Origin: a virus
Lineage: Duplodnaviria; Caudoviricetes
Length of the DNA stretch: 64,000 nt
Virus record (IMG/VR): IMGVR_UViG_3300012662_000011
Direction: 5' to 3' (one strand)
Made by a program: the position numbers and the translations under genes
The notes under the pieces: generated by a model
What the model was told of the DNA's origin: nothing
The model's database searches: none
The model's input: the letters and a program-made list of their open reading frames with translations, nothing else
Part shown: positions 1-64,000 of the stretch, piece after piece
Numbering within the stretch: position 1 is the first letter of the stretch
How the letters are laid out: each line of letters starts with the position of its first letter

Positions 1-129
1 GCCAAGAGGGCTATTCCGCCCCCGAAAAGCACGGCGATGAGAAAATACACCGCCATGCCCAGTATGTTTCGTTTCGTTGCCTTATTCATGATTTCACCAA
101 ATTAATTCCTAATTCCTCTTTCCTAATTC

Positions 130-585
130 CTAAATTAACAAAATGATGTAGGGTATAGCAAGCCCGAAGACCTCTGCATCTATCCACCGCCCCTTGTCGT
201 CTATCGGGTAGATGAGAGCGTAGATGAGAGCGAGCATTACAGGAACACCCGGCATCGTAACCAGTCCCCATAATACGCAGAATACCGCAGCGAGCATTGC
301 CGCCCACTTGTGAACCTTGCTGTCCTCGCCCTTGTAGTGAGGTGCAGCAGCGACAAAGAGCAGTGCCGCAGGAGCGAGGAAACCGAGGAACTGAAAATTT
401 TCGGGGCTCCGCTCTATCATCGGAGGCATAAGGAGAGCTGCCGACAAGCCGATGCTAAGGCTGAACTGCCATGCACCGCCCTTGTAGGCATATTCCGAGA
501 TTACCTCCTGTCTGCCGTACTTCTTAGCCATTGCAAGCAGATAGCCCGTCATGATGCAGAGGGATGCTAATGTCATCATCTCCAT
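130..585 (-). CDS. Predicted multi-pass membrane protein of unknown function
   Basis: 151 aa with several hydrophobic segments; continues the minus-strand tail operon. Confidence 0.7.
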   Translation of the reverse strand: MEMMTLASLCIMTGYLLAMAKKYGRQEVISEYAYKGGAWQFSLSIGLSAALLMPPMIERSPENFQFLGFLAPAALLFVAAAPHYKGEDSKVHKWAAMLAAVFCVLWGLVTMPGVPVMLALIYALIYPIDDKGRWIDAEVFGLAIPYIILLI

Positions 586-589
586 ATCG

Positions 590-1111
590 CTATACCTCCA
601 TCTTTAGCTGTGCTGGATAGCCTGCCGTAACGTCATAGGCGAGCACTTTGTCTACGTCTGTCATATCGCTGACTTCCGCCTTATGGCTTGCCGTAACGTT
701 AAAGCATTGAAGAGCGTACATTTCGAGGGCGGACAATAGCTGAATAGCCTTGTCGCAGTCTACCTCTAACTTCATCTCCCCGAGCCACAGGGTCGTGGTT
801 TTGTTCCCTGCCGCCTTAGCGATTGTCGTGGAGTTCATCAGTCCGACACGTGTTGCCTTGTCGAGCCATACGACTGCGCCGTTGAGGGAGAAGCCGTTAA
901 CCTTGTCGCTTGTGTCATACTGCTCAATCTCTGCTATCTTCTGTTGTTTAGCTTGCGCCAACTTCTCCTCTGCCGTGGGCACAGGTTCAACGTACTCTTC
1001 ATAGCCTGCTGCAAGCAGTTGCTCTTCCGTCGGGTTACACACTACGCATCCGTTTAGTGTTATGGTGTCGGATGCAAAGACACCGTTCTTAATCCATTGT
1101 TTGTTTGTCAT
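590..1111 (-). CDS. DUF4376-like tail-fibre-associated protein
   Basis: KLAQAKQQKIAEIEQYDTS...WLDKATRVGL...LEMYALQCFNVT pattern typical of Bacteroidetes phage proteins downstream of tail fibres. Confidence 0.6.
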   Translation of the reverse strand: MTNKQWIKNGVFASDTITLNGCVVCNPTEEQLLAAGYEEYVEPVPTAEEKLAQAKQQKIAEIEQYDTSDKVNGFSLNGAVVWLDKATRVGLMNSTTIAKAAGNKTTTLWLGEMKLEVDCDKAIQLLSALEMYALQCFNVTASHKAEVSDMTDVDKVLAYDVTAGYPAQLKMEV

Positions 1112-1114
1112 AAT

Positions 1115-1705
1115 TCATTGTTGTTTTACCATTCCTGTAAAATCGAAGAACTTCCCCGAAACTCTATCGAGTAGTCCGGTCTTTCCGTCTTCTAACCTTT
1201 TGACAGGCTGTAAATCCAGCTTTTGCCCATTACCATCGTCTATTATTAGGTGGTACAATTTAACCTCTGTCATTCTACTCCAATTATTATCTAAGTATTT
1301 ATTAATACCAATTACGAGGTCGTATTCCAAGCCGTAATCAATCCCCAGTTGCGCAAATCGACCATCATGTATAGTATTCGTACTTCGCGAAAGGCTCGTA
1401 ATATATACGTCCCAAACCGCACCATTTGATTTGGCTATTTCGATAGCCGATGTGCCCTTATTAGTATATGTTATGGCACCCGCAGGGTTCTTTCCTAATC
1501 CAAAGTATTTAGAATAAGAATCTGCCATAGTTTGGAGAAACGAACAATAATATGATGATTGTGGGGCTGAGACTTTAAACTTTATACTCATGTCTGGAGT
1601 TGTCTTTATTCCGAGTGGGACAGTTTTGCGATAGAAATCAATAAACTCCAAATATTCCAATCGTTTATACCGATTCAGTCTTAGTCTTCTCCTCATTCCT
1701 CTCAT
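1115..1705 (-). CDS. Putative receptor-binding/tail-fibre tip module B
   Basis: Arg-rich N-terminus, YKRLEYL, C-terminal LQPVKRLEDGKTGLLDRVSGKFF; paralogous to 1757-2323. Confidence 0.6.
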   Translation of the reverse strand: MRGMRRRLRLNRYKRLEYLEFIDFYRKTVPLGIKTTPDMSIKFKVSAPQSSYYCSFLQTMADSYSKYFGLGKNPAGAITYTNKGTSAIEIAKSNGAVWDVYITSLSRSTNTIHDGRFAQLGIDYGLEYDLVIGINKYLDNNWSRMTEVKLYHLIIDDGNGQKLDLQPVKRLEDGKTGLLDRVSGKFFDFTGMVKQQ

Positions 1706-1756
1706 GCCGCCCTCCTTTCTGCCATTGCTGATGTAAAGAGCGGCAGGAGTGATATT

Positions 1757-2323
1757 CTACGGCTTACCCCCCCCCGAGAACTTTGCTCCGTTCGGTGAGG
1801 TGTAGAACTTGCCGCCTACCTTGTCGTACATACCTATCATGCCATCAGATTTGCGCTTGACGGGGATTAGCTTCATTATGTATTTGCCGTTCTCCTTGAT
1901 GTTGAAATAATAGACGTTACCATAAGAATTGTAACTGTCAACGAAGACGGTTATCGGGGCATCACCTCCGATATTCATTATGCTCTCGATTTTCTTGCCT
2001 GTGTACACATCTTCAATCTGTCCGCTCCGAACTATAATGCTGTATATTCCATCTTGCAACGTAACGGGATTAGTGCCTAAGTTAATAAATCTATTATTGA
2101 TTTGGAACTGCCAATATATATCTTTCTGTGGGTAAAACTTAAAGGATTTAGATGTGCCGATAAGCTGAATGTAATCAAGGAGATAGTCCGACTTTACCTC
2201 AATTTCCTTCGATGCAGTCATATCTATCCCTAAGTTTATATACGCATTATTGCCTTTGGTTTTACTGATATACCTTAGCTTCTCATACAAGCTAAGCGAA
2301 TCTCTTCTTCTGTCCGTCCTCAT
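1757..2323 (-). CDS. Putative receptor-binding/tail-fibre tip module A, ending in a G9 tract
   Basis: Arg-rich N-terminus, YEKLRYI, C-terminal LIPVKRKSDGMIGMYDKVGGKFY; directly follows the tail fibre gene. Confidence 0.6.
   Translation of the reverse strand: MRTDRRRDSLSLYEKLRYISKTKGNNAYINLGIDMTASKEIEVKSDYLLDYIQLIGTSKSFKFYPQKDIYWQFQINNRFINLGTNPVTLQDGIYSIIVRSGQIEDVYTGKKIESIMNIGGDAPITVFVDSYNSYGNVYYFNIKENGKYIMKLIPVKRKSDGMIGMYDKVGGKFYTSPNGAKFSGGGKP
1767..1775 (-). repeat. G9 homopolymer at the 3' end of module A
   Basis: C9 on + strand; TCG GGG GGG GGT AAG CCG TAG on -. Confidence 0.9.
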
Positions 2324-2326
2324 ACG

Positions 2327-3673
2327 CTATTCCTCCGTCGTTATATCCCACGTCTGTATAAGTCCGTAGTACTTGCCGCCTGTGTATCTGATATTAAACT
2401 CTATATGCTGATTAGCGTCCACGCTCGGTGTTTCAGCCCACAACACATCAGCAGGGAACGTTACACTTGGAGCCGTTGAGCCAGTATCAAAACTACCTTG
2501 ATACTCGTTGCAGACGCTTGTGTCTGTCGGAGCGTTCAGTGTCAGTGTCAGCGTTTCGCCCACGGAAATGACATATACCTTATTGGCATCAAGAGCAACC
2601 GCATCACCGCTTGCCGCCACTTCCACGACAGGGAGTTTGACAATATCCATGTACTTGTTGACTTCGGTAGACGAAGTATCAGCCTTACTTGCAGCCGTGT
2701 TTGCGGCATCAGCAGCCGTGTTTGCCTTACTTGCAGCAGAAGTAGCGGCTTTCTCGCTTGCAGATATATCAAGTTTCTTTGTCGTGCCTTCACGGCTTGT
2801 AATGGTCAATATCTTATCATCGCCCAAAACGGCATCCACCTTCTCCGCTTCCTCGGTAGCTGTGTTGCAGTTCTTGATAGCCGTGTCCACTTCCCCGACC
2901 TTGGCGGTGAAGCTCTGCTCTCTTGTCTGTTCAGCGGAAACACGTGAGTTCTCGGCTGCAACTCGGGCATTTTCAGCCGTAACTCGCCCAATTTCTGCGG
3001 TAGAACGGGCTTCTTCTGATGCGGAACGTTGGTTCTCGGCATCCGCACGAGCCTGTTCGGCTTCGGCTCTTGCCGTTTCCGCTTCTTTCCTGTCCGTTTC
3101 GTTAGATTGACGTGATAGCTCATCGGTGTTGCGCTTGGCTTCGGCGGCAGTGCGCTGACTCTCGGCTTCTATTCTTGACTGCTCGGCAACGGCTCTTGAC
3201 TGCTCGGCAGAAACACGGCTGCTCTCAGCTTCAACACGTGAGGATTCCGCTTTGACACGTGCATCTTCAACAGGAACAATAGCCTCGCATACCTCTGTGG
3301 CTTTCTTAGCCTTGGCGGTAGCGTCATTGGCATTGGTAACGGCAGCGTTAACCGTGTCGGTAGCGGCAACGGCTTTAGATGTAGCGGAATTAGCCTTTTC
3401 CGTAGCGGCATCAGCCTTCTCGGCGGCAGTATTTGCCCTCTCCGTTGCCTTGACAGCGTCGTTAGCACCGCTGTAAGCCGCCTGTCCGTCAACGAGCACT
3501 CCCCACCATTCCGTTTCTCCGTTCGGCTCATGGTTAAGGTTGTCCTCCTGTTTGCTCCAGTAGGTAGTGTTCTTGTAGGTTACCACGTGCATCCTGCCGT
3601 AGGTAACTTCGGGGGAATATGCGCCCTTGGGAGCAAATCCCACACGTCCCAAATTGATTGTTTTCTTTTCCAT
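2327..3673 (-). CDS. Tail fibre-like coiled-coil protein with C-terminal adaptor domain
   Basis: Ala-rich and AE..R heptad repeats; beta-rich C-terminal domain; position in tail module. Confidence 0.7.
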   Translation of the reverse strand: MEKKTINLGRVGFAPKGAYSPEVTYGRMHVVTYKNTTYWSKQEDNLNHEPNGETEWWGVLVDGQAAYSGANDAVKATERANTAAEKADAATEKANSATSKAVAATDTVNAAVTNANDATAKAKKATEVCEAIVPVEDARVKAESSRVEAESSRVSAEQSRAVAEQSRIEAESQRTAAEAKRNTDELSRQSNETDRKEAETARAEAEQARADAENQRSASEEARSTAEIGRVTAENARVAAENSRVSAEQTREQSFTAKVGEVDTAIKNCNTATEEAEKVDAVLGDDKILTITSREGTTKKLDISASEKAATSAASKANTAADAANTAASKADTSSTEVNKYMDIVKLPVVEVAASGDAVALDANKVYVISVGETLTLTLNAPTDTSVCNEYQGSFDTGSTAPSVTFPADVLWAETPSVDANQHIEFNIRYTGGKYYGLIQTWDITTEE

Positions 3674-3691
3674 ATACGTATATAAGTTTAA

Positions 3692-4495
3692 TTAAACATT
3701 CATTGTCAGTTCCCCATCGTCAGATAGGGCAAATCTGTTCTCATCACCGCCCTGAATACTCACTTGCAGTGTCATATCGGCTTCGTCAACATCAAAGGTA
3801 GGATAATCCACCGTTCCCTTGCTGTAATATTCAGTCCTCACATACTCGTCTGTGGTTTCGTCCCACTTCATCCAGTAGCCATCCTCGCCAATAATATTCG
3901 GGTGGTCGGCTTGATTCTTGGCTCGTTCGGTCTGATGCTTGCACTCCTCGTTCTGTTCCTCCCTTGCAAGCTCGGCTTTCTTTCTTGCTTCCTCGGCTTC
4001 GGCACGCTGTTTTTCCGCCTCGGAAACGGAATCCACAAAGTCGGATGCAGGCTTCCGTAGCCATGCGTAGTAGTCTTCGAGCGTTCCCTTGTTACCGTCG
4101 AGCAGCCAAAGGTCGTAGGCACTCATGCCGGGGATGCCGACAAGGACGTTGCTCTCTAAGCTAACCATAAAATCCTCGAAGTCCACATCATCGTCTGTCT
4201 CCTCGCAGGAATGGGCGACAAGCGTAAAGGCTTGGTCGGCACAGATGGTTTTCTCGGGAGAGCCTGTTGTGGCATCGTTGAGGATTACGGCACGAGAGCC
4301 AGTGCTCTTCTGCATGGATGCAGGGTAGAGGAATGTTATCACGCATCCCGATATTGTGAAGTTCGTTATCTCTTGTTTCTGGTAGGCGGAACGGACGTAT
4401 AGCTTCAGCGTTCTGCCTTCAAGACTTACGGCTTCGCCGTTTGTCTTTACTTCCCACGACACTTGAATGTCGTTGCCGATTCTGATTTTTCGCAT
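3692..4495 (-). CDS. Baseplate/tail-fibre attachment protein (start re-called at 4495, MRKIRIGNDI)
   Basis: GMSAYDLWL...GTLEDY motif common in phage tail proteins; the ORF-track N-terminal extension runs through an intergenic repeat. Confidence 0.6.
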   Translation of the reverse strand: MRKIRIGNDIQVSWEVKTNGEAVSLEGRTLKLYVRSAYQKQEITNFTISGCVITFLYPASMQKSTGSRAVILNDATTGSPEKTICADQAFTLVAHSCEETDDDVDFEDFMVSLESNVLVGIPGMSAYDLWLLDGNKGTLEDYYAWLRKPASDFVDSVSEAEKQRAEAEEARKKAELAREEQNEECKHQTERAKNQADHPNIIGEDGYWMKWDETTDEYVRTEYYSKGTVDYPTFDVDEADMTLQVSIQGGDENRFALSDDGELTMNV

Positions 4496-4514
4496 GTTTG
4501 TTGATGTTTTAATT

Positions 4515-4571
4515 GTTTTGTAGGTTTTGTAAGGGGTGTAGGTGTTGTAGGTTGGGTAGGTGTTGTAAGGA
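4515..4571. repeat. Imperfect 9-nt tandem repeat (CCTACAACA-like on -), intergenic
   Basis: gtaggtttt/gtaaggggt/gtaggtgtt/gtaggttgg/gtaggtgtt/gtaagg. Confidence 0.7.
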
Positions 4572-7500
4572 TTAACCATTGTCTTTGATATGCATAGCAT
4601 AATAGTTTGTACCATCCCATACTAAAAGTATTTCCATAATCTGTCCTTTGTTGACTGTTATACTACTAACCTGTGAGCCGCTCTTGTTGTAGAGTATAGG
4701 TTCCTCTGTTGAAGCCCATGTGCCACTCGATTGTCTACCGCTAATTTTTACCGAATTGGAAGATGTAGGACTGCATATAACCATAATGCGCAAACTCCAC
4801 GCTCCTGAATTGCCAAGGAATGTAGCCACGCCTCCTCTTGCCGGAAGATAGACGTTGACAACTCCGAGGGGGCAGTCAAAAAGCCATCTGTTGCCATAAA
4901 ACTGCAAATCTACAGTACCGATTTCCAACTTTGACGATGAGATGAGAGCGAAACTTGTACCCTCAATCATTCCTCTTAGTATGCCGTGCCCTGTACCCAT
5001 GAAAGCGTAATTTTGTCCTTGCGGATTGCCGCTTGCTTCAAGCCATGCAGCTACATTATAACTACCCCACGGAGTATCATTCTTGCTATATTTTACTTTC
5101 AGCTCAGCCCCCATCAGGTAATTATTATCAAAGATAACTCCTATTTTACTGCTTAGACTCCCATCTGCACCCTGTATTGTAATATTGCTTGCTGCACCTT
5201 TTGACGAGCCCAGCCAACCTTGTGGAATGTCGTAGGTAAGTCCTTGACTACCCACAGAGAAACCTCCGAGGATAGTACCATCCGACTGCTTTTCACCGCA
5301 AAACTTACCATTGCTTATCCATGAATTTTCAGTAACCTGTATATTTTTATAAGTTCCGCTTTCAGCCGTAATGTTAGTGAACGTACCGCCCTCCGCAGTC
5401 ATGTCTGTTGATTTGATATTCTTGAACGTACCACCATTACAAACTATATCATTCGTTTCAAACACTCCGTCAGCATTTACCTTTGCGGTGGTTGTGCCTT
5501 GATTGTTTCTTACCTCAAACGTGTCAGCCGTGGCAGTAATCTTCCTGCTCCGAATATCAATCCCAGTTGCAAGCAGTTCATCAACGCTCACGCCATCCTC
5601 CGTGTAGTCGGTCATACGTCCGCCCTGTTCCAACTTCACACCGCCAATCCATACCTCACTGCCAGCGGCAAGGCGACAGGGGAGGATGCAGCGCACTGTA
5701 CCCTGTTCACGGGTGGAGAAACCGCTCTTTTGCGATGAGGGGGTGAGCATCGGCTTTGTGATGAAGAAGTAACTGCCGTAGGTGCGGAAGTAGATGCGTG
5801 CCGAAGACAACGCAGAACTTGCTTTAAAGGTGATAGAGTGCTCCGTGTAAGCAGTAGCGGATGCGTCAACCTCAACATAAAGGACACCGCTATCAGACTT
5901 CACGGACTGGTCCACTCCGTCCACACATACCGTCATTCCACTGTTGTCTATCGTGTCGAGGGATATTCCCGAAAGATAGATGCGCATGACAGAAGGGCTT
6001 TTCGACTTGAAGGTAACAGTCCACCACGAAGCCCACAGGGACGCTCCCACGGCTTGTGAAATCTCGCAGTAGCTTGCGCCCGAAGACTTGGAGATATATT
6101 GTCCGCCCCATCCGTCAGCAGCAGAAGCGATATGTCGAGTACTCCCTGTAACGTCCCAGTTTGAAGTGTAGCCCGATGCAGCATTGAAACCGGCATTATA
6201 GAAGTAGTTGCCGAAGAGCTGTTTGATGCAGTAGGCTATGCGGATGCGTTGCCAATCAGACGTGAGGGTATGAGGAAGGTAGCCGTCCTCGCCTGTTCCC
6301 ACCTGTCCGAAGTTGTCCGCCACACGCTCGCATGCTTCAGGATAGAGAAAGCTCTTGAAAGTTCCGCTACCCTTTACCCAGAACGACAAAGTATATACCT
6401 CGCCGCTGTCGGGAGCAAAGATGTTGTTCATATAGAGTACGTCAACCTCGGATGAAGAAGTGTTCTTGTAGTGCAGGGCTTGCAGCTTGCGGAAGCCAGT
6501 GTCGAGCGCACCCTCCTGAATATCGCCTACCCTCGACCATTTGCTGTCGGAGAGGACAGGCAGGAAGTTGCCGCTGATGGCAGGGTCGCTCTCGTGCAAA
6601 GACCACGGGGAGCAGACGCTGCCCTCTTCGAGCTGCGCCCAATTGAGGGTAATCAGTCCGTCCTCCTGTGGCTTCGTGTCCTTGAATTTACCCGTAGGGT
6701 GGAATGGATAAGCCTGAAAGTAATACTCCCCGGTGGAGGGTGGCGTAAAGCTGCCGTTGCCCTCCAGTTTGAACGTCAACGTTGCCGTAATGTCCGTAGT
6801 GCTGTCGATGTCGAGATTCACGGCGAACGTCCATCCAAAGTTGAAGATGAAGACACGCAGTACGCCGCCGCCGTTCTTCAGTGCAGCGTCGATATGTCCG
6901 TTGACGGAAAGAGAGTAGTACTTCCCTGCTTCGAGCGTGAACTTCCTCTGTCCTATTCCGTAGATGCGTGAAGTGTTGAAGAAATATGAACGAGGGATAA
7001 GGTTGCGCCCACGGACTGACTGTTGGTCTACCTTCAGGGAGATGCTGTCGGCGGTCTGCTTGATCTCGCTCACGCTTGTTTCCAAAGCTCCTATTTGTTC
7101 GCCGTTTTTGTCCACCTTGGTAGACAGGCCGGCTACCGTTCCCTTGATGCCATTCACGTCAGTCTGTAGTGTTGTAACACTGCCTTTTACCTGCGTAACA
7201 CCCTCGAGGGCATCCTGCGCATCGCTTTCCGCATCTTCGGCGGTCTTCTTTACATCCGTAATCTCTCCCTCAATCTTCTTGACTGCATTGGTAGTATAGT
7301 CGTTGAGATTGGTTATTCTGCCGTTTGTGTCAGACAAGTTGCTGTTGATGTCGGTAATGGCACCGCCGATGTCAGTACCTGTCGTTGTGGAAAAATCGCC
7401 TATGAACTTATTCCCCTTAGGACTAATCTGTGTCTTGACGCAATTAGTCAGCGAGAATGTCTTGATACCTCCATACTGGATGATGGCAGGAGCAAGGTCG

Positions 7501-10500
7501 CCCACGGTCTGAATCTCGATAGCGTTCTGACGTTCCTCATCAGAAACATTGCCCAGACAGCACACGGCATCGCCAGCCCGAGGAGCATCGCTGCCGTCTT
7601 CATATCCTGCACCGGGAATGAGATTGGAGAGAGTAATCCACCCGAACTTCTGACCGTCGTAGAGTACGTTGCCGTCGGCGTCCGTAATCTGCTCGCTCTC
7701 CGAAGACACGGCAGTAACCTTGCGCCAGTACCTTCTGTTGCCCACGTTCTCATACACACCCTCCTTGATGCCGAACGACTGCGAGTAGGCGAGGTCGCCC
7801 ACCTTCCACATGTTCTCCGTTGCCGTAGTGCCGTTGTCGGCAAGGAAATAGCACTTGTAGCCAGTGATTATCGAAGACACTCCCTGAGCCGTTTCATTTT
7901 TCACCTCCTCGACGTGCATCAGCGTACTGCCGGCAGGCGAGAAGATGAAGTTGCCGCCCACGTAGGAGAGCTTTCTAATCTCCAGCTCATGGAACACCGC
8001 CTTTCCCCACACTTCAAGGTCAGTCAGCGAGAGCTTGAACTTTCCGTCCTCGCGCCGCTTCATGCCGTAGCCCGACTGAGCGGCATAGTCGTAGTCGGAG
8101 GAAGCTATCTCCCTAAATACCACATCACCATCCTCGGATATGTAATATCCCTTGCCCTGTATGACTCTCAGAAAAGCATCGCCAAGCTCCGAAATGGAGT
8201 AGTTTGTGCCGAGGGAGATGCCTTTCAGGAAGGAAATTAATCCGTATGCAGTATCATCTGTGCGCTTTGATAAGTATAGTTTATCTGCAATATTCGCATT
8301 GAAAGAATTTTCACTACCTGAAACTAAAGATGTTAAGCTTCGTACCGTCTCGCCTTTAACGGAGTCTATTATCTGTTTTATGTCGGATGCTGCAACTTCA
8401 AGAGAGTTGGTTAATTCTACCTCAATAGATGCTAAAGCATTACTTTCAACCTTTACCGTGTAGTTGCTCACAAATACCTCCTTTGGTTCGGTATTGCCGT
8501 TATATCTTATTGCAAGTTTAGAGTTCTCATTAAGCTTGCTTGCAAAATCCGGATTCTCCGCAAGATAGACACGGGAGAATTTTATGGAGTAATTAAATTG
8601 ATCCTCATTATTCTCACTCATGTATTTTATAAGAGCATCATCGAGTCGCTTTTCAGCCGCGTAAACAAGCGAAGGTGGCATTTGTATTCCTGTAATGACA
8701 AACTTATCGCCTTTCTTTGGTTTAAATCCTGCTGCCGCATTTGGCATAACAATGCCGAGTGTGGACGTTTCTTTTTGTACAGCTATCCAAATCTCTTTCT
8801 CTTGCGTGTTTTGGTTCTTTGTGTCGGAAATCGACTCGTTGTTATCTAAAAAGATATAATCCCCCTTATATCCGTTTTCTGTATCTAATTTACCTGTAGC
8901 AACAAGATTTCCATTTCCATCTGTATTTAGAATATTGTAGCAATTATTTTTACCACTATCCCAATAAGACTCAATAGGGAATACGCAAGCCGGGCAACCC
9001 TGACAGTCAATCATGTTTATCTTTGCATTATCACTTGCTAATGCTTGCTTAAACAGATTAAAACCAAACTCACCATCAAAAATATGCAATTTGATATAGA
9101 AGTATTGATGTAAGAATGTTTCTCCATCACTTCCTTTTACATCTGAATCATTGCTATCAAAAGCTACATCTGTAATTTCCCCAAATAGCTCACCTTTGGA
9201 ATTTTTTACTCCGTTTATTGTAGGCTTTATATCATCGTAAGATACCGACCCTTGATGTGGGAAGCCTTGTTTGTATAGATTTTTAAACGTATAATAGTTA
9301 TCAGTGTCGGGGATTTTGTATGTATCGTCTTTTGCGTAGTAAAATCTTTCCGCACCATTGGATGAACGATACACCGATGGCATGAGGTTTGAAACGGGGT
9401 CGATCCATTTGCGACCCGTGATGTCTATCTTTATGGCACTCGTATCTGAACCCTCAACAAATCCTTCGCTATACGTGTAGTATGGAATTTTAAATGTTGT
9501 TAGTTCTGAATCTATCTCCCCATCGTTGTAGAATGAAAAATCGTTTATGGCTGCGGTTTTTTGAGCTTCATCTGTATTAAGGGTAATACCCGATGCTGAA
9601 TAATCAGCCACTTTATCGTTGTCTTTTACCCAATAATAATCCTCCTTATGGTTACTATAATCTAATTCTATATAGCCTCCAGCTTGAGCGTCGATAATAC
9701 CTTTTTCAAAAGGTATCGTTTTATCCGTTTCGTTATAAACGTTAATTAAATCTACAAATGTAAAAATATAGATGTCAGAAGTTAAACACTCATATCTCCC
9801 GTTAAAATAGATGTTTTTAAATTCTTCTGATTTGGTACGAAGGTGAAAATCAAGCTTTTCGGATTGACTGAAAACATTTATCCCGTCTGCCGTTATATAT
9901 GTGATATTGATTGAGGGTTCTTTTATCACTGTGCCCACCTCGCAATTTATTGCTATTTCGAACGAATAAGAAAAGGTATAAGGTTTGGTTGATGGAGCAA
10001 ATTGTGTTGGATTAAGCATAAACCTAAATGGGAATCTGTCATTGGAGATTACAGCTTTTCGACTCATCCTCTTTACTAATGTATATTTGCCTGTATAGTC
10101 TGCTCCAAACGCCTTTTGTAACTTCGCAAGGGAAATGTCTACAAGAGGGTTATCAATATTGGTTGAGTTAAATATCGCGATACCGTACTCATCGTTGTTC
10201 GGATAATAATAAGGAATGTTATCTGTCGAGCCGTACCCGGTTATCATATCTACAAGTTTGGTGTTCGCATTTTCCTTACCAATAGATAACAATTCTTTAT
10301 CTCTACCGTATTCAAGTATGTGTTCTGTCAAATCATATTGAACCTTACCTACATGGCAGACATTTCCAACCCAATAATAATCAAGCTCATATTCTGTGTT
10401 GATAAGTTGTAAAACATTTGTGAGGTATTGATTTTCAAAAGAAATTTCTTTTACTTCATCTGTACCATAACCCTCATCGACAACAAGATAGTAACCCTTT

Positions 10501-10982
10501 TCTGCTTCCGTTTTTCCGTTCGGATTATATAGACCACAATAAGACATAGAGCTATTTACACGTGCTACAAACTCGTAAATATCTCCACCAAACGTAAACT
10601 TTGTCTGGTTGCTTCGGTATTTATCTGTCATTTGTGTTGCGGTATCACTCGTAACGACATCAAAGAATAAGGTGTTATCAAGCAACTCTCTGTGGGATGT
10701 AAAAGTAAGTTCATGCTTATACTGTCCAGTGCTATTATCCTTACTCGATGAAGGGATTGATGTAATGTAATATCTGTCTCCATCAAACTCTACATACTCA
10801 TCGTAAGTCCATTCTTTATCTAACGGTGTGGGATAATAAAGGGTTGCTGTTATTGTTGGAGCACCACCCATACGTTTTCTTTCGTTTGTGTATGTTCCAA
10901 TAGTAGCAACATTGTCGTCTGACGGAAAGTTTTTTATCTCTCCGTTTACTACCCTCTTTATATATAACGTTCCTACTTTCAT
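4572..10982 (-). CDS. Large tail tip/host-specificity protein (2136 aa)
   Basis: N-terminal tail-hub-like region, central coiled coil, repeated carbohydrate-binding-like modules (GRNLI..., YTLSFWVKG, KLEQG). Confidence 0.75.
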   Translation of the reverse strand: MKVGTLYIKRVVNGEIKNFPSDDNVATIGTYTNERKRMGGAPTITATLYYPTPLDKEWTYDEYVEFDGDRYYITSIPSSSKDNSTGQYKHELTFTSHRELLDNTLFFDVVTSDTATQMTDKYRSNQTKFTFGGDIYEFVARVNSSMSYCGLYNPNGKTEAEKGYYLVVDEGYGTDEVKEISFENQYLTNVLQLINTEYELDYYWVGNVCHVGKVQYDLTEHILEYGRDKELLSIGKENANTKLVDMITGYGSTDNIPYYYPNNDEYGIAIFNSTNIDNPLVDISLAKLQKAFGADYTGKYTLVKRMSRKAVISNDRFPFRFMLNPTQFAPSTKPYTFSYSFEIAINCEVGTVIKEPSINITYITADGINVFSQSEKLDFHLRTKSEEFKNIYFNGRYECLTSDIYIFTFVDLINVYNETDKTIPFEKGIIDAQAGGYIELDYSNHKEDYYWVKDNDKVADYSASGITLNTDEAQKTAAINDFSFYNDGEIDSELTTFKIPYYTYSEGFVEGSDTSAIKIDITGRKWIDPVSNLMPSVYRSSNGAERFYYAKDDTYKIPDTDNYYTFKNLYKQGFPHQGSVSYDDIKPTINGVKNSKGELFGEITDVAFDSNDSDVKGSDGETFLHQYFYIKLHIFDGEFGFNLFKQALASDNAKINMIDCQGCPACVFPIESYWDSGKNNCYNILNTDGNGNLVATGKLDTENGYKGDYIFLDNNESISDTKNQNTQEKEIWIAVQKETSTLGIVMPNAAAGFKPKKGDKFVITGIQMPPSLVYAAEKRLDDALIKYMSENNEDQFNYSIKFSRVYLAENPDFASKLNENSKLAIRYNGNTEPKEVFVSNYTVKVESNALASIEVELTNSLEVAASDIKQIIDSVKGETVRSLTSLVSGSENSFNANIADKLYLSKRTDDTAYGLISFLKGISLGTNYSISELGDAFLRVIQGKGYYISEDGDVVFREIASSDYDYAAQSGYGMKRREDGKFKLSLTDLEVWGKAVFHELEIRKLSYVGGNFIFSPAGSTLMHVEEVKNETAQGVSSIITGYKCYFLADNGTTATENMWKVGDLAYSQSFGIKEGVYENVGNRRYWRKVTAVSSESEQITDADGNVLYDGQKFGWITLSNLIPGAGYEDGSDAPRAGDAVCCLGNVSDEERQNAIEIQTVGDLAPAIIQYGGIKTFSLTNCVKTQISPKGNKFIGDFSTTTGTDIGGAITDINSNLSDTNGRITNLNDYTTNAVKKIEGEITDVKKTAEDAESDAQDALEGVTQVKGSVTTLQTDVNGIKGTVAGLSTKVDKNGEQIGALETSVSEIKQTADSISLKVDQQSVRGRNLIPRSYFFNTSRIYGIGQRKFTLEAGKYYSLSVNGHIDAALKNGGGVLRVFIFNFGWTFAVNLDIDSTTDITATLTFKLEGNGSFTPPSTGEYYFQAYPFHPTGKFKDTKPQEDGLITLNWAQLEEGSVCSPWSLHESDPAISGNFLPVLSDSKWSRVGDIQEGALDTGFRKLQALHYKNTSSSEVDVLYMNNIFAPDSGEVYTLSFWVKGSGTFKSFLYPEACERVADNFGQVGTGEDGYLPHTLTSDWQRIRIAYCIKQLFGNYFYNAGFNAASGYTSNWDVTGSTRHIASAADGWGGQYISKSSGASYCEISQAVGASLWASWWTVTFKSKSPSVMRIYLSGISLDTIDNSGMTVCVDGVDQSVKSDSGVLYVEVDASATAYTEHSITFKASSALSSARIYFRTYGSYFFITKPMLTPSSQKSGFSTREQGTVRCILPCRLAAGSEVWIGGVKLEQGGRMTDYTEDGVSVDELLATGIDIRSRKITATADTFEVRNNQGTTTAKVNADGVFETNDIVCNGGTFKNIKSTDMTAEGGTFTNITAESGTYKNIQVTENSWISNGKFCGEKQSDGTILGGFSVGSQGLTYDIPQGWLGSSKGAASNITIQGADGSLSSKIGVIFDNNYLMGAELKVKYSKNDTPWGSYNVAAWLEASGNPQGQNYAFMGTGHGILRGMIEGTSFALISSSKLEIGTVDLQFYGNRWLFDCPLGVVNVYLPARGGVATFLGNSGAWSLRIMVICSPTSSNSVKISGRQSSGTWASTEEPILYNKSGSQVSSITVNKGQIMEILLVWDGTNYYAMHIKDNG

Positions 10983-12475
10983 TCTTCTGTGTTGGCTTGT
11001 TGTTCTAATTTAACCTCATTCTCTTTCTGGAGTCTAACCTCTTCGTCCGGGGTTGAAATCGTATTCTTTTCTATACCAGTCTTCGTTGAAATAAGACCAC
11101 TACCTTTCAATGTACACAACATCTGATTATAGCTATTTTCATCAAATGGTTGCCACGGCTTAAATGCTGCACTAATTTTCATCTGTTCAAATTCAGTGAT
11201 AGCATTTTTGTTTTCACCACTTGATACAAGTTGTTTAGCCAAGCCTTCTTTGAATAGTCTTGCATGTTTGCTTACAAAATTCTGCCATTCAATTACAGAG
11301 TTAGCTGCATTTTCAATATCAAGTGAACGCGTCATTTGAATAGCCAATCCGCTAATATCACCACTTGACTTTACATCTTTCGGTAATATAAATGTGCACC
11401 CTGTTGCAATTTCTATCTGATCGAGAATAGTTTGCATGAAGTCAATCATATTTTGAGGGGAAGGTGGAGCTTTAAATTCTACATTACCTTTCCCATCTAA
11501 TGTGGTATCTTGCAGTATTATTGATCCGGCAAGTTTCTGTACTTTCTCATTTACCTTTCCTTTGATATATAGTATTCCCCATCCGTGTCGCTTCTGAATA
11601 ACCGCAAACAAATTGAAGATTATCTCAAAAAGTTCAATTAAATCCTGTCCTTTATCCCATGCAACGGGTCCACGTTTTGTTATTAGGGGACTTTCGGAAA
11701 ATCCGTGTTCCTCAAAATAAATCAACCCCCATCCTGTTTTCACCTCTCCTGTTTCGGTGTTTACTACCTCACTATCCGAGAAGTGGTAATGATAAGTATC
11801 ATCATAGGCATCTATATGTCTTACCCCATCTTCTGTTCTGTAATAAACACAATCCAGTAAAGGTTCTCCGTTATCATCTTTGTGTGTGATAATCTGATAA
11901 CCATCAGCGTAAGAAAACAGACGCGATTTAACCTCGTCCTTTTCGTTCATATATACAAGCAATCCTACATCCCCAAAACTCTGCTGAATATCAACAGCGC
12001 GTGTTTCTATTCCGTCTTGATTGCTTTGTTCCCAGTGCCATTTGAAATCTGCGAAGTTTTTCTTTAGTTTGTTTGTCGGATTACTGTCATGTAGTGTAAA
12101 TACACGCTTGTTGCCGCAAAGAGAAAGGGTTTTCTTTTCCTTGATACGGATTTGCATCGGGAGTCCAAATTTCTTAAATTCGATTTCCTGGTAGCCACCA
12201 TCTTCAAGCTTTACACAGATGCTTGGTAGATTTTTATCAAAAATAACATCATGACTTTCCGGATCAAGCTCTTTTGCAAAACGTTCTTGACTTACAATAA
12301 TTTTTTTGTATTGAGGAAGTATTGCTTCTTTTTTACAGAAGGAATAAACTTCCTTTCCATCATCTGAGTCTTTTATGTAAACACTGCTTACTCCGCGTGT
12401 AAATGGTTTTTTAAATAAAAGCATTTGCGGATTTGATAGAAAACTCTTGATAATATCCTGTCTTTTCCTTCCCAT
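10979..12475 (-). CDS. Portal protein (SPP1 gp6-like)
   Basis: 498 aa near TerL; SGDISGLAI motif and C-terminal ISTKTGIE...EEVRLQKE. Confidence 0.8.
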   Translation of the reverse strand: MGRKRQDIIKSFLSNPQMLLFKKPFTRGVSSVYIKDSDDGKEVYSFCKKEAILPQYKKIIVSQERFAKELDPESHDVIFDKNLPSICVKLEDGGYQEIEFKKFGLPMQIRIKEKKTLSLCGNKRVFTLHDSNPTNKLKKNFADFKWHWEQSNQDGIETRAVDIQQSFGDVGLLVYMNEKDEVKSRLFSYADGYQIITHKDDNGEPLLDCVYYRTEDGVRHIDAYDDTYHYHFSDSEVVNTETGEVKTGWGLIYFEEHGFSESPLITKRGPVAWDKGQDLIELFEIIFNLFAVIQKRHGWGILYIKGKVNEKVQKLAGSIILQDTTLDGKGNVEFKAPPSPQNMIDFMQTILDQIEIATGCTFILPKDVKSSGDISGLAIQMTRSLDIENAANSVIEWQNFVSKHARLFKEGLAKQLVSSGENKNAITEFEQMKISAAFKPWQPFDENSYNQMLCTLKGSGLISTKTGIEKNTISTPDEEVRLQKENEVKLEQQANTEE

Positions 12476-12478
12476 ACC

Positions 12479-13030
12479 TTATTCCTCTTTTAGTCCGTAA
12501 TGTTTCATGCAAGCTTCTTTTGTTGCCCAATAACTACATTCTCTATGTGTATGAGGGCACACAATATCATGTTTCTGTGGTACAACAATTATTCTTTTCT
12601 GTTTCATGCTTTCCTCCATGTTAAACTTATCATTCAGTTTTACACGAATGTCAGCCTTCATTTTTATAGCATCTTTCGGTTCTATTCGGTGTTCATCCAA
12701 CATCTTATCAATAGAATATAGAAGCTTGAAAAGCTCACTCTTATTTTCTTCCTTTGTTACAACCTTTTCAGAAACACCACAAATACCAAATGGCTCTAAC
12801 GCTGTAATCATAGGTTTAAATATGGCACTATTATATCTTTCATCACCATTTCCTTTTGTGCGATATGCGTATCTATACGCCCTATCCTTATCGTCAAGCG
12901 CATTATATAGAATGGCAAAGATTATATCTTTCTCTGTCGCCTTCGGAAACTCTTCTTTGATACTGCTTAGTATCAGATCTATATCGCTATTGTTTAACAT
13001 ATTCTGTTTGTTTAATTCTACTAATACCAC
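12479..13030 (-). CDS. Hypothetical protein between TerL and portal (possible small terminase; start may be Met at ~13000)
   Basis: Position only; C-terminal CPH..REC...C motif. Confidence 0.5.
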   Translation of the reverse strand: MVLVELNKQNMLNNSDIDLILSSIKEEFPKATEKDIIFAILYNALDDKDRAYRYAYRTKGNGDERYNSAIFKPMITALEPFGICGVSEKVVTKEENKSELFKLLYSIDKMLDEHRIEPKDAIKMKADIRVKLNDKFNMEESMKQKRIIVVPQKHDIVCPHTHRECSYWATKEACMKHYGLKEE

Positions 13031-14640
13031 AAGGTTTCATCGTATATCGTTTGTCGAACACCTGTATATCTTTCCTCGTAATGGCTTTCATCTGCCAACT
13101 GAAAACCATATTCAAGTTCTCTTCCATACTCCATTTCAACACACGGACGCATACGCATGGCGCATGGGTCAAGCAAGTCCATTGAGCGTCCTCTTCCAAG
13201 TGTTGCGTTCATTTGTTTTTTTGTTAGCAGTCTTTGTCTTCCGTTAAGCAGGGTAGAAAACCTTACAACGGCACACTCTTCCAAAAATTCATTCTGTACC
13301 GTTACTCTGAATTTTAGATTTTGGTGTGTATATGTTTTATTGGCGACTTCATCCGAAAATGAAATATTCCCATCATTTATCATTCTTACAAGCCGCAAAT
13401 AACATAAATCCTTTGTTGTTGCTGCTGTGTATGCGTATAAGCCTATTGGCTTTGTTGCGGAAAGATAAGGTGTGGCTTCAGGAATGTAGTCATTAAAATA
13501 TCTTCCGGCTGTTGCATCGTATATAATGTGCGAAGGTGCAATACCACAATTTTGTGCAAACGACATTACTTGCTGTGCGTTTTGCCGCGGTGTGGAATGT
13601 GTTACAATTAATATATCGAATACATGAAAGCCGTTCCATGCTAAGGCTATCATATTGTCTGTACCAAAGTCTGCAAGGTCTACCGTTACCCATAATTCCC
13701 CATTTTGTTTTGGATCTACAAGAAATACATCTCTTGCTGCTGATGGGCTGATTGGTGCGTTTAGTTCGTCTTCTGGGTCTACGTTAAAGTTTCCCTCAAG
13801 AAGTGCTTGCGACATCTTCCCTCCCGATGCTGCAACCGAACCTATATAGTCGGGATTCTTCTCAACAAGCCCTTTGTTGCCTGATAACTTACCTTGATAG
13901 AACACAAAGCTCTTGATAAGATTTTCATAAGTAAAGTTACCTCCAACGGCTTTTAATTTGCGCTCTATATCTATACGACACTTTTGGTAGACTTCCGCCT
14001 TTGTGTTACCCCATACTACATCTTTTACATCTGGACCATTGACATAGAAGTATCTTACAACACCATCTCTTTCTGGTATTATGAAACCGTCTGGTCCAAT
14101 ATACCAATCAAGAAATATCCTCGTCCAATGACTTCTTTTAGGGTTGAGGGTTGCAAATATCTTTCCGGTAAAAGTCTTACTCTGTCCTCGGTTACGTGTC
14201 ATAACGTAAGAAAAACCCTCCCATGACATCTCGGTAAGCTCATCTATGGCAATTGCATCGTATTCCCAACCTTTAGCACGCTCTTGTAGCTTATCCATAT
14301 TAGAGTCATCCAAATAGGTAAGGTCGCAAAATGTACCATTCGGGAATGACACTCTTGGGCTGTCTGACTCTCTCACTCGGATATAATCCGTTCCGTAGAT
14401 TTGTTTGAATTTTTCCACGAAACCACCTCCGGCTTTTTGGTTTCCCAAACTCCTTCGGCTAATCATACATCTAAAATCCGGGTCTGTCATCAAAGGTTCA
14501 GCAAAAGCAAGCACAAGGGCATAACTTTTCCCGCCGCCCGCCGCGCCACCACCGAATACAACATCTACCGATGTGCTCGTGTATGCCTCCTGAAACCCTG
14601 GATTAGGTTTGATTATTATATCTTCATTGCGTTCCGTCAT
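13021..14640 (-). CDS. terL: Terminase large subunit
   Basis: Walker A GGAAGGGKS, Walker B IAIDE, ATLNP coupling motif, nuclease VDLA..GTD and MDLLD. Confidence 0.92.
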   Translation of the reverse strand: MTERNEDIIIKPNPGFQEAYTSTSVDVVFGGGAAGGGKSYALVLAFAEPLMTDPDFRCMISRRSLGNQKAGGGFVEKFKQIYGTDYIRVRESDSPRVSFPNGTFCDLTYLDDSNMDKLQERAKGWEYDAIAIDELTEMSWEGFSYVMTRNRGQSKTFTGKIFATLNPKRSHWTRIFLDWYIGPDGFIIPERDGVVRYFYVNGPDVKDVVWGNTKAEVYQKCRIDIERKLKAVGGNFTYENLIKSFVFYQGKLSGNKGLVEKNPDYIGSVAASGGKMSQALLEGNFNVDPEDELNAPISPSAARDVFLVDPKQNGELWVTVDLADFGTDNMIALAWNGFHVFDILIVTHSTPRQNAQQVMSFAQNCGIAPSHIIYDATAGRYFNDYIPEATPYLSATKPIGLYAYTAATTKDLCYLRLVRMINDGNISFSDEVANKTYTHQNLKFRVTVQNEFLEECAVVRFSTLLNGRQRLLTKKQMNATLGRGRSMDLLDPCAMRMRPCVEMEYGRELEYGFQLADESHYEERYTGVRQTIYDETLWY

Positions 14641-14644
14641 ACTG

Positions 14645-14652
14645 CAAAAGTA
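14645..14652 (-). promoter_or_regulatory. Bacteroidetes -7 promoter element for the terL operon
   Basis: TACTTTTG matches TAnnTTTG; 4 nt before the terL ATG. Confidence 0.6.
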
Positions 14653-14749
14653 TAAATATATGACCTTATAAGCACCTCTCGTTCCACTCCTTATTTGTCA
14701 TACGACAAATGCTTGAAGTAAAAATCTTTATCGTTATTTCGTTAAAGTT

Positions 14750-14757
14750 TACCTTTG
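14750..14757 (+). promoter_or_regulatory. Bacteroidetes -7 promoter element for the head-tail operon
   Basis: TACCTTTG upstream of the scaffold gene. Confidence 0.6.
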
Positions 14758-14784
14758 CGTAGGTTTTAATTAAAATATCAACAA

Positions 14785-15417
14785 ATGAAGTTTACAAAAG
14801 AACAGCTTTTAGACACCCTAAAAGAAAAACTCACAGAAAACGGAAAACACCTTTCCGTTAGCGAGAAAACAATCAAAAGTTTAAGTGATACCCACTATGA
14901 CCTTTTGACAAATGAAGAGACAGAGTTGAATGATTTGGTCGGCAAGATATTGCCTTTGTATGTTTCTTTAAACGGAAACTACGAAAAAGACAATGCAGAC
15001 TTTATCAAGAAATGGAAAGAAGAACATCCGGATAATACCCCTAATGACAAAAAGGATGACGCACCGGATAATTCCTCAAAAAAGTTGGAAGCCCTTATAG
15101 AAGAAGTCAAGGCTTTAAAGGCGAAAAACGATGAAAACGAAAAAATCAAACTTATCTCTTCAAAGAGAAGTGAGCTGCTTAAAATGTTCAAAGAAAAAGG
15201 TATAAAAGATGATAAATGGACTGAAAAGTACATGAATAAACTTTCCTTGACTGAGAACACGGATATTAAGAAAGAGACCGAAGATGCTTTAGATTTTTAC
15301 AATCTATCTCACTCAAAAGGCGGAATATCTACACCTGACAACCCAGACTCTAACGGTAACGACAATCCTATATCTGCAAAAAGATGGGAAGGTGTAAACA
15401 AAGTCCTTAATAGGTGA
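14785..15417 (+). CDS. Capsid scaffolding protein
   Basis: Charged, helical 210 aa protein upstream of capsid genes. Confidence 0.6.
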   Translation: MKFTKEQLLDTLKEKLTENGKHLSVSEKTIKSLSDTHYDLLTNEETELNDLVGKILPLYVSLNGNYEKDNADFIKKWKEEHPDNTPNDKKDDAPDNSSKKLEALIEEVKALKAKNDENEKIKLISSKRSELLKMFKEKGIKDDKWTEKYMNKLSLTENTDIKKETEDALDFYNLSHSKGGISTPDNPDSNGNDNPISAKRWEGVNKVLNR

Positions 15418-15447
15418 AAAGTATAATAAATTTTAATATCAAAAATT

Positions 15448-16200
15448 ATGAGTGATTATTATTCAAAACAAGCTTACGGTGGTGCATTTGTCGGCAGAAC
15501 GCTCATTCAGGCACATGGTAACATCGGAGGACACAAGAATGTCTTTGTTAAGCTCGCCACGAGCGGAAAGAAGGCATTGTGCTACCCTACATCGGGTGGA
15601 GTTCTTGTAAATCCATTCCCGGGTCGAGCAAAGATTTATGCCGGAGATATTTGTGAATACACACCAAATCAGGATACATCACATGGCGCAAGTGTGAAAG
15701 TGTTAAAGTATTACGAACTGGCAAAAGATGCAACTACTACCGACACTACGTATAAGTTTGTTCGCGATGGTTATCATCACATTCCGTTTGTTGGTGATAA
15801 TATTATGGTCGGACAAAAAGACTTTACCATAAAAGCTGTTGGTGCTACAATTACAAAGGTTGAAAAAGGTGTAGAAGGTTCTGTTGATGTTTGGAATGTA
15901 ACAGTATCTGTAACACTTGGAACTCAACAGAAAAAAGGCGATGTGTTCGTTGAAGCAGAAAAGGCTGGTTCAAGCGTTCTTCCAATGGTAACTAATCCAA
16001 ACGCTTATTCAGACAAAGATGCAGACTTTCTTTACGACCCACGTACTGGTGATACAGATTACGATGGTGCTCTCTATCTGTTTACGCCTGCATTAGCAAA
16101 CGAGGATACAATCATAGACCTTGTGGCTATTGGAAATCTTCCTCCTGCTGTACTCGCACTCAACAAGAGCCGTGTAAAGAGTTGGTTCTGGTTTAACTAA
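15448..16200 (+). CDS. Putative capsid decoration/auxiliary head protein
   Basis: Beta-rich 250 aa protein between scaffold and major capsid gene. Confidence 0.55.
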   Translation: MSDYYSKQAYGGAFVGRTLIQAHGNIGGHKNVFVKLATSGKKALCYPTSGGVLVNPFPGRAKIYAGDICEYTPNQDTSHGASVKVLKYYELAKDATTTDTTYKFVRDGYHHIPFVGDNIMVGQKDFTIKAVGATITKVEKGVEGSVDVWNVTVSVTLGTQQKKGDVFVEAEKAGSSVLPMVTNPNAYSDKDADFLYDPRTGDTDYDGALYLFTPALANEDTIIDLVAIGNLPPAVLALNKSRVKSWFWFN

Positions 16201-16246
16201 ACAAGCGGACAAAACAACACTATTAAGACTTTAAATTAGACGATTT

Positions 16247-17428
16247 ATGCAGAGATTTGATTTTAACAATACAGATTACGCTCTGTTGTTTAGATCTAAA
16301 GATGGCGGAAACGAACTGTTTCAGTCCCTTGTAGACAACACGGAGATACTTAACACAAATGAAAACTGGGCACTCTCACAGGGACGTATCGCAGATGTCC
16401 CAACACCAACCGATGATAAAGGTGTTGCAGCATTTCAGATTGAATCATACAAGCTGAAAGCCGCACCTCTTATGGACTTGCGTGCACCTCTTGGTGAATC
16501 AAACCAGATGGATGCAGAAGGTTTGGATATTTACACAGCTTCAATTCCGGACTTTATCGCAAGAGGTTGGGTTGAGACCGCAGCGCAGCGTGCTTACAAA
16601 GAGAGAATTTTCAATCAGTTTGGCAATTCAGACAGACTGCTTGCTCGTTGGATAGAAGACACCCTCGTTACAGGTTTGAGTTCAGCAAAGGCAACTCTAA
16701 ACAACATGACGGGACAGTTGGAAACAACAGGTAAGATTGACTATGTAGGACTTGGAGCCGGTGCTTACGCAAGAATCCATAACGCTAATATTCCAGAAGA
16801 GAACTTTGAGAAGGCAGGCGAAAAGGTCTGGACTGCTGCTGACTGCAAAATCCTCACACAGATGCGTAAGAAGGAGGACAAGTACCGTGATAGTCGCGGC
16901 GGTTACAATGGTCCACTTGTTTGGAAAATGACAAAGAAGTTCTACAACGAAACTTTCTTGCAGAATCAGGAAGTGAGAGACCTTTATGTAACATGGTGTA
17001 AGGCTAATTATATCGCCTACGTAGAAGGTATGCCAATCACAAACGAGCAGTTCTTGAAGTCTATTGCGGACATTCAGGGTATTTCTCCAATTGAGATTGT
17101 TACGGAGAAAGAACGCAACAAGACACGTACAACCGACACATTTGTACAGGGATGGAAAGATAATATTGTAGTGCTTCGCCCTGCCGGAGATGCGGTAGAG
17201 TTTAAGTATACCGATATTCTCGATCGTGAGATGTATTCTAAGTATGGCGCAAAGTCTATCGACTGCACGTTTGCAACTATGCTTAACGGCTTGGTTGTAG
17301 CAATGAATACTACTACAGACAATGGTCGCCTACAGGAGTGGCATACAGATGTCATGATGTCTGCTACACCTGCACTTCTATCGTTCACAAACCATGTGAT
17401 TATAGACACAGCCGTAGCTGGCGACTAA
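16247..17428 (+). CDS. Major capsid protein
   Basis: 393 aa; synteny; C-terminal VMMSATPAL resembles lambda gpE-type capsids. Confidence 0.75.
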   Translation: MQRFDFNNTDYALLFRSKDGGNELFQSLVDNTEILNTNENWALSQGRIADVPTPTDDKGVAAFQIESYKLKAAPLMDLRAPLGESNQMDAEGLDIYTASIPDFIARGWVETAAQRAYKERIFNQFGNSDRLLARWIEDTLVTGLSSAKATLNNMTGQLETTGKIDYVGLGAGAYARIHNANIPEENFEKAGEKVWTAADCKILTQMRKKEDKYRDSRGGYNGPLVWKMTKKFYNETFLQNQEVRDLYVTWCKANYIAYVEGMPITNEQFLKSIADIQGISPIEIVTEKERNKTRTTDTFVQGWKDNIVVLRPAGDAVEFKYTDILDREMYSKYGAKSIDCTFATMLNGLVVAMNTTTDNGRLQEWHTDVMMSATPALLSFTNHVIIDTAVAGD

Positions 17429-17461
17429 ATATAAAAACCGAACAATATCCAATCATTCATT

Positions 17462-17848
17462 ATGGGAATAGCAAAGTTTGATATATTGAACTATCTGAGC
17501 GGAATGACAAACTTCGTATTCGACAAGGCGGTTCTTGAACGAATTGCTATCGAGTGCGGAGTCGTAGATGTGGAATCTTACACTGATTTGACAGAAGAGA
17601 ACAAGGATAGATGCAAGATAATGCTGTTAGAAACAATTGTCTATGGTCCACATCAGACAGCATCCTCTACAAATCAGCATGGTTCATATACTCAAACTTT
17701 GGGTTCTCAAAGTATTACTACTGCATCGTTAGAGAATATCAAAGCCGAACTTCGAAGATTATACAACAAGTACAATGAGGAGGAAAAGCTTGAAGCATTA
17801 ACTAATGGTGATGGTGAAATGACTTGGATAAACGAGCTTGATTATTGA
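17462..17848 (+). CDS. Head-tail adaptor
   Basis: Size and synteny after the capsid gene. Confidence 0.55.
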   Translation: MGIAKFDILNYLSGMTNFVFDKAVLERIAIECGVVDVESYTDLTEENKDRCKIMLLETIVYGPHQTASSTNQHGSYTQTLGSQSITTASLENIKAELRRLYNKYNEEEKLEALTNGDGEMTWINELDY

Positions 17849-18221
17849 TATGTACACAGACAGAAATGCTCTGAAAGAATACGCTTACAAGGGAACGTTT
17901 TATAAAAACGAGACAAACACCCCTATTGACGGTAATCTACTTGGAGAAGATAGCGAATTTGAAGATGTTATACTTGTAACCAAGTGTGATATTCAGGAAA
18001 CAAACAAACTTTTCAACTCAGGTGTTATTACTATGGGGTATACAATATACTTTCCAACACCAACCGACGACGAAGGAAACGAAAAAATACCTGAACATCT
18101 AAAGCCTGGTATTCGTTTCCGTGGAGACATGTACGGAATGGCGGTAGAAGGAATGGTGATAGGCGTATATCCAACACAGATGCATGGCTGTGTAGCATAC
18201 ATTAAGGGAACTGATATTTAA
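17838..18221 (+). CDS. Head closure protein
   Basis: Size, synteny, beta-rich sequence (KCDIQ, YTIYFP). Confidence 0.5.
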   Translation: MIIDMYTDRNALKEYAYKGTFYKNETNTPIDGNLLGEDSEFEDVILVTKCDIQETNKLFNSGVITMGYTIYFPTPTDDEGNEKIPEHLKPGIRFRGDMYGMAVEGMVIGVYPTQMHGCVAYIKGTDI

Positions 18222-18230
18222 GGAAAAGAT

Positions 18231-18629
18231 ATGGCAAAGAAACCCCAACAAAGACTATCACGGATTGAGAACTTCTTTTCTATGCTTCTTGCACAGAAAA
18301 ACCTCTCAAAAAATATAATAGTCGGAGAATTACCCCCGACCACCGATAAAGAATGGGACGATTTTGTGAATGTAGATGTAGGACAACAACAAGACTACGG
18401 AGCGTACACGAGTGGATATGCCAACATATATCTTTACGCAAGACCTAAGGGTAGCCCACTAAGAAAGGATATTAAAAACCTTGACAGAATGGAGGGTATT
18501 CTTGATGATATAATAGAGAACTCCGACAATGAGAATTATGTTATTCAGGAACTTTATAGGGATTGCGGTTATGATTCTAATAGACAGTTTCATTTTGATA
18601 TGATTGCCGTTTCGGTTATAGTAAGATAA
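18231..18629 (+). CDS. Tail terminator-like protein
   Basis: Synteny immediately before the tail tube gene. Confidence 0.5.
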   Translation: MAKKPQQRLSRIENFFSMLLAQKNLSKNIIVGELPPTTDKEWDDFVNVDVGQQQDYGAYTSGYANIYLYARPKGSPLRKDIKNLDRMEGILDDIIENSDNENYVIQELYRDCGYDSNRQFHFDMIAVSVIVR

Positions 18630-18664
18630 ATCAACATAAAATTAAACGTTTAAACTTTACAATT

Positions 18665-19267
18665 ATGGCAGTAAACAACACAGGTACTAATGCTTACAAG
18701 CTTATAAAGCCAAAGTACATCGTAGCTACACTATTCACCGGAAAGGAAACAGACGAAACCTCTCCACTTGGTGATACTTATATTCTTGAAGATGTTGTAC
18801 GTGATACTACATCTATTTCACAGGATGATAATGAAACGACAGATATTGAGCGTGAAACATCAGATACCCCAATTACATCTATTGTAACGCTTGGTAAATG
18901 GCAGTTGTCTTCCGAAGTTGCTGATACCAACGGTACACTTCTCGCTGCACTTTGCGGCTTCACGTACGACTCTAAGGCAAAGAAAGCATACGCACCTTCC
19001 GGTTATGAGCAGAAATATGCAAAGATTGCTGTTGCTTTCACAAACCCAAAGGATGCAACAAAGCTCACAGCATTTGTTCTTCCAAAGGTTCAGCTTAGCT
19101 CAAAATTGACTATTGAGTCTTTGAACTCAAACTTGGGACGTATCGCACTTGCGGGAACAGCACAGCTTGTAACTGTAAAAGTCCCAGATGGTAGCTCGGG
19201 TTCTACTACTAAAAATATTAGTACACCATTCTGGACTGAGGAGGAGTATACTTTACCTACGGCTTAA
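18665..19267 (+). CDS. Major tail tube protein
   Basis: 200 aa, Thr/Ser-rich beta protein; followed by a terminator; upstream of chaperones and tape measure. Confidence 0.7.
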   Translation: MAVNNTGTNAYKLIKPKYIVATLFTGKETDETSPLGDTYILEDVVRDTTSISQDDNETTDIERETSDTPITSIVTLGKWQLSSEVADTNGTLLAALCGFTYDSKAKKAYAPSGYEQKYAKIAVAFTNPKDATKLTAFVLPKVQLSSKLTIESLNSNLGRIALAGTAQLVTVKVPDGSSGSTTKNISTPFWTEEEYTLPTA

Positions 19268-19295
19268 TATCTTTATATTTCTTTCATATATTTTC

Positions 19296-19332
19296 AAGGG
19301 GCGGTGGCTTTATTTGCCGCCAGCCCCTTTTT
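19296..19332 (+). terminator. Intrinsic terminator
   Basis: AAGGGGCGGTGGC...GCCGCCAGCCCCTT hairpin plus T run. Confidence 0.75.
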
Positions 19333-19344
19333 AATTATACTTAT

Positions 19345-19788
19345 ATGGGTAAGCTTTACAATACAATAATAAGCTATATTCTTGACTGCTTGGAAGAAGA
19401 TGCAAAGCGTATACTTCAAGAATGTGTCGATGAGAGAGAATACGAGCATAGGACAAAAAATCTTTACGACTCGTACGGGTATGGTATTTACCTCAATGGA
19501 AGATTAAAGAGAAAAGGTTACTTATCAACATCTCCGCAAGCTACAGAAAAAAAGAAGTGGTACGGAAGAGTTGTGAAGGGACGGACAGAGATAAGTAAAT
19601 ATCTAAGAAGTGGATATTCTCCAGGTAATGGCATAGAATTGATTACCGTTGCAGCAATGCCGTACGCTGAAATCCTCGAAGACGGAAGTGGCAGATTAAA
19701 GCGTTCATATAGGGTAATAACAATGTCATTTCAGAAATTGACAGATATTTCGAAAATGTACAATGGTAAAGTTAAAATAATAAGATAA
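19345..19788 (+). CDS. HK97 gp10-like neck/tail completion protein
   Basis: RTKNLYDSYG and AAMPYAEILE motifs. Confidence 0.6.
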   Translation: MGKLYNTIISYILDCLEEDAKRILQECVDEREYEHRTKNLYDSYGYGIYLNGRLKRKGYLSTSPQATEKKKWYGRVVKGRTEISKYLRSGYSPGNGIELITVAAMPYAEILEDGSGRLKRSYRVITMSFQKLTDISKMYNGKVKIIR

Positions 19789-19792
19789 AAAT

Positions 19793-20341
19793 ATGGCAAT
19801 ATATAAAGTCGACAAAAGTGGATTAAAAGAGCAAGAGAAAGAGGATGCTAAAATAGCCCCAACATCTTTCCTTTCTGATGAAGCAATGGAGAAACTTGCT
19901 CAAATAATGAACGATTCCCCGACAATCGTAAAGTTAAACAATACAGAATGGAGAATACGTGCCCTTAAACCCGGTACACAGTGGCTTATTGCAGAAGAAG
20001 CATGTAAAATAGTCAAGAAAGAAAAAATGTCAATGGGGGATGTAATAAAAGAATTTTCCTTAAATCTCCCATCTGTAGCAAGAGTTATAACGTTAGCCTT
20101 ACTTAACGACAAGGAGAGAATTTACGGAGAAGAATATCAGAGAGTTTACGATCAGCTTTTATGGGGAGATTACGAAGTTAAAGATTGGGCAACCTTGCTC
20201 GTTGAAATTCTAAATCTTATAGATGTGGATTTTTTTTTCGCGAGTACCAATGTGATACAGACCATAAGGACGCAAGCTCTGGGAAGGAAGAAACAAGCAG
20301 CCGAATTATCCCTTCAAGAACAGAATACGGACAAATGGTAG
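19793..20341 (+). CDS. Tail assembly chaperone (lambda G-like)
   Basis: Upstream of tape measure; slippery T9 at 20230-20238. Confidence 0.7.
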   Translation: MAIYKVDKSGLKEQEKEDAKIAPTSFLSDEAMEKLAQIMNDSPTIVKLNNTEWRIRALKPGTQWLIAEEACKIVKKEKMSMGDVIKEFSLNLPSVARVITLALLNDKERIYGEEYQRVYDQLLWGDYEVKDWATLLVEILNLIDVDFFFASTNVIQTIRTQALGRKKQAAELSLQEQNTDKW

Positions 20342-20553
20342 ACTTTCTAAGAGCTAACACGTGGTGCTCGCAAGAAGAATACAAATGGCAAATGACGGTT
20401 CCACAAATAAGACTTGCATCTATTGATTTTACCCACATAGAATATATTTCCGATGAAGACAAGAAGAAAGACAAATTAAGTAATGCCACTGTACTTGATA
20501 CCGCAAATCTGAATGACCTCGGAATACCAATTTTTAAACCACATAAAAATTAG
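20230..20553 (+). CDS. -1 frameshift extension of the tail chaperone (GT-like)
   Basis: The -1 frame is open from the T9 run through the ORF 20335-20553. Confidence 0.7.
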   Translation, partial: FFFREYQCDTDHKDASSGKEETSSRIIPSRTEYGQMVDFLRANTWCSQEEYKWQMTVPQIRLASIDFTHIEYISDEDKKKDKLSNATVLDTANLNDLGIPIFKPHKN

Positions 20554-20556
20554 ATT

Positions 20557-23500
20557 ATGGCAGATATATCAGCAATAGGAAGCGCACTCGTTATAGACGA
20601 GAAAGTTTTAAACCGAATTAAGGAAGCTGACGACCGGTTAGTTTCTTTACAAAAAACAGCAGATGATACAGCTAAAAAAATCGGAGCATCTTTTAAGGGA
20701 ATGTCCGATAGTGTCAACCCTTTTCTTACATCCCTTGATAGTATTATTACAAAATTGGGCAATATTAGCACGGCGGCTACTAACGCAAGTGGAGGGTTAT
20801 CACAGGTAAAAACCAACATCGGTAATATTAATTCTGGAACAACACAGACAACGCAAGGCATAGCAGATTTGGTAAATCAACTTTCACAGATAGGTGGCAA
20901 GGGCGCAAGCGGTGTCATGCAAGCTGTGTATGCCTTTCAGAGATTACAGGAGTCTATGAAAGGCAGTAGTGGTATGAATATAGCTCAACTGACAGAAGCA
21001 ATAAATGATATAGATAAAAAGTTAAAAGACACTGAAAATCTACTGACAAAAAGCGAACAAGATGCTCTTGTTAAGAGAAAAGCTTTATTACAGGATGAAC
21101 TTAAAGAACAACAACGCACTTATGAAGAACGTGTTATAGCTTTTCAAAAGGCTATTGATAAAATGACGAGTGCACAAGCTGCATACAACCAAAAACAGCA
21201 AAAGAACAAAGTAAACACCGCAGCACAAGCCACAGAAAAAGAAATAGAACAGTTGGAAGCTAAATTCAGAAATATGAAGGCTCCCGACTTTGGACAAACA
21301 TACGAAAAAATACAACAATTAAAAGCAGAGTTAAAAAGCGTCAAGGAAGAATTTAGCTCTACTTTGGCAAAGATTATTGAACAAGATAATTTAAAAGCCG
21401 GAAAAACAAATTCTGCTCCAGCGTTAAAGAAAGGTGAATATCAAGAGATGCAACACACTATTGGTGTTTTGGGCGACAAGGAGAGAAGTCTGCAAGCTGA
21501 AATTGATGCTTTAACAGAGAAAATAAAAAAAGAAAATGCCGCATGGAGAGAGCAAAGACAGGCTTTGGCTGAAAATATAGAAATGCTCAAAAATCTAAAG
21601 GCATACAAATCAGATAGTACATCTTTAGACAACCAACGCTCCCAGAATACCCTTGCAGAGATGCGTCAATACTACAAAGAACTTGAAAAAACATCTCAGC
21701 AAGCATTAAAAGCTGACATAAAAGCCGTAGAAGAAGAAGAAAAGTTAGCGGAAAGACGCAAAAAAGCATGGGAAAAAGCAAATCAATCCACAAATACCTA
21801 TGGACAACAGTATCATAATGATAGGCAAAAAATGTACGAGCAGGTGTTTTCTTCACAAAATACAACTACATCCATGGCTCTTGCTAACTCTTCAAGCGTA
21901 AAAACCCTGCGAGAGCACGTTGCTGCGATAAAAGAACTTCAACAGGCAAGGTTAAATCTCGATACCACAGATAAAAATTATAAGCAAAATCTTGAAGCTG
22001 TAAACAATGCTATAAAGCAACATTCTAAAGTGCTTAGGGACGCAGGTGTTAATGCACGTTCTCTCGGTGAGCAAACATCTTATCTAAGTGGATATATTTC
22101 ACGTTTGGCACAACGTACAGCAGTAGTATTCTCTATGAGTGCTGCAAAAGGTTTTGTTGAGCAAATAGCAGAAGTGCGAGGCCAGTTTGAGCTATCCGAA
22201 CGTTCACTTGAGGCTATTCTCCAGAATAAGCCAAAAGCGGATGAAATTTTCAATAAGACGGTAGAGTTGGCGGTTAAATCTCCTTTCCGTATCAAAGATT
22301 TGGTTGATTATACGAGACAACTCTCTGCATATAGAATACAAGGCGACAAGCTTTATGATACCACCAAACGTCTTGCAGATGTATCGGCAGGACTCGGTGT
22401 TGATATGGGTAGACTTATCCTCGCTTACGGACAGGTCAAAGCTGCTGCATACCTACGCGGAAGTGAGGTAAGACAGTTTACGGAAGCAGGTATCAATATG
22501 TATGGAGAGTTGCAAAGTTACTTCAAGGAAGTTAAGGGTGAGGCATACACTACGGCTCAAATTGTGGATATGATTTCAAAGCACAAGGTAACATTTGAAG
22601 ATGTTGAAGCTATTTTCCAACGTATGACAGATAAGGGTGGCACATTCTATAATATGCAAGAGATACAAGCAGAAACACTTCAAGGTAAGATTTCCAACCT
22701 AAAGGATGCCTTCGATGTAATGCTTAACGATATTGGTAAGGAAAATCAGGGAGCATTTACGACAATGATAGATTTAGCAAACTCCCTTCTGAAACACTGG
22801 AGAGGGTTTAGTGAAATACTTCTACAAGTTATAGCCGGATTCGCTGGAATGAAACTAAAATCAATGGGTGTTTTTGATTCGATAAAAAAAGCATTTAGTT
22901 CAATGATGACAAGCATGAAAGCTCAAACGGCGGGTTTTTATGTAACAATGAGAACGAACGGTTGGAAGGCTGCATTTGCAGATACCTTTAAATCTATGGG
23001 TGCTGCAATCAAATCTATGGGTGCTGCATTAAAATCTATTAGCTTTGTTGCTATACTTCAAGGTATAATGGAAATATGGTCGGCTTATTCAAAATATAGC
23101 GAAGCTGTAGAAAAAGCAAACAGTGAATATGTTAAAGAGCGAGGCTACCTTTCCGGACTACGCGATGATTTCAATAACTTAACAACCGAAACTAATAACG
23201 CGGCTAATGCCCAAAAGAGACTAACTGACAATACCGCCAATATTGAAGCTCAAAGGAAAGTACTGCAAACCCTCATCGACAAGATGAACCAACAAGGCTT
23301 TGACATTAAAATAAATGTAGATACGTTAAATGAGAAAGAGCTAAAAAGTAAATTTGAAGAAGTCTCAAAGGAGTACGAAAAATTCCAAAGAGACGTAATG
23401 ACTATACAAAAAAATGTTGCGGAAAATTCAGCATGGAACGCATGGTACACGCTAAGCGATGATATAAACAAAGATGCGAAAGATTACACAAATGCAGCAC

Positions 23501-26500
23501 TCGATATTTTGGCAAAAGACCAGGATATTGACAATATGATAAACCAAATCAAAAATAGCTACGATGATTTAAGTTGGACATCTAAACAATATTATAAAAC
23601 TTTAGCAGAAGGGCGTAAAGAGGGAGAAAACGACCTTGACTACTATCAAAGAATGGTAGATGTTATTAATAAAATAAGAAAATTTGAAGGTGCGCGCTCT
23701 CCTCTTAGTGATGCTTTTAATGACTTCGCAGGTAAGGGTATTATCAAGGATTTTGGTACTCTTAAAGACCAAGCTAAAGAGTTTGAGAATGAACTCGATA
23801 AGGTTATGGGGTATGTTAAAGAAAAGGGCTATGATAAACAGACCATAAAACTTCTTATAGATAGAACTGCTGCCGATCATGAATGGAGTCAGTATGCAAG
23901 AGATATGGCATATAAGCATTTCGATATACCTCTCAATATCGACAAGAAATCAGTAATGGATGATATATCGTGGGTCGATTTATATATCGCAGATTTCTTC
24001 AAAAAGAAAAGATATGGTATCAAGTTGTCTGTTACAGAATTAGAAAACACAGCCGCCGCTGATGAGTGGCTGACTAAAAGTAAGACTGCAGCAGAAGCCG
24101 CAAAGAAATGGAAAGAGGTTTACGATCAAATATCAAAGAAAAATGGCGATGCTCTCCCTGTGTCGGGGACTTTAAAAGATATGCTAAAAGGAACGTTGTA
24201 TGAAAACCAAAGCTCTATTTCGAAAAAAGAAATGCTAAGCATCTTAAAGCAGAGGATTAAAGAGAGTACGGCTTATTCAAAAAAAGCATACGGTGTAGAT
24301 CCTTTTGAAAAAGAAAATAATAAGGCAGCAAAACAGCAAGCAAAAGAGCAGCGTGATATTTTACAAGAGCGCATTTCTTTGATAAAAGACATGAACTCAA
24401 AATACAACGAGTTGATAAAAACAGAAACAAAAGAAGCTGCTCTATCTAAAACTCGTAAATATTTTAAGGAAGCAGCACAAAATGTAGGATGGAACGCATA
24501 CAACATTTTACCTGATGATAAGTCGGCTGCAAAACAAATAGAAAATCTCGGAAAGCAGTATAAAGAGATTTCAAAGAAGGGCAATGCTTTTAGAGTTGCC
24601 GCAGATATAAAACTTAACGTCTCACAAAAGGAGTACGAAAAGATGAAGGAGGATATTTCACGCAATATAGATGAAACATTCTCTGAACTTGACTTATACA
24701 AGAAACTCAAAAAAGAAGGATTGTCAGATAATATCATTAAGGGAATATTTGGCGATATTACAACGTCTTTTGATGATTTACAAAGTCGTATCGATGATGA
24801 GTTTAATAAATATATTACACGAGCCTACGAGGAAAAATACGGAAAAGATTACAGCAAATGGGGTCAAGATGTAATTGATCAGTATAACAAAGAGCTCGCT
24901 AATACATCTGCTTATATTGGTAATTACGGAGAAGATGTGGCTAAAGCCTACAAAGACAAATCACAGAAGGTAAACGAAAAAGTCAAGCAAGATACTATTG
25001 ATACATTTTCTGAACTGACAAAGGCTTACAAAACACAACTATCAGACCAATTACAACTCGACACGTGGTATATAGAAGAAAGAGGCAAAATACAAGAGAA
25101 TGAAAATCTTGCAAAAAATCCCCAATTAAAAAAACAGTATCAAAATAATCTCAACAAACAGTATAAACAAAAGACAGATGAGAACACCTGGAAGGACTTC
25201 ACGGGAAAAGACTCATATATCGAGCTATTCCAAAATGTTGAACAGGTATCTGTGGTGGCTATAAACAATATGCTGGCACAACTTGAAAGGATGAAAGATG
25301 CTCTTAAAAACCTGCCGCCCGACAAACTGAAAGCAATCGTAGAGCAAATGGATAAACTCAAAGAAGAGAAAGCAAACCGTTATCCCTTCTTGGGTATTGC
25401 TGAATCCATTAACGAAATAACAAAAGCTCAAAAAAATTATTCAAAAGCAAAAGAAGCATACGATAAAGGGTTCGATGAAGCTCAAACAAAAACGAATAAT
25501 GCATATAAGGAGTACTTGGAACTCTTAAAAGAAGCTAAAGAGATAGAAGAAGATGATAATGCATCCAAAGAAGACAAAGAGGCTGCAAAACAGCGCGCTA
25601 TAGAAGCACAAGAAAAATACAATAAAGCGTTGGAAAAATCAAGCTCTCTACAAGAGAACTACTCCGGCTCTTCACAAAAACTTTCTACAGCATGGTTGCG
25701 CCTTGCAGATAGAACAAAGAAAATAGGTACATATATAAGTTCTTGTACCAAAAATATTTCTGCACTATCGAACGCATTAACCGGTAAGGCTTCAAGTAGT
25801 ATTACAAAATGGGGAGACGCAATAGAACAGACGGTTGGAGGACTTTCTGATGCGGTAAAAGCTTTTAAAGACCTTAAAATTTCCGCAAAAAACAATCTTG
25901 GTGACGTCGCTGATAAATCTTCTGATCTTACATCCGATGTAGGACAGGCGGCAACAAAAACTATTGACACAATAGATAAAACAGTAGAAGGAGCTGCTGG
26001 TGCTATGGTTTCGACTTCCGCCACGGCTTCCGCAGCAATCCAAACAGTCGAGAAGGCATCTGTTATTCTTGCTATTATCTCTGCCGCATTACAAATAGCA
26101 ATAGCTATTGCTAATCTGTTTAATGATGAAAGTGATATAGATGAAGAAATAGAACGCCAAGAAAGGCTTGTTAATGATTTACAGCACTCCTACGAAAAGC
26201 TTAAAAAATCAATGGACGATGCTTTCAAGATAGACGATTTACAAAAATTCAACCATCAATCCATAGATGCACTGGAAAAGCAAAAAAATGCGTATAACGC
26301 TATGATTAAAGCAGAGGAAAGTCGTAAGAACTCTGACAAGTCTAAGATACAGGAATATAAACAAAAAATTGAAGATCTTGATGATACAATCAAAGAGTTA
26401 AAAGAAACCATGACAGAAGAACTTGGAGGCTTTGGTTCGGAAGCCAATTATAAGGCAGCAGCCGAAGCTTTTGCAGAAGCATGGGTAGATGCTTTCAATG

Positions 26501-27099
26501 AGGGTAGTGATACCCTTGACGCTCTAAATGATAAATTCGATGAGTATATTCAGAATCTTATAACAAAGCAAGCAACACAAAGGGTTGTCGGAAGACTTCT
26601 TGAACCATTGCTTAAAGAGATAGACAACGCTGTTTCTGAGGGCAGTGAGGGTGGAAGTAATGGACTTGAGCTTACATCTACAGAACTCGAAAAGATAAAG
26701 AAACTCGGCTCACAGACTACAGAGCAAATAAATAAAACTTTAACAGATCTTGCCAACGTTTTAAATTTTAAAGGTAGTGGAAGTACAAGTTTGTCATCCT
26801 TACAGCAGGGTATCCAGTCTGTATCGGAAGCTACAGCGCAAGCCCTTGAGTCTATATTGAATAGCATGAGGTACTATTTGGCACAGCAACAGGCAGACGT
26901 GAGAACCATTAGAGATACCTTATTGGAAAGATTAGGTAACACTATCACATCTGTAACACAAGACACAGCCAGTTCTCCTATTCTTGTAGAATTAAGATTA
27001 CACACCGGTCTACTAACAGACATACGTGATACCTTGGATGCATGTGTTAAAACAGGACACAAACAGGGACGTAGTGGTATAAAGGTTTTTATGAATTAA
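20557..27099 (+). CDS. Tape measure protein (2180 aa)
   Basis: Long coiled coil; tape-measure domain (AVKSPF...LADVSAG...LAYGQV...TLQGKISNLKDAF). Confidence 0.92.
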   Translation: MADISAIGSALVIDEKVLNRIKEADDRLVSLQKTADDTAKKIGASFKGMSDSVNPFLTSLDSIITKLGNISTAATNASGGLSQVKTNIGNINSGTTQTTQGIADLVNQLSQIGGKGASGVMQAVYAFQRLQESMKGSSGMNIAQLTEAINDIDKKLKDTENLLTKSEQDALVKRKALLQDELKEQQRTYEERVIAFQKAIDKMTSAQAAYNQKQQKNKVNTAAQATEKEIEQLEAKFRNMKAPDFGQTYEKIQQLKAELKSVKEEFSSTLAKIIEQDNLKAGKTNSAPALKKGEYQEMQHTIGVLGDKERSLQAEIDALTEKIKKENAAWREQRQALAENIEMLKNLKAYKSDSTSLDNQRSQNTLAEMRQYYKELEKTSQQALKADIKAVEEEEKLAERRKKAWEKANQSTNTYGQQYHNDRQKMYEQVFSSQNTTTSMALANSSSVKTLREHVAAIKELQQARLNLDTTDKNYKQNLEAVNNAIKQHSKVLRDAGVNARSLGEQTSYLSGYISRLAQRTAVVFSMSAAKGFVEQIAEVRGQFELSERSLEAILQNKPKADEIFNKTVELAVKSPFRIKDLVDYTRQLSAYRIQGDKLYDTTKRLADVSAGLGVDMGRLILAYGQVKAAAYLRGSEVRQFTEAGINMYGELQSYFKEVKGEAYTTAQIVDMISKHKVTFEDVEAIFQRMTDKGGTFYNMQEIQAETLQGKISNLKDAFDVMLNDIGKENQGAFTTMIDLANSLLKHWRGFSEILLQVIAGFAGMKLKSMGVFDSIKKAFSSMMTSMKAQTAGFYVTMRTNGWKAAFADTFKSMGAAIKSMGAALKSISFVAILQGIMEIWSAYSKYSEAVEKANSEYVKERGYLSGLRDDFNNLTTETNNAANAQKRLTDNTANIEAQRKVLQTLIDKMNQQGFDIKINVDTLNEKELKSKFEEVSKEYEKFQRDVMTIQKNVAENSAWNAWYTLSDDINKDAKDYTNAALDILAKDQDIDNMINQIKNSYDDLSWTSKQYYKTLAEGRKEGENDLDYYQRMVDVINKIRKFEGARSPLSDAFNDFAGKGIIKDFGTLKDQAKEFENELDKVMGYVKEKGYDKQTIKLLIDRTAADHEWSQYARDMAYKHFDIPLNIDKKSVMDDISWVDLYIADFFKKKRYGIKLSVTELENTAAADEWLTKSKTAAEAAKKWKEVYDQISKKNGDALPVSGTLKDMLKGTLYENQSSISKKEMLSILKQRIKESTAYSKKAYGVDPFEKENNKAAKQQAKEQRDILQERISLIKDMNSKYNELIKTETKEAALSKTRKYFKEAAQNVGWNAYNILPDDKSAAKQIENLGKQYKEISKKGNAFRVAADIKLNVSQKEYEKMKEDISRNIDETFSELDLYKKLKKEGLSDNIIKGIFGDITTSFDDLQSRIDDEFNKYITRAYEEKYGKDYSKWGQDVIDQYNKELANTSAYIGNYGEDVAKAYKDKSQKVNEKVKQDTIDTFSELTKAYKTQLSDQLQLDTWYIEERGKIQENENLAKNPQLKKQYQNNLNKQYKQKTDENTWKDFTGKDSYIELFQNVEQVSVVAINNMLAQLERMKDALKNLPPDKLKAIVEQMDKLKEEKANRYPFLGIAESINEITKAQKNYSKAKEAYDKGFDEAQTKTNNAYKEYLELLKEAKEIEEDDNASKEDKEAAKQRAIEAQEKYNKALEKSSSLQENYSGSSQKLSTAWLRLADRTKKIGTYISSCTKNISALSNALTGKASSSITKWGDAIEQTVGGLSDAVKAFKDLKISAKNNLGDVADKSSDLTSDVGQAATKTIDTIDKTVEGAAGAMVSTSATASAAIQTVEKASVILAIISAALQIAIAIANLFNDESDIDEEIERQERLVNDLQHSYEKLKKSMDDAFKIDDLQKFNHQSIDALEKQKNAYNAMIKAEESRKNSDKSKIQEYKQKIEDLDDTIKELKETMTEELGGFGSEANYKAAAEAFAEAWVDAFNEGSDTLDALNDKFDEYIQNLITKQATQRVVGRLLEPLLKEIDNAVSEGSEGGSNGLELTSTELEKIKKLGSQTTEQINKTLTDLANVLNFKGSGSTSLSSLQQGIQSVSEATAQALESILNSMRYYLAQQQADVRTIRDTLLERLGNTITSVTQDTASSPILVELRLHTGLLTDIRDTLDACVKTGHKQGRSGIKVFMN

Positions 27100-27106
27100 A
27101 TATCTT

Positions 27107-27145
27107 AAACGAGGTACAAGGTTTTACATCTTATACCTCGTTTTT
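27107..27145. terminator. Bidirectional intrinsic terminator between convergent operons
   Basis: AAACGAGGTAcAAG...CTTaTACCTCGTTTT inverted repeat with flanking A/T runs. Confidence 0.75.
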
Positions 27146-27289
27146 GCTATATCCTGTATACAGTGATAATATAACGCACATTCCGTTAGCTGCAATCCCC
27201 TTGTGCATTGTAGCCAATACCGCTCTCGCTTTGTCGTTTGGAGATGTAATATTGCCCCAAATCTTCTCAATATCTTTATCTGTCCTCAT
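27131..27289 (-). CDS. TRD-like mini-ORF m11 (52 aa, intact, no tract)
   Basis: Hand translation: MRTDKDIEKIWGNITSPNDKARAVLATMHKGIAANGMCVILSLYTGYSKNEV. Confidence 0.75.
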   Translation of the reverse strand: MRTDKDIEKIWGNITSPNDKARAVLATMHKGIAANGMCVILSLYTGYSKNEV

Positions 27290-27420
27290 AGCGTTCAAAA
27301 ATATATGTTACACCATTATTGCCACCACCCTTATACATGGTAGCACAAAGGGTAACGGATTTCTCTCGCCCCCCCCCGAAGCTGCTTGTGGATTAAATCC
27401 AATTGATGCTTTGCTGTCAT
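27276..27420 (-). pseudogene. TRD-like mini-ORF m10, frameshifted at G9 (27369-27377); in frame at G8
   Basis: With G8: MTAKHQLDLIHKQLRGGREKSVTLCATMYKGGGNNGVTYIFERYEDR. Confidence 0.75.
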
Positions 27421-27572
27421 TGCTCTCTTAATTCTAAAACAAACGGACGTAGGTCAAAACCACCCACTCCATGAGAATAATAAGCGGTAAGAGTTCCGCA
27501 TTTCTCTCGGGGGGGGGTATGTATAACTATTGACTTATATAAAGTCGGATAAAAAACTAATCTATGTTGCAT
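27417..27572 (-). CDS. TRD-like mini-ORF m9 (51 aa), in frame at C9 (27509-27517)
   Basis: MQHRLVFYPTLYKSIVIHTPPREKCGTLTAYYSHGVGGFDLRPFVLELREQ. Confidence 0.75.
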   Translation of the reverse strand: MQHRLVFYPTLYKSIVIHTPPREKCGTLTAYYSHGVGGFDLRPFVLELREQ

Positions 27573-27716
27573 AAACTTCTAATATGTAAGGTCTGTAACC
27601 TCTTGTATCATATCCTTTATGGTATGACGCTTCTATACCCCCCCGATAGAATATTCCACCGAAGAGAAAGTCCTTAGTCCTCCGTTAACCTGAGGATGTA
27701 CTTGGTATTTTCTCAT
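27562..27716 (-). pseudogene. TRD-like mini-ORF m8, frameshifted at G7 (27638-27644); in frame at G8
   Basis: With G8: MRKYQVHPQVNGGLRTFSSVEYSIGGGIEASYHKGYDTRGYRPYILEVYAT. Confidence 0.75.
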
Positions 27717-27846
27717 ACAAACTTAAAATTATAGCCCTTACATTCCTGTTCGGGTCGCAACCCTTCCAATCATTCGCCATCAAAGCTTGACATTTTCTTT
27801 TTTTTGTCTGCCACGGCTTGAAATGGTCAAGTAGATATTCTCTCAT
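27685..27846 (-). CDS. TRD-like mini-ORF m7 (53 aa), in frame at A8 (27798-27805)
   Basis: MREYLLDHFKPWQTKKRKCQALMANDWKGCDPNRNVRAIILSLYEKIPSTSSG. Confidence 0.75.
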   Translation of the reverse strand: MREYLLDHFKPWQTKKRKCQALMANDWKGCDPNRNVRAIILSLYEKIPSTSSG

Positions 27847-28027
27847 AAACTTCAAGTAAATAATTTATCTGCCCTCCCGACATTACGGAACTTGTTTTCG
27901 CATCTGGTCTACAGGAGTAAGCAAGCAGGGTGCATCTTGTGCCATATTTCCGTTCACCTAAAGAATATTCTTTCCATACCTTTTTGCCGAGTTCTGTGCG
28001 ATATTGATTAAGTATTCGTTTTCTCAT
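27827..28027 (-). CDS. TRD-like mini-ORF m6 (66 aa, intact, no tract)
   Basis: ORF track; ...RPDAKTSSVMSGGQINYLLEVYE; paralog of m0. Confidence 0.75.
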   Translation of the reverse strand: MRKRILNQYRTELGKKVWKEYSLGERKYGTRCTLLAYSCRPDAKTSSVMSGGQINYLLEVYERIST

Positions 28028-28172
28028 GCAATTCTAACACCTTTATTCCTAAACCACCGCCTGTGTCCGTTTGGCAGCAAATTGCCCCCCCGTGAACAGA
28101 ATAGAACCTATGCCGTTGTCTTGCGGTGTTTCCCCACTCATGGTTGCCGTTTAATTGTATCGGTTTTGTCAT
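28008..28172 (-). CDS. TRD-like mini-ORF m5 (54 aa), in frame at G7 (28085-28091)
   Basis: MTKPIQLNGNHEWGNTARQRHRFYSVHGGAICCQTDTGGGLGIKVLELHEKTNT. Confidence 0.75.
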   Translation of the reverse strand: MTKPIQLNGNHEWGNTARQRHRFYSVHGGAICCQTDTGGGLGIKVLELHEKTNT

Positions 28173-28314
28173 AAAGTATTATTAATGTATTATCCTTTGC
28201 CACAGAAGTAAGGAAACTTGACTTTTGCCCTCTAAGCTCCAAACTTTGGCGGTGTGAAGAATTATGCCACTCGCCTTCTGAACGTCCTCTAACGGCTGCT
28301 GTATTAACTCTCAT
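28138..28314 (-). CDS. TRD-like mini-ORF m4 (58 aa, intact, no tract)
   Basis: MRVNTAAVRGRSEGEWHNSSHRQSLELRGQKSSFLTSVAKDNTLIILYDKTDTIKRQP. Confidence 0.8.
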   Translation of the reverse strand: MRVNTAAVRGRSEGEWHNSSHRQSLELRGQKSSFLTSVAKDNTLIILYDKTDTIKRQP

Positions 28315-28436
28315 AAAGTTTCAATAAACAATCGCTTTGCGAATTATTCCCCGCTCCGTGAGAACCCACACATAAAGCTGTTGCCTTATTAGATTTTGCA
28401 AGCCCCCCCCCTACGGCTAATCTTAATTTCTCTCAT
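28304..28436 (-). pseudogene. TRD-like mini-ORF m3, frameshifted at G9 (28403-28411); in frame at G8
   Basis: With G8: MREIKISRRGGLAKSNKATALCVGSHGAGNNSQSDCLLKLYES. Confidence 0.75.
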
Positions 28437-28605
28437 AAACTCTGATTATATACCCCCCCCGATGCGCTGTCTGTAAACACTGATGCTTTACAGAAACAAA
28501 TGATATTGTACCAAATTCCGTAAGACTTCCTTTATGTCCGTCATTTTGATAGGGTCTTAATCCGTCTTCGGTAACTGATACACCATGTAATCTACATCCT
28601 TTCAT
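28423..28605 (-). CDS. TRD-like mini-ORF m2 (60 aa), in frame at G8 (28453-28460)
   Basis: ORF track; ...KHQCLQTAHRGGYIIRVYERN. Confidence 0.75.
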   Translation of the reverse strand: MKGCRLHGVSVTEDGLRPYQNDGHKGSLTEFGTISFVSVKHQCLQTAHRGGYIIRVYERN

Positions 28606-28739
28606 ATATTTCTATTACTCCTGAATGTTGCCTGTGCCCCGGAACATACCACCAATCCTTATATCTCGTGTTCAAGGCTGCTGATTTTTCAGTGGGGGGG
28701 GGTAATACCATTACCCATATTAAACGCTTGCATCCTCAT
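28592..28739 (-). pseudogene. TRD-like mini-ORF m1, frameshifted at C9 (28694-28702); in frame at C8
   Basis: With C8: MRMQAFNMGNGITPPTEKSAALNTRYKDWWYVPGHRQHSGVIEIYERM; ATG overlaps the end of the methyltransferase gene. Confidence 0.75.
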
Positions 28740-29943
28740 ATATTTCGCGAAGTCTTTGCTGTTCCTGTTTATACCCAAACTCTGCCAGTTCATGTTTTTC
28801 ATCGTTAGACAGGTATGAGTATTCATCTGAACTATTCAACCAATCAACGACCTCATCCATACTAACTTGCGGCTCTAAAAGATAGGCTTTAAGCTTCTTT
28901 TTATCTGTCCGTTCCATAAGTTGCCGAACGGTAGCATCTTTCAGATAATATTTTTCATCCGCCTTTTCTTGCAGTATATCCTTGATTACAAGCCCTCTGT
29001 CTTCTGGTTGTGGAATATCCGTTTGCAATGGGGGCAAGGCGAATGGATCCTTGTCGTCATAGAACAAAGAGTCTCCCGCAACTTCCTTTGTCCTTATGTT
29101 AGTCCAATATATACGTCTTCTGTTTTGTGCCGATACCAAAGCGGAATTGATATGAACGCCACGCACACCGATAGCATGGGAAAGACACCTTTCCCACTTC
29201 TCCAACATCTTGACGTTTTCAAGAAAGAAATAAATATCCGGATTATACTTAAGCAATTCTGTAAGTATTCGCATGTATTCCCAAAATAGATAAGATTGCC
29301 CTTCAAACTGAAAGTTCTGTGATTTTAATTCAAGGTATCTATCAAGGGTGTAAATCTCTTCACCTTTCTTTGTACTCATACCTTTCATCTTGCCAGAAAA
29401 CGAAAAGTTGGTACACGGTGAACCTCCCATAATTATATCGGGAACACCATATTTTTCTACAATTTCATCAACATTCAACTCCGTTACACTACCTAACTGG
29501 ATAGTGTCAGGAAAGTTATGTTGAGTATTGGCTATTGCGTATTTATCAATTTCAGATGCAAGGTAGGTATCTATTTTTGCACCTACGCCACGGAGAGACA
29601 TTTGCCCCCCCGAAATTCCGTCAAACAATGACAAAACCTTAATACCATTCAGCTTTTCTTTTGGTATAAAGCTGAATATATGCTTAATTGTTTCAATGTT
29701 CCATCCGTTCCCCAAACCTTTATATTGCTGCGTTTCAGATGTAACAAATTCATAATCATGCGGTAATGTTTGCAATTCTGCACACTCTTGTGGAGTCAGT
29801 CTACGTATTGCAGCAACGTATTTTATTCCGTTAACCTCGAAGTCTACACCCTGTTTATTATCCGGCATAGTCTTCTTAAAATCCTCAAACTGCTTCTCTT
29901 TTACCTTGCAGTAAACCTTTCTTGCTATTTCTTCTTTTCCCAT
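28720..29943 (-). CDS. Circularly permuted C5-cytosine DNA methyltransferase with no obvious TRD
   Basis: Motif order IX (RRLTPQECAELQ), X (QYKGLGNGW), I (LSLFDGISG), IV (GGSPC), VI (FFLENV), VIII (AQNRRRIYW). Confidence 0.92.
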   Translation of the reverse strand: MGKEEIARKVYCKVKEKQFEDFKKTMPDNKQGVDFEVNGIKYVAAIRRLTPQECAELQTLPHDYEFVTSETQQYKGLGNGWNIETIKHIFSFIPKEKLNGIKVLSLFDGISGGQMSLRGVGAKIDTYLASEIDKYAIANTQHNFPDTIQLGSVTELNVDEIVEKYGVPDIIMGGSPCTNFSFSGKMKGMSTKKGEEIYTLDRYLELKSQNFQFEGQSYLFWEYMRILTELLKYNPDIYFFLENVKMLEKWERCLSHAIGVRGVHINSALVSAQNRRRIYWTNIRTKEVAGDSLFYDDKDPFALPPLQTDIPQPEDRGLVIKDILQEKADEKYYLKDATVRQLMERTDKKKLKAYLLEPQVSMDEVVDWLNSSDEYSYLSNDEKHELAEFGYKQEQQRLREIYEDASV

Positions 29944-30125
29944 ATATTCAATACTAAATTATCCATTATGACAGTAACAATAGTACCACTCTTTAAGTCG
30001 GGACGTACTTGATAGGAACACATGGATGAACGGTTATACCATTTGTTTCTTATTCCACTATCATACTCCTTCCGAAACATTCACCCCAACTCGTTACGAT
30101 ACTTATTTAGGATGACTTCAACCAT
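29925..30125 (-). pseudogene. TRD-like mini-ORF m0 upstream of the methyltransferase, with in-frame TGA at 30081-30083
   Basis: MVEVILNKYRNELG*MFRKEYDSGIRNKWYNRSSMCSYQVRPDLKSGTIVTVIMDNLVLNIWEKKK; aligns with m6 and has the same 201-nt length. Confidence 0.75.
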
Positions 30126-30619
30126 TGGCTCTGTTTTATATCGTGTCGATTACAAGTTGCATCTTTTCCGTTAATAACTTCTACATTAACATCTCCGTAA
30201 CAATACAATTCAAGAATACCGTCATTTTTAATTATCACATTTGACACTTTGCTAAGATACAGTTTGCAAATACCACCTTGACTATTGTGTATCACGGAAC
30301 AATCCCCCAAAACTAAATTTATGGTTGCGGGAAGAACGAACTCAAATCTCGGATTTACAAACATTATACTCGTATATCCATCTTTATTCCTTAAATACTG
30401 ACCGTGTACATAATTTCGAAAGATACTCTTTTCAAGGAAGTCGAAGCTTACTCCCCAACCGAAAGCCATAGCGTCAGCAAGAAACTCAACTCCATTGCTA
30501 TCAAGAGCAAGATCCATGACTTCTTTTTCTGTCCTACACGCATCCCACAAGGCTTTATATTTTCCACATAAACCTAACTTTAAAGCATTTCTCTTTAATG
30601 ATAACAACTCATTACTCAT
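30107..30619 (-). CDS. Hypothetical phage protein
   Basis: 170 aa ORF in tightly packed operon. Confidence 0.7.
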   Translation of the reverse strand: MSNELLSLKRNALKLGLCGKYKALWDACRTEKEVMDLALDSNGVEFLADAMAFGWGVSFDFLEKSIFRNYVHGQYLRNKDGYTSIMFVNPRFEFVLPATINLVLGDCSVIHNSQGGICKLYLSKVSNVIIKNDGILELYCYGDVNVEVINGKDATCNRHDIKQSQWLKSS

Positions 30620-30620
30620 A

Positions 30621-30914
30621 TCAAAGCCTTTCTCTTATTTGATTTAAATACTTTATATACATCTTGTCGTATTCTATATACATCCTTGCCTTTTTTACAC
30701 ATCTCATAACACTACGCTGTGTAAGAGATGTTAATGATGCGAGTTGGTTATAACAAACCGCATATCTATCGTGTAGTATATATAGACACAGGTTTCTCGC
30801 AACAGCCCTTTTTAAAGGAATATTGCCAACACCGACATAAAGCTCCTCGCATGGTGTCTCAATAACAAAACATACAAGTTTTCTAACCTTTTCCTCTATA
30901 TACTCTACTAACAT
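30621..30914 (-). CDS. Small HTH protein (DnaA C-terminal-like)
   Basis: ARNLCLYIL...YNQLASLTSLTQRSVMRCVKK pattern. Confidence 0.5.
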   Translation of the reverse strand: MLVEYIEEKVRKLVCFVIETPCEELYVGVGNIPLKRAVARNLCLYILHDRYAVCYNQLASLTSLTQRSVMRCVKKARMYIEYDKMYIKYLNQIRERL

Positions 30915-31253
30915 TTAATGCTCTTTAAATATATTACCAAAAATAGGCGACCACTGCTTAGCGTTCTCATCCAAGAAACCTCTCTCAACAAGCATATCAC
31001 GCATTACCTTTGGGCAACTCGGTAGTAATATATGTGTTGAGTTACTGTTTTTTCCCGGATTTTTTACTTCAAATGCTTTAAGCATCAGATGTGGAATATC
31101 AGAATGTTTACGTTTAGTAATGTAATTCTGAATGAAAGGTATAAAAATACCATCACAAACAACACCTCGCGCATCTTCTGCCCGAACAATTCGACAATCT
31201 TTGAATCTACCAAAGTCTATATCTATATAATCACCCGGATTTACCCAACCCAT
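30915..31253 (-). CDS. Hypothetical phage protein
   Basis: 112 aa ORF in operon. Confidence 0.65.
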   Translation of the reverse strand: MGWVNPGDYIDIDFGRFKDCRIVRAEDARGVVCDGIFIPFIQNYITKRKHSDIPHLMLKAFEVKNPGKNSNSTHILLPSCPKVMRDMLVERGFLDENAKQWSPIFGNIFKEH

Positions 31254-31254
31254 A

Positions 31255-31830
31255 TCAGACCTCCTTTTCTTTCTTTATTGCATCTACAACAATCTCATTT
31301 GCTATTGCTTGCTGTCCATGCTTGAAATTTTCTTTTAATTCCTCTTCTGTTTCGGGAGAAACTTCACTATTCATAATATCATTAAGCTCTTTTGTCTTTT
31401 CTGTAAGATATTGCAAGCGTTCTTGTGAGAATTTTGCAGCTTCCTCCATATCCACAAAAGCCACAATAGGATGCGTAAGATTTGCTTCTGTCATAATTAT
31501 TTCGGCATCAAGAATATCAGCATACGTTACACCCGTACCTGGATATTCTTCTTTTTCGTGTCCTTTTGTCGTCTTATACATCTCAACAAGATTACATAGC
31601 CACATATACAAATTGGTTTCAACAACTTCTCCGTTTATATTTGTAGCCCAGGCTTTTGTTCTTACTTCAAAACCTGTATGGGTGTGAAATATTGCAGCGT
31701 CTTTTAATATTACCACGATAAAACGATCAAAATCCACAACATCTTTTAGCTTACTCTTATCAATGCCCTCTATTGTGTTAAGTAGTCCGGCATTATTATC
31801 AACTTTCTTCTTTTTTGCCATCTTTGCCAT
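31255..31830 (-). CDS. Hypothetical phage protein
   Basis: 191 aa ORF in operon. Confidence 0.7.
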   Translation of the reverse strand: MAKMAKKKKVDNNAGLLNTIEGIDKSKLKDVVDFDRFIVVILKDAAIFHTHTGFEVRTKAWATNINGEVVETNLYMWLCNLVEMYKTTKGHEKEEYPGTGVTYADILDAEIIMTEANLTHPIVAFVDMEEAAKFSQERLQYLTEKTKELNDIMNSEVSPETEEELKENFKHGQQAIANEIVVDAIKKEKEV

Positions 31831-31842
31831 AATATTTTGATT

Positions 31843-32346
31843 TTATAAGTTCTTTCTCCTTCCATACTCGCATATCAGCGTAGCATCACACTTGTTGTCA
31901 TCCATATTCTTGCATTTCAATGTCCGTCTGAAATCTACGTCAGGAAACAGCCGTCTTGCAGCGTTTATGGATGTCGGCTTGTTGTCTACGCTTCTCTTGC
32001 CATCCTTGCTTTTATATACCTTGTCTTCCGTTATCCACATCTCTTTCTGCCATATCTTTGGCGGCACGAGGTGATACGGAATACCCAAAGCGATAAGAAG
32101 TCCCTGCAACACTCCAAAAGTCTCTCCAAACGAGAATGTAGCCTTCGCCGATGAACCGGACACGGCATGGATACTCTCCATACAGCAGACACATCCGTCT
32201 TCCGCTAATGTGGCGGTATTCTTTAGAAATAGAGCTACATCATGGTAATTATTCTCCGCAATGGAAAGAAAATCTACAACTTGTCCTTTTATGACTGTTA
32301 TATAACCCTTATTTCCAGGGTCAATGCCTATATACGTCTTAATCAT
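31843..32346 (-). CDS. RuvC-like Holliday junction resolvase
   Basis: YIGIDPG, central E (CMES), VPPKIWQK, DNKCDA. Confidence 0.85.
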   Translation of the reverse strand: MIKTYIGIDPGNKGYITVIKGQVVDFLSIAENNYHDVALFLKNTATLAEDGCVCCMESIHAVSGSSAKATFSFGETFGVLQGLLIALGIPYHLVPPKIWQKEMWITEDKVYKSKDGKRSVDNKPTSINAARRLFPDVDFRRTLKCKNMDDNKCDATLICEYGRRKNL

Positions 32347-32926
32347 TTTGCAACAGTTTTATTTCATCCTGTATATAGAATACCGCCTTGCGCAGATCCT
32401 CGATACGCTTTTCCTTTTCAGACTTATCACCATCAATCTTGCCTTTTCTCATCAAATACTTCAATGCATTTCCGATAGCAAAATCAAAATGCCTGCAAAT
32501 ATCCAAAGGCTCAACACCGCACAAGTCCTTTAGCCAAGAGTAATGGAATGGATGATTAACTTGATCCACCTTTGTTTTGATATATTCACATCCTTTTTGA
32601 TGTAACATTTCCTTGTCTGGTTTCATGTAAGCGATAGTTCCATACTGCATAATAAAGTCAAGACAAATATCATAAAACTTTTCTTCTTCTACCGTTTGAA
32701 GTGATACATGCGCAATTTTTAATATAGTATTTATACTGACTATTGCAAACATTGGCTGATTTTGAGATATAAGAGTTATACTATCACCTAAACATGTTTC
32801 TATATTTACGACATATCTATCCGGGATCCAATCAGCACCATGCATTTTCGCTTCTAAACGTACCTGTTCGTCTTCGTCCGGTAGTGTAAAACTCAATCCT
32901 TCTTTTATATCTTCTTTCTTAATCAT
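32339..32926 (-). CDS. DUF3310 domain protein
   Basis: DQVNHPFHY...FAIGNALKYLMR...EDLRKAVFYI. Confidence 0.8.
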   Translation of the reverse strand: MIKKEDIKEGLSFTLPDEDEQVRLEAKMHGADWIPDRYVVNIETCLGDSITLISQNQPMFAIVSINTILKIAHVSLQTVEEEKFYDICLDFIMQYGTIAYMKPDKEMLHQKGCEYIKTKVDQVNHPFHYSWLKDLCGVEPLDICRHFDFAIGNALKYLMRKGKIDGDKSEKEKRIEDLRKAVFYIQDEIKLLQND

Positions 32927-32943
32927 ACTCTATCCCTATTTGT

Positions 32944-33372
32944 TTACAAACATGCGCACCATTCTTTGTAAGCCTCTTTGTTACTTAAAGACATAGCCTT
33001 GTCGAAAGAAATACTCTTATCCGAATAGAAAAGGAATATGTTATACTTCCCTTGCTTTTCCAAGTCCCGTTTTATGTAATGCGCATAACCCACACCTAAA
33101 GCATTGATAGCATTTTCTGCCTGAAAATAAAACGAATCATACTCTTCATAATAAGAACCTTCTTCGTACACTTCACACATAATGCCTCGTGAGCACAATT
33201 CGTTTGACTTACATGTTCTATCAAGCTCCGTCAAATCAACACCTTCAATGGTGTCTATCTTATCCTGACTTCTCCAGCCATTTTTTTTTATTACCTTGTA
33301 ACAATAATTCCTCAAAATTATCTCCTCCCTCATTTTATAGCGTCGGTAACTCTTTATCGCCCGTAGTTCCAA
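32944..33372 (-). CDS. Hypothetical protein (start probably Met at ~33333)
   Basis: ORF in operon. Confidence 0.55.
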   Translation of the reverse strand: MELRAIKSYRRYKMREEIILRNYCYKVIKKNGWRSQDKIDTIEGVDLTELDRTCKSNELCSRGIMCEVYEEGSYYEEYDSFYFQAENAINALGVGYAHYIKRDLEKQGKYNIFLFYSDKSISFDKAMSLSNKEAYKEWCACL

Positions 33373-33961
33373 ACAGAAACTCAGATGCTTTGGCTATACG
33401 CCCATACTGCCCGATAACCTTAGAACGCTTCCTGTCTTTCATTTCCTTGCCTGAATTATCCAAATCCTCACTGCCATCAGCTCTAAAATCAGTAGATACC
33501 TCACGCTCATCGAGAGCATTTTTCCTCACATCTTCCTCTAAATTTCTAAGCTGTCTATCAATAAGAATATCACGTATAACGCAATTAAGCTCCTCACCTT
33601 TGGTTTCTCTAAGCAGACGTTTATCAACAGGACAGGAGGGCATATAAAGCTGCTCCGTAGCTTTTATTCTCTCTTTTTCGGGAACACTAAAGACGCCATA
33701 GTCTTCGAGATACAGATACGGGTAAATGTTCATCACTCCCATTACGGGAGACATTCTGCCACAATCGAGAATAATATTAAGCATCCCATGTCCATTCCTT
33801 CTTGCAATTGCGTAGCTCTCATCAAGGTTACGCTTTCTGACAAGGATAATAGCTTCTATCCAAAAATTATCATCCTTATCTTTACCCTTATATTGTTTTG
33901 GTAACTCTTTCAGGTGTGCATTTTGAAGAGCTATCGCCAAAGATTCTTCTTTAATCCTCAT
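33335..33961 (-). CDS. Hypothetical phage protein
   Basis: 208 aa ORF in operon. Confidence 0.65.
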   Translation of the reverse strand: MRIKEESLAIALQNAHLKELPKQYKGKDKDDNFWIEAIILVRKRNLDESYAIARRNGHGMLNIILDCGRMSPVMGVMNIYPYLYLEDYGVFSVPEKERIKATEQLYMPSCPVDKRLLRETKGEELNCVIRDILIDRQLRNLEEDVRKNALDEREVSTDFRADGSEDLDNSGKEMKDRKRSKVIGQYGRIAKASEFLFGTTGDKELPTL

Positions 33962-33962
33962 G

Positions 33963-34583
33963 TTATATCCATTTTACAATAGTTTCCCCCTTATACCCTT
34001 TCTGCCACACGAACCAAGCGTAACATACACAGGAGTTTGTTTTATAAGTGCTGAAATCCCCATTTTTGGCACAATTCTGCCGTTCAGAGAATACATATAC
34101 CATTTTTGGCGGACTTGTATCAAAGAGCTTTCTTCTTGCTTTACCTTCAAGGAAAGTTAGTTTTAAAAACATTGCTACCTTGTTGCCGTTAGGGATGTAC
34201 GACAAAGCTTTTTCTGTAAACTCCTTTGCTTTTGAATATGGAGGATTGGTTATTATATCACCCAACCAACTTCCACTGCCCGACAAAAAATCAAGGACTT
34301 CATTTCCCATACGGTCTACTATATCACTCTCACGGACATTCTTGCCGTACTCTTTCATTTTCTTTGACAGATGTCCTTCTCCGCATGCAGGCTCCCATAT
34401 ATTATCAGAAAATTCTTCTCTTTTAAAGAGTGCATCTATCGTTACAGGGTCTGTAGCGTAGTAATCCCTTTCCGCTCTTTGCTCTTTAGAGTGATTGGAT
34501 GCACCAATTATCTTGAACAAATCACCCGGTTTGCCTTTCCAATCTTTATCATTCATCTGCACCCTCCTTTCCTCCGTTTTCAA
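33963..34583 (-). CDS. Small amino (N6-adenine-type) DNA methyltransferase
   Basis: DYYATD, SAM motif WEPACGEG, catalytic IITNPPY, YAWFVW. Confidence 0.85.
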   Translation of the reverse strand: MKTEERRVQMNDKDWKGKPGDLFKIIGASNHSKEQRAERDYYATDPVTIDALFKREEFSDNIWEPACGEGHLSKKMKEYGKNVRESDIVDRMGNEVLDFLSGSGSWLGDIITNPPYSKAKEFTEKALSYIPNGNKVAMFLKLTFLEGKARRKLFDTSPPKMVYVFSERQNCAKNGDFSTYKTNSCVCYAWFVWQKGYKGETIVKWI

Positions 34584-35112
34584 GCCATTTCTCTATTGTT
34601 GTATCATTCATAGAAAAAGTCTTACCAAACACATTCGTAAGCTTTATATCACATTGCAGATACGGAAAATCTTTAATCACGTCGCTTTTAGGCTCTACTG
34701 CATCTGTAATATAAAACAAGGCTTTTCTCTGTCTGTAATCATCATGCCATAATATTAAACACCCCTCAATCTTTGCAAAGAAATCCGCCCATGTATTATT
34801 CATTGCAGCCACCTGTTCTGTTGTAGATATTGATGCGGATAAATCCGGATTACAGCCGAATATGTACAAAGACAATGTAGACGACGTTTGTTCTCTTGCC
34901 ACTTTCTCAGAGATGTACACCCTCGCGGAGTTTGCTTCCGGATAACTCTCCACGTAAACACCTTTCTGTTTACCGATAGCATTAAGACCGGTCATAGCTT
35001 TATATCTGATAAAGCCGTAATCACCCTCCAGGCTTGTGTCTTTCTCATCTAAGGCAACATAAACCCCATCTTTCTTCTTGTATCTCCGTATGTAAAATTT
35101 CTTCTCCGCCAT
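34549..35112 (-). CDS. Possible distal tail (Dit-like) protein; start re-called at 35112 (MAEKKFY)
   Basis: About 187 aa, beta-rich; first gene after a TAACTTTG promoter; functional call tentative. Confidence 0.4.
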   Translation of the reverse strand: MAEKKFYIRRYKKKDGVYVALDEKDTSLEGDYGFIRYKAMTGLNAIGKQKGVYVESYPEANSARVYISEKVAREQTSSTLSLYIFGCNPDLSASISTTEQVAAMNNTWADFFAKIEGCLILWHDDYRQRKALFYITDAVEPKSDVIKDFPYLQCDIKLTNVFGKTFSMNDTTIEKWLENGGKEGADE

Positions 35113-35133
35113 GCTATATATATTTACATAACA

Positions 35134-35141
35134 CAAAGTTA
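35134..35141 (-). promoter_or_regulatory. -7 promoter element of the operon containing both methyltransferases and the TRD array
   Basis: TAACTTTG on minus strand, 21 nt upstream of ATG 35112. Confidence 0.6.
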
Positions 35142-36019
35142 GTTGCAATCCAAACAACAACAAAACATAATACTATACACTATATATATAATTATATTAA
35201 TTTAACAATTATCGCATCTATATATATTAAAATATTTAACAATGTACGCATATAGATAAGGGTTATCATATATCTAACCATATATTATCATATAGTTCAA
35301 TATATGTGTAGACAATAGGAACAATGATAATATATGAACATATATAACCCTTATAGAAGTAAAGACATACGTGCCCTCCGGATAAAAAAACACAGCAAAA
35401 GCGAAATAAAGCGTTCTAAGACGTTTTTACACGGCAAGACCTATAATTTACCACAGAAAACATAAAACTCGCTTAAAACGACTTAAAAGTGGATTAAAAC
35501 GAATCTAACGACACGTATGTACTTGCTGAAAATAAAAAAAATAAAAAAAATTTGGAAAAGAGCGGGTTCGGGTGCTGCTCCCTGGTCGCCGGGGGGGGTG
35601 GATGCAAACTTTATACGGTGCATAATATAGGACTATAGAGCATATAATAGCGAGCATATTGCAAACGAAACGAACGTTACCCACGGAATATAAGCATATC
35701 AAACGCAATATAAGCGCATATAACAGCATAATATACTGTGCACACTACATTACACGTACAAAGACCTCAAAAGACGTTACACACACTTATATTGCATGCG
35801 TATATGTACTAAGGCGAATTGCATACTATCTTACATATAACTTATCTCCAGTATACTGCAGCACTCCAATTTTGCGGTGGGAGATATTTGCGCTTACATT
35901 ACGCGACTGCAATTACATGCATATATATTATATATAATAGGTGTAAACACACGTTTTTCGCTATATTTGTCAAGATTTTAAAAAACATACGCTATTTTAC
36001 AAAGATTTTAATCAAAACT

Positions 36020-36051
36020 CTTGCATATATCAAAAATCCGCCGTATCTTTG
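36020..36051 (+). promoter_or_regulatory. Early promoter (-33/-7)
   Basis: CTTG at ~36020 and TATCTTTG at 36044-36051. Confidence 0.7.
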
Positions 36052-36695
36052 CAACGTAAAATTTAAGGGACACGATTCAAAGCAAGAAATCAACCTTATA
36101 ATATTACATTCGGTCTTTGACTTACTTACAATACGCGGTGCAACGACGTATATTATACGTGTATAACAGCAAACAGGCATGATACAACACGCGATGTATA
36201 ATATATTGAGACTCAACGCGGTAAATATACTCATATACATATACGCATAACAGCAGCGTAATATAATATGCTGTTAGCCTTATAGTGCTTAACTATATAG
36301 TAATACAGGCTACCAGACGGGCGGCGTTTGGATATTAGGTGTAAAACCTACTGTTCCAGGGATTATTGTACCCTACAATTAAGTAGCGTTTAGGTGTTGC
36401 CTTATAGTTGTTTTAAGGTAAAAATCACCACAAACAGTATTATGCGGAATAAGTAAGCGGAAACAACACAAATCTAATTAGCAATTACATCGCTATATAT
36501 TACATTATGATAATGATAATAATCATAACAGCAACAATATATACATATATCTAATTGCATGTAATTAGTGGATAGGTATGGTAGAGTCGTATGGTTATAA
36601 CAATACAGATATGGAGTACATCAACGGATGGAAACGGCTGTATATAACTATATAGATAGCTACAGATTATAGGGTGCAACTCCCTATAGTACCAC

Positions 36696-36784
36696 AAAAA
36701 TAAAAACCCGACTCAATTGAGCCGGGCGTACAAAATACGGAATAATCCGTATAACTTGCACGATTCAAAGCAAGTGCAAAGTTA
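36696..36784 (-). ncRNA. Putative ~80-nt antisense RNA with its own promoter and terminator
   Basis: TAACTTTG at 36777-36784; hairpin CCCGGCTCAATTGAGTCGGG (36707-36726) followed by T run. Confidence 0.55.
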
Positions 36785-36846
36785 ATCGTATTGTTCCGTA
36801 TCTGCAATAAGGGAAACATTTATTAACAATTAAAACAGATACAATT

Positions 36847-38133
36847 ATGTGTAAACTTAATCAAAGTAAATTACGCGCTGCCGGTTACACGGCTTTTGAG
36901 ATGCAGGTTGCAAATTACATCCTGGATAATAATCTACAGCCAGGTGTAACGTTTCGGGGCGTTCCGGGACATGATAGGTACGGCAAATCACCCGAAACAA
37001 TCGAAGTAAACGAAAATAACGAAAATACGCTGCAATACACACGGAATACCGCCCGCGAAGGCTTAAAAGTCGTTACTATAGATATTGCAACGTATGCAAA
37101 CGGAAACAAAAATATTAACAATAAAAAACAGAATAATATGAACACTAACAATAACAACAATAATAACAACAACACAAACACAAACAATAATATGGATATT
37201 AACAACATGCTTGCATCTTTGTTTAATCAGCAGCAGCAAGCCGGATATGACAAAGCAAAACAGGAATGTAACGAACAAATTGCAGCTTTGCAAGCGCAAA
37301 TAGAAGAACTAAAGAACAAGCGTAACGGAACAATAATTAATGTTACGATAGACGGAAAACAGCATAAAACGGAAACGGAAAACATCCTTAACGAACACTT
37401 TGAAGACGTACTTTGTTTACTTGCAAGCGGCGCAAACGTCTATTTGTACGGCCCCGCTGGTAGCGGCAAAAATGTAATGTGCGAACAACTTGCAAAAGCA
37501 TTAGGAGTTGAGTTTTACTATCAAAATACTATATTAACAAAGTTTGATTTAAGCGGTTATACAGACGCAAACGGAAATTACCAGGAAACGGAATTTTTCA
37601 AAGCATGGAAAAACGGCGGTCTGTTTATGTGCGATGAGTTGGATAACAGTCAAGCAGAGGCTATAATTGCATTAAATGCAGCACTTGCAAACGGGTACTT
37701 TACATTTCCGGGGTACGGCAAACTAAAGAAACATCCAAACTTTTATTGTATTGCAGCCGGCAACACTAACGGCCAGGGAGCCACTGAAGAATATTGCGGC
37801 CGTTACCAAATGGATGAAAGTAGCCGTGATAGATTTGCTTTTGTTGAAATAAATTATGATAAACGAATTGAAGACAATATTTGCAAAGAACATGAAGACG
37901 TTGCGGCGTTTGTTCGCGAACTGAGAGCGGCGGCAGCTCAACTACAAATTAAATTGATAGCCGGATATCGCGCCATGAACAACCTTTGCAAGTTTTACGA
38001 AAAAGATACAAAGTTTGTGCTAAACGCTTTTGTGTTCCGTGGAATGAATAAAGATGATATAAACCAAATATTCGCTTTGCTTACTTGCAAGACAAACAAG
38101 TACTATAAAGCAATTAAAGAGATACTAAAATAA
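36847..38133 (+). CDS. MoxR/CbbQ-like AAA+ ATPase with Asn-rich linker
   Basis: Walker A GPAGSGK, Walker B MCDE, AAGNT, DRF arginine finger. Confidence 0.85.
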   Translation: MCKLNQSKLRAAGYTAFEMQVANYILDNNLQPGVTFRGVPGHDRYGKSPETIEVNENNENTLQYTRNTAREGLKVVTIDIATYANGNKNINNKKQNNMNTNNNNNNNNNTNTNNNMDINNMLASLFNQQQQAGYDKAKQECNEQIAALQAQIEELKNKRNGTIINVTIDGKQHKTETENILNEHFEDVLCLLASGANVYLYGPAGSGKNVMCEQLAKALGVEFYYQNTILTKFDLSGYTDANGNYQETEFFKAWKNGGLFMCDELDNSQAEAIIALNAALANGYFTFPGYGKLKKHPNFYCIAAGNTNGQGATEEYCGRYQMDESSRDRFAFVEINYDKRIEDNICKEHEDVAAFVRELRAAAAQLQIKLIAGYRAMNNLCKFYEKDTKFVLNAFVFRGMNKDDINQIFALLTCKTNKYYKAIKEILK

Positions 38134-38187
38134 ATATTAATCCGTGCACTCTATATAATTAGAGTGCACACAATAAAAAAAGAAATT

Positions 38188-38985
38188 ATGAAATATATAA
38201 CCGAAAAATATAATAGTCTTATAGACTTTAAAAAGTCGTTAGAACGCGAAAAAATAGGCTTTATGCCTTATGGGTTTAATAAAGAGTGGAACGGCTGCGA
38301 AAGTGAACAGCAAGCTAACGAGTTGTTGTTATACGGTGATCAAAAGTCAGTACAATTAATTCGGACAAAAAATCAGAAACGTTTTAAAAAAACGAAAAAT
38401 ACAATTTATACATCCCCTATTGGTTTTACCCCGTGTATGGGTTCTGTTATGGCGGGACATCCTAATAATATGTATAATATCCGGTCTGAGAGTTATAAAA
38501 ACAGCAAAGTACTAAATTATTTTTATGCGCTTGATGTTGATCATAGAGTTTCACACGAAAAAATTGCAGAAGTTAGCGCAAAAATATTAAATGTTGTTGC
38601 AAGTTTGGAAAACATGAATTATAGAGTTAATCTATATGTAACATCGGTTTGCAACCCGGTTGTTTATGGTAAATCAAAAAAAACGGACTTGAATACACTT
38701 ATATCTTTGTTTGTCAAAATCAAAGATAGTGGCAAGCAACTTAATATCTCAAAAGTGGCTTTCCCGCTTTCAAACCCGGCAATGTTTCGCTGGTTTGTGT
38801 TATCCTGGATTAGCCGTGTCAAGAAGAACGTTGTAAATACAACGGTGTTAACCTTTGATGAATACAGCACAAAAACTATAAAAGAAAGTATAAAGAGGAA
38901 TTTCAAAGGTGAGTTTTATCTTGACTCTTATTATACAGCGGAAAACAAAACAGAAAAAGAAATATTAGAAGACATACTGAAATAA
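38188..38985 (+). CDS. Partner of the AAA ATPase (degenerate vWA-like)
   Basis: Adjacent to AAA gene; AGHPNNM and FPLSNPAMFR motifs; no intact MIDAS visible. Confidence 0.55.
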   Translation: MKYITEKYNSLIDFKKSLEREKIGFMPYGFNKEWNGCESEQQANELLLYGDQKSVQLIRTKNQKRFKKTKNTIYTSPIGFTPCMGSVMAGHPNNMYNIRSESYKNSKVLNYFYALDVDHRVSHEKIAEVSAKILNVVASLENMNYRVNLYVTSVCNPVVYGKSKKTDLNTLISLFVKIKDSGKQLNISKVAFPLSNPAMFRWFVLSWISRVKKNVVNTTVLTFDEYSTKTIKESIKRNFKGEFYLDSYYTAENKTEKEILEDILK

Positions 38986-39066
38986 AATCCGTATCGGTTA
39001 AAAGCCGGCATCCAGGTGCAAGTCCCGGAACGGAACAAACATTAATAACTAAAAACAAATACAATT

Positions 39067-39339
39067 ATGAAAGTAAATGTAACATTCAGTAGCGACAAAG
39101 AAAAGAGTAACTTAAAAAAGAGTTTAGTAATTGTTGCAATTTTTGCATCCTTTGTTTGTGGGTGCCAAATTGGATATAACGGCGCAAACCATAAAATCCG
39201 TATACTGCGCAAACAATACGCTGCAATAATCCAGGAGCTACAAAGTAGTAATGAAGACTTGCAAAATAATTGGAATAACCTAAACAAAGTATATAGAGAA
39301 AGAATATATAAGAATATTAATACTAATTTAGAAAAATAA
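39067..39339 (+). CDS. Small membrane-anchored early protein
   Basis: One hydrophobic segment plus coiled coil. Confidence 0.6.
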   Translation: MKVNVTFSSDKEKSNLKKSLVIVAIFASFVCGCQIGYNGANHKIRILRKQYAAIIQELQSSNEDLQNNWNNLNKVYRERIYKNINTNLEK

Positions 39340-39684
39340 TGATACTATTATTATTTATTGCATCTTTGATTATGTACATCGTTGGTGTATACGTCGGTGT
39401 ACATATCAAAGAATTTACTACAGAATGATTTTAAGCCGTTCTAACGGCTTATCTTATCAAAGGCAATTCGCCCACCTTATAGTTTTAAACGTCTTAAATC
39501 AAACAAAAAAAATGAAAAGTATTACTTTAACAATTAAACAGCTTTGGTGCTTGAAAATAATCTTCAAATCCGTAATTGACGCATTAGAGAAAGGCAATAA
39601 CGGGTATTACGTGAATAACAAAAAATTCTTTCTCGCATTAAATGCAAAAGAATATCGTTCATTAATAGAAATTGACAAAAAGTT

Positions 39685-39987
39685 ATGATTATGAAAGAGT
39701 TAAAGAAATTGGTTGCATCCCTCAAGTTATTGGGGGTGGTTGCAAAAATTGAGAATACAGAAATTGAAACGTTACCAAACGGAACAAAGATTGAAACGTC
39801 TGAGGCGGTTATACGCAAAGATAATTGTATGTGGTATGTGTTTTTAGATACATCCGAAACGGAAACACGATATGAAGTACATTTTTATCTGAATGAATAT
39901 TGTGTATACGACCAGGTATATTATAACTCCATATTCGGTGTTGTAAAGCAAATCTTTGTAGACTTAGAGCTAACCGAAAGCAAATAA
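39685..39987 (+). CDS. Hypothetical early protein
   Basis: 100 aa ORF. Confidence 0.6.
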   Translation: MIMKELKKLVASLKLLGVVAKIENTEIETLPNGTKIETSEAVIRKDNCMWYVFLDTSETETRYEVHFYLNEYCVYDQVYYNSIFGVVKQIFVDLELTESK

Positions 39988-40074
39988 AAAATCAGCCGTT
40001 GGAAAGCTAAAGACTTGCATCCTAAAGCGAGATTAGGAACGGCACAAATTATTAACTTTTTAATTTATAATGAT

Positions 40075-41001
40075 ATGGATATACTAAAAGCAGCCGTATA
40101 TTGCGGCACGTACGGCAAATATAATGTCGGTAGTCTGGGTGGTGGTTGGTTACAACTTGCTAAATATAAAGACGCAAATGAGTTTCTGAAGGCTTGTAAG
40201 GAACTGCATAAGGATGAAAAAAGTCCTGAATTTATGTTTCAAGACACGGAATATATACCAAAAGAATTTTATTCTGAGTCTGAAATATATCCGGAAATAT
40301 TTATGACTATACAAGCAATAAAGAGCATGAACGAAGAGCAACAGGCGGCTTTTGAAATCTACTGCGAAGAAAATGCAGCAATACCAGATATGTTTGACGT
40401 TGACGAGTTCTTTGCATCCTATAAGCCCTCAAAGAAACAAAATCAAAATAAGTTTAGTCCGGCCTTACTTGAATTTTTTAAAATAATAGAGAAGAATAAT
40501 ACAAAAGATTGGTTCGATTATTTCAAGAATAAAACCGCCGCGGTTTTAAAGATAGAACAAAACGGCGGTTATATAGTTTTTGAAAAGCCTCAAATTGAGA
40601 AAGAGTTTTGTTGGGGGTACGGATGTCAAGGATTAACACAAGAAGAAGCATCCGAACTTTGTAAAAATTTTAATGAGGATGATTTTATCGGTGAAAATCT
40701 ATCCAAGTTTGATAGGGAATATGAACGAACGTTGGAACAATTAGACAAATATGAAGATATCACTATAGGCTTTGGTGATATATCTTATGGTTTTATTGAA
40801 TGTTGGGTTAAAGATAAATTCAGTACACCCGATCCGAATAACGAAATAACCCTAAAGGGAGATAATGCATCCGCATTTAGAATTTTATATAAGAAAATTC
40901 TTGAAGAAATGAGAGAAGACTTCAAGAAGAAACTCAATACATACCTAAAGAAATACGGATTAACAAAAATCCGAAAGTGGACCTACTGGGCGGATGAATA
41001 A
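40075..41001 (+). CDS. ardA: ArdA-like antirestriction protein with a C-terminal extension
   Basis: VYCGTYGKYNVGSLGGGWLQL...PEFMFQDTE N-terminal ArdA signature; acidic composition. Confidence 0.75.
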   Translation: MDILKAAVYCGTYGKYNVGSLGGGWLQLAKYKDANEFLKACKELHKDEKSPEFMFQDTEYIPKEFYSESEIYPEIFMTIQAIKSMNEEQQAAFEIYCEENAAIPDMFDVDEFFASYKPSKKQNQNKFSPALLEFFKIIEKNNTKDWFDYFKNKTAAVLKIEQNGGYIVFEKPQIEKEFCWGYGCQGLTQEEASELCKNFNEDDFIGENLSKFDREYERTLEQLDKYEDITIGFGDISYGFIECWVKDKFSTPDPNNEITLKGDNASAFRILYKKILEEMREDFKKKLNTYLKKYGLTKIRKWTYWADE

Positions 41002-41088
41002 ACTAAGGTAGGTACGGTTTTAAGCCGTTCGGGGTGGATGCAATGTTCACCCTACCTGCAAATTAATAATAATTTAAATGATACTATC

Positions 41089-41736
41089 ATGACTACATTG
41101 GTAAAAGAAAACGAGCCTCAATATAAGGCAATAAACAACGGCTTTGCAAGTCTTTCGACAATAGAGCTATTGTCGTTGATAGTTGGTAATAAGGATGTAA
41201 CAACAGAGCTTGTAGATAAAATTAACACGTTAAAAGATTTAGCAAATATACAGATGCAAGACTTATTGCGAATACCTGGAATAGGTAAGACAAAAGCCGA
41301 CAAGTTGCTTGCAGCAATAGAACTTGCAAAGCGTTTATCTACCACTAATCATAACGATTCAGAGCGGTACGATAATGCGGTTGCTATATTTAACTACATG
41401 CTAAACAAAGTTGGTTATATAGATCACGAAGAAACCTGGGTAATGTGTTTGAATAATTCTTTTAAATTAATTAAAGCTGAAAGAATTAGCTCAGGAGGAT
41501 TAACAGAAACCTGCTTTGACATCCGTCAGATATTAAGAGCAGCTTTGATAAATAAGGCAACAGTAATAGCGGTAACCCATAATCATCCGAGTGGAAGCCT
41601 ACAGCCAAGCAAAGATGATGATAATGTTACAACAAAGCTAAAAACGGCAGCGCAAACAATGCGCATACATTTAATGGATCATCTAATAATAACTGATAGT
41701 GGTTATTATAGCTATTACGAGAAGGGAAAATTATAG
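41089..41736 (+). CDS. radC: RadC family JAB/MPN protein
   Basis: HhH (IPGIGKTKA) and JAB motif HNHPSG...PSKDD...DHLII. Confidence 0.9.
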   Translation: MTTLVKENEPQYKAINNGFASLSTIELLSLIVGNKDVTTELVDKINTLKDLANIQMQDLLRIPGIGKTKADKLLAAIELAKRLSTTNHNDSERYDNAVAIFNYMLNKVGYIDHEETWVMCLNNSFKLIKAERISSGGLTETCFDIRQILRAALINKATVIAVTHNHPSGSLQPSKDDDNVTTKLKTAAQTMRIHLMDHLIITDSGYYSYYEKGKL

Positions 41737-41882
41737 TTTTAATGTTAATAAATGAAGGATTGGTATAAGGAGTTGAACAAAAACAGCCTACAACCGGATG
41801 CGAGTTCCGGTTACCAACTAAACAATAAAACAAAAAGATATGGACAATTTAGACATCTTACAAACCCTGTATAATAATCAAT

Positions 41883-42185
41883 ATGATACAAAGGGATAAA
41901 GTTGAGTGCTATGATAAAGGGTGCTTTACTTTAAGAGAAATAAACAAAAACCTAACAGTAGGTATTAAAAGAAATTACAGATATTCTTTAATAAACCTAC
42001 AGGTAGGAAATAATTTCAGTTGTAGTTTTTCAGCTGAGTGTATATTTATGCTTGCATCCAAATTTGAAACAATATGCAAGATAAAGACAAAAGATAAATT
42101 CAAGATTACAACAGAATTAATAAACAACAAATATAAATTAAAAGATTATGGAACAAGTATTAAAAATTCCCGTGTGGAATATTGA
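41883..42185 (+). CDS. Hypothetical protein
   Basis: ORF track; start uncertain. Confidence 0.45.
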   Translation: MIQRDKVECYDKGCFTLREINKNLTVGIKRNYRYSLINLQVGNNFSCSFSAECIFMLASKFETICKIKTKDKFKITTELINNKYKLKDYGTSIKNSRVEY

Positions 42186-42480
42186 AAGCGAAAACGGTTA
42201 TAAACCTTTGACAACGTTCTGGGAAGACTTCTCAATTGCGGATGCATTTGGAGAAGATGCAGTAACGGATACTTTTATCAGAGCTTTCAAAGAGTGGAAA
42301 AATAATTACAAGTTTTTAACTGAACTTGTAATTGTGTTGAATCATAAAATTTTCCAATGGTATCAAGTCAATGAAAATCTTGCAAGAGATTATGACAAGC
42401 TTTACCGCTTTGCAAACGATTATGCGGCAAATAATCTCAAAGGCAAAGAGTTGGAATATTACTACTATGCAACGGATTAA
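42148..42480 (+). CDS. Phage protein of unknown function
   Basis: 110 aa; TTFWEDFSIAD...LTELVIVLNHKI. Confidence 0.7.
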   Translation: MEQVLKIPVWNIESENGYKPLTTFWEDFSIADAFGEDAVTDTFIRAFKEWKNNYKFLTELVIVLNHKIFQWYQVNENLARDYDKLYRFANDYAANNLKGKELEYYYYATD

Positions 42481-42490
42481 ATAATATAAT

Positions 42491-42880
42491 ATGGAAGCAA
42501 AAATATTTCAGCAGCTTTCTAAAATCCGAAAGCTAACATCTTTAATACTCTCCAGGAATGATTTATCACTGTATTCGGAATTAAAAGAATGTTTTGAATC
42601 CCTGAGCGAAAGAAGAGAGTATGCCTACATCTTATGTATTAACGGAAAAATCAAAAAACCGTTAGCCGTAAGTTGGTGGGGTACAGAAAAACAAATGAGG
42701 CAGACAAAAGCCGATATGCACGCCGCTGCATACGCTTTTAAGAAAAGCGCATCCATTCTTGTTTACGAAAAGAAAAATAAAACAGAGTGGAAATATGTAG
42801 AATTTTGCAACCTTTACAACTTCTATTTTCCACCAGAGATTACAATTACAGAAGATAATGAAATAATTTACGAAGAATAA
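42491..42880 (+). CDS. Hypothetical protein
   Basis: 129 aa ORF. Confidence 0.6.
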   Translation: MEAKIFQQLSKIRKLTSLILSRNDLSLYSELKECFESLSERREYAYILCINGKIKKPLAVSWWGTEKQMRQTKADMHAAAYAFKKSASILVYEKKNKTEWKYVEFCNLYNFYFPPEITITEDNEIIYEE

Positions 42881-42905
42881 ACAATATATTAATAATATAT
42901 ACGTT

Positions 42906-43640
42906 ATGGATAAAGTGAAAAGATATGTAATATACAAACGTGTTTCCACAAAAAAACAAGGCCGTAGCGGTCTTGGACTGGAAGCACAACAAGAAATGTG
43001 TATGAAGTATGTTAATACCATGCACGGAGAGGTGGTTGCGGAATTTCAAGATGTGGAATCCGGAACACACAGAGATCGCCCTGGGCTTTGGCAAGCAATA
43101 GACGCTTGCAAAAAGACAGATGCTACCCTTGTTATAGCCAAATTGGATAGACTTGCAAGAGATGTTGAATTTGTCTTCAAGGTGATTAACTCCGGTATTA
43201 ATATATATTTTTGCGACATGCCTATCATTAATACTATGATTTTAGGTGTGTTTGCATCTGTTGCACAATATGAAAGAGAGCTAACAAGTAAGCGTACAAA
43301 AGATGCACTTGCTGCAAAGAGAGCACGCGGCGAGCGTCTTGGTAGACCTAAAGGTACAAGTATGGAGGAAGCTTGCCAGGCAAGTAGTATAGCACGAAGG
43401 AAAAGATCCTTAGATAATCCTGTAAACAAGACAACCTGGGAAATAATAAGGATGCATACTAATGACTTTTCAGAGGTTACGAAACCTAACATGGAAGCAG
43501 CTCTAAAGACCCTGAATAATATGGGCGTAAAGACGGTTAAAGGTATGGATTACAACATTGAAAGACTTTGGAACGCATACTACAACATCAAGAGAATGAA
43601 AGAGGGATTAGATAAATTTATTAACAAGAAGGAGGATTAA
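42906..43640 (+). CDS. Serine recombinase (resolvase/invertase family)
   Basis: YKRVST..Q, ESG, RPGL, KLDRLAR, ERELTSKRTKDAL, LGRP. Confidence 0.92.
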   Translation: MDKVKRYVIYKRVSTKKQGRSGLGLEAQQEMCMKYVNTMHGEVVAEFQDVESGTHRDRPGLWQAIDACKKTDATLVIAKLDRLARDVEFVFKVINSGINIYFCDMPIINTMILGVFASVAQYERELTSKRTKDALAAKRARGERLGRPKGTSMEEACQASSIARRKRSLDNPVNKTTWEIIRMHTNDFSEVTKPNMEAALKTLNNMGVKTVKGMDYNIERLWNAYYNIKRMKEGLDKFINKKED

Positions 43641-44008
43641 AGATGGCGATATTAATTTTCATCTGGATTGTCGGCACTCTCTTTGATTGTGCTATTGGTA
43701 GAAATAAATAAATACAAAATAATATTCAGCCCTACGCATCACGGTTAAGCGAGCAATTATGAAGAAAATAGAATTTGTTGGAGGTATTGCGAACGAACTT
43801 GCAGAAGTAATCAATGAAAACAATATACATATTACCTGTATTGAAGGTAATGTATGTGAGATAGATGATGATAATTTTGTCAAATTGCAAGCAGTTTGCC
43901 CTGCCGCATTTGATGGCAATGATATAATAGTAGTAACAGAATAACTACCATTAAATGGCTGCGCTATCGGCATGACGGGCAAATACAAACGATTTAAAAG
44001 AAAAACAA

Positions 44009-44292
44009 TTATGGGATCAGGATTATTAATTATTGGAATACTCCAAGTAATCTTAATGTTTAAGCTATGGGGGATGTGTAATGATGTGCGAAAGATGAGA
44101 AAGTATTTCATACCGGAAGAAAGGCTATCATCCCAACAGTCTTACGATTACAAGGTAGGAATGAAAGTTCACGTGAACAGTCTTAATACAGAAGCTGTAA
44201 TTACAAAGATGGGCAGCAGTATGGCTCACGTAAAGATTGCCAATGGTGGAACGACAGAAACATACCTATCCGACTTAACACCTATTGACTAA
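44009..44292 (+). CDS. Small membrane-anchored protein (start approximate)
   Basis: MGSGLLIIGILQVILMFKLWGM... Confidence 0.5.
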
Positions 44293-44301
44293 GATTTTTT
44301 A

Positions 44302-44330
44302 AAAAGCCCCTCCTGAGTGAGGGGCTTTTG
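44302..44330. terminator. Intrinsic terminator
   Basis: AAAAGCCCCTC...GAGGGGCTTTT. Confidence 0.8.
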
Positions 44331-44359
44331 TGTTTATTAACAAAATATCTTTAAAAACG

Positions 44360-44391
44360 CTTGCATGGTATTGGATAAATCCGTATATTTG
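44360..44391 (+). promoter_or_regulatory. Antirepressor operon promoter
   Basis: CTTG at 44360 and TATATTTG at 44384-44391. Confidence 0.65.
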
Positions 44392-44490
44392 CAGCGTTCA
44401 AAATATTCAGCGGTATAACGCCGCGTCTTCGTAAGGAGGTGCGTTTGTTGTATCATTACATTCGATTTATAGTAACTCTATATAAGAATT

Positions 44491-44562
44491 ACTGCGCCGT
44501 GTCGGTGGATAGGAAACTACCACCGAGGTTTGCTGAAAACCTTGAACAACACGTAGCGCAGT
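44491..44562 (+). ncRNA. C4-like antisense RNA in the antirepressor leader
   Basis: Closing stem ACTGCGC.CGTGT/ACACG..GCGCAGT; internal GCTGAA....TTGAAC is complementary to sites at 44396-44411 and 44570-44585. Confidence 0.65.
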
Positions 44563-44587
44563 TTTTTTTGTTCTAAAATTTCAGTCA

Positions 44588-45379
44588 ATGAATGAATTAA
44601 CGATTAAAGAAACAATGAGTTCACTGCAAATTGCAGAGATTACAGGGAAACAACACAAAAACATCATGAGAGCCATTCGTAAAATGCAGTCAGCTTGGGA
44701 AAAAGTATGTGGGCGCAAATTTGAGCTTACATCACAACTCGTTGAAATGCCGAATGGTGGAGCAAGAAAAGAGGATTGTTATCTACTAAACAAGACCGAA
44801 TGTTTATTTATTGCTACAAAGTTCAACGATGAAGCCAGAGCAAAGCTCGTTCTCCGTTGGAAAGAGCTTGAAGAAAAGAACAAACCTCAACTCCCTGCAA
44901 CATACCTCGACGCATTAAAGAGCCTTGTTGCATCCGAGGAAGAGAAGCAACAACTCGCCCTGGAGAACAAACGGCAAGCCGAACAACTCGAAGCAAAGAC
45001 AACGGAAATCACAGAGCTTAACACCGCCATCACTGAGATGCAACCAAAAGTAAGCTACGTAGACACCATTCTCCAGTGTAAAGACACCGTACAGGTAACT
45101 ATCATCGCACAAGACTACGGCAAGTCGGCAAAAGCCTTCAATATTCTGCTCCGCAACTTTGATATACAACGCAAGGTCGGTACGGCATGGGTCTTGTATG
45201 GCAAATATATCGCGAACGGCTACGTGCAAAGCAAGACATTTGCCTACACACGTTCAGACGGAACACAGGGAGTAAGAACCTACACCGAATGGACACAGAA
45301 AGGACGTTTGTTTCTTTATGAAACCCTAAAGAAACACGGCATCCTGCCACTTATCGAACAAGCATCTACTAACAACTAA
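44588..45379 (+). CDS. Antirepressor (Rha N-terminal plus KilAC/ANT C-terminal domain)
   Basis: MSSLQIAEITGKQHKNIMRAIR; PKVSYVD...IAQDYG...WTQKGRLFLY. Confidence 0.9.
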   Translation: MNELTIKETMSSLQIAEITGKQHKNIMRAIRKMQSAWEKVCGRKFELTSQLVEMPNGGARKEDCYLLNKTECLFIATKFNDEARAKLVLRWKELEEKNKPQLPATYLDALKSLVASEEEKQQLALENKRQAEQLEAKTTEITELNTAITEMQPKVSYVDTILQCKDTVQVTIIAQDYGKSAKAFNILLRNFDIQRKVGTAWVLYGKYIANGYVQSKTFAYTRSDGTQGVRTYTEWTQKGRLFLYETLKKHGILPLIEQASTNN

Positions 45380-45394
45380 AACAAAATCAAAAAA

Positions 45395-45610
45395 ATGGGA
45401 AACAATAAAATAGAAATAAAGAGCGGAATACAAGAGTTGCTAATGAAGCTAACCGAAGTAAGGGACATTTTCGATAGAGAGTTCAAGACTACTCCCGAAA
45501 ACGAGTTTATCCAGCAGATAGAAGTGAGCTTTGCCGACCACCTCGCCGACCTCACAGACGATGTTACAACCCTTGCAGGCTACAACATACGAATGAGTCT
45601 CAACTTATAA
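45395..45610 (+). CDS. Hypothetical protein
   Basis: 71 aa ORF followed by a terminator. Confidence 0.55.
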   Translation: MGNNKIEIKSGIQELLMKLTEVRDIFDREFKTTPENEFIQQIEVSFADHLADLTDDVTTLAGYNIRMSLNL

Positions 45611-45616
45611 ATTTTA

Positions 45617-45663
45617 CCCCACGTTGCAAAGAGAAATAGTGCAACGTGGGGATTTCTTTTTTT
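45617..45663 (+). terminator. Intrinsic terminator
   Basis: CCCCACGTTGCA...TGCAACGTGGGG plus T run. Confidence 0.75.
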
Positions 45664-45805
45664 AGTTCCGTAAAATCTACGGATGTAACCTCCTTTGAAG
45701 TTTTCCCCAGAATTGGTGAAAACCTCAAAATCTTCCTCCATCGGGTTTTTGACAGAATTATCAAAAACCTCATTTTGACTTCGATTAAAACGACCCCATC
45801 TTTTC

Positions 45806-54620: not shown

Positions 54621-55541
54621 ATGCCAATTATCAAGAAAAACGACGTTCGCCCGGAACGTCCTGTTATCATCGTCCTTTACGGACAGCCGGGAAGCGGAAA
54701 GACATCTATCGCCACAACAGCAGACAAACCTATCCTTATCGACTGCGATAGGGGTAGTGATAGAGCCGTTCAGATTGTCGATACGCTCGTCGCAAATAAA
54801 TGGGAAGAGATTACTTCCCAGATTAAAGACTTGTCGGAATACAAGACGGTTATCTGCGATACAGCCAAAGCTGCACTGGATGACTTTCTCTCGCAGTACG
54901 TCTGTGAGTTGAACTATAAGTTGAAGACTAATTCGCTGAAACGCTTCGGACAGATGGCGGACGAGTTCAAAGACTTTGTCGGAACGCTCCAGTCTTTCGG
55001 GATTGACATTGTCTTCATCTGTCATGACAAGGAAACGACAGAGGGTGATATTATAAGGCATGCTCCAGACTGCACAGGTTCGTCTAAGGATCTGCTTTTG
55101 CGCAAGGCTGACCAAGTCGGTTATGTATCCTTCAAAAACGGCAAACGTTTCATCTGTTTTGAACCGAAAGACAATTACGTCGGCAAGAACGTGGCACAGA
55201 TACAGGAAGAAGAAATACCGGATTACGGAACTCCTGAGTTCTCTAATTTCATGGCAAACGTCATCAGTCGCGTCAAGCAGTCCATCCAAAGCAAAACCGA
55301 GGCACAGCGCAAGGCAAACGAAATGATTGAGGGTTTGCGTATGGAGTTGGATGCAGTAACCACCGACAAGGCTGCTGCCGAACTCATGAAAAAGTGTGCC
55401 GACCTTCCTCAGGTAATGAAACTTCCATTCTTTAACGAAATCAAAGAAAAACTCGTTTCTAAGGGTTTTTCTTACGAGGGTGGTAAGTTTACTAAGGCAA
55501 AGACCGAAAAGGCTTCTAAAGCGTCCGAAAATGCGAAATAG
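54621..55541 (+). CDS. Sak4-like (AAA_24) recombinase
   Basis: YGQPGSGKT, IDCDRG, VFICH, ADQVGY. Confidence 0.8.
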   Translation: MPIIKKNDVRPERPVIIVLYGQPGSGKTSIATTADKPILIDCDRGSDRAVQIVDTLVANKWEEITSQIKDLSEYKTVICDTAKAALDDFLSQYVCELNYKLKTNSLKRFGQMADEFKDFVGTLQSFGIDIVFICHDKETTEGDIIRHAPDCTGSSKDLLLRKADQVGYVSFKNGKRFICFEPKDNYVGKNVAQIQEEEIPDYGTPEFSNFMANVISRVKQSIQSKTEAQRKANEMIEGLRMELDAVTTDKAAAELMKKCADLPQVMKLPFFNEIKEKLVSKGFSYEGGKFTKAKTEKASKASENAK

Positions 55542-56298
55542 CGGTATTCCTGTTATCCGTGTAACAACGATAGAAAGTTTCAGGCGATTCGTCGAGCAGT
55601 CAGAGTATGACAATTATGAGATTACCGAGCAGTCGGTAATTGATAATATCACCCAAGAATTTACGGGAAATACAAAGACACGTATTGGCACAGCCTTTCA
55701 TTCTATCATTGAAAGCGGAAAGCCTAAATGCACCAAAGCCGAAGCAGGGGAACGTAAGTTTCTCTACTACGGCAAGGAGCAGATGGAGCCTGTTCCTGTC
55801 GGGCGCACATTCGATATTGACGGCTACTCTGTAACTTTGGATGTAGACCAGTGTAAAGTTGCCCTCGCCTATCGTAACGAGCATCCTAATGCTTTTCATG
55901 AAATCCGTCAGTTTAAGGACTACGGAGAGGCTATCATTACAGGGCAAGCGGATATGATTGACGGGCTGGAGATAAGAGACATTAAGACAAAGTTCTCTCC
56001 CGTCCGTGATAGTGATTACATCAACTCTTGTCAGTGGAAATTCTATCTCGATATATTCGGAGCGGACACTTTCCACTTTGACCTTTTCCAATTCGAGGGC
56101 TACAAGGAAGACAAACACGGCTATGACGTGAGGGGGCTTAACCTGAAAAGATACGAGCCAAGTATCACTTGCTACAGATACGACAACATGCAAGCGGATA
56201 TAGAGTTCCTTCTCGGTATGTTCCTCGATTGGGCTAAGCAAAGAAACTTAATGAAATATTTTAAAACTTACGAAGAATGGAATTTCAAGGAAAAGTAA
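55531..56298 (+). CDS. PD-(D/E)XK exonuclease
   Basis: GTAFHSIIE, GQAD, DIKT, QWKFY; between recombinase and SSB. Confidence 0.75.
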   Translation: MRNSGIPVIRVTTIESFRRFVEQSEYDNYEITEQSVIDNITQEFTGNTKTRIGTAFHSIIESGKPKCTKAEAGERKFLYYGKEQMEPVPVGRTFDIDGYSVTLDVDQCKVALAYRNEHPNAFHEIRQFKDYGEAIITGQADMIDGLEIRDIKTKFSPVRDSDYINSCQWKFYLDIFGADTFHFDLFQFEGYKEDKHGYDVRGLNLKRYEPSITCYRYDNMQADIEFLLGMFLDWAKQRNLMKYFKTYEEWNFKEK

Positions 56299-56681
56299 TA
56301 TGGATTGGCGAGAAACGCCAGGGTGTATCAAGCAAAGGTTCTGCGTGGAGCAGTCAAGACTACGCGGTACAGGATGCCACACAGCAATACCCAAAGACAA
56401 TGTGTTTTAATGTCTTCGGAGAGGACAAGATAAAGAACTTCAACATTCAGATGGGCGAAGAAATCAAAGTGCTGTTTGATATTGACGCCCGTCAGTATAA
56501 CGGCAAGTTCTATAACGACATCCGTGCATGGAAAGTTGAACGTCCTAATGCCGGTCAAGCCTTGCAGCCTGCTGCGCAGCAGTCGGCATTTCAAGACCCT
56601 TTTTCTGGAGCTGCGCAACAGCAAGCCCCACAGCAGACAGCTCAACAAACAGAGCAGTCTAAAGGTGATCTTCCCTTTTGA
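56277..56681 (+). CDS. DUF3127 single-stranded DNA-binding protein
   Basis: QYPKTMCF..FGEDKI...YNDIRAW; tail ending GDLPF. Confidence 0.85.
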   Translation: MEFQGKVIWIGEKRQGVSSKGSAWSSQDYAVQDATQQYPKTMCFNVFGEDKIKNFNIQMGEEIKVLFDIDARQYNGKFYNDIRAWKVERPNAGQALQPAAQQSAFQDPFSGAAQQQAPQQTAQQTEQSKGDLPF

Positions 56682-56719
56682 GAATATCGTCAGAATGATT
56701 GAAGAAATAGCAAGCAAGT

Positions 56720-57157
56720 ATGATATACAACTTGTCAGACTCTCTTGAACGTGAGCAGTTCACCACTCGCGCTAAGTTCCTTCAGGAACGTGGTACGGTG
56801 GTGGAACTCACGGAAAAGAAACAGAGAACACTAAATCAAAATTCATACCTTCATGCAGCTCTCGGATATTTCGCCTTGCAGATTGGTTTGCCCTTGCAAG
56901 AAGTAAAGGAGGTTTATTTCAAGGCGACGTGTAATCCGGATTTGTTTACTCGCACGCGGCAAGACAAGATTCTCGGAGGTGAGCGTGATTATCTCCGCTC
57001 GACAAAGGACTTGACGAAAGAAGAGCTTTCTGTTGCAATAGACCGTTTTCTAAAATTTGCATCCGAGAAAGCCGGTATTTATATTCCTCCTTCTGATGAA
57101 TATATCGCCGTGCAGCGTATGCAGTATGAGGTACAACGAAATAGTAAGTACTTATGA
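56720..57157 (+). CDS. NinB-like recombination accessory protein
   Basis: RTLNQNSYLH and RSTKDLTKEE motifs. Confidence 0.65.
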   Translation: MIYNLSDSLEREQFTTRAKFLQERGTVVELTEKKQRTLNQNSYLHAALGYFALQIGLPLQEVKEVYFKATCNPDLFTRTRQDKILGGERDYLRSTKDLTKEELSVAIDRFLKFASEKAGIYIPPSDEYIAVQRMQYEVQRNSKYL

Positions 57158-57728
57158 AAAAGAAACTAAAAGGAACATTTTATGATGTCCTCAGCAAACA
57201 AGACCGGGAATACTACATGAACTATCGTACAAATGATGTTCAGGATCCACGTGAGGTAGCCAGATTTAAAGCCTTGTGTATTCAGAAGGTCAGATACGAC
57301 AAAGATAAGAAATGGGCAAAATTACTTGCATGGCGTGTTGTTCGGGATGTAGAGCCACTTCAAATTGACCTTGCGAGAAACGTTCTTTATGCTGCTATGG
57401 TATGGGGAAGGACACATTGACAGATTCTTTTCTTCGTCATGTATCTACCATTCTTGACGGATTGGATTACGGAGATATAAGCAAACGTGGCTGTAGGGTT
57501 GCCAACGCTTATCGCTTGGCAAGAAAAGAATTGAGAAAGATATATGAAAAAAGAAATTTATTTCCGAAGACTTCCGCACCCTGTAAGTCTTGCAAAAATC
57601 AAACAACGCTTCAAGCTGACACCAATAACGGTTAATGGCATTAGTGTGGCGACTATAGCCGATGGCGACGAGGACGTTTTTCAGAAGTGTGCGGATATGG
57701 GATTTTTTGAAGTTAGAAACAAAAAGCT

Positions 57729-58040
57729 ATGACAGAACAAACAATAACATTCACTCCCTCTGCTGACCTGCGGAGGGGATTTAAATGCCTTGCAAAGGGC
57801 ATTATATTAATCTTTGTGTCAATTGGCAAGGTGATAAACCATGCGGTATATAAATATCCGTGGGCGTTCATTGTCGGGTTGTTCCTTGGCTATCTCGTTG
57901 TCAGCTTCCTTGTCGTCGGCAAGGCTCGCTCGGAGCGTGATGCCGTAAACAAGAAGAACTACGAATTACAACAGAAAATAGAACAGTTGCAGATGGCTAA
58001 GGGTGTTAAAGAGGAGGTGAGATATGTCTGCACGGATTAA
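57729..58040 (+). CDS. Membrane protein of unknown function
   Basis: Two hydrophobic segments. Confidence 0.6.
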   Translation: MTEQTITFTPSADLRRGFKCLAKGIILIFVSIGKVINHAVYKYPWAFIVGLFLGYLVVSFLVVGKARSERDAVNKKNYELQQKIEQLQMAKGVKEEVRYVCTD

Positions 58041-58803
58041 TGTAGAAGAAATGAATATGCAAAGGTTTGCCGCAAGGAATACCAAAGCGTATCTGAAAGA
58101 GTACATCCAAAGAAAGAGGAAAAACTATATTATCTCAGCCAATTCTCATCCTACAATATTCTACTTTGCCAATGATACGGCAGGGTTTGCAATTTTCGAT
58201 GCCTACGTTGAGCTGAAAAAATCCTCGCTTTATAAACAAAAAGTCAAAAAATATACAAATGACGCAAACAAGTCTTTTGACCTCTATCAGTCTTACATTA
58301 AATCCCGATGGAAAAATGGTGATAGCGAACAAATCTATATGGATTGCGCTGACCGATTCCAAGATTGCGTCAAGAAGCATGTAGAAGTAATACGTCTTTC
58401 AGCCTTACAGGTAATGACAAGACTCCAGACACCAAACAGGGAATTGTTGTCTTACGTTATTACGGCTTATGTATGCCTCAAAATAGCAGTTGATATTTTT
58501 GATGAGTTTTTCAATAAAGAGAACAAAATGCTCGGTGTGGATGCAAGAAAGGAATTTAGAGAATACAGGTTAACAAGTTGCTTAAAAAACTACGAGGAAA
58601 TCGTGGATATATTAACAGGTAATGGAGATAAAGACAGTGTCCAACATAAGGTCGCAAAAGATAAAAACTTCCAATTTGCAATGACTTGTCTGTATTCTCA
58701 AATAACAAACCCTCACAACCATGATGTGGCGGCAAATGAGGGTATTAACAAGAATAGAAGGGCTGTAATAAAATTTCTAAAACAACAAGAAGACAATGAA
58801 TAA
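58024..58803 (+). CDS. Hypothetical protein
   Basis: 259 aa ORF. Confidence 0.65.
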   Translation: MSARINVEEMNMQRFAARNTKAYLKEYIQRKRKNYIISANSHPTIFYFANDTAGFAIFDAYVELKKSSLYKQKVKKYTNDANKSFDLYQSYIKSRWKNGDSEQIYMDCADRFQDCVKKHVEVIRLSALQVMTRLQTPNRELLSYVITAYVCLKIAVDIFDEFFNKENKMLGVDARKEFREYRLTSCLKNYEEIVDILTGNGDKDSVQHKVAKDKNFQFAMTCLYSQITNPHNHDVAANEGINKNRRAVIKFLKQQEDNE

Positions 58804-59361
58804 TCCATTTATAAAACCCGAAAAGAGAAACGTTATCATGGTGCTGTCGGATGGCTCACGGATTAAGGGAGTTGTTGACATCATTCCTAAACGTTGGTTC
58901 TCACAGGCTGACTATGAAGAAGAACTTGTCAAAGAAATCAACAAGTCGCAGCCGAGGGCAGTAAACAAAGTTGTAAATGTACATCTAATGAGAAATTAAT
59001 ATGACAAACGTAATACTAACCACCTTCCTAATAGCAGCAGCACTCTTTCTGTACTGCGCCCTGTCGGGAGGGAATAAAGACAAAGAACAATGAAAAACTT
59101 CACATTACTACAAGCAAGCGCAGACTGCAACGGAGTATTCCTTGATATGCTTCAGGTGATTGCCGATGCCGGGTTCACCCTAAGGTCGCCCAACGGGACG
59201 GCAACAAAGATGACGATGGTCAAGGATGGCAAACTTCGAGAATACTGCGAGAACATTACTATCTCCCTTACAGGTCTTAATGACCTTGTACACTTCATAG
59301 AACTTGTGGGCAAAGTGATAGTGGGAGTTGATACATTAACCATTTATGACGATTACGTGGA

Positions 59362-59820
59362 ATGAATAAGCAGATATACAGATACATGTCAGGGCGTGAA
59401 AAGAATAAACTGATGCGTAAGAAAACGGTACAAAACTTAACCGAACACGCTGCATTAGGGCGTCAGTCAACCGCCATTGGCTTCTGTTTCGGACTCGGTG
59501 ATTTGGAACAGGCAAAGAGGGATTTTCGCAAATTGAGAGGTATAGTAACACCGCAATTCCTACTCGTCGGTGAACCCTTTTCGGAATTTAATTTCAGAAG
59601 ATGTGTAGGCATATACGTGGATTGGAAGGAGTTTGACAAGTTGCCACTTGAAGTGCAAACCAAGACACCTATAGGAGCTGAGCCGCATAGACAAGACTTT
59701 GAATTGTGTTGTACAGAATACGATTTGAAGATGTTTCGTAATTATTTGATATGCGAGATTATAGACCCTATCCCCACTAAGGGGCATCCGACTAAATTTA
59801 AATTAGATTACTGGAAATGA
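59362..59820 (+). CDS. Hypothetical protein
   Basis: 152 aa; ATGA overlaps on both sides. Confidence 0.6.
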   Translation: MNKQIYRYMSGREKNKLMRKKTVQNLTEHAALGRQSTAIGFCFGLGDLEQAKRDFRKLRGIVTPQFLLVGEPFSEFNFRRCVGIYVDWKEFDKLPLEVQTKTPIGAEPHRQDFELCCTEYDLKMFRNYLICEIIDPIPTKGHPTKFKLDYWK

Positions 59821-60342
59821 AAAAAATAAAAGCTGTAGTACTTGCGTATCTGGAATTGAGATTGAGTTCGCTTGACGGAGAAAGTAATTACTCCGATGAA
59901 AAGATTGCCTTATACGACGCAAAATCTGCGATTCAACACATGAATAGCAATGAAGTGATTAAGGGCTTTTTCCTCGTCAGAAAGGACTATCACAGAAAAG
60001 TAAGGGATTATATACTAAGATACAACAAGGCAGGGTTGAAGTTTTTTGATAAAGGGTTATATAAAACCCAAAGCAACCTCGCCTATAAATGCTTAAAGCT
60101 TATTGAGAACAATGAAAAAACGACAAGCAAAGAAACTCCTGATGCGCCCGTGGAATAAAATGCCTAAGAGCTGGATAATACGACTGGTAGAAAGCGGTGC
60201 TTCCTTTAGCGACCATCGCTATGAGAAAGCGGCAATAGTAATCAGAAGATGGAGAAAGAATAAATGCAAGCAGCAATAACCCTCGCCCTCGTAGCTGCAT
60301 GGGCATACCACAGCTACAAGGCTATAAAACAAAACAAGTGAT

Positions 60343-61020
60343 ATGAAAGATAGAAAATATAAATTTACAGACGAGACAAAAGAAGTCTACGGAACAACCT
60401 TACATAGAATTGTTGCATTAAAGGACTTCGCAGGAGTTGAGAATGGCGACAAAGGAGGGTGGATTGAGAATGAAAACAATCTGTCGCAATATGGTAATGC
60501 GTGGGTCTACGGCAATGCAAGGGTCTTCGACAATGCAGAGGTCTACGGCGATGCAATGGTCTACGGCGATGCAATGGTCTACGGCAATGCAAGGGTCTTC
60601 GACAATGCAGAGGTCTACGGCGATGCAATGGTCTACGGCAATGCGCAGGTCTACGGCAATGCGCAGGTCTACGGCAATGCGCAGGTCTACGGCAAGGCGC
60701 AGGTCTACGGCAATGCAAGGGTCTTCGACAATGCAGAGGTCTACGGCAATGCAAGGGTCTTCGGCAGGGCAGAGGTCTTCGGCATCGCAATGGTCTACGA
60801 CAATGCAGGCTATATTGTTTTCAAGAACTTCTGGAGCAGCGGACGTTACTTCACGTGGACTCGTTCCAACAATATGTGGAGAGTTGGATGCTTCTACGGC
60901 ACGGGCGAGGAACTGATTGCTAAAGCCTATAAAGACAGCGAAAAGTCGGGAAGGGAATATGAAAGAGTGGTAAGGTATGTGGAAAGCATACTTGCCGACG
61001 AACAAACGGAAAACAAGTGA
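60343..61020 (+). CDS. Hexapeptide-repeat (beta-helix) phage protein
   Basis: GDKGGWIE..NLSQ N-terminus; VYGNAx repeats; VGCFYGT C-terminus. Confidence 0.85.
   Translation: MKDRKYKFTDETKEVYGTTLHRIVALKDFAGVENGDKGGWIENENNLSQYGNAWVYGNARVFDNAEVYGDAMVYGDAMVYGNARVFDNAEVYGDAMVYGNAQVYGNAQVYGNAQVYGKAQVYGNARVFDNAEVYGNARVFGRAEVFGIAMVYDNAGYIVFKNFWSSGRYFTWTRSNNMWRVGCFYGTGEELIAKAYKDSEKSGREYERVVRYVESILADEQTENK
60505..60810 (+). repeat. 17 x 18-nt coding tandem repeat
   Basis: GTCTWCGRCRATGCRNNG units. Confidence 0.9.
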
Positions 61021-61527
61021 TATGGAAGCAATAATTTTCACATTAATTAACGTTCTCTGCGCCGCTTTTATATGGTTCAGAATAGGCAGACAGAAAGCCT
61101 TTGAGAACCTGTTGAAAGATTACAGGAAACTGGCAAAGATTTGTCAAATTCAAGAGATAATTATCAAAGGTTATAAACAAAAATATGGAGAGCTGACAGA
61201 TGGGACTAATGAACAGAATTAAGGCAGTGTGGGAAGTGCTGACAAAGAAGAATTATATACTCCATTCCGGAAATGAAGATAAAGAAGAAATAGCAAAGAC
61301 TGCACTAATTAGGGATGCCTTTTTGCTTGAAGGATTGTTTGTGATAAGTACAGAACGCCTTCAGATGATATATAGTATCCTATACGACCGCAGCGTAATA
61401 TTGCAGGGTTTTCATGAAGAAGGTTGGGACTATTACGTTCCTACCGTAATCTACGACTGCGAGAGCGAGGAAGATTTCAATGAACTTAGAGAACAGGAGA
61501 TTGAGTAAATGATGGGAGGTTGGGCGA

Positions 61528-61935
61528 ATGGTCAGAATAAGCAAAGTAAAAGTAACGATAAGTTTGGGGGAACTTACCGCACTGAAAAATAGAATATCAT
61601 TCCTTGAAGAAAGACTTGCTATGTATGAGCCTCCAGAGAAGGCAATTCGTCTCTTAAATGCTGATGGGAGTCCTGTCTATCGGTTATCTTCTGTTCATCC
61701 TCTATACAAGAAGGGTCCGAAGAATACCATAGACTCGCTGCCTGACGTTTTTACGGAAAAGCAACTCGAAGACCTGCGCGTGAGTATCGGAAAGAGCAAG
61801 GAAGGAACAAAGAACCAAATCTACCAGTGGAAAAACCGCGGCTATATCGTCAAAGAAAGCGAAGGCATGTGGAGAAAGACTGATACTTATATTACAAGAA
61901 TAAAACAGGCAAGACTTGTTGATATTGAATATTAA
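61528..61935 (+). CDS. Hypothetical protein with C-terminal winged-helix-like region
   Basis: LPDVFT...NQIYQWKNRGYI. Confidence 0.55.
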   Translation: MVRISKVKVTISLGELTALKNRISFLEERLAMYEPPEKAIRLLNADGSPVYRLSSVHPLYKKGPKNTIDSLPDVFTEKQLEDLRVSIGKSKEGTKNQIYQWKNRGYIVKESEGMWRKTDTYITRIKQARLVDIEY

Positions 61936-61954
61936 TTTAAAAAAATAAGAAAAG

Positions 61955-62329
61955 ATGAAAACAAACAGCGGAAAGATTTACAGAGTTGAATACACCACTC
62001 CAGATATGGAAAAGGGTGTTGTAGGTTACGAAACAATGGTATATGCCACATGCGAAGAGCATGCTTGGCAGATATTCTATGCAGCCAACAAGGATGCGAC
62101 AATTAAGAACGTTGAAGAGGTCGATGATTGCATCTCGCAGCATTACAAAGAGAGGAGCATGGTTCCCGAATTTGCCGTTGCCGAAGATATGATGTATGCG
62201 ATGCTTGATGTGTTTAGGGGCGACAAGGAAGTAAAAATCTATAATGCCGAACACGTCATTGATATTGCTTGCAGCATGGCTAAAACCGCCATTAAAGAGG
62301 CAGAGATGCTACATGAAAAGGAGGAATAG
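61955..62329 (+). CDS. Hypothetical protein
   Basis: 124 aa ORF. Confidence 0.6.
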   Translation: MKTNSGKIYRVEYTTPDMEKGVVGYETMVYATCEEHAWQIFYAANKDATIKNVEEVDDCISQHYKERSMVPEFAVAEDMMYAMLDVFRGDKEVKIYNAEHVIDIACSMAKTAIKEAEMLHEKEE

Positions 62330-63118
62330 TATTTAACCCACCTTGTGCGTTGCCGTTTCCACGGCAGCGTGCATTTAAACAGAAAGCCCGATAATATGGA
62401 CAGATGGAATATAAGAGTAAAGATTGAGGGTGAGGACATATCTGTCAGTGCATCCTACAACGGCAAGGCGGTGGAGATGAAAAACGAATATAAGGTCGGA
62501 GAAAAGATAATCCTTGAAGTGCAGGAGCAAGATTGCCAAAGATGTTTCTTCAATGATGAGGGGATATGTTACGCTCCCCCAACGATAATGTGTTGTGATG
62601 GACGGACTGATAACAAGAATGTAGCGTTTGTTGAAAAGAAAGGAATAAATAAATCAGAAAGTATAACGAAATAAAAAATTGAAGAATATGTATATAAATA
62701 TTGCTGATATAACCCCTTGGCATAGCAGAGGGACAGAATGTTGTTTTAATTGTGCTGAATGTCAGTATTTGACTGATATTCAGCTTGACGAAAACCACGA
62801 AGTGATTATTAGATGTGAGTTGGAGGAGAATAAACAATGACGCTAAATGAATTAATAGAACGGCTTGAAGAGCTAAGGGAATATGGCGATGATACAGTAG
62901 TTGAAGTCAATAGCAATGAGTACTTTGATATTGGTTATGACAACAAAGATGATGTGATTTATATAGAAAGTTAAATATGGAAGAGGAACTAACAAAGAGC
63001 GAGTTGGAAACACTTCGGGCTATCTTGTATAGCTATTATCTCAACAATTCGGAGGTAAAAGATCAGGAAGTAATCGCAAAAAAACATTAAACATTATAAA
63101 CGATAAAATACATCAGTT

Positions 63119-63505
63119 ATGACAAAAGAAGAAGCAAGACATCTGCTGCCTGTAATCAAGGCATACAGCGAAGGAAAGGCCATTCAGCATAAAGTTTACG
63201 ACATGAAGGATGGCACTTCTGAGTGGGAGGATTTAAAGAAGAATGATGAGTGGAATTGGAGGGGTGAATACCGCATTAAGCCAGAGCCTAAATACCGCCC
63301 ATTCAAGGATACAGAAGAGTGTTGGAATGAGATGCAGAAACATCAGCCATTTGGGTGGGTAAAAGTGAAAGATGCAGATGAAATCAAGTACACAATTTAT
63401 TGTACCGTGGGTAATCTTTGTGATTTTGAAGCAGATTTTGATGACTATACTTTCGCCGATGGTACTCCATTTGGAATAAAGGAGGAATTATGCTCGGAGA
63501 TTTAA
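63119..63505 (+). CDS. Phage protein of unknown function
   Basis: YRIKPEPKYRPF...HQPFGWV...FADGTPFG. Confidence 0.7.
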   Translation: MTKEEARHLLPVIKAYSEGKAIQHKVYDMKDGTSEWEDLKKNDEWNWRGEYRIKPEPKYRPFKDTEECWNEMQKHQPFGWVKVKDADEIKYTIYCTVGNLCDFEADFDDYTFADGTPFGIKEELCSEI

Positions 63506-64000
63506 TAGCAACAATAAAGCTGTGGTGGAAACAGAACATAACTTGCAGACACGACTACCACTACAGGGAAATCAATCCCTACAACTCATGGGAGCAGTGC
63601 CGTAAGTGCGGTAGAATCAAAAATTATAAAGGATAGACAATGATAAAGTATAAAGCTATATTTAAAAGGCTACTATTTGTATTACTATTGCCTTTAATTA
63701 TGATATTAACAGGAGCACAGATATTGGGAATATTCATAGCAGCTCTGATTGTATGGATAGTCAAAGGCAAAGAGAATATATTAAGTCGTGAACATATATT
63801 GTTTGTTGAAAAAGTATATAAATTAATAGAAGATGAGAATAATTAAAAATGCTATGAACAAACAATACACATGTAGTCATTGCGACTCTATACTTGAGGT
63901 AAGCGATGAAGACATTTGGCTTAATCCTAAATATGGTGATTATTATATTTGTCCTTGTTGTGGTAATACTAACTATATAAATACAGAAGAAAATGGAACT

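Follow-up and report, generated by a model that had tools for sequence, protein, structure and literature searches.

The temperate Bacillus phages SPR, phi3T, rho11s and H2 encode multispecific C5 cytosine methyltransferases (MTases), in which a single polypeptide carries all target-recognition domains (TRDs), placed between motifs VIII and IX. Type I systems possess separate, switchable HsdS specificity subunits. To our knowledge, an exchangeable specificity subunit is known for Type I systems and not for C5 methyltransferases. Natural C5 MTases of Type H (M.BssHII, M.Alw26I, M2.Eco31I, M.Esp3I and M2.BsaI) are circularly permuted (PMC5944983). M.AquI and M.EcoHK31I consist of two polypeptides, and fragment complementation has been described for M.SssI, M.BspRI and M.HhaI (PMC3404938). 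Methyltransferases switched by repeats are found in bacteria, namely the Type III Mod phasevarions (PMC6902483) and Type IIG enzymes in Campylobacter (PMC4889913), and hypermutable polyG tracts have been reported for Campylobacter phages (Sorensen et al. 2021, Cell Rep 35:109214, as cited in PMC12823448). In the full-text literature searched, neither arrays of stand-alone TRD genes nor phage C5 MTases switched by repeats were found to have been described.

The locus described here lies in a 64,000-nucleotide stretch of viral DNA (IMGVR_UViG_3300012662_000011), referred to as the window, which comes from a temperate gut phage that probably has Prevotella as its host. Megablast of 20 kb of the window against a phage collection gave no match, which indicates that there is no cultured close relative; blastn of the locus matched the catalytic core only, in Bacteroides and Phocaeicola phages. 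It is fairly probable that the locus is a disassembled multispecific C5 MTase whose specificity subunits stand alone and are switched on and off individually.

The Catalytic Chain

Motifs I, IV, VI, VIII, IX and X are all present in the MTase ORF and invariant across 10 relatives. Their order, IX (RRLTPQEC), X (GNGW), I (LFDGISGG), IV (GGSPC), VI (ENV) and VIII (QNRRR), is that of the Type H enzymes of the M.BssHII type, in which motifs IX-X also stand ahead of I-VIII (PMC5944983). The PDB matches were DNMT3A/B, DRM2 and M.HhaI, and the alignment to DRM2 is contiguous from X into I. An earlier note on this DNA had proposed a split C5 MTase with separately encoded TRD peptides, and the computational checks run on that proposal all supported it. 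The catalytic chain bears it out: it is permuted, and alignment revealed no TRD-like segment in its 407 residues, hence no same-chain TRD between motifs VIII and IX. The K-x-x-x-L core that characterizes the small units (see below) is absent from residues 300-407. Residues 359-407 are without counterpart in a clade of fused enzymes (relatives L024-L075), and only the split family has the N-terminal 45 and the C-terminal approximately 50 aa. Modeled alone by AlphaFold2 with a 10-row alignment, the MTase gave a poor model (pLDDT 62).

Unlike in the Type H enzymes, where an N-terminal TRD belongs to the same polypeptide, the TRD before motif IX is here encoded apart, by the interrupted ORF m0, and a further 11 TRD genes come after motif VIII. 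Relatives show other arrangements. The same permuted MTase, in L009-L011, carries the upstream unit as an in-frame N-terminal fusion, so that L009 has the complete Type H order TRD-IX-X-I-VIII in one chain, and in L077 the catalytic chain itself is split into I-VIII and IX-X pieces. By analogy, the locus may be likened to M.AquI and M.EcoHK31I, whose C5 activity is put together from separate chains and which tolerate a split in or beside the variable region (PMC3404938). Those enzymes have two fixed chains and one specificity, whereas the detached piece here would be the TRD alone, in 12 alternative versions.

The Mini-Gene Array

The MTase gene is followed by 11 back-to-back, overlapping mini-genes (U1-U11) of 43-66 codons, as the earlier note had described, and a twelfth (m0) is located upstream (Table 1). 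Each unit has its own frame, its own ATG and its own stop instead of forming part of a single polypeptide of the SPR type, and each ATG lies 4-35 nt ahead of the stop of the preceding ORF, mostly within a Tyr-Glu codon pair. The m0 ORF, which ends in ...NIWEKKK, does exist, but it is interrupted in this copy by an in-frame TGA at codon 15 (30081-30083), directly followed by an ATG; in L079, the closest relative, the orthologue is intact (66 aa) and has Arg in place of the TGA. As sequenced, only seven units are open, and the other four of U1-U11 reach full length only after a one-base homopolymer change. The number of specificities, previously put at up to 12, is therefore an upper bound.

Table 1. 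Features of the MTase locus (positions in the window; ON, open as sequenced; OFF, full length only after the one-base change given).
Feature	Coordinates	Strand	Start codon	Full-length product (aa)	Homopolymer run	State	Remarks
MTase catalytic chain	28720..29943	-		407			Circularly permuted C5 cytosine MTase; PF00145, E 8e-38
G7 run in motif I of MTase gene	29605..29611	-			G7	ON	In frame here
m0	29925..30125	-				Interrupted	Upstream TRD-like unit; paralogue of U6; separate ORF, overlaps MTase start
U1	28592..28739	-	28739	48	C9, 28694-28702	OFF	C9 to C8
U2	28423..28605	-	28605	60	G8, 28453-28460	ON	Run immediately ahead of C-terminal strand
U3	28304..28436	-	28436	43	G9, 28403-28411	OFF	G9 to G8
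U4	28138..28314	-	28314	58	None	ON	Homologue of fused TRD module b
U5	28008..28172	-	28172	54	G7, 28085-28091	ON	
U6	27827..28027	-	28027	66	None	ON	m0 paralogue; matches long form of fused module b
U7	27685..27846	-	27846	53	A8, 27798-27805	ON	
U8	27562..27716	-	27716	51	G7, 27638-27644	OFF	G7 to G8
U9	27417..27572	-	27572	51	C9, 27509-27517	ON	Unit used for co-folding
U10	27276..27420	-	27420	47	G9, 27369-27377	OFF	G9 to G8
U11	27131..27289	-	27289	52	None	ON	Clear homologue of fused TRD module d
11-bp hairpin	27110..27140	-					Overlaps U11 stop, between convergent operons; -15.1 kcal/mol

The units are built on a common plan, which consists of a variable N-terminus, a K-x-x-x-L core, a Gly-rich loop and a hydrophobic strand ending in E-x-Y-E. 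This plan, already recognized in the earlier note, is real and beyond chance, because orthologues of every unit stay separate ORFs under purifying selection. When arrays were compared across relatives, all 11 unit types were found as separate-ORF orthologues in 23 IMG/VR loci and one Prevotella MAG, the same families recurring in reshuffled order. In the units' own frames, dN/dS was 0.02-0.29 where estimable (0.02 for U6 against L005), at a dS of about 0.7 or higher and with dS saturated in most other unit pairs. Purifying selection extends to units that are now OFF, and unit starts and stops are conserved among relatives whose MTases are 62-92% identical. Gene callers overlook or mis-join the TRD units, and the class is therefore invisible in current annotations.

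Like the MTases of the Bacillus phages and of the fused clade, the locus combines one core with short tandem TRD modules of approximately 40-60 aa (12 modules, four of them with fused-enzyme homology) and shows modular gain and loss of TRDs. Unlike in those MTases, each TRD here has its own gene and start, the core is permuted and most TRDs contain a homopolymer run.

Homology to Fused Domains and Predicted Docking

The sister clade L024-L075 comprises ordinary one-chain MTases of 321-470 aa with one to four tandem TRD modules. Matches to the VIII-IX variable region had been expected for each peptide. Profile comparison yielded them for U11, U6, U4 and U10, which are homologous to modules of this clade (U11 against module d: hhalign probability 93.6%, E 2e-7; the other three: E 1e-4 to 4e-4), but U1, U2, U3, U5, U7, U8 and U9 have no detectable sequence match to any fused TRD. 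The U9 profile matched no MTase in the PDB and gave only a weak, spurious match to sulfite reductase. Among 1.84 billion representatives, the U9 type occurs only as small proteins, and its distant members are again located after PF00145 genes. An exhaustive profile search gave eight matches, seven of 29-88 aa and a sole long one that is an unrelated repeat protein; a search for longer proteins gave only products of 98-146 aa and no fused forms of U9. With U9 and U11 as tblastn queries, which are too short for a database of this kind, no match was obtained at E 0.01 in a 50,697-record phage collection.

Co-folding of the MTase with U9, a check suggested at the outset, passed its controls and placed the peptide at the TRD position. 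The predicted complex had an ipSAE of 0.81 (best control, 0.02), a mark attained in 58 of 80 solved complexes and in 2 of 110 mismatched pairs, and the runs agreed in at least 70% of contacts. In the model, U9 residues 42-51 run antiparallel to MTase residues 40-49, the strand just ahead of motif IX, and U9 residues 24-28 lie near motif VIII (MTase 268-275). The pLDDT of the partner is low, 47-58 (at least 46), and the co-fold may have succeeded in part because the model had learned from solved one-chain C5 MTases.

The proposed mechanism is as follows. One catalytic chain with the motif order IX-X-I-VIII and without a TRD would be supplied by twelve short genes around it, each encoding one TRD module and translated from an ATG just before the preceding stop. 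The peptide would dock through its conserved C-terminal strand (h-h-E-h-Y-E), which would join the strand preceding motif IX; the small domain would thereby be rebuilt, and the docked peptide, acting in trans, would determine the sequence that is methylated, presumably one motif per unit. The peptides would compete for one site, with the result that the enzyme pool could methylate several motifs.

It might be argued that the mini-proteins, though translated and able to bind the MTase, serve as regulators, inhibitors or factors with another anti-defence role rather than as specificity subunits. The seven unit types that lack a detectable TRD homologue would fit such a role, and the co-fold shows docking only and no DNA recognition. 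However, four unit types are clear TRD homologues, the plan and the docking strand are common to all 11 units, and the MTase would be left without any TRD despite its conserved catalytic motifs, which makes this explanation unlikely.

Homopolymer Runs as Candidate Switches

Runs of 7-9 G or C residues are present in seven units, a run of A8 in one (U7) and a run of G7 in the MTase gene. The text of the earlier note does not mention homopolymer switches. In the window, 10 G/C runs of at least 7 nt occur, eight of them within 27369-29611, while about 1.3 per whole window are expected from base composition (our own calculation). As in contingency loci, a one-base change in the run restores or destroys the frame of each run-bearing unit, and the repeat length differs between close relatives with identical flanks: 13 of 17 shared G/C runs vary compared with 1 of 7 A/T runs, the lengths being taken from metagenome consensus assemblies, in which poly-G is error-prone.

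Compared with L079, whose MTase is 92% identical, lengths differ at four runs with recognisable flanks, those of the MTase, U2 (G7 in L079), U3 (G10) and U10 (G7). The U10 run is also G8 versus G9 in L013-L016, and the orthologous run of U1 is C7, C8, C8 and C9 in L001, L002, L003 and L022, respectively. U5 orthologues are OFF at the run in L001, L003, L005 and L022. The A8 run of U7 is equally long in L079 and thus gives no sign of switching. In the motif I run of the MTase, L079 has G8 between identical flanks and the gene is split there; L018 has G7 with a split gene, versus G6 with an intact gene in L001 and L003. The run in motif I is thus a candidate master switch of the locus.

An opposing explanation holds that the runs are not switches but G/C-rich codons of Gly/Pro linkers, the length differences being assembly errors or incipient gene loss. 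The runs do translate into GG or PP, within the linker that varies most in each unit, poly-G is prone to error on Illumina and in the consensus assemblies built from it, and four OFF units plus an interrupted m0 in this copy form a pattern also expected of early decay. Nevertheless, orthologous linkers elsewhere use mixed codons or no Gly/Pro, and for the same U9 linker, two lineages differ in having a run of C or of G. Considering also the excess of variable G/C over A/T runs, their concentration in the locus and the purifying selection on OFF units, we regard this explanation as improbable.

If the runs do act as switches, slipped-strand changes of one base would randomly switch single units, or the enzyme in its entirety, on or off, and such switching within a population would generate many methylation states among phages or lysogens. 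A fixed 12-fold enzyme would therefore become a stochastic, combinatorial one. Judging from the sequence, a phage population can probably vary the DNA sequences that it methylates via slippery G or C runs. The benefit would be escape from host restriction together with limited exposure to methyl-dependent restriction.

In its in-gene homopolymers, its one-base on/off slippage and a specificity subunit apart from the catalytic one, the locus resembles phase-variable methyltransferases and HsdS. Those are bacterial adenine MTases, and each enzyme has a single switch; the C5 enzyme of this phage carries independent candidate G/C-run switches on seven of its specificity modules and another on its core. 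As in the Campylobacter phages (cited in PMC12823448), G runs in a phage genome would create phenotypic diversity; the polyG targets there are receptor-binding proteins, whereas the target here would be DNA-methylation specificity.

Translation of the Array

Recoding, by a +1 ribosomal shift at the T-ATG-A junctions or by slippage at the runs, could join the units to the core or to each other and produce a conventional multispecific one-chain enzyme with a C-terminal TRD tail. The frame indeed moves +1 at every junction, and the fused sister clade shows that tandem TRDs are workable in one chain. In addition, the U2 run of L079, one base shorter, reads through into the U3 frame, and L011 has an in-frame fusion between a zinc-ribbon ORF and a U9-type unit. 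However, an ATG, which a frameshift would not require, is kept at every junction here and in relatives, and some junctions of L077 have the start after the stop. No known +1 slippery context is present, eleven successive shifts would give a negligible yield, and none of the 23 IMG/VR loci that carry the permuted enzyme has an MTase-U1 fusion. Recoding is accordingly quite improbable.

That the 1.6 kb region is a decayed remnant (pseudogene) of a once-fused multispecific MTase gene, as its many frame changes, short ORFs and four interrupted units might suggest, can hardly be credited and was rejected in view of the dN/dS values in each unit's own frame, the conserved starts and stops, the separate-ORF orthologues and the confinement of frame changes to unit junctions and runs. 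Stop-codon reassignment was also dropped; recoded stops cannot explain the pattern because the frames differ between units.

Wider Significance

Should the peptides be active in trans, an exchangeable subunit of approximately 50 residues could supply a C5 MTase with its sequence recognition. The reading as a disassembled, switchable enzyme, if true, would show how a temperate phage hedges between escape from many host restriction enzymes and avoidance of methyl-dependent restriction, and phages would be identified as a further source of epigenetic heterogeneity among the lysogens of abundant gut bacteria. For programmable m5C methylation, one catalytic chain that takes plug-in modules of 5-8 kDa and has a defined docking strand could serve as a compact scaffold. 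The chances are even that the locus represents a general class in phages of gut and other anaerobes: "disaggregated" multispecific C5 MTases with a TRD-less chain, permuted or split, and 3-17 stand-alone TRD mini-proteins that have their docking strand in common. The core and every mini-gene of one lineage would have acquired hypermutable runs of their own, such that a single phage genotype could give up to about 2^7 methylomes, besides a state with everything off.

Transcription Signals

A sigma-70 promoter scan gave nothing above chance, the host group using other promoters, and a search for the Bacteroidota -7 box returned scattered candidates only. No terminator-like sites were found within the array, and the 11-bp hairpin at its end is likely to be the array terminator.

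A Permuted Methyltransferase Flanked by Small Genes

The locus is most likely a multispecific C5 methyltransferase (MTase) in disassembled form, with a single catalytic chain, a set of separately encoded target-recognition domain (TRD) subunits and, on seven of the units and on the core, stochastic one-base switches. The motif order of the catalytic chain is IX, X, I, IV, VI, VIII, and no TRD was found in its 407 aa; the enzyme is therefore circularly permuted and without a TRD. DRM2, a plant enzyme that is likewise permuted, aligns with it contiguously across motif X into motif I. Eleven small genes (U1–U11) follow the MTase, and its start overlaps the end of a further upstream unit (m0) at an Ile-Trp pair, in the same way as at the unit junctions.

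The window is phage DNA. Its genes include those for a large terminase, a RuvC-like resolvase and a major head protein, together with a tape-measure-like ORF of 2180 aa, and the presence of an integrase marks the phage as temperate. No close relative was found among 50,697 deposited phage genomes. The nearest sequence (MTase identity 92%) is L079, a contig of 71.6 kb that belongs to a Prevotella sp. MAG obtained from a Hadza gut sample. A long minus-strand operon ends with the locus, which converges on the tape-measure gene, and an 11-bp hairpin overlaps the final stop codon of the array. Directly upstream of m0 is a 170-aa ORF with no Pfam or PHROG family, which keeps this position in L079 and in the related loci L001, L005 and L018.

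Positions of the features discussed, in the window and in related loci
Feature	Sequence	Position	Strand	Remarks
C5 cytosine MTase	window	28720-29943	minus	407 aa; PF00145, E 8e-38
U1-U11	window	27131-28739	minus	
m0	window	29925-30125		
170-aa ORF	window	30107-30619		
Integrase	window	45806-47017		
188-aa ORF	window	1757-2323		tail/structural module
G9 run	window	1767-1775	minus	four codons ahead of the stop of the 188-aa ORF
Gap between divergent operons	window	35164-35658		~500 bp
G8 run	window	35591-35598		in this gap, just past an A8-T-A8 stretch
Chimeric unit	L005	6969-7149		
Zinc-ribbon ORF	L009	5951-6151		66 aa, two CxxC pairs; also in L010 and L011
Split MTase gene	L020	5600-5730		
Split MTase gene	L021	4890-5050		
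Split MTase gene	L023	5090-5230		
Array	L077	2481-7083		236-aa ORF (motifs I-VIII only), ~17 mini-ORFs, 327-aa ORF (motifs IX and X)
HNH-like ORF	L077	6306-6938		
Permuted MTase locus	L078	1579-3713		same family; intein (Hint domain) after the catalytic Cys of motif IV

Relationship of the Units to Target-Recognition Domains

Scanning of IMG/VR with a protein guide gave 76 loci. In 23 of these (L001–L023; MTase 62–84% identical), the same permuted MTase is followed by an array. A sister clade (L024–L075) has ordinary one-chain MTases of 321–470 aa with motifs in the order I–X and a catalytic core that is ~50% identical. Their VIII–IX region is made of 1–4 tandem modules in varying combinations, and they are classical multispecific MTases. 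Past the last module, their motif IX–X segment shows clear homology with the window MTase at its N-terminus.

The earlier note had predicted that the peptides would match the VIII–IX variable region of phage enzymes, and this holds for part of the array. U11 is 57% identical to module d over 28 aa (hhalign probability 93.6%, E 2e-7), U10 also matches module d (E 4e-4), and module b is matched by U6 (E 1e-4) and by U4 (E 3e-4). The other seven types match none of the four modules, and it is possible that their peptides have a role other than specificity. Such a lack of matches is also expected if the specificities differ, and the TRD nature of these seven types rests on the shared architecture. 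A natural link between unit and permuted MTase is present in L009–L011, where the upstream unit and the MTase form a single in-frame fusion; the resulting order, TRD-IX-X-I-VIII, is that of M.BssHII. The arrays of these three loci also contain a zinc-ribbon ORF, which in L011 makes an in-frame fusion with a U9-type unit. The cultured isolate Prevotella sp. oral taxon 376 strain F0043, a possible comparator, has only the fused one-chain type, in two copies (L081, L082; 57% identity) with a U11-like TRD within the gene.

The place of a unit in the enzyme was modelled in three co-folding runs of the MTase and U9, based on alignments A1 and A2, respectively. The ipSAE was 0.81 vs. 0.02 for the best control, a pass that may partly reflect the memory of the model because one-chain C5 MTases have solved structures. 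Among solved complexes, 58 of 80 attained this mark, as did 2 of 110 mismatched pairs. The runs share 70% or more of their contacts, with a partner pLDDT of at least 46. The C-terminal strand of the peptides follows the pattern h-h-E-h-Y-E. In the model, the last ten residues of U9 form an antiparallel pairing with MTase residues 40–49, the strand leading into motif IX; the K-C-G-T-L core adjoins motif VIII, and the N-terminal leader contacts residues 319–364. One-chain enzymes connect the last TRD strand to the pre-IX strand through a short turn, which reads D-N-G-N in the fused clade, so the split falls within a hairpin turn. The co-fold shows, for U9, a predicted fit to the TRD position and not binding.

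Structure and Conservation of the Unit Array

All 11 downstream mini-ORFs that had been read from the sequence were found, with 43–66 codons each. Units start at an ATG 4–35 nt ahead of the preceding stop, at most junctions within a Tyr-Glu codon pair (T-ATG-A), and this nesting sets the frame of each unit one base forward of the preceding one. Joining of the units into one chain by repeated +1 frameshifting is unlikely, as an ATG is kept at every junction and no slippery context was found. As sequenced, U2, U4, U5, U6, U7, U9 and U11 are open. U1, U3, U8 and U10 have a stop just past their run, and a one-base change gives the full length. The proposed 12th unit, m0, is present but not intact: its codon 15 reads TGA, and the corresponding codon in L079 specifies Arg.

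The comparison with related phages shows that the L001–L023 arrays are reshuffled subsets of ~13 families, in which all 11 unit types have intact orthologues as separate ORFs with nested starts identical in kind. Synonymous differences far exceed non-synonymous ones (17 vs. 2 for U6 and its L005 orthologue), and dN/dS is 0.02–0.29 where estimable, dS being saturated elsewhere; the four interrupted units are included. The intact orthologues and the synonymous excess exclude a decaying pseudogene array.

Single-Base Runs as Candidate Switches

Seven units contain a G or C run of 7–9 nt within their reading frame; the run in U7 is A8, and motif I of the MTase gene holds G7. The earlier note makes no reference to these runs. 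Eight of the ten G/C runs of at least 7 nt in the 64 kb lie between 27369 and 29611, and ~1.3 would be expected in the whole window from base composition (our calculation). Orthologous runs with identical 25+25 nt flanks were compared between contigs. In L001, L002, L003 and L022, one run reads C7/C8/C8/C9, and two further sites read G7/G6/G9 and G7/G9. In L013–L017, one site has G7 in four contigs vs. G8 in one, and in L013–L016 another has G8 vs. G9. In the near-identical contigs L013–L017, the run in the unit that precedes the MTase is G6, G7, G8, G7 and G9, and this unit is open only with G7. Between the window and L079, four runs with recognisable flanks differ in length (MTase, U2, U3 and U10); the MTase run is G7 in the window and G8 in L079 (15+15 flanking bases identical), where it splits the gene. 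The motif-I run is a disruptive G7 in L018 and an in-frame G6 in L001 and L003. Length varies in 13 of the 17 shared G/C runs, compared with 1 of 7 A/T runs as a control. These run lengths were taken from consensus assemblies; run length may also switch within one population.

Every unit is open in the lineages without runs (L006–L008, L019). The same place in the U9 linker holds a C run in one lineage and a G run in another, which suggests repeated gain of runs. In L005, a chimeric unit joins the U8 leader to the U10 core exactly at a G run, and U9 is missing, which suggests deletion by recombination between runs; runs may thus also be recombination points. The MTase genes of L020, L021 and L023 are split by frameshifts not at G/C runs of at least 7 nt, which could reflect either errors of assembly or genuine inactivation.

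In the proposed disassembled enzyme, the catalytic chain would draw on the stand-alone TRD subunits for specificity, and one-base run changes would switch seven units and the core stochastically. As starts overlap the ORFs before them, translation of a unit may also be reduced when the unit ahead of it is OFF, as expected from translational coupling, and this may add polarity to the combinatorics. The selective benefit would be escape from several restriction systems, set against methyl-dependent restriction and dilution of the single docking site.

Breadth and Precedents

The U9 type was seen only as small proteins among 1.84 billion representatives, and no fused form was found among longer proteins. 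Seven of its eight matches have 29–88 aa, and the one long match is an unrelated repeat protein. Two distant U9-type proteins, in L077 and L078, again sit directly after PF00145 genes. L077 holds the entire enzyme in pieces, in canonical order. Most of its mini-ORFs end in a near-match to I-L-E-Y-E-E-V, and no long G/C runs were found within the array. Motifs IX and X of its 327-aa ORF are ~230 aa apart, and the intervening stretch overlaps the HNH-like ORF in a different frame. The L078 MTase is followed by three stand-alone units and thyX. The C-terminal motif of units is retained even where the following start is not nested within it and is therefore a protein feature, not merely a by-product of the start codon.

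Precedents exist for every ingredient of the locus. Multispecificity, with several TRDs on one core, is established for phage C5 MTases. Permuted motif order occurs naturally, e.g., in M.BssHII (PMC5944983), and C5 MTases from separate chains are represented by M.AquI, M.EcoHK31I and fragment complementation (PMC3404938). Repeat switches are found in bacterial MTases (PMC6902483, PMC4889913), and G runs in phage are represented by the polyG tracts of Campylobacter phages, as cited in PMC12823448. In the literature, no description was found of C5 MTase TRDs as separate genes, as arrays or with repeat switches.

Further G Runs in the Window

Two G runs lie elsewhere in the window. At the G9 run, a one-base loss or two-base gain would replace the last residues of the 188-aa ORF and lengthen its tail by ~20 aa (206–207 aa); by analogy with the receptor-binding proteins of Campylobacter phages, the ORF may be a second gene subject to phase variation. 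The G8 run could affect promoter spacing between the divergent operons.

Follow-up and report, generated by a model that had tools for sequence, protein, structure and literature searches.

The operon described here lies on the minus strand of the window (the whole 64,000-nucleotide stretch of gut phage DNA that was analysed), from position 30125 to 27131. It is composed of the core of a proposed split C5-cytosine methyltransferase amid 12 mini-ORFs, one (m0) located upstream of the core and eleven (m1-m11) downstream. The mini-ORF products are 43-66 aa long and correspond to one TRD-like peptide apiece. Module m0 (29925-30125) is a paralogue of m6, and its end overlaps the methyltransferase start; a module HMM, built from m1-m11 of the window, matches the same position in relatives. 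It displays an in-frame TGA at codon 15 (30081-30083), directly followed by an ATG (30078-30080). The core (28720-29943) is a 407-residue protein, identified by its match to PF00145 (Pfam search, E 8e-38), by split PHROG matches and by alignment with 11 relatives. Downstream of it follow m1 (28592-28739), m2 (28423-28605, 60 aa), m3 (28304-28436), m4 (28138-28314, 58 aa), m5 (28008-28172, 54 aa), m6 (27827-28027, 66 aa), m7 (27685-27846, 53 aa), m8 (27562-27716), m9 (27417-27572, 51 aa), m10 (27276-27420), and m11 (27131-27289, 52 aa), all on the same strand. Routine annotation misses this system, as most mini-ORFs go uncalled and the enzyme is labelled as fragments or "hypothetical".

Motifs I (FxGxG), IV (PC), VI (ENV), VIII (QxRxR), IX, and X are invariant across 12 aligned cores. 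Their order is circularly permuted: motifs IX-X come first, followed by I-VIII, and then by a linker and an acidic tail. Against methyltransferase profiles, residues 17-121 align with C-terminal portions and residues 97-300 with N-terminal ones. In the alignment of the 12 cores, the core polypeptide has no TRD between motifs VIII and IX, the TL..KG unit being confined to the mini-ORFs; the break in the chain falls exactly at the usual site of the TRD. Type H enzymes (M.BssHII, M.Alw26I, and others) likewise have motifs IX-X ahead of I-VIII, and keep a TRD at the new N-terminus (PMC5944983). In contrast, the core of the window, which begins ~45 aa ahead of motif IX, possesses no such N-terminal TRD, whereas three relatives (L009-L011) carry a module joined in frame to the core N-terminus.

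All modules share the motif Lys-small-x-(Thr/Ala)-Leu-x-Ala..Lys-Gly, followed by a C-terminal hydrophobic-x-hydrophobic-Tyr-Glu ending. BLASTP aligns m11 with a TRD fused in tandem within the enzyme of a crAss-size phage (57% identity over 28 aa, E 2e-8). In these crAss-size relatives, the enzyme is non-permuted and 50% identical, and harbors 2-4 TRD units in tandem between motifs VIII and IX. The module HMM finds the arrays of close relatives and leaves the crAss-size fused TRDs undetected at E < 1; what ties the modules to the fused TRDs is the pairwise match of m11, together with the motif that they share. Statistical support for this match concerns m11, the other modules being connected by the motif and by paralogy, and seven intact modules scanned against Pfam and PHROGs returned no meaningful family. 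These data support the modules being homologues of C5-methyltransferase TRDs. Twelve short paralogous modules stand in tandem with one core, and each of the 23 permuted-core relatives possesses at least one module. A prediction of the complex between the core and m11, both given as alignments, scored 0.29 (mark 0.32), and the AlphaFold2 model of the natural TRD-core fusion of L009, from a 14-row alignment, was poor (mean pLDDT 62, TRD region < 35); neither prediction was counted as evidence for or against. A DNA-level match in Phocaeicola phage BV57P1 was set aside, the enzyme being an ordinary one-piece methyltransferase.

The start ATG of each module sits within the last codons of the preceding ORF, the overlaps being 4-35 nt long. 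Each module has its own ATG and stop codon and is read in a different frame from the modules beside it, and TRDs covalently joined to the enzyme are thus not what the frames display. The array might also be read as a series of fusions, in which ribosomes shift by +1 at the TATGA junctions or bypass the stops, so that the TRDs act in cis on the core C-terminus while the tracts described below still serve as switches. The next frame is indeed at +1 at all downstream junctions except m9-to-m10 (an ATGA overlap, -1), the core C-terminus carries the same Tyr-Glu ending as the modules, and fused forms occur in relatives. A frameshift site, however, needs no ATG, and one is conserved at 12/12 junctions here as well as in relatives; the m0-to-core junction, like m9-to-m10, is -1 and not +1. 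Furthermore, no common slippery sequence is present upstream of the junctions, and eleven low-efficiency shifts in succession would leave almost no product from the distal modules. We consider such fusions unlikely.

The window contains ten G/C runs of at least 7 nt (1767 C9, 27369 C9, 27509 G9, 27638 C7, 28085 C7, 28403 C9, 28453 C8, 28694 G9, 29605 C7, and 35591 G8) and none of length 6. By chance, 64 kb would contain 1.3 such runs on average and at most 4, according to 200 first-order Markov simulations. Seven of the ten lie within 27369-28702, one per mini-ORF (Poisson probability of at least seven runs in 1334 nt, ~2e-15), and exactly three lie elsewhere; our recount agrees on both numbers with the original prediction, made from this sequence alone. 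GGG (9%) and CCC (14%) are the rarest Gly and Pro codons in the long ORFs of the window. Tracts made of these codons, together with the lack of any G/C run of 6, point to selection for long runs.

On the coding strand, four modules are ON: m2 (G8, 28453-28460; lengths 6-10 seen among natural copies), m5 (G7, 28085-28091; 5-8 seen), m7 (A8, 27798-27805; 7-10 seen), and m9 (C9, 27509-27517; 7-9 seen). Four are OFF: m1 (C9, 28694-28702; 7-10 seen), m3 (G9, 28403-28411; 6-9 seen), m8 (G7, 27638-27644; 7-9 seen), and m10 (G9, 27369-27377; 7-11 seen). In each of the latter, a length of 8 (or also 11 in m10) gives an ORF that ends with the shared C-terminal motif and overlaps the next ATG. Modules m4, m6, and m11 are devoid of a tract, and the orthologues of m11 in relatives have a C6-C8 tract. 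All these states had been correctly called in the original prediction. It had overlooked, however, that the run at 29605-29611 (C7, or G7 on the coding strand), which encodes the Gly-Gly of methyltransferase motif I, is variable as well: near-identical assemblies have 7, 8, or 9 nt there. Nine tracts in total thus sit in coding regions and set the frame, the ON lengths being defined by translation. There are eight switches in the modules, since the A8 of m7 varies too, and one in the catalytic gene; the 2^7 = 128 combinations first put forward hence do not describe the state space. Gene calling splits the core into two fragments in 5 of 10 assemblies, so that it is OFF in about half of them, and its motif I tract would act as a master switch turning the whole enzyme ON or OFF.

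Tract lengths were compared among ten independent assemblies of the same phage (99.0-100% identical, consensus coverage from 25x to 4600x) and four runs of one study. In these data, which are assembly consensus sequences and not single-molecule reads, the lengths span 5-11 nt, and the ten assemblies and the window display 11 distinct ON/OFF patterns out of 11. The tracts are thus neither fixed nor invariant, the two outcomes that the original prediction had named as speaking against it. In the four runs, all indels between 27100 and 29950 fall in tracts of at least 7 nt, and the ten assemblies show a single net indel outside the tracts within the operon. One contig has 0 substitutions, yet two of its tracts differ. 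Tract length in nature is thus highly variable, at a level well beyond that of background mutation. Some 46% of tract states are ON, against the one third that random lengths would give, a modest excess. Logan contigs (3-13x depth) break at the tracts and also elsewhere, and were not counted as evidence of heterogeneity within a sample.

With states mostly OFF, a nonsense codon in m0 and a core frameshifted in about half of the assemblies, one may wonder whether the modules are what is left, in decay, of several TRDs that used to be fused. In that case the tracts would be mutational hot spots in dead DNA, and the methyltransferase would be non-functional or would draw its specificity from another source. 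The post-tract frames argue against this. In the m10 family (12 distinct sequences) and in the m1 family, of which the frame is OFF in most genomes, pN/pS is 0.20 and 0.10, respectively, at a pS of ~0.5-0.65, supporting purifying selection on the OFF frames (pN/pS 0.1-0.2). The value of the m9 family (0.69) is unreliable, as the anchor motif began at different residues in different orthologues, and divergence in the m11 family is too small for pN/pS. Start codons and overlaps are also conserved across relatives with cores just 63-84% identical. Furthermore, tract-free relatives (L019, L006-8) possess series of intact mini-ORFs that are separate and overlap, including all seven of those followed in L019, and "locked" orthologues with an interrupted tract exist. 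Dead DNA would account neither for these features nor for the selection for long runs suggested by the rare Gly and Pro codons, and we hold decay to be distinctly improbable.

The paralogous modules in tandem and their short conserved junction sequence recall silent cassettes, which would be recombined into an expression site, by pilin-type or hsdS-type shuffling, and not be expressed in place. This is very improbable, since neither a resident TRD nor an expression site is present in the core, every module has its own start codon, the junction repeat is merely ~7-12 nt long, no recombinase adjoins the array, and no rearranged joints occur in the contigs of the four runs. Finally, it is hardly credible that all modules are truly in frame and that errors in sequencing or assembly created the frameshifts and the differing lengths: homopolymers are error-prone on several platforms and the platform of the runs is unrecorded, but the consensus lengths differ in both directions between samples even at high coverage while an A6 run and all 5-mers are free of indels, similar tracts exist in GenBank genomes of cultured isolates, and ON lengths of 7, 8, or 9 mean that no single length puts all tracts in frame.

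The best explanation, to which we assign a probability of about 65%, is a split, multispecific C5-methyltransferase with separate, switched TRD peptides around a permuted core. Each peptide would dock on the core in trans and supply one DNA specificity. Such docking would, by analogy, resemble the tandem TRDs that act in cis in multispecific phage methyltransferases. Slipped-strand mispairing during replication would alter the length of a tract, shift the frame and truncate that peptide alone, while a change in the core tract would abolish the whole enzyme. As the TRDs are separate cistrons, one switch would act on one specificity and spare the others. With separate switches, a phage population would carry many methylation repertoires, including that of "no methylation". 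We infer that each module specifies one motif, that the switches are independent and that they bring a selective benefit. As the ORFs overlap and are perhaps translationally coupled, the switches need not be independent, and an OFF module might in this way lower the expression of downstream modules.

The original prediction had presented the array as a combinatorial phage methylome. TRD homology, tract hypervariability, and selection on the OFF frames are supported here, and the 2^7 count falls; the "combinatorial methylome" itself is a putative outcome. Its selective reason may lie in opposing pressures from classical restriction and from type IV nucleases, and the whole enzyme being OFF in about half of the natural assemblies is compatible with methylation being sometimes costly. 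A broader proposal is that the TRD has become, in gut Bacteroidales phages, a free and exchangeable specificity subunit resembling HsdS. Up to a dozen subunits of 5-7 kDa would each have their own homopolymer switch, in addition to the master switch, and bursts would release progeny with differing 5mC repertoires, as a stochastic and combinatorial epigenetic counter-defence; we regard this proposal as an even bet. Against the best explanation stands that, to our knowledge, no TRD cut free at both ends as a ~50-aa peptide has yet been characterised. A literature search for split TRD peptides or phase-variable phage C5-methyltransferases found no description, its incomplete coverage making this weak evidence of novelty.

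Several known systems share parts of this organization. The prophage enzyme M.(phi)BssHII is reportedly a multispecific C5-methyltransferase with TRDs apart on both sides of its core, a topology that is that of m0, core, and m1-m11. It is said to be a single polypeptide, unlike the system of the window, and phase variation is reportedly not described for it. The Bacillus phage enzymes M.SPRI, M.Phi3TI, and M.H2I (Wilke 1988; Gunthert 1987; Lange 1991; via PMC8936443) are multispecific C5-methyltransferases as well. They also combine one core with several short tandem TRDs, each thought to give one target, and they are phage-borne with a presumed role in protection against several host restriction systems. 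Their 3-5 TRDs, however, lie in one polypeptide between motifs VIII and IX, and are not known to have mutable tracts. The window system, in contrast, has 12 TRDs as separate cistrons around a permuted core, eight of them with their own switch. The naturally split M.AquI and M.EcoHK31I need two polypeptides for activity, the second one of M.EcoHK31I being small and containing motif IX only, which indicates that C5-methyltransferases tolerate non-covalent assembly (PMC3404938). In these enzymes, there is one fixed partner with conserved motifs, either IX or part of the TRD plus IX and X (PMC3404938). In the window, there would be many alternative partners, each a TRD only, and these would assemble with the core non-covalently.

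Phase-variable methyltransferases driven by simple sequence repeats (phasevarions) include a Campylobacter type IIG enzyme (PMC4889913; review PMC11868660), and type I HsdS subunits also switch (PMC7394358). In these systems too, tract or repeat length toggles a methyltransferase or specificity subunit, and populations are mixtures of methylomes, as those of the window phage would be. They are, however, cellular and act mostly on N6-adenine, and either each enzyme has a single switch or two to a few hsdS copies recombine, whereas the present system is viral and combines nine tracts in one C5 system, which would give per-specificity switches and a master switch. Hypermutable poly-G tracts generate phenotypic diversity in Campylobacter phages, where they are reported in structural or receptor-binding genes, in contrast to the DNA modification genes of the window.

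The design logic is legible in the DNA, since permutation and separate cistrons would let one frameshift silence one specificity only. Should the peptides act in trans, this would be the first C5-methyltransferase to take its specificity from interchangeable mini-subunits, and a ~50-aa TRD would fold and dock alone, which would be useful for engineering programmable cytosine methylation. It would also be a clear case of a virus with contingency loci for its epigenome rather than for receptor-binding proteins, and these gut phages would be epigenetically heterogeneous despite identical-looking genomes. The system is directly testable, as cultured relatives infecting Bacteroides uniformis have poly-G tracts in the same region, already differing in length: phages F1, F4, and F2 carry G8-G10 tracts in the TRD region, the first of which is G10 in the GenBank genomes of F1 and F4 and G9 in that of F2.

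The sequence is a tailed-phage genome whose 2180-residue tape-measure gene, on the plus strand, ends at 27099. Most of the ~60 differences between two sublineages that are otherwise 99.9% identical lie in a substitution patch of this gene (24024-24148), which may be a small recombination tract. The minus strand encodes a 407-residue C5-cytosine methyltransferase (28720-29943; PF00145, E 8e-38), termed here the core. Methyltransferase profiles align by their C-terminal parts to its first ~120 residues and by their N-terminal parts to residues 97-300; the core is therefore circularly permuted, with motifs IX-X followed by motifs I-VIII. Its alignment reveals no target-recognition domain (TRD), only the usual linker and an acidic tail past motif VIII. 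Eleven mini-ORFs on the same strand (m1-m11, from 28739 down to 27131) lie downstream of the core, and one (m0, 30125-29925, minus strand), a paralogue of m6, lies upstream, with an in-frame TGA at codon 15 and an ATG directly after it (region 30078-30125). The ATG of each module is found inside the last codons of the preceding ORF (consensus TATGAGA), and neighbouring ORFs overlap by 4-35 nt, mostly in the +1 frame. The weightiest alternative to separate peptides would exploit this offset to fuse modules to their neighbours by +1 recoding, but the junction ATGs are conserved, no slippery site is present, and two junctions are -1.

Aligned modules share a Lys-small-x-(Thr/Ala)-Leu-x-Ala...Lys/His-Gly core and a C-terminal hydrophobic-x-hydrophobic-Tyr-Glu strand. 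The first of these is the conserved TL-containing start of C5-methyltransferase TRDs, as in M.HhaI and phage enzymes. Viral contigs searched with the core as query yielded two groups of relatives. The first (L001-L023) possesses a permuted, TRD-less core, adjoined in every case by 1-12 modules; in L009-L011 (3845-5203) the upstream module is joined in frame to the N-terminus of the core as a single 453-residue protein. An N-terminal TRD followed by a permuted core corresponds to the 'type H' topology described for M.BssHII (PMC5944983). Members of the second group (L024-L075), whose contigs mostly measure 50-150 kb (crAss size), encode a non-permuted enzyme. Its core is 50% identical, and between motifs VIII and IX the same chain contains 2-4 tandem module-like units, their number varying by contig. 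One such unit is 57% identical to m11 over 28 residues (pairwise E 2e-8). The common TL motif, this match and the L009-L011 fusion identify the modules as TRD homologues, present among related phages in both fused and detached forms. No G/C tract is found in the crAss-size fused enzymes. In these loci, an A8-A10 run of contig-dependent length lies ~8-15 nt upstream of the methyltransferase ATG (about 3984-3995 per locus). In L012-L017, the upstream module has its own G6-G9 tract just before the core start (about 3908-3913).

Among all homopolymers counted in the 64-kb window, ten are G/C runs of at least 7 nt; G/C runs of 6 nt are absent. As noted in the original prediction, seven of them fall within 27369-28702, the remaining three being at 1767, 29605 and 35591. 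Sequences simulated with the same dinucleotide content (n = 200) lead to an expectation of 1.3 such runs per window, with a maximum of 4, and the Poisson probability of seven inside 1334 nt is near 2e-15. In codon terms the runs consist of GGG and CCC, which in the window's long ORFs are the least used codons for Gly (9%) and Pro (14%). Independent three-frame translation and tract editing recovered every call of a module as ON (tract in frame) or OFF (out of frame) made earlier; setting the tract to 8 in the four OFF modules yields, in all four, a peptide with the shared C-terminal motif that overlaps the next ATG.

Judged from their orthologues, OFF modules are not dead. Even though the tract length in most genomes is an OFF one, purifying selection on the orthologous post-tract frames is strong, with pN/pS values of 0.20 for the family of m10 (pS 0.65; 12 distinct sequences) and 0.10 for that of m1. 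This selection argues against the second alternative in weight, decay of a once-fused TRD region, as do the tract-free relatives (L019, L006-L008), which keep runs of intact, separate, overlapping mini-ORFs (7 of 7 followed by ORF walk in L019). Orthologous tract positions show lengths of 6-9 across relatives, one length class alone being in frame. Tract-free in the window, m11 has a C6-C8 tract in four relatives (L002, L003, L018 and L022), and some orthologues are 'locked' ON by substitutions that break the tract.

Four public runs from one study contain the phage at >99% identity to the window. Within 27100-29950, all their listed indels fall in runs of at least 7, and none in the A6 run or any 5-mer. 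Ten more independent assemblies, located via the exact m11 protein (coverage 4.5x to 4600x), share 99.0-100% identity with the window across 6.5 kb. Their tract lengths, all consensus-contig values, are 7-9 for the core, m7 (an A tract), m8 and m9, 7-10 for m1, 6-10 for m2, 6-9 for m3, 5-8 for m5, and 7-11 for m10. The anticipated variability is therefore borne out in the four runs and the ten assemblies, the tracts being neither fixed nor invariant. With the window included, 11 of 11 genomes have a distinct ON/OFF pattern, and one contig without any substitution relative to the window nevertheless differs in two tracts. Of the tract states, about 46% are ON, a share that only moderately exceeds the one third expected for random lengths. 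The sole net non-tract indel in the operon is one base less in the G4 beside the TGA of m0, in a single near-identical assembly (L083). Consensus sequences at 700x or 4600x gain or lose as many as three bases, which random read error cannot produce; sequencing error is thus excluded for practical purposes as the source of these lengths. The last alternative, modules recombined as cassettes into an expression site, conflicts with the lack of both an expression site and rearranged joints.

The G7 run (coding strand) at 29605-29611 encodes the Gly-Gly of core motif I. The original prediction counted it only among the other runs and missed it as a switch in the core. The tract measures 8 or 9 in two of the four public runs and in five of the ten assemblies, for which the gene callers report the enzyme as two pieces. 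This would make the tract a master ON/OFF switch of the methyltransferase. About half of the natural assemblies have the entire enzyme OFF, in line with a cost of methylation.

From its sequence, the operon is best read as a split multispecific methyltransferase with TRD peptides acting in trans, one tract toggling each. Each module peptide would supply one TRD to the core, each tract would switch one peptide on or off, and a core tract out of frame would silence methylation altogether. Such an architecture makes functional sense: a frameshift in one TRD of a fused multi-TRD enzyme would wreck everything downstream, whereas the combination of permuted core and separate cistrons would limit the loss to one specificity. 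The Tyr-Glu strand, found in all modules and at the core C-terminus, and the natural fusion to the core N-terminus point to a putative common docking element. Natural two-chain C5-methyltransferases (M.AquI, M.EcoHK31I) and fragment complementation show that this fold tolerates non-covalent assembly (PMC3404938, PMC5944983). The overlapping ORFs may be translationally coupled, in which case OFF modules could have polar effects, leaving the switches less than fully independent. As a benefit, it is proposed that shielding from 5mC-sensitive restriction is traded against attack by methylation-dependent nucleases. Multispecific phage C5-methyltransferases, permuted and split C5 enzymes, and repeat-driven phase-variable methyltransferases are already known. 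M.(phi)BssHII reportedly harbors TRDs on both sides of its core, a flanking arrangement shared by this operon; we know of no case of TRDs detached on both sides. Literature searches turned up neither detached TRD mini-genes nor a phage C5 system in which each specificity has its own homopolymer switch. The operon joins features of known kinds in an unusual combination.

The cultured Bacteroides uniformis phages Bacuni_F1, F4 and F2 possess a non-permuted homologue, which appears in GenBank as two methyltransferase fragments ~530 nt apart (1522-2990 in Bacuni_F1, MT635598, locus L078; counterparts L089 and L090). The unannotated gap between them contains TRD-like ORFs and three poly-G tracts (G10/G8/G8). 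Of these, the first has the length G10 in F1 and F4; in F2 it is G9, which prolongs the first fragment through one TRD-like unit.

Elsewhere in the window, a G9 run (1767-1775) lies three codons upstream of the stop of a 188-residue ORF (1757-2323, minus strand), a tandem paralogue of ORF 1115-1705. The three frames past this run give a 2-residue tail, an immediate stop or a 22-residue extension, so that phase variation may affect the C-terminus of the protein. Two adjacent A8 runs (35534-35550) are followed, 40 nt away, by an intergenic G8 run (35591-35598), which could be a length-variable promoter or leader element.

Follow-up and report, generated by a model that had tools for sequence, protein, structure and literature searches.

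A TRD-less, circularly permuted phage C5-cytosine methyltransferase and its conserved array of TRD-homologous mini-ORFs

The Methyltransferase Locus

The window, meaning here the whole 64 kb stretch of viral DNA that was analyzed, encodes a circularly permuted C5-cytosine DNA methyltransferase (hereafter the core) together with an array of mini-ORFs, modules m0 to m11, that overlap one another and the core gene (Table 1). The core ORF lies in a phage or prophage region and is convergent with a 2180-aa tape-measure-like gene. Its product matches PF00145 (Pfam) in three stretches with 131 bits, relative to a curated cutoff of 22 (E = 8e-38), and motifs I (FxGxG), IV (Pro-Cys), VI (ENV), VIII (QxRxR), IX, and X are readable in the translation and invariant in an alignment of 59 sequences.

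Eleven modules of 130-200 nt each follow the core downstream on the same strand, from 28739 to 27131, and one (m0) lies upstream. Each module starts at an ATG placed within the Tyr-Glu (or His-Glu) codons that close the previous unit, the core tail ending likewise, so that the reading frame rotates by +1 at each module. In the state captured by the window, the reading frame is lost in 4 of the 11 downstream modules (m1, m3, m8, and m10), and m0 is interrupted by a nonsense codon. Sequence scans revealed no Shine-Dalgarno signal before the module starts, either here or in the L084 lineage described below, and a scan of the operon revealed no excess of consensus promoters and no terminator inside it.

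Table 1. Features of the methyltransferase core and its mini-ORF array, with positions given in the window.
Feature	Position	Strand	Length or residues	Remarks
Catalytic core, circularly permuted C5-cytosine DNA methyltransferase	28720..29943	(-)	407 aa	Order IX-X-I..VIII; no TRD
Basic N-terminal helix, family-specific	29854..29943	(-)	aa 1-30	Helix 3-25, pLDDT 87-93; net +3; missing in canonical relatives
Beta-hairpin directly before motif IX	29806..29853	(-)	aa 31-46	Strands 33-37 and 40-44
Motifs IX and X	29659..29805	(-)	aa 47-95	65% identity to L042 376-427
Motifs I-VIII, including Pro-Cys (IV), ENV (VI), and QxRxR (VIII)	28954..29658	(-)	aa 96-330	52% identity to L042 1-219; invariant columns
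G7 run in motif I of the core gene (minus-strand reading)	29605..29611	(-)		In frame in the window
Post-VIII linker and acidic four-helix tail, family-specific	28723..28953	(-)	aa 331-407	Helices pLDDT ~92; ends Ile-Tyr-Glu with the next ATG embedded
m0	29925..30125	(-)		Upstream; overlaps the core start codon; TGA at codon 15, then ATG; frame separate from the core
m1	28592..28739	(-)		Out of frame from the junction ATG at a C9 run (28694-28702); intact orthologues in L002, L005, L006
m2	28423..28605	(-)	60 aa	In frame; G8 run close to the end
m3	28304..28436	(-)		Frameshifted at a G9 run (28403-28411)
m4	28138..28314	(-)	58 aa	52-74% identity to the window copy across 10 other loci (alignment A4)
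m5	28008..28172	(-)	54 aa	G7 run in frame
m6	27827..28027	(-)	66 aa	Paralogue of m0
m7	27685..27846	(-)	53 aa	A8 run
m8	27562..27716	(-)		Frameshifted at a G7 run (27638-27644); intact orthologues in L004, L006
m9	27417..27572	(-)	51 aa	C9 run in frame; ATGA overlap with m10
m10	27276..27420	(-)		Frameshifted at a G9 run (27369-27377); intact orthologue in L006
m11	27131..27289	(-)	52 aa	Last of the array; 56% identity to L079 334-364 (E = 2e-7)

The permutation was tested by a BLASTP comparison of the core with a relative of canonical order encoded on a viral contig, L042 (427 aa). Two alignments were obtained and their order is swapped relative to L042: residues 101-346 of the core correspond to L042 1-219 (52% identity, E = 3e-85), and residues 46-96 correspond to L042 376-427 (65% identity, E = 3e-18). 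The 156 residues between them in L042 (220-375), which make up its tandem TRDs, have no counterpart in the core, and residues 1-45 and 347-407 of the core have none in L042. The swapped alignments and the missing TRD block together establish that the permutation and the vacant TRD site are real. These data confirm that the core chain is interrupted on either flank of the TRD block, with both of its ends at the usual TRD site, and they bear out the first-pass annotation, made from the sequence alone, in which motifs IX-X had been placed before motifs I-VIII and the chain described as broken where a TRD normally sits.

Predicted Structure of the Core

The core was modeled with AlphaFold2 from the 59-sequence alignment (mean pLDDT 87.6, pTM 0.82). 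The model begins with a helix (3-25), continues with a hairpin (33-37/40-44) that runs straight into motif IX and then the catalytic fold, and closes with four C-terminal helices (336-345, 348-355, 362-371, and 380-406). No beta-rich, TRD-like segment is present at either end of the core in this model, which instead shows only terminal helices and the hairpin and so confirms the earlier observation that both ends lack a TRD. The C-terminal ~70 aa, the stretch that might have folded as a DNA-contacting TRD, are predicted to form four acidic helices with no TRD fold.

The region after motif VIII had been described as the usual linker followed by a short acidic helical tail. The linker is there and the tail is acidic (net -6 and pI 4.6 for residues 348-407) and helical in the model, but it can hardly be called short: its ~60 residues are conserved within the family, specific to it, and confidently modeled, with K350, P358, and Q359 invariant. 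Because mini-ORFs aligned to this tail when they were added to the core alignment, a vestigial TRD was considered there and rejected, the model being helical at that place.

In the hairpin, G32 is invariant and E34 and G39 are conserved in at least 90% of the 59 aligned sequences. The first-pass annotation had put this segment forward as a possible docking site for the C-terminal strand of free TRD peptides. Residues 31-46 form a closed, self-contained hairpin in the core model, and the C-terminal strand of a TRD would thus need to add to the hairpin sheet or to bind the helices. In relatives of the core that carry a fused TRD (see below), the N-terminal helix lies as a linker between cis TRD and hairpin. 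As to charge, the catalytic part is acidic and the TRD modules are basic. When aligned by eye, the first strand of the hairpin corresponds to the strand that closes the final cis TRD in canonical relatives.

Searches of the core model with Foldseek and VIA-align returned matches to only about residues 47-330, among them DNMT3A/B, DRM2, M.HhaI, and M.MpeI, the closest solved folds being DNMT3A/B. Neither program found a structural match for the terminal helices, which should not be read as evidence of a new fold, and a protein-atlas look-up of the tail returned low-score unnamed clusters only. A fold prediction for a natural TRD-core fusion, P0023 (477 aa), gave a pLDDT below 50 for the TRD part (1-65), which was falsely helical.

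The Mini-ORFs as TRD Homologues

Relatives of the core in canonical order (L024-L075 and L079; ~50-57% core identity, 342-470 aa) carry one to four tandem cis TRDs, and m0, m4, m6, and m11 align to the TRD regions of such enzymes. Module m0 is 40% identical to the TRD region of L028 (E = 5e-5), and the part of L079 that is matched by m11 (334-364) is the last TRD of that protein, just before motif IX. A profile built from the m4 family matched 120 clusters among 1.84 billion representatives, and 77 of these (77/120) are stand-alone proteins of fewer than 100 aa. Those long matches that were checked are PF00145 enzymes with the match located between motifs VIII and IX; in P0212, an enzyme of monospecific size (327 aa), it falls at 225-265. 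Further matches to this profile are TRD-IX-X proteins of 139-282 aa. Judged by these alignments, the mini-ORFs are true TRD homologues.

General domain and structure databases were less informative. Nothing meaningful was returned by Pfam for ten mini-ORFs or by the PDB for the sequence of m6; the latter search lent no support to a suspected likeness of m6 to the TRD of M.HhaI. A PDB sequence search with the canonical L079 aligned its catalytic motifs only and not its TRDs.

Conservation of the Array

Relatives of the core were found at 76 viral and five genomic loci, the closest genomic relative being a Prevotella metagenome-assembled genome with 92% core identity. The permuted family comprises 26 loci, window included, with 63-92% core identity. 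The check proposed with the first-pass annotation, namely whether homologous permuted methyltransferases are consistently flanked by mini-ORF arrays, gave an unambiguous answer in that TRD mini-ORF arrays are present at 26/26 loci. Each locus has 3-11 TRD-like intervals downstream of the core and 0-6 upstream, in an order that is broadly collinear but has undergone gains and losses. At one locus (L078) the array is rotated, with several modules upstream of the core. Next to the core on its upstream side, no more than three module types were encountered, m0/m6 in one clade and m13 in the other. Module m0 itself has an intact 67-aa orthologue in L006, and in P0010 and P0023 it continues in frame into the core.

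At least 13 module families were distinguished, and in ten of these the median dN/dS ranges from 0.03 to 0.33, denoting purifying selection. Members of the m4 family retain the start Met but vary at residues 2-6, and their alignment has 18 invariant columns. The junctions are conserved as well: the next ATG lies within a Tyr (68) or His (5) codon in 73 modules, module stops always lie shortly past the Tyr-Glu end, and a short conserved sequence is common to the junctions. Phe or Arg occupies the Tyr/His junction position only where there is no overlapping ATG, chiefly in array-final modules. Two arrays (L006 and L019) have no G/C runs, and most of their overlapping ORFs are intact.

In 15/120 best relatives (~12%) the upstream module continues in frame into the N-terminus of the core, giving proteins of 446-478 aa with one cis TRD and the M.BssHII-like order TRD-IX-X-I..VIII, as in P0010, P0023, and P0046; free modules are still present downstream. 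Fusion of a TRD after the tail occurs in 0/120 best relatives. An open TRD site is therefore not a fixed property of the permuted family. The same kind of array occurs in a different C5 methyltransferase lineage (L084, L085, and L082) that is unpermuted; here an alpha gene (motifs I-VIII, 276 aa), ~11 mini-ORFs, and a beta gene (TRD-IX-X, 139 aa) follow one another in canonical order. The mini-ORFs of this lineage mostly end in a hydrophobic residue, Tyr, and Glu, followed by the stop, and the next ATG overlaps this end; in L084 there is an ATG at every junction and the stop codon comes immediately after the Glu codon.

Homopolymer Runs in the Core Gene and Modules

Eight of the ten G/C runs of at least 7 nt in the 64 kb window are confined to 2.3 kb (27369-29611), seven of them in modules and one in the core gene. 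To judge from sequence comparison, the G7 run of the core gene is likely an on/off switch of the enzyme itself. Its orthologues, which have identical flanks, are G8 in L077, G6 in L001/L003, and G7 in L018, and the core reading frames of L077 and L018 are broken. Among contigs, orthologous runs with the same flanks vary in length. The presence of frame-switching runs within modules argues that the modules are translated, as the frame matters only for translated sequence. Their conserved starts and stops lend translation further indirect support.

Recognition in trans and Alternative Explanations

The best reading of this locus is that free TRD peptides act in trans on the core, and the comparisons above make it a probable one. 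It builds on the permutation as observed, on the lack of any TRD in cis, on the homology of the mini-ORFs to TRDs, on their conservation and selection, and on the recurrence of the layout, and it is in keeping with the 77 stand-alone proteins matched by the m4 profile and with an acidic core facing basic TRDs; a TRD-less core stands beside a conserved, TRD-homologous mini-ORF array at 26/26 loci. The core would then supply catalysis in a multispecific phage C5-cytosine methyltransferase of modular build, as a subunit that retains all catalytic and cofactor motifs and whose ends appear to carry a basic helix plus hairpin and an acidic four-helix tail in place of a TRD. DNA recognition would be supplied in trans by basic TRD mini-proteins of 45-70 residues, one encoded upstream and eleven downstream. 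Core and modules are apparently carried on a single transcript, and the overlap of each ATG with the preceding Tyr-Glu end suggests coupling of termination and reinitiation. Once translated, the mini-proteins would assemble non-covalently with the core, the docking surface possibly being formed by the terminal helices or the hairpin, and the site methylated would depend on which TRD is paired with the core, in the manner of the tandem cis TRDs in multispecific phage enzymes. G/C runs, present in the core gene and in seven to eight modules, would toggle these genes on and off.

A broader proposal can be stated, which we are slightly more inclined to accept than to doubt. Free specificity subunits would have evolved at least twice in phage C5 methyltransferases, with a permuted core and with an alpha/beta split; the dozen interchangeable mini-proteins would be separately translated and, in the clade of the window, separately phase-variable; and the terminal helices and hairpin of the core would be a universal docking socket.

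Several other explanations can be weighed against the action of free TRDs in trans. The core could be active alone, with relaxed specificity or with a specificity that resides in its loops and terminal helices, in which case the mini-proteins would be modulators or have another role, for instance as DNA-binding peptides. This would be consistent with the very small TRDs of its closest solved folds, DNMT3A/B, and with the conservation of the tail and N-terminal helix. The tail, however, with its net charge of -6 and its helical fold, does not resemble a surface that reads DNA, the mini-ORFs have homologues in genuine cis TRDs that sit between motifs VIII and IX, and canonical relatives that are 52% identical in the core need one to four cis TRDs. 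Activity of the core alone is considered unlikely.

A second explanation is that the downstream modules are silent donor cassettes that are recombined into an expression site, m0, fused to the N-terminus of the core, in the manner of pilin-type antigenic variation. The short sequence common to the junctions could serve such a system, the in-frame fusions in 15/120 best relatives are at the m0 position, and module content and order differ among phages, up to the rotation of the L078 array around the core. Yet starts, stops, and frame-switching runs, none of which a silent cassette needs, are conserved, the upstream site accommodates only three module types (m0/m6; m13), and no recombinase gene adjoins the operon among the ORFs of the window. 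Donor cassettes are for these reasons regarded as very unlikely.

Recoding, by +1 frameshifting or hopping at the Tyr-Glu junctions, could join the modules into one polypeptide and so create a C-terminal multispecific enzyme, as the +1 frame of every next module and, in the L084 lineage, the stop directly after the Glu codon might suggest. It would require eleven consecutive shifts at a junction that offers no slippery re-pairing for tRNA-Tyr or tRNA-Glu; frameshifting needs no ATG, whereas one is found at 73 junctions and at all L084 junctions; and an in-frame C-terminal fusion is seen in 0/120 best relatives, making this explanation highly improbable. Equally hard to credit is that the region is functionless, either a decaying gene for a cis multispecific methyltransferase or a product of homopolymer assembly errors, for while G/C runs throw four modules out of frame, a stop codon interrupts m0, and run lengths vary between assemblies, the same layout is found in 26 loci with 63-92% core identity, including run-free arrays that are mostly intact, the modules are under purifying selection with stops always just after the Tyr-Glu end, 8/10 G/C runs of at least 7 nt in 64 kb are concentrated in 2.3 kb, and a second lineage (L084) has the same design.

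Each of these alternatives leaves unexplained at least one of the following: the conserved starts and stops, the switches within modules, the homology to TRDs, and the recurrence of the design in two lineages. Against free TRDs acting in trans, it should be noted that binding of a free TRD to the core is something that we infer, that engineered halves of permuted M.MpeI and M.SssI failed to complement each other (PMC5944983), that the TRD of the natural fusion P0023 was poorly modeled, that the mini-ORFs were missed by Pfam and PDB searches and lack Shine-Dalgarno signals, that some modules are out of frame and m0 has a nonsense codon, and that some relatives have cis TRDs.

Relation to Known Methyltransferases

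C5 methyltransferases are textbook monomeric enzymes whose specificity resides in one built-in domain. The system in the window is best placed among the multispecific phage C5 methyltransferases, of which it would represent a new subunit architecture, and a search of the available literature library found no description of free TRD arrays or of TRDs encoded as separate ORFs.

One likeness is to the multispecific enzymes of Bacillus phages (M.SPRI, M.Phi3TI, M.Rho11sI, and M.H2I), in which one core is combined with several short TRDs that confer one specificity each, as was reportedly worked out by Wilke in 1988, Walter in 1992, and Trautner in 1996. These works appear among the references of PMC8936443 and PMC7544214. 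Those enzymes are likewise phage-borne, and the canonical relatives L024-L075 and L079 are of this SPR type. In SPR-type enzymes, though, the TRDs are contiguous between motifs VIII and IX; the TRDs of the window are not in tandem within one polypeptide but are separate overlapping ORFs in rotating frames that each possess a start and a stop and that lie to either side of the core. A further multispecific phage C5 methyltransferase, M.(phi)BssHII, is said in the title of work by Sethmann from 1999, cited in PMC8936443, to have TRDs at separated places of the chain. It illustrates that the position of a TRD is plastic; unlike the modules of the window, its TRDs remain covalently linked in one protein.

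Type I systems with HsdS subunits, and phasevarions, offer a parallel in that a catalytic subunit is programmed by a separate specificity subunit and repeat tracts switch randomly. HsdS differs in class (N6-adenine), in fold, and in size (~400 aa with two TRDs, as against modules of ~50 aa in the window), and arrays of 50-aa subunits are not known.

The natural permuted C5 methyltransferases are all cut in the variable region and mostly carry the TRD at the new N-terminus (PMC5944983), in agreement with the first-pass annotation, according to which such enzymes keep their TRD in cis. M.BssHII, M.Alw26I, M2.Eco31I, M.Esp3I, and M2.BsaI, termed 'Type H' (PMC5944983), have the same order as the fused relatives P0010, P0023, and P0046. 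The core shares with the M.BssHII type the placement of motifs IX-X N-terminal to motifs I-VIII and a breakpoint in the variable region; it does not have the cis TRD of Type H at the new N-terminus, which is present in P0010, P0023, and P0046. Moreover, Type H enzymes have a single in-chain TRD and belong to Type II restriction-modification, whereas the enzyme of the window has no TRD between motifs VIII and IX in its chain, as judged by the L042 alignment and the AlphaFold2 model, and has helix-capped ends and ~12 TRD ORFs.

Assembly of C5 methyltransferases from pieces has precedents. M.AquI (alpha and beta) and artificially bisected C5 methyltransferases assemble into active enzymes from polypeptides that are divided within the variable region, and engineered large-domain and small-domain fragments of permuted M.MpeI and M.SssI showed no complementation (PMC5944983). 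The L084/L085 lineage, with its alpha (I-VIII) and beta (TRD-IX-X) genes, resembles M.AquI, while the core of the window is not split into I-VIII and TRD-IX-X polypeptides but unites IX-X and I-VIII in one chain. M.AquI has two pieces and one specificity, in contrast to the window system and L084, where arrays of TRDs are freed at both ends.

If free TRDs do program the core, ~50 residues would be enough to read a DNA site and to direct a separate catalytic subunit, and no DNA-modifying enzyme would be known to have smaller subunits for reading sequence than these modules. Such a system could allow temperate gut phages of Prevotella and its relatives to protect themselves against many restriction systems at little cost in coding space, and to vary this protection stochastically. 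The core would also constitute a plug-in scaffold for targeted 5mC writing.

Origin of the Permutation

It had been supposed that the permutation allowed the TRDs to become free peptides. This is contradicted by L084, L085, and L082, which have free TRD ORFs and are unpermuted; the occurrence of free TRD arrays in this lineage indicates that permutation was not the step that freed the TRDs. Most likely, the permutation arose by fusion of the IX-X part to the I-VIII part (duplication-fusion) at a time when the TRDs were modular or already free. A beta-alpha fusion within the operon fits the duplication-fusion model for permutation of C5 methyltransferases quoted in PMC5944983, and it fits the presence of modules on both sides of the core. 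The evolutionary account is revised accordingly, in that the permutation looks like a secondary fusion of enzyme halves among TRDs that were modular or already free.

Canonical relatives have two tandem methyltransferase genes that overlap by 4 nt. Derivation of the I-VIII half of the core from the second of these genes was considered and rejected, the identity being 34% to the second gene versus 52% to the first.

Tandem and split methyltransferase genes at other loci

In the canonical relatives, whose motif order is unpermuted, a second C5 methyltransferase gene can follow the first. In L042, and at the equivalent position in L024-L074, it overlaps the end of the multispecific methyltransferase gene by 4 nt and encodes a 275-aa enzyme whose variable region is very short. 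Permutation by fusion could start from tandem genes of this kind. In L075, the second gene is in two pieces, split by an inserted ORF that was judged by eye to be TnpB-like. Repeat-rich proteins are encoded downstream of the canonical methyltransferase in Prevotella sp. oral taxon 376, a genome that carries the methyltransferase locus twice (L079 and L080).

An unpermuted operon of "shattered" type, in which motifs I-VIII (alpha) and TRD-IX-X (beta) are encoded by separate genes, lies between HNH/NUMOD4 homing-endonuclease-like genes on a 76-kb contig (L084), and operons of the same kind are present in L085, L082, and L086. In L089, a methyltransferase with matches to Hint_2 and Intein_splicing adjoins a 52-aa mini-ORF and a beta gene.

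Features of other loci and of the window
Locus	Coordinates	Feature	Size
L042	5281-6108	second C5 methyltransferase gene	275 aa
L075	5576-6748	TnpB-like ORF (IS200/IS605-type)	390 aa
L079	5275-7387	proteins with long Gly/Ser-rich tandem repeats	
L084	2006-5420	unpermuted split operon	
L084		alpha gene (I-VIII)	276 aa
L084		free TRD mini-ORFs (~11)	
L084		beta gene (TRD-IX-X)	139 aa
L089	638-2383	C5 methyltransferase with intein	581 aa
L078	3400-4000; 5200-5810	rotated module array	
L078		upstream of core: several modules (m0/m6, m10/m11, and m13 types)	
L078		downstream of core: 5 modules	
L009	5330-5530	ORF with two Cys-x-x-Cys pairs	66 aa
Window	1767-1775	C9 run	
Window	35591-35598	G8 run	

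Module arrays of other permuted-family loci

The array of TRD mini-ORF modules is rotated in L078, a contig of an Oscillospiraceae MAG whose host phylum is not that of the Prevotella relatives. Within the array of L009, which belongs to the clade whose core carries an N-terminal fused TRD, lies a zinc-ribbon-like ORF that does not look like a TRD.

Composition of the window

Outside the methyltransferase operon, only two G/C runs of at least 7 nt occur in the window. GC content is 47-53% across positions 1-8000 versus 32-44% in the remainder, and this first segment is possibly flanking host DNA or another module of the element.
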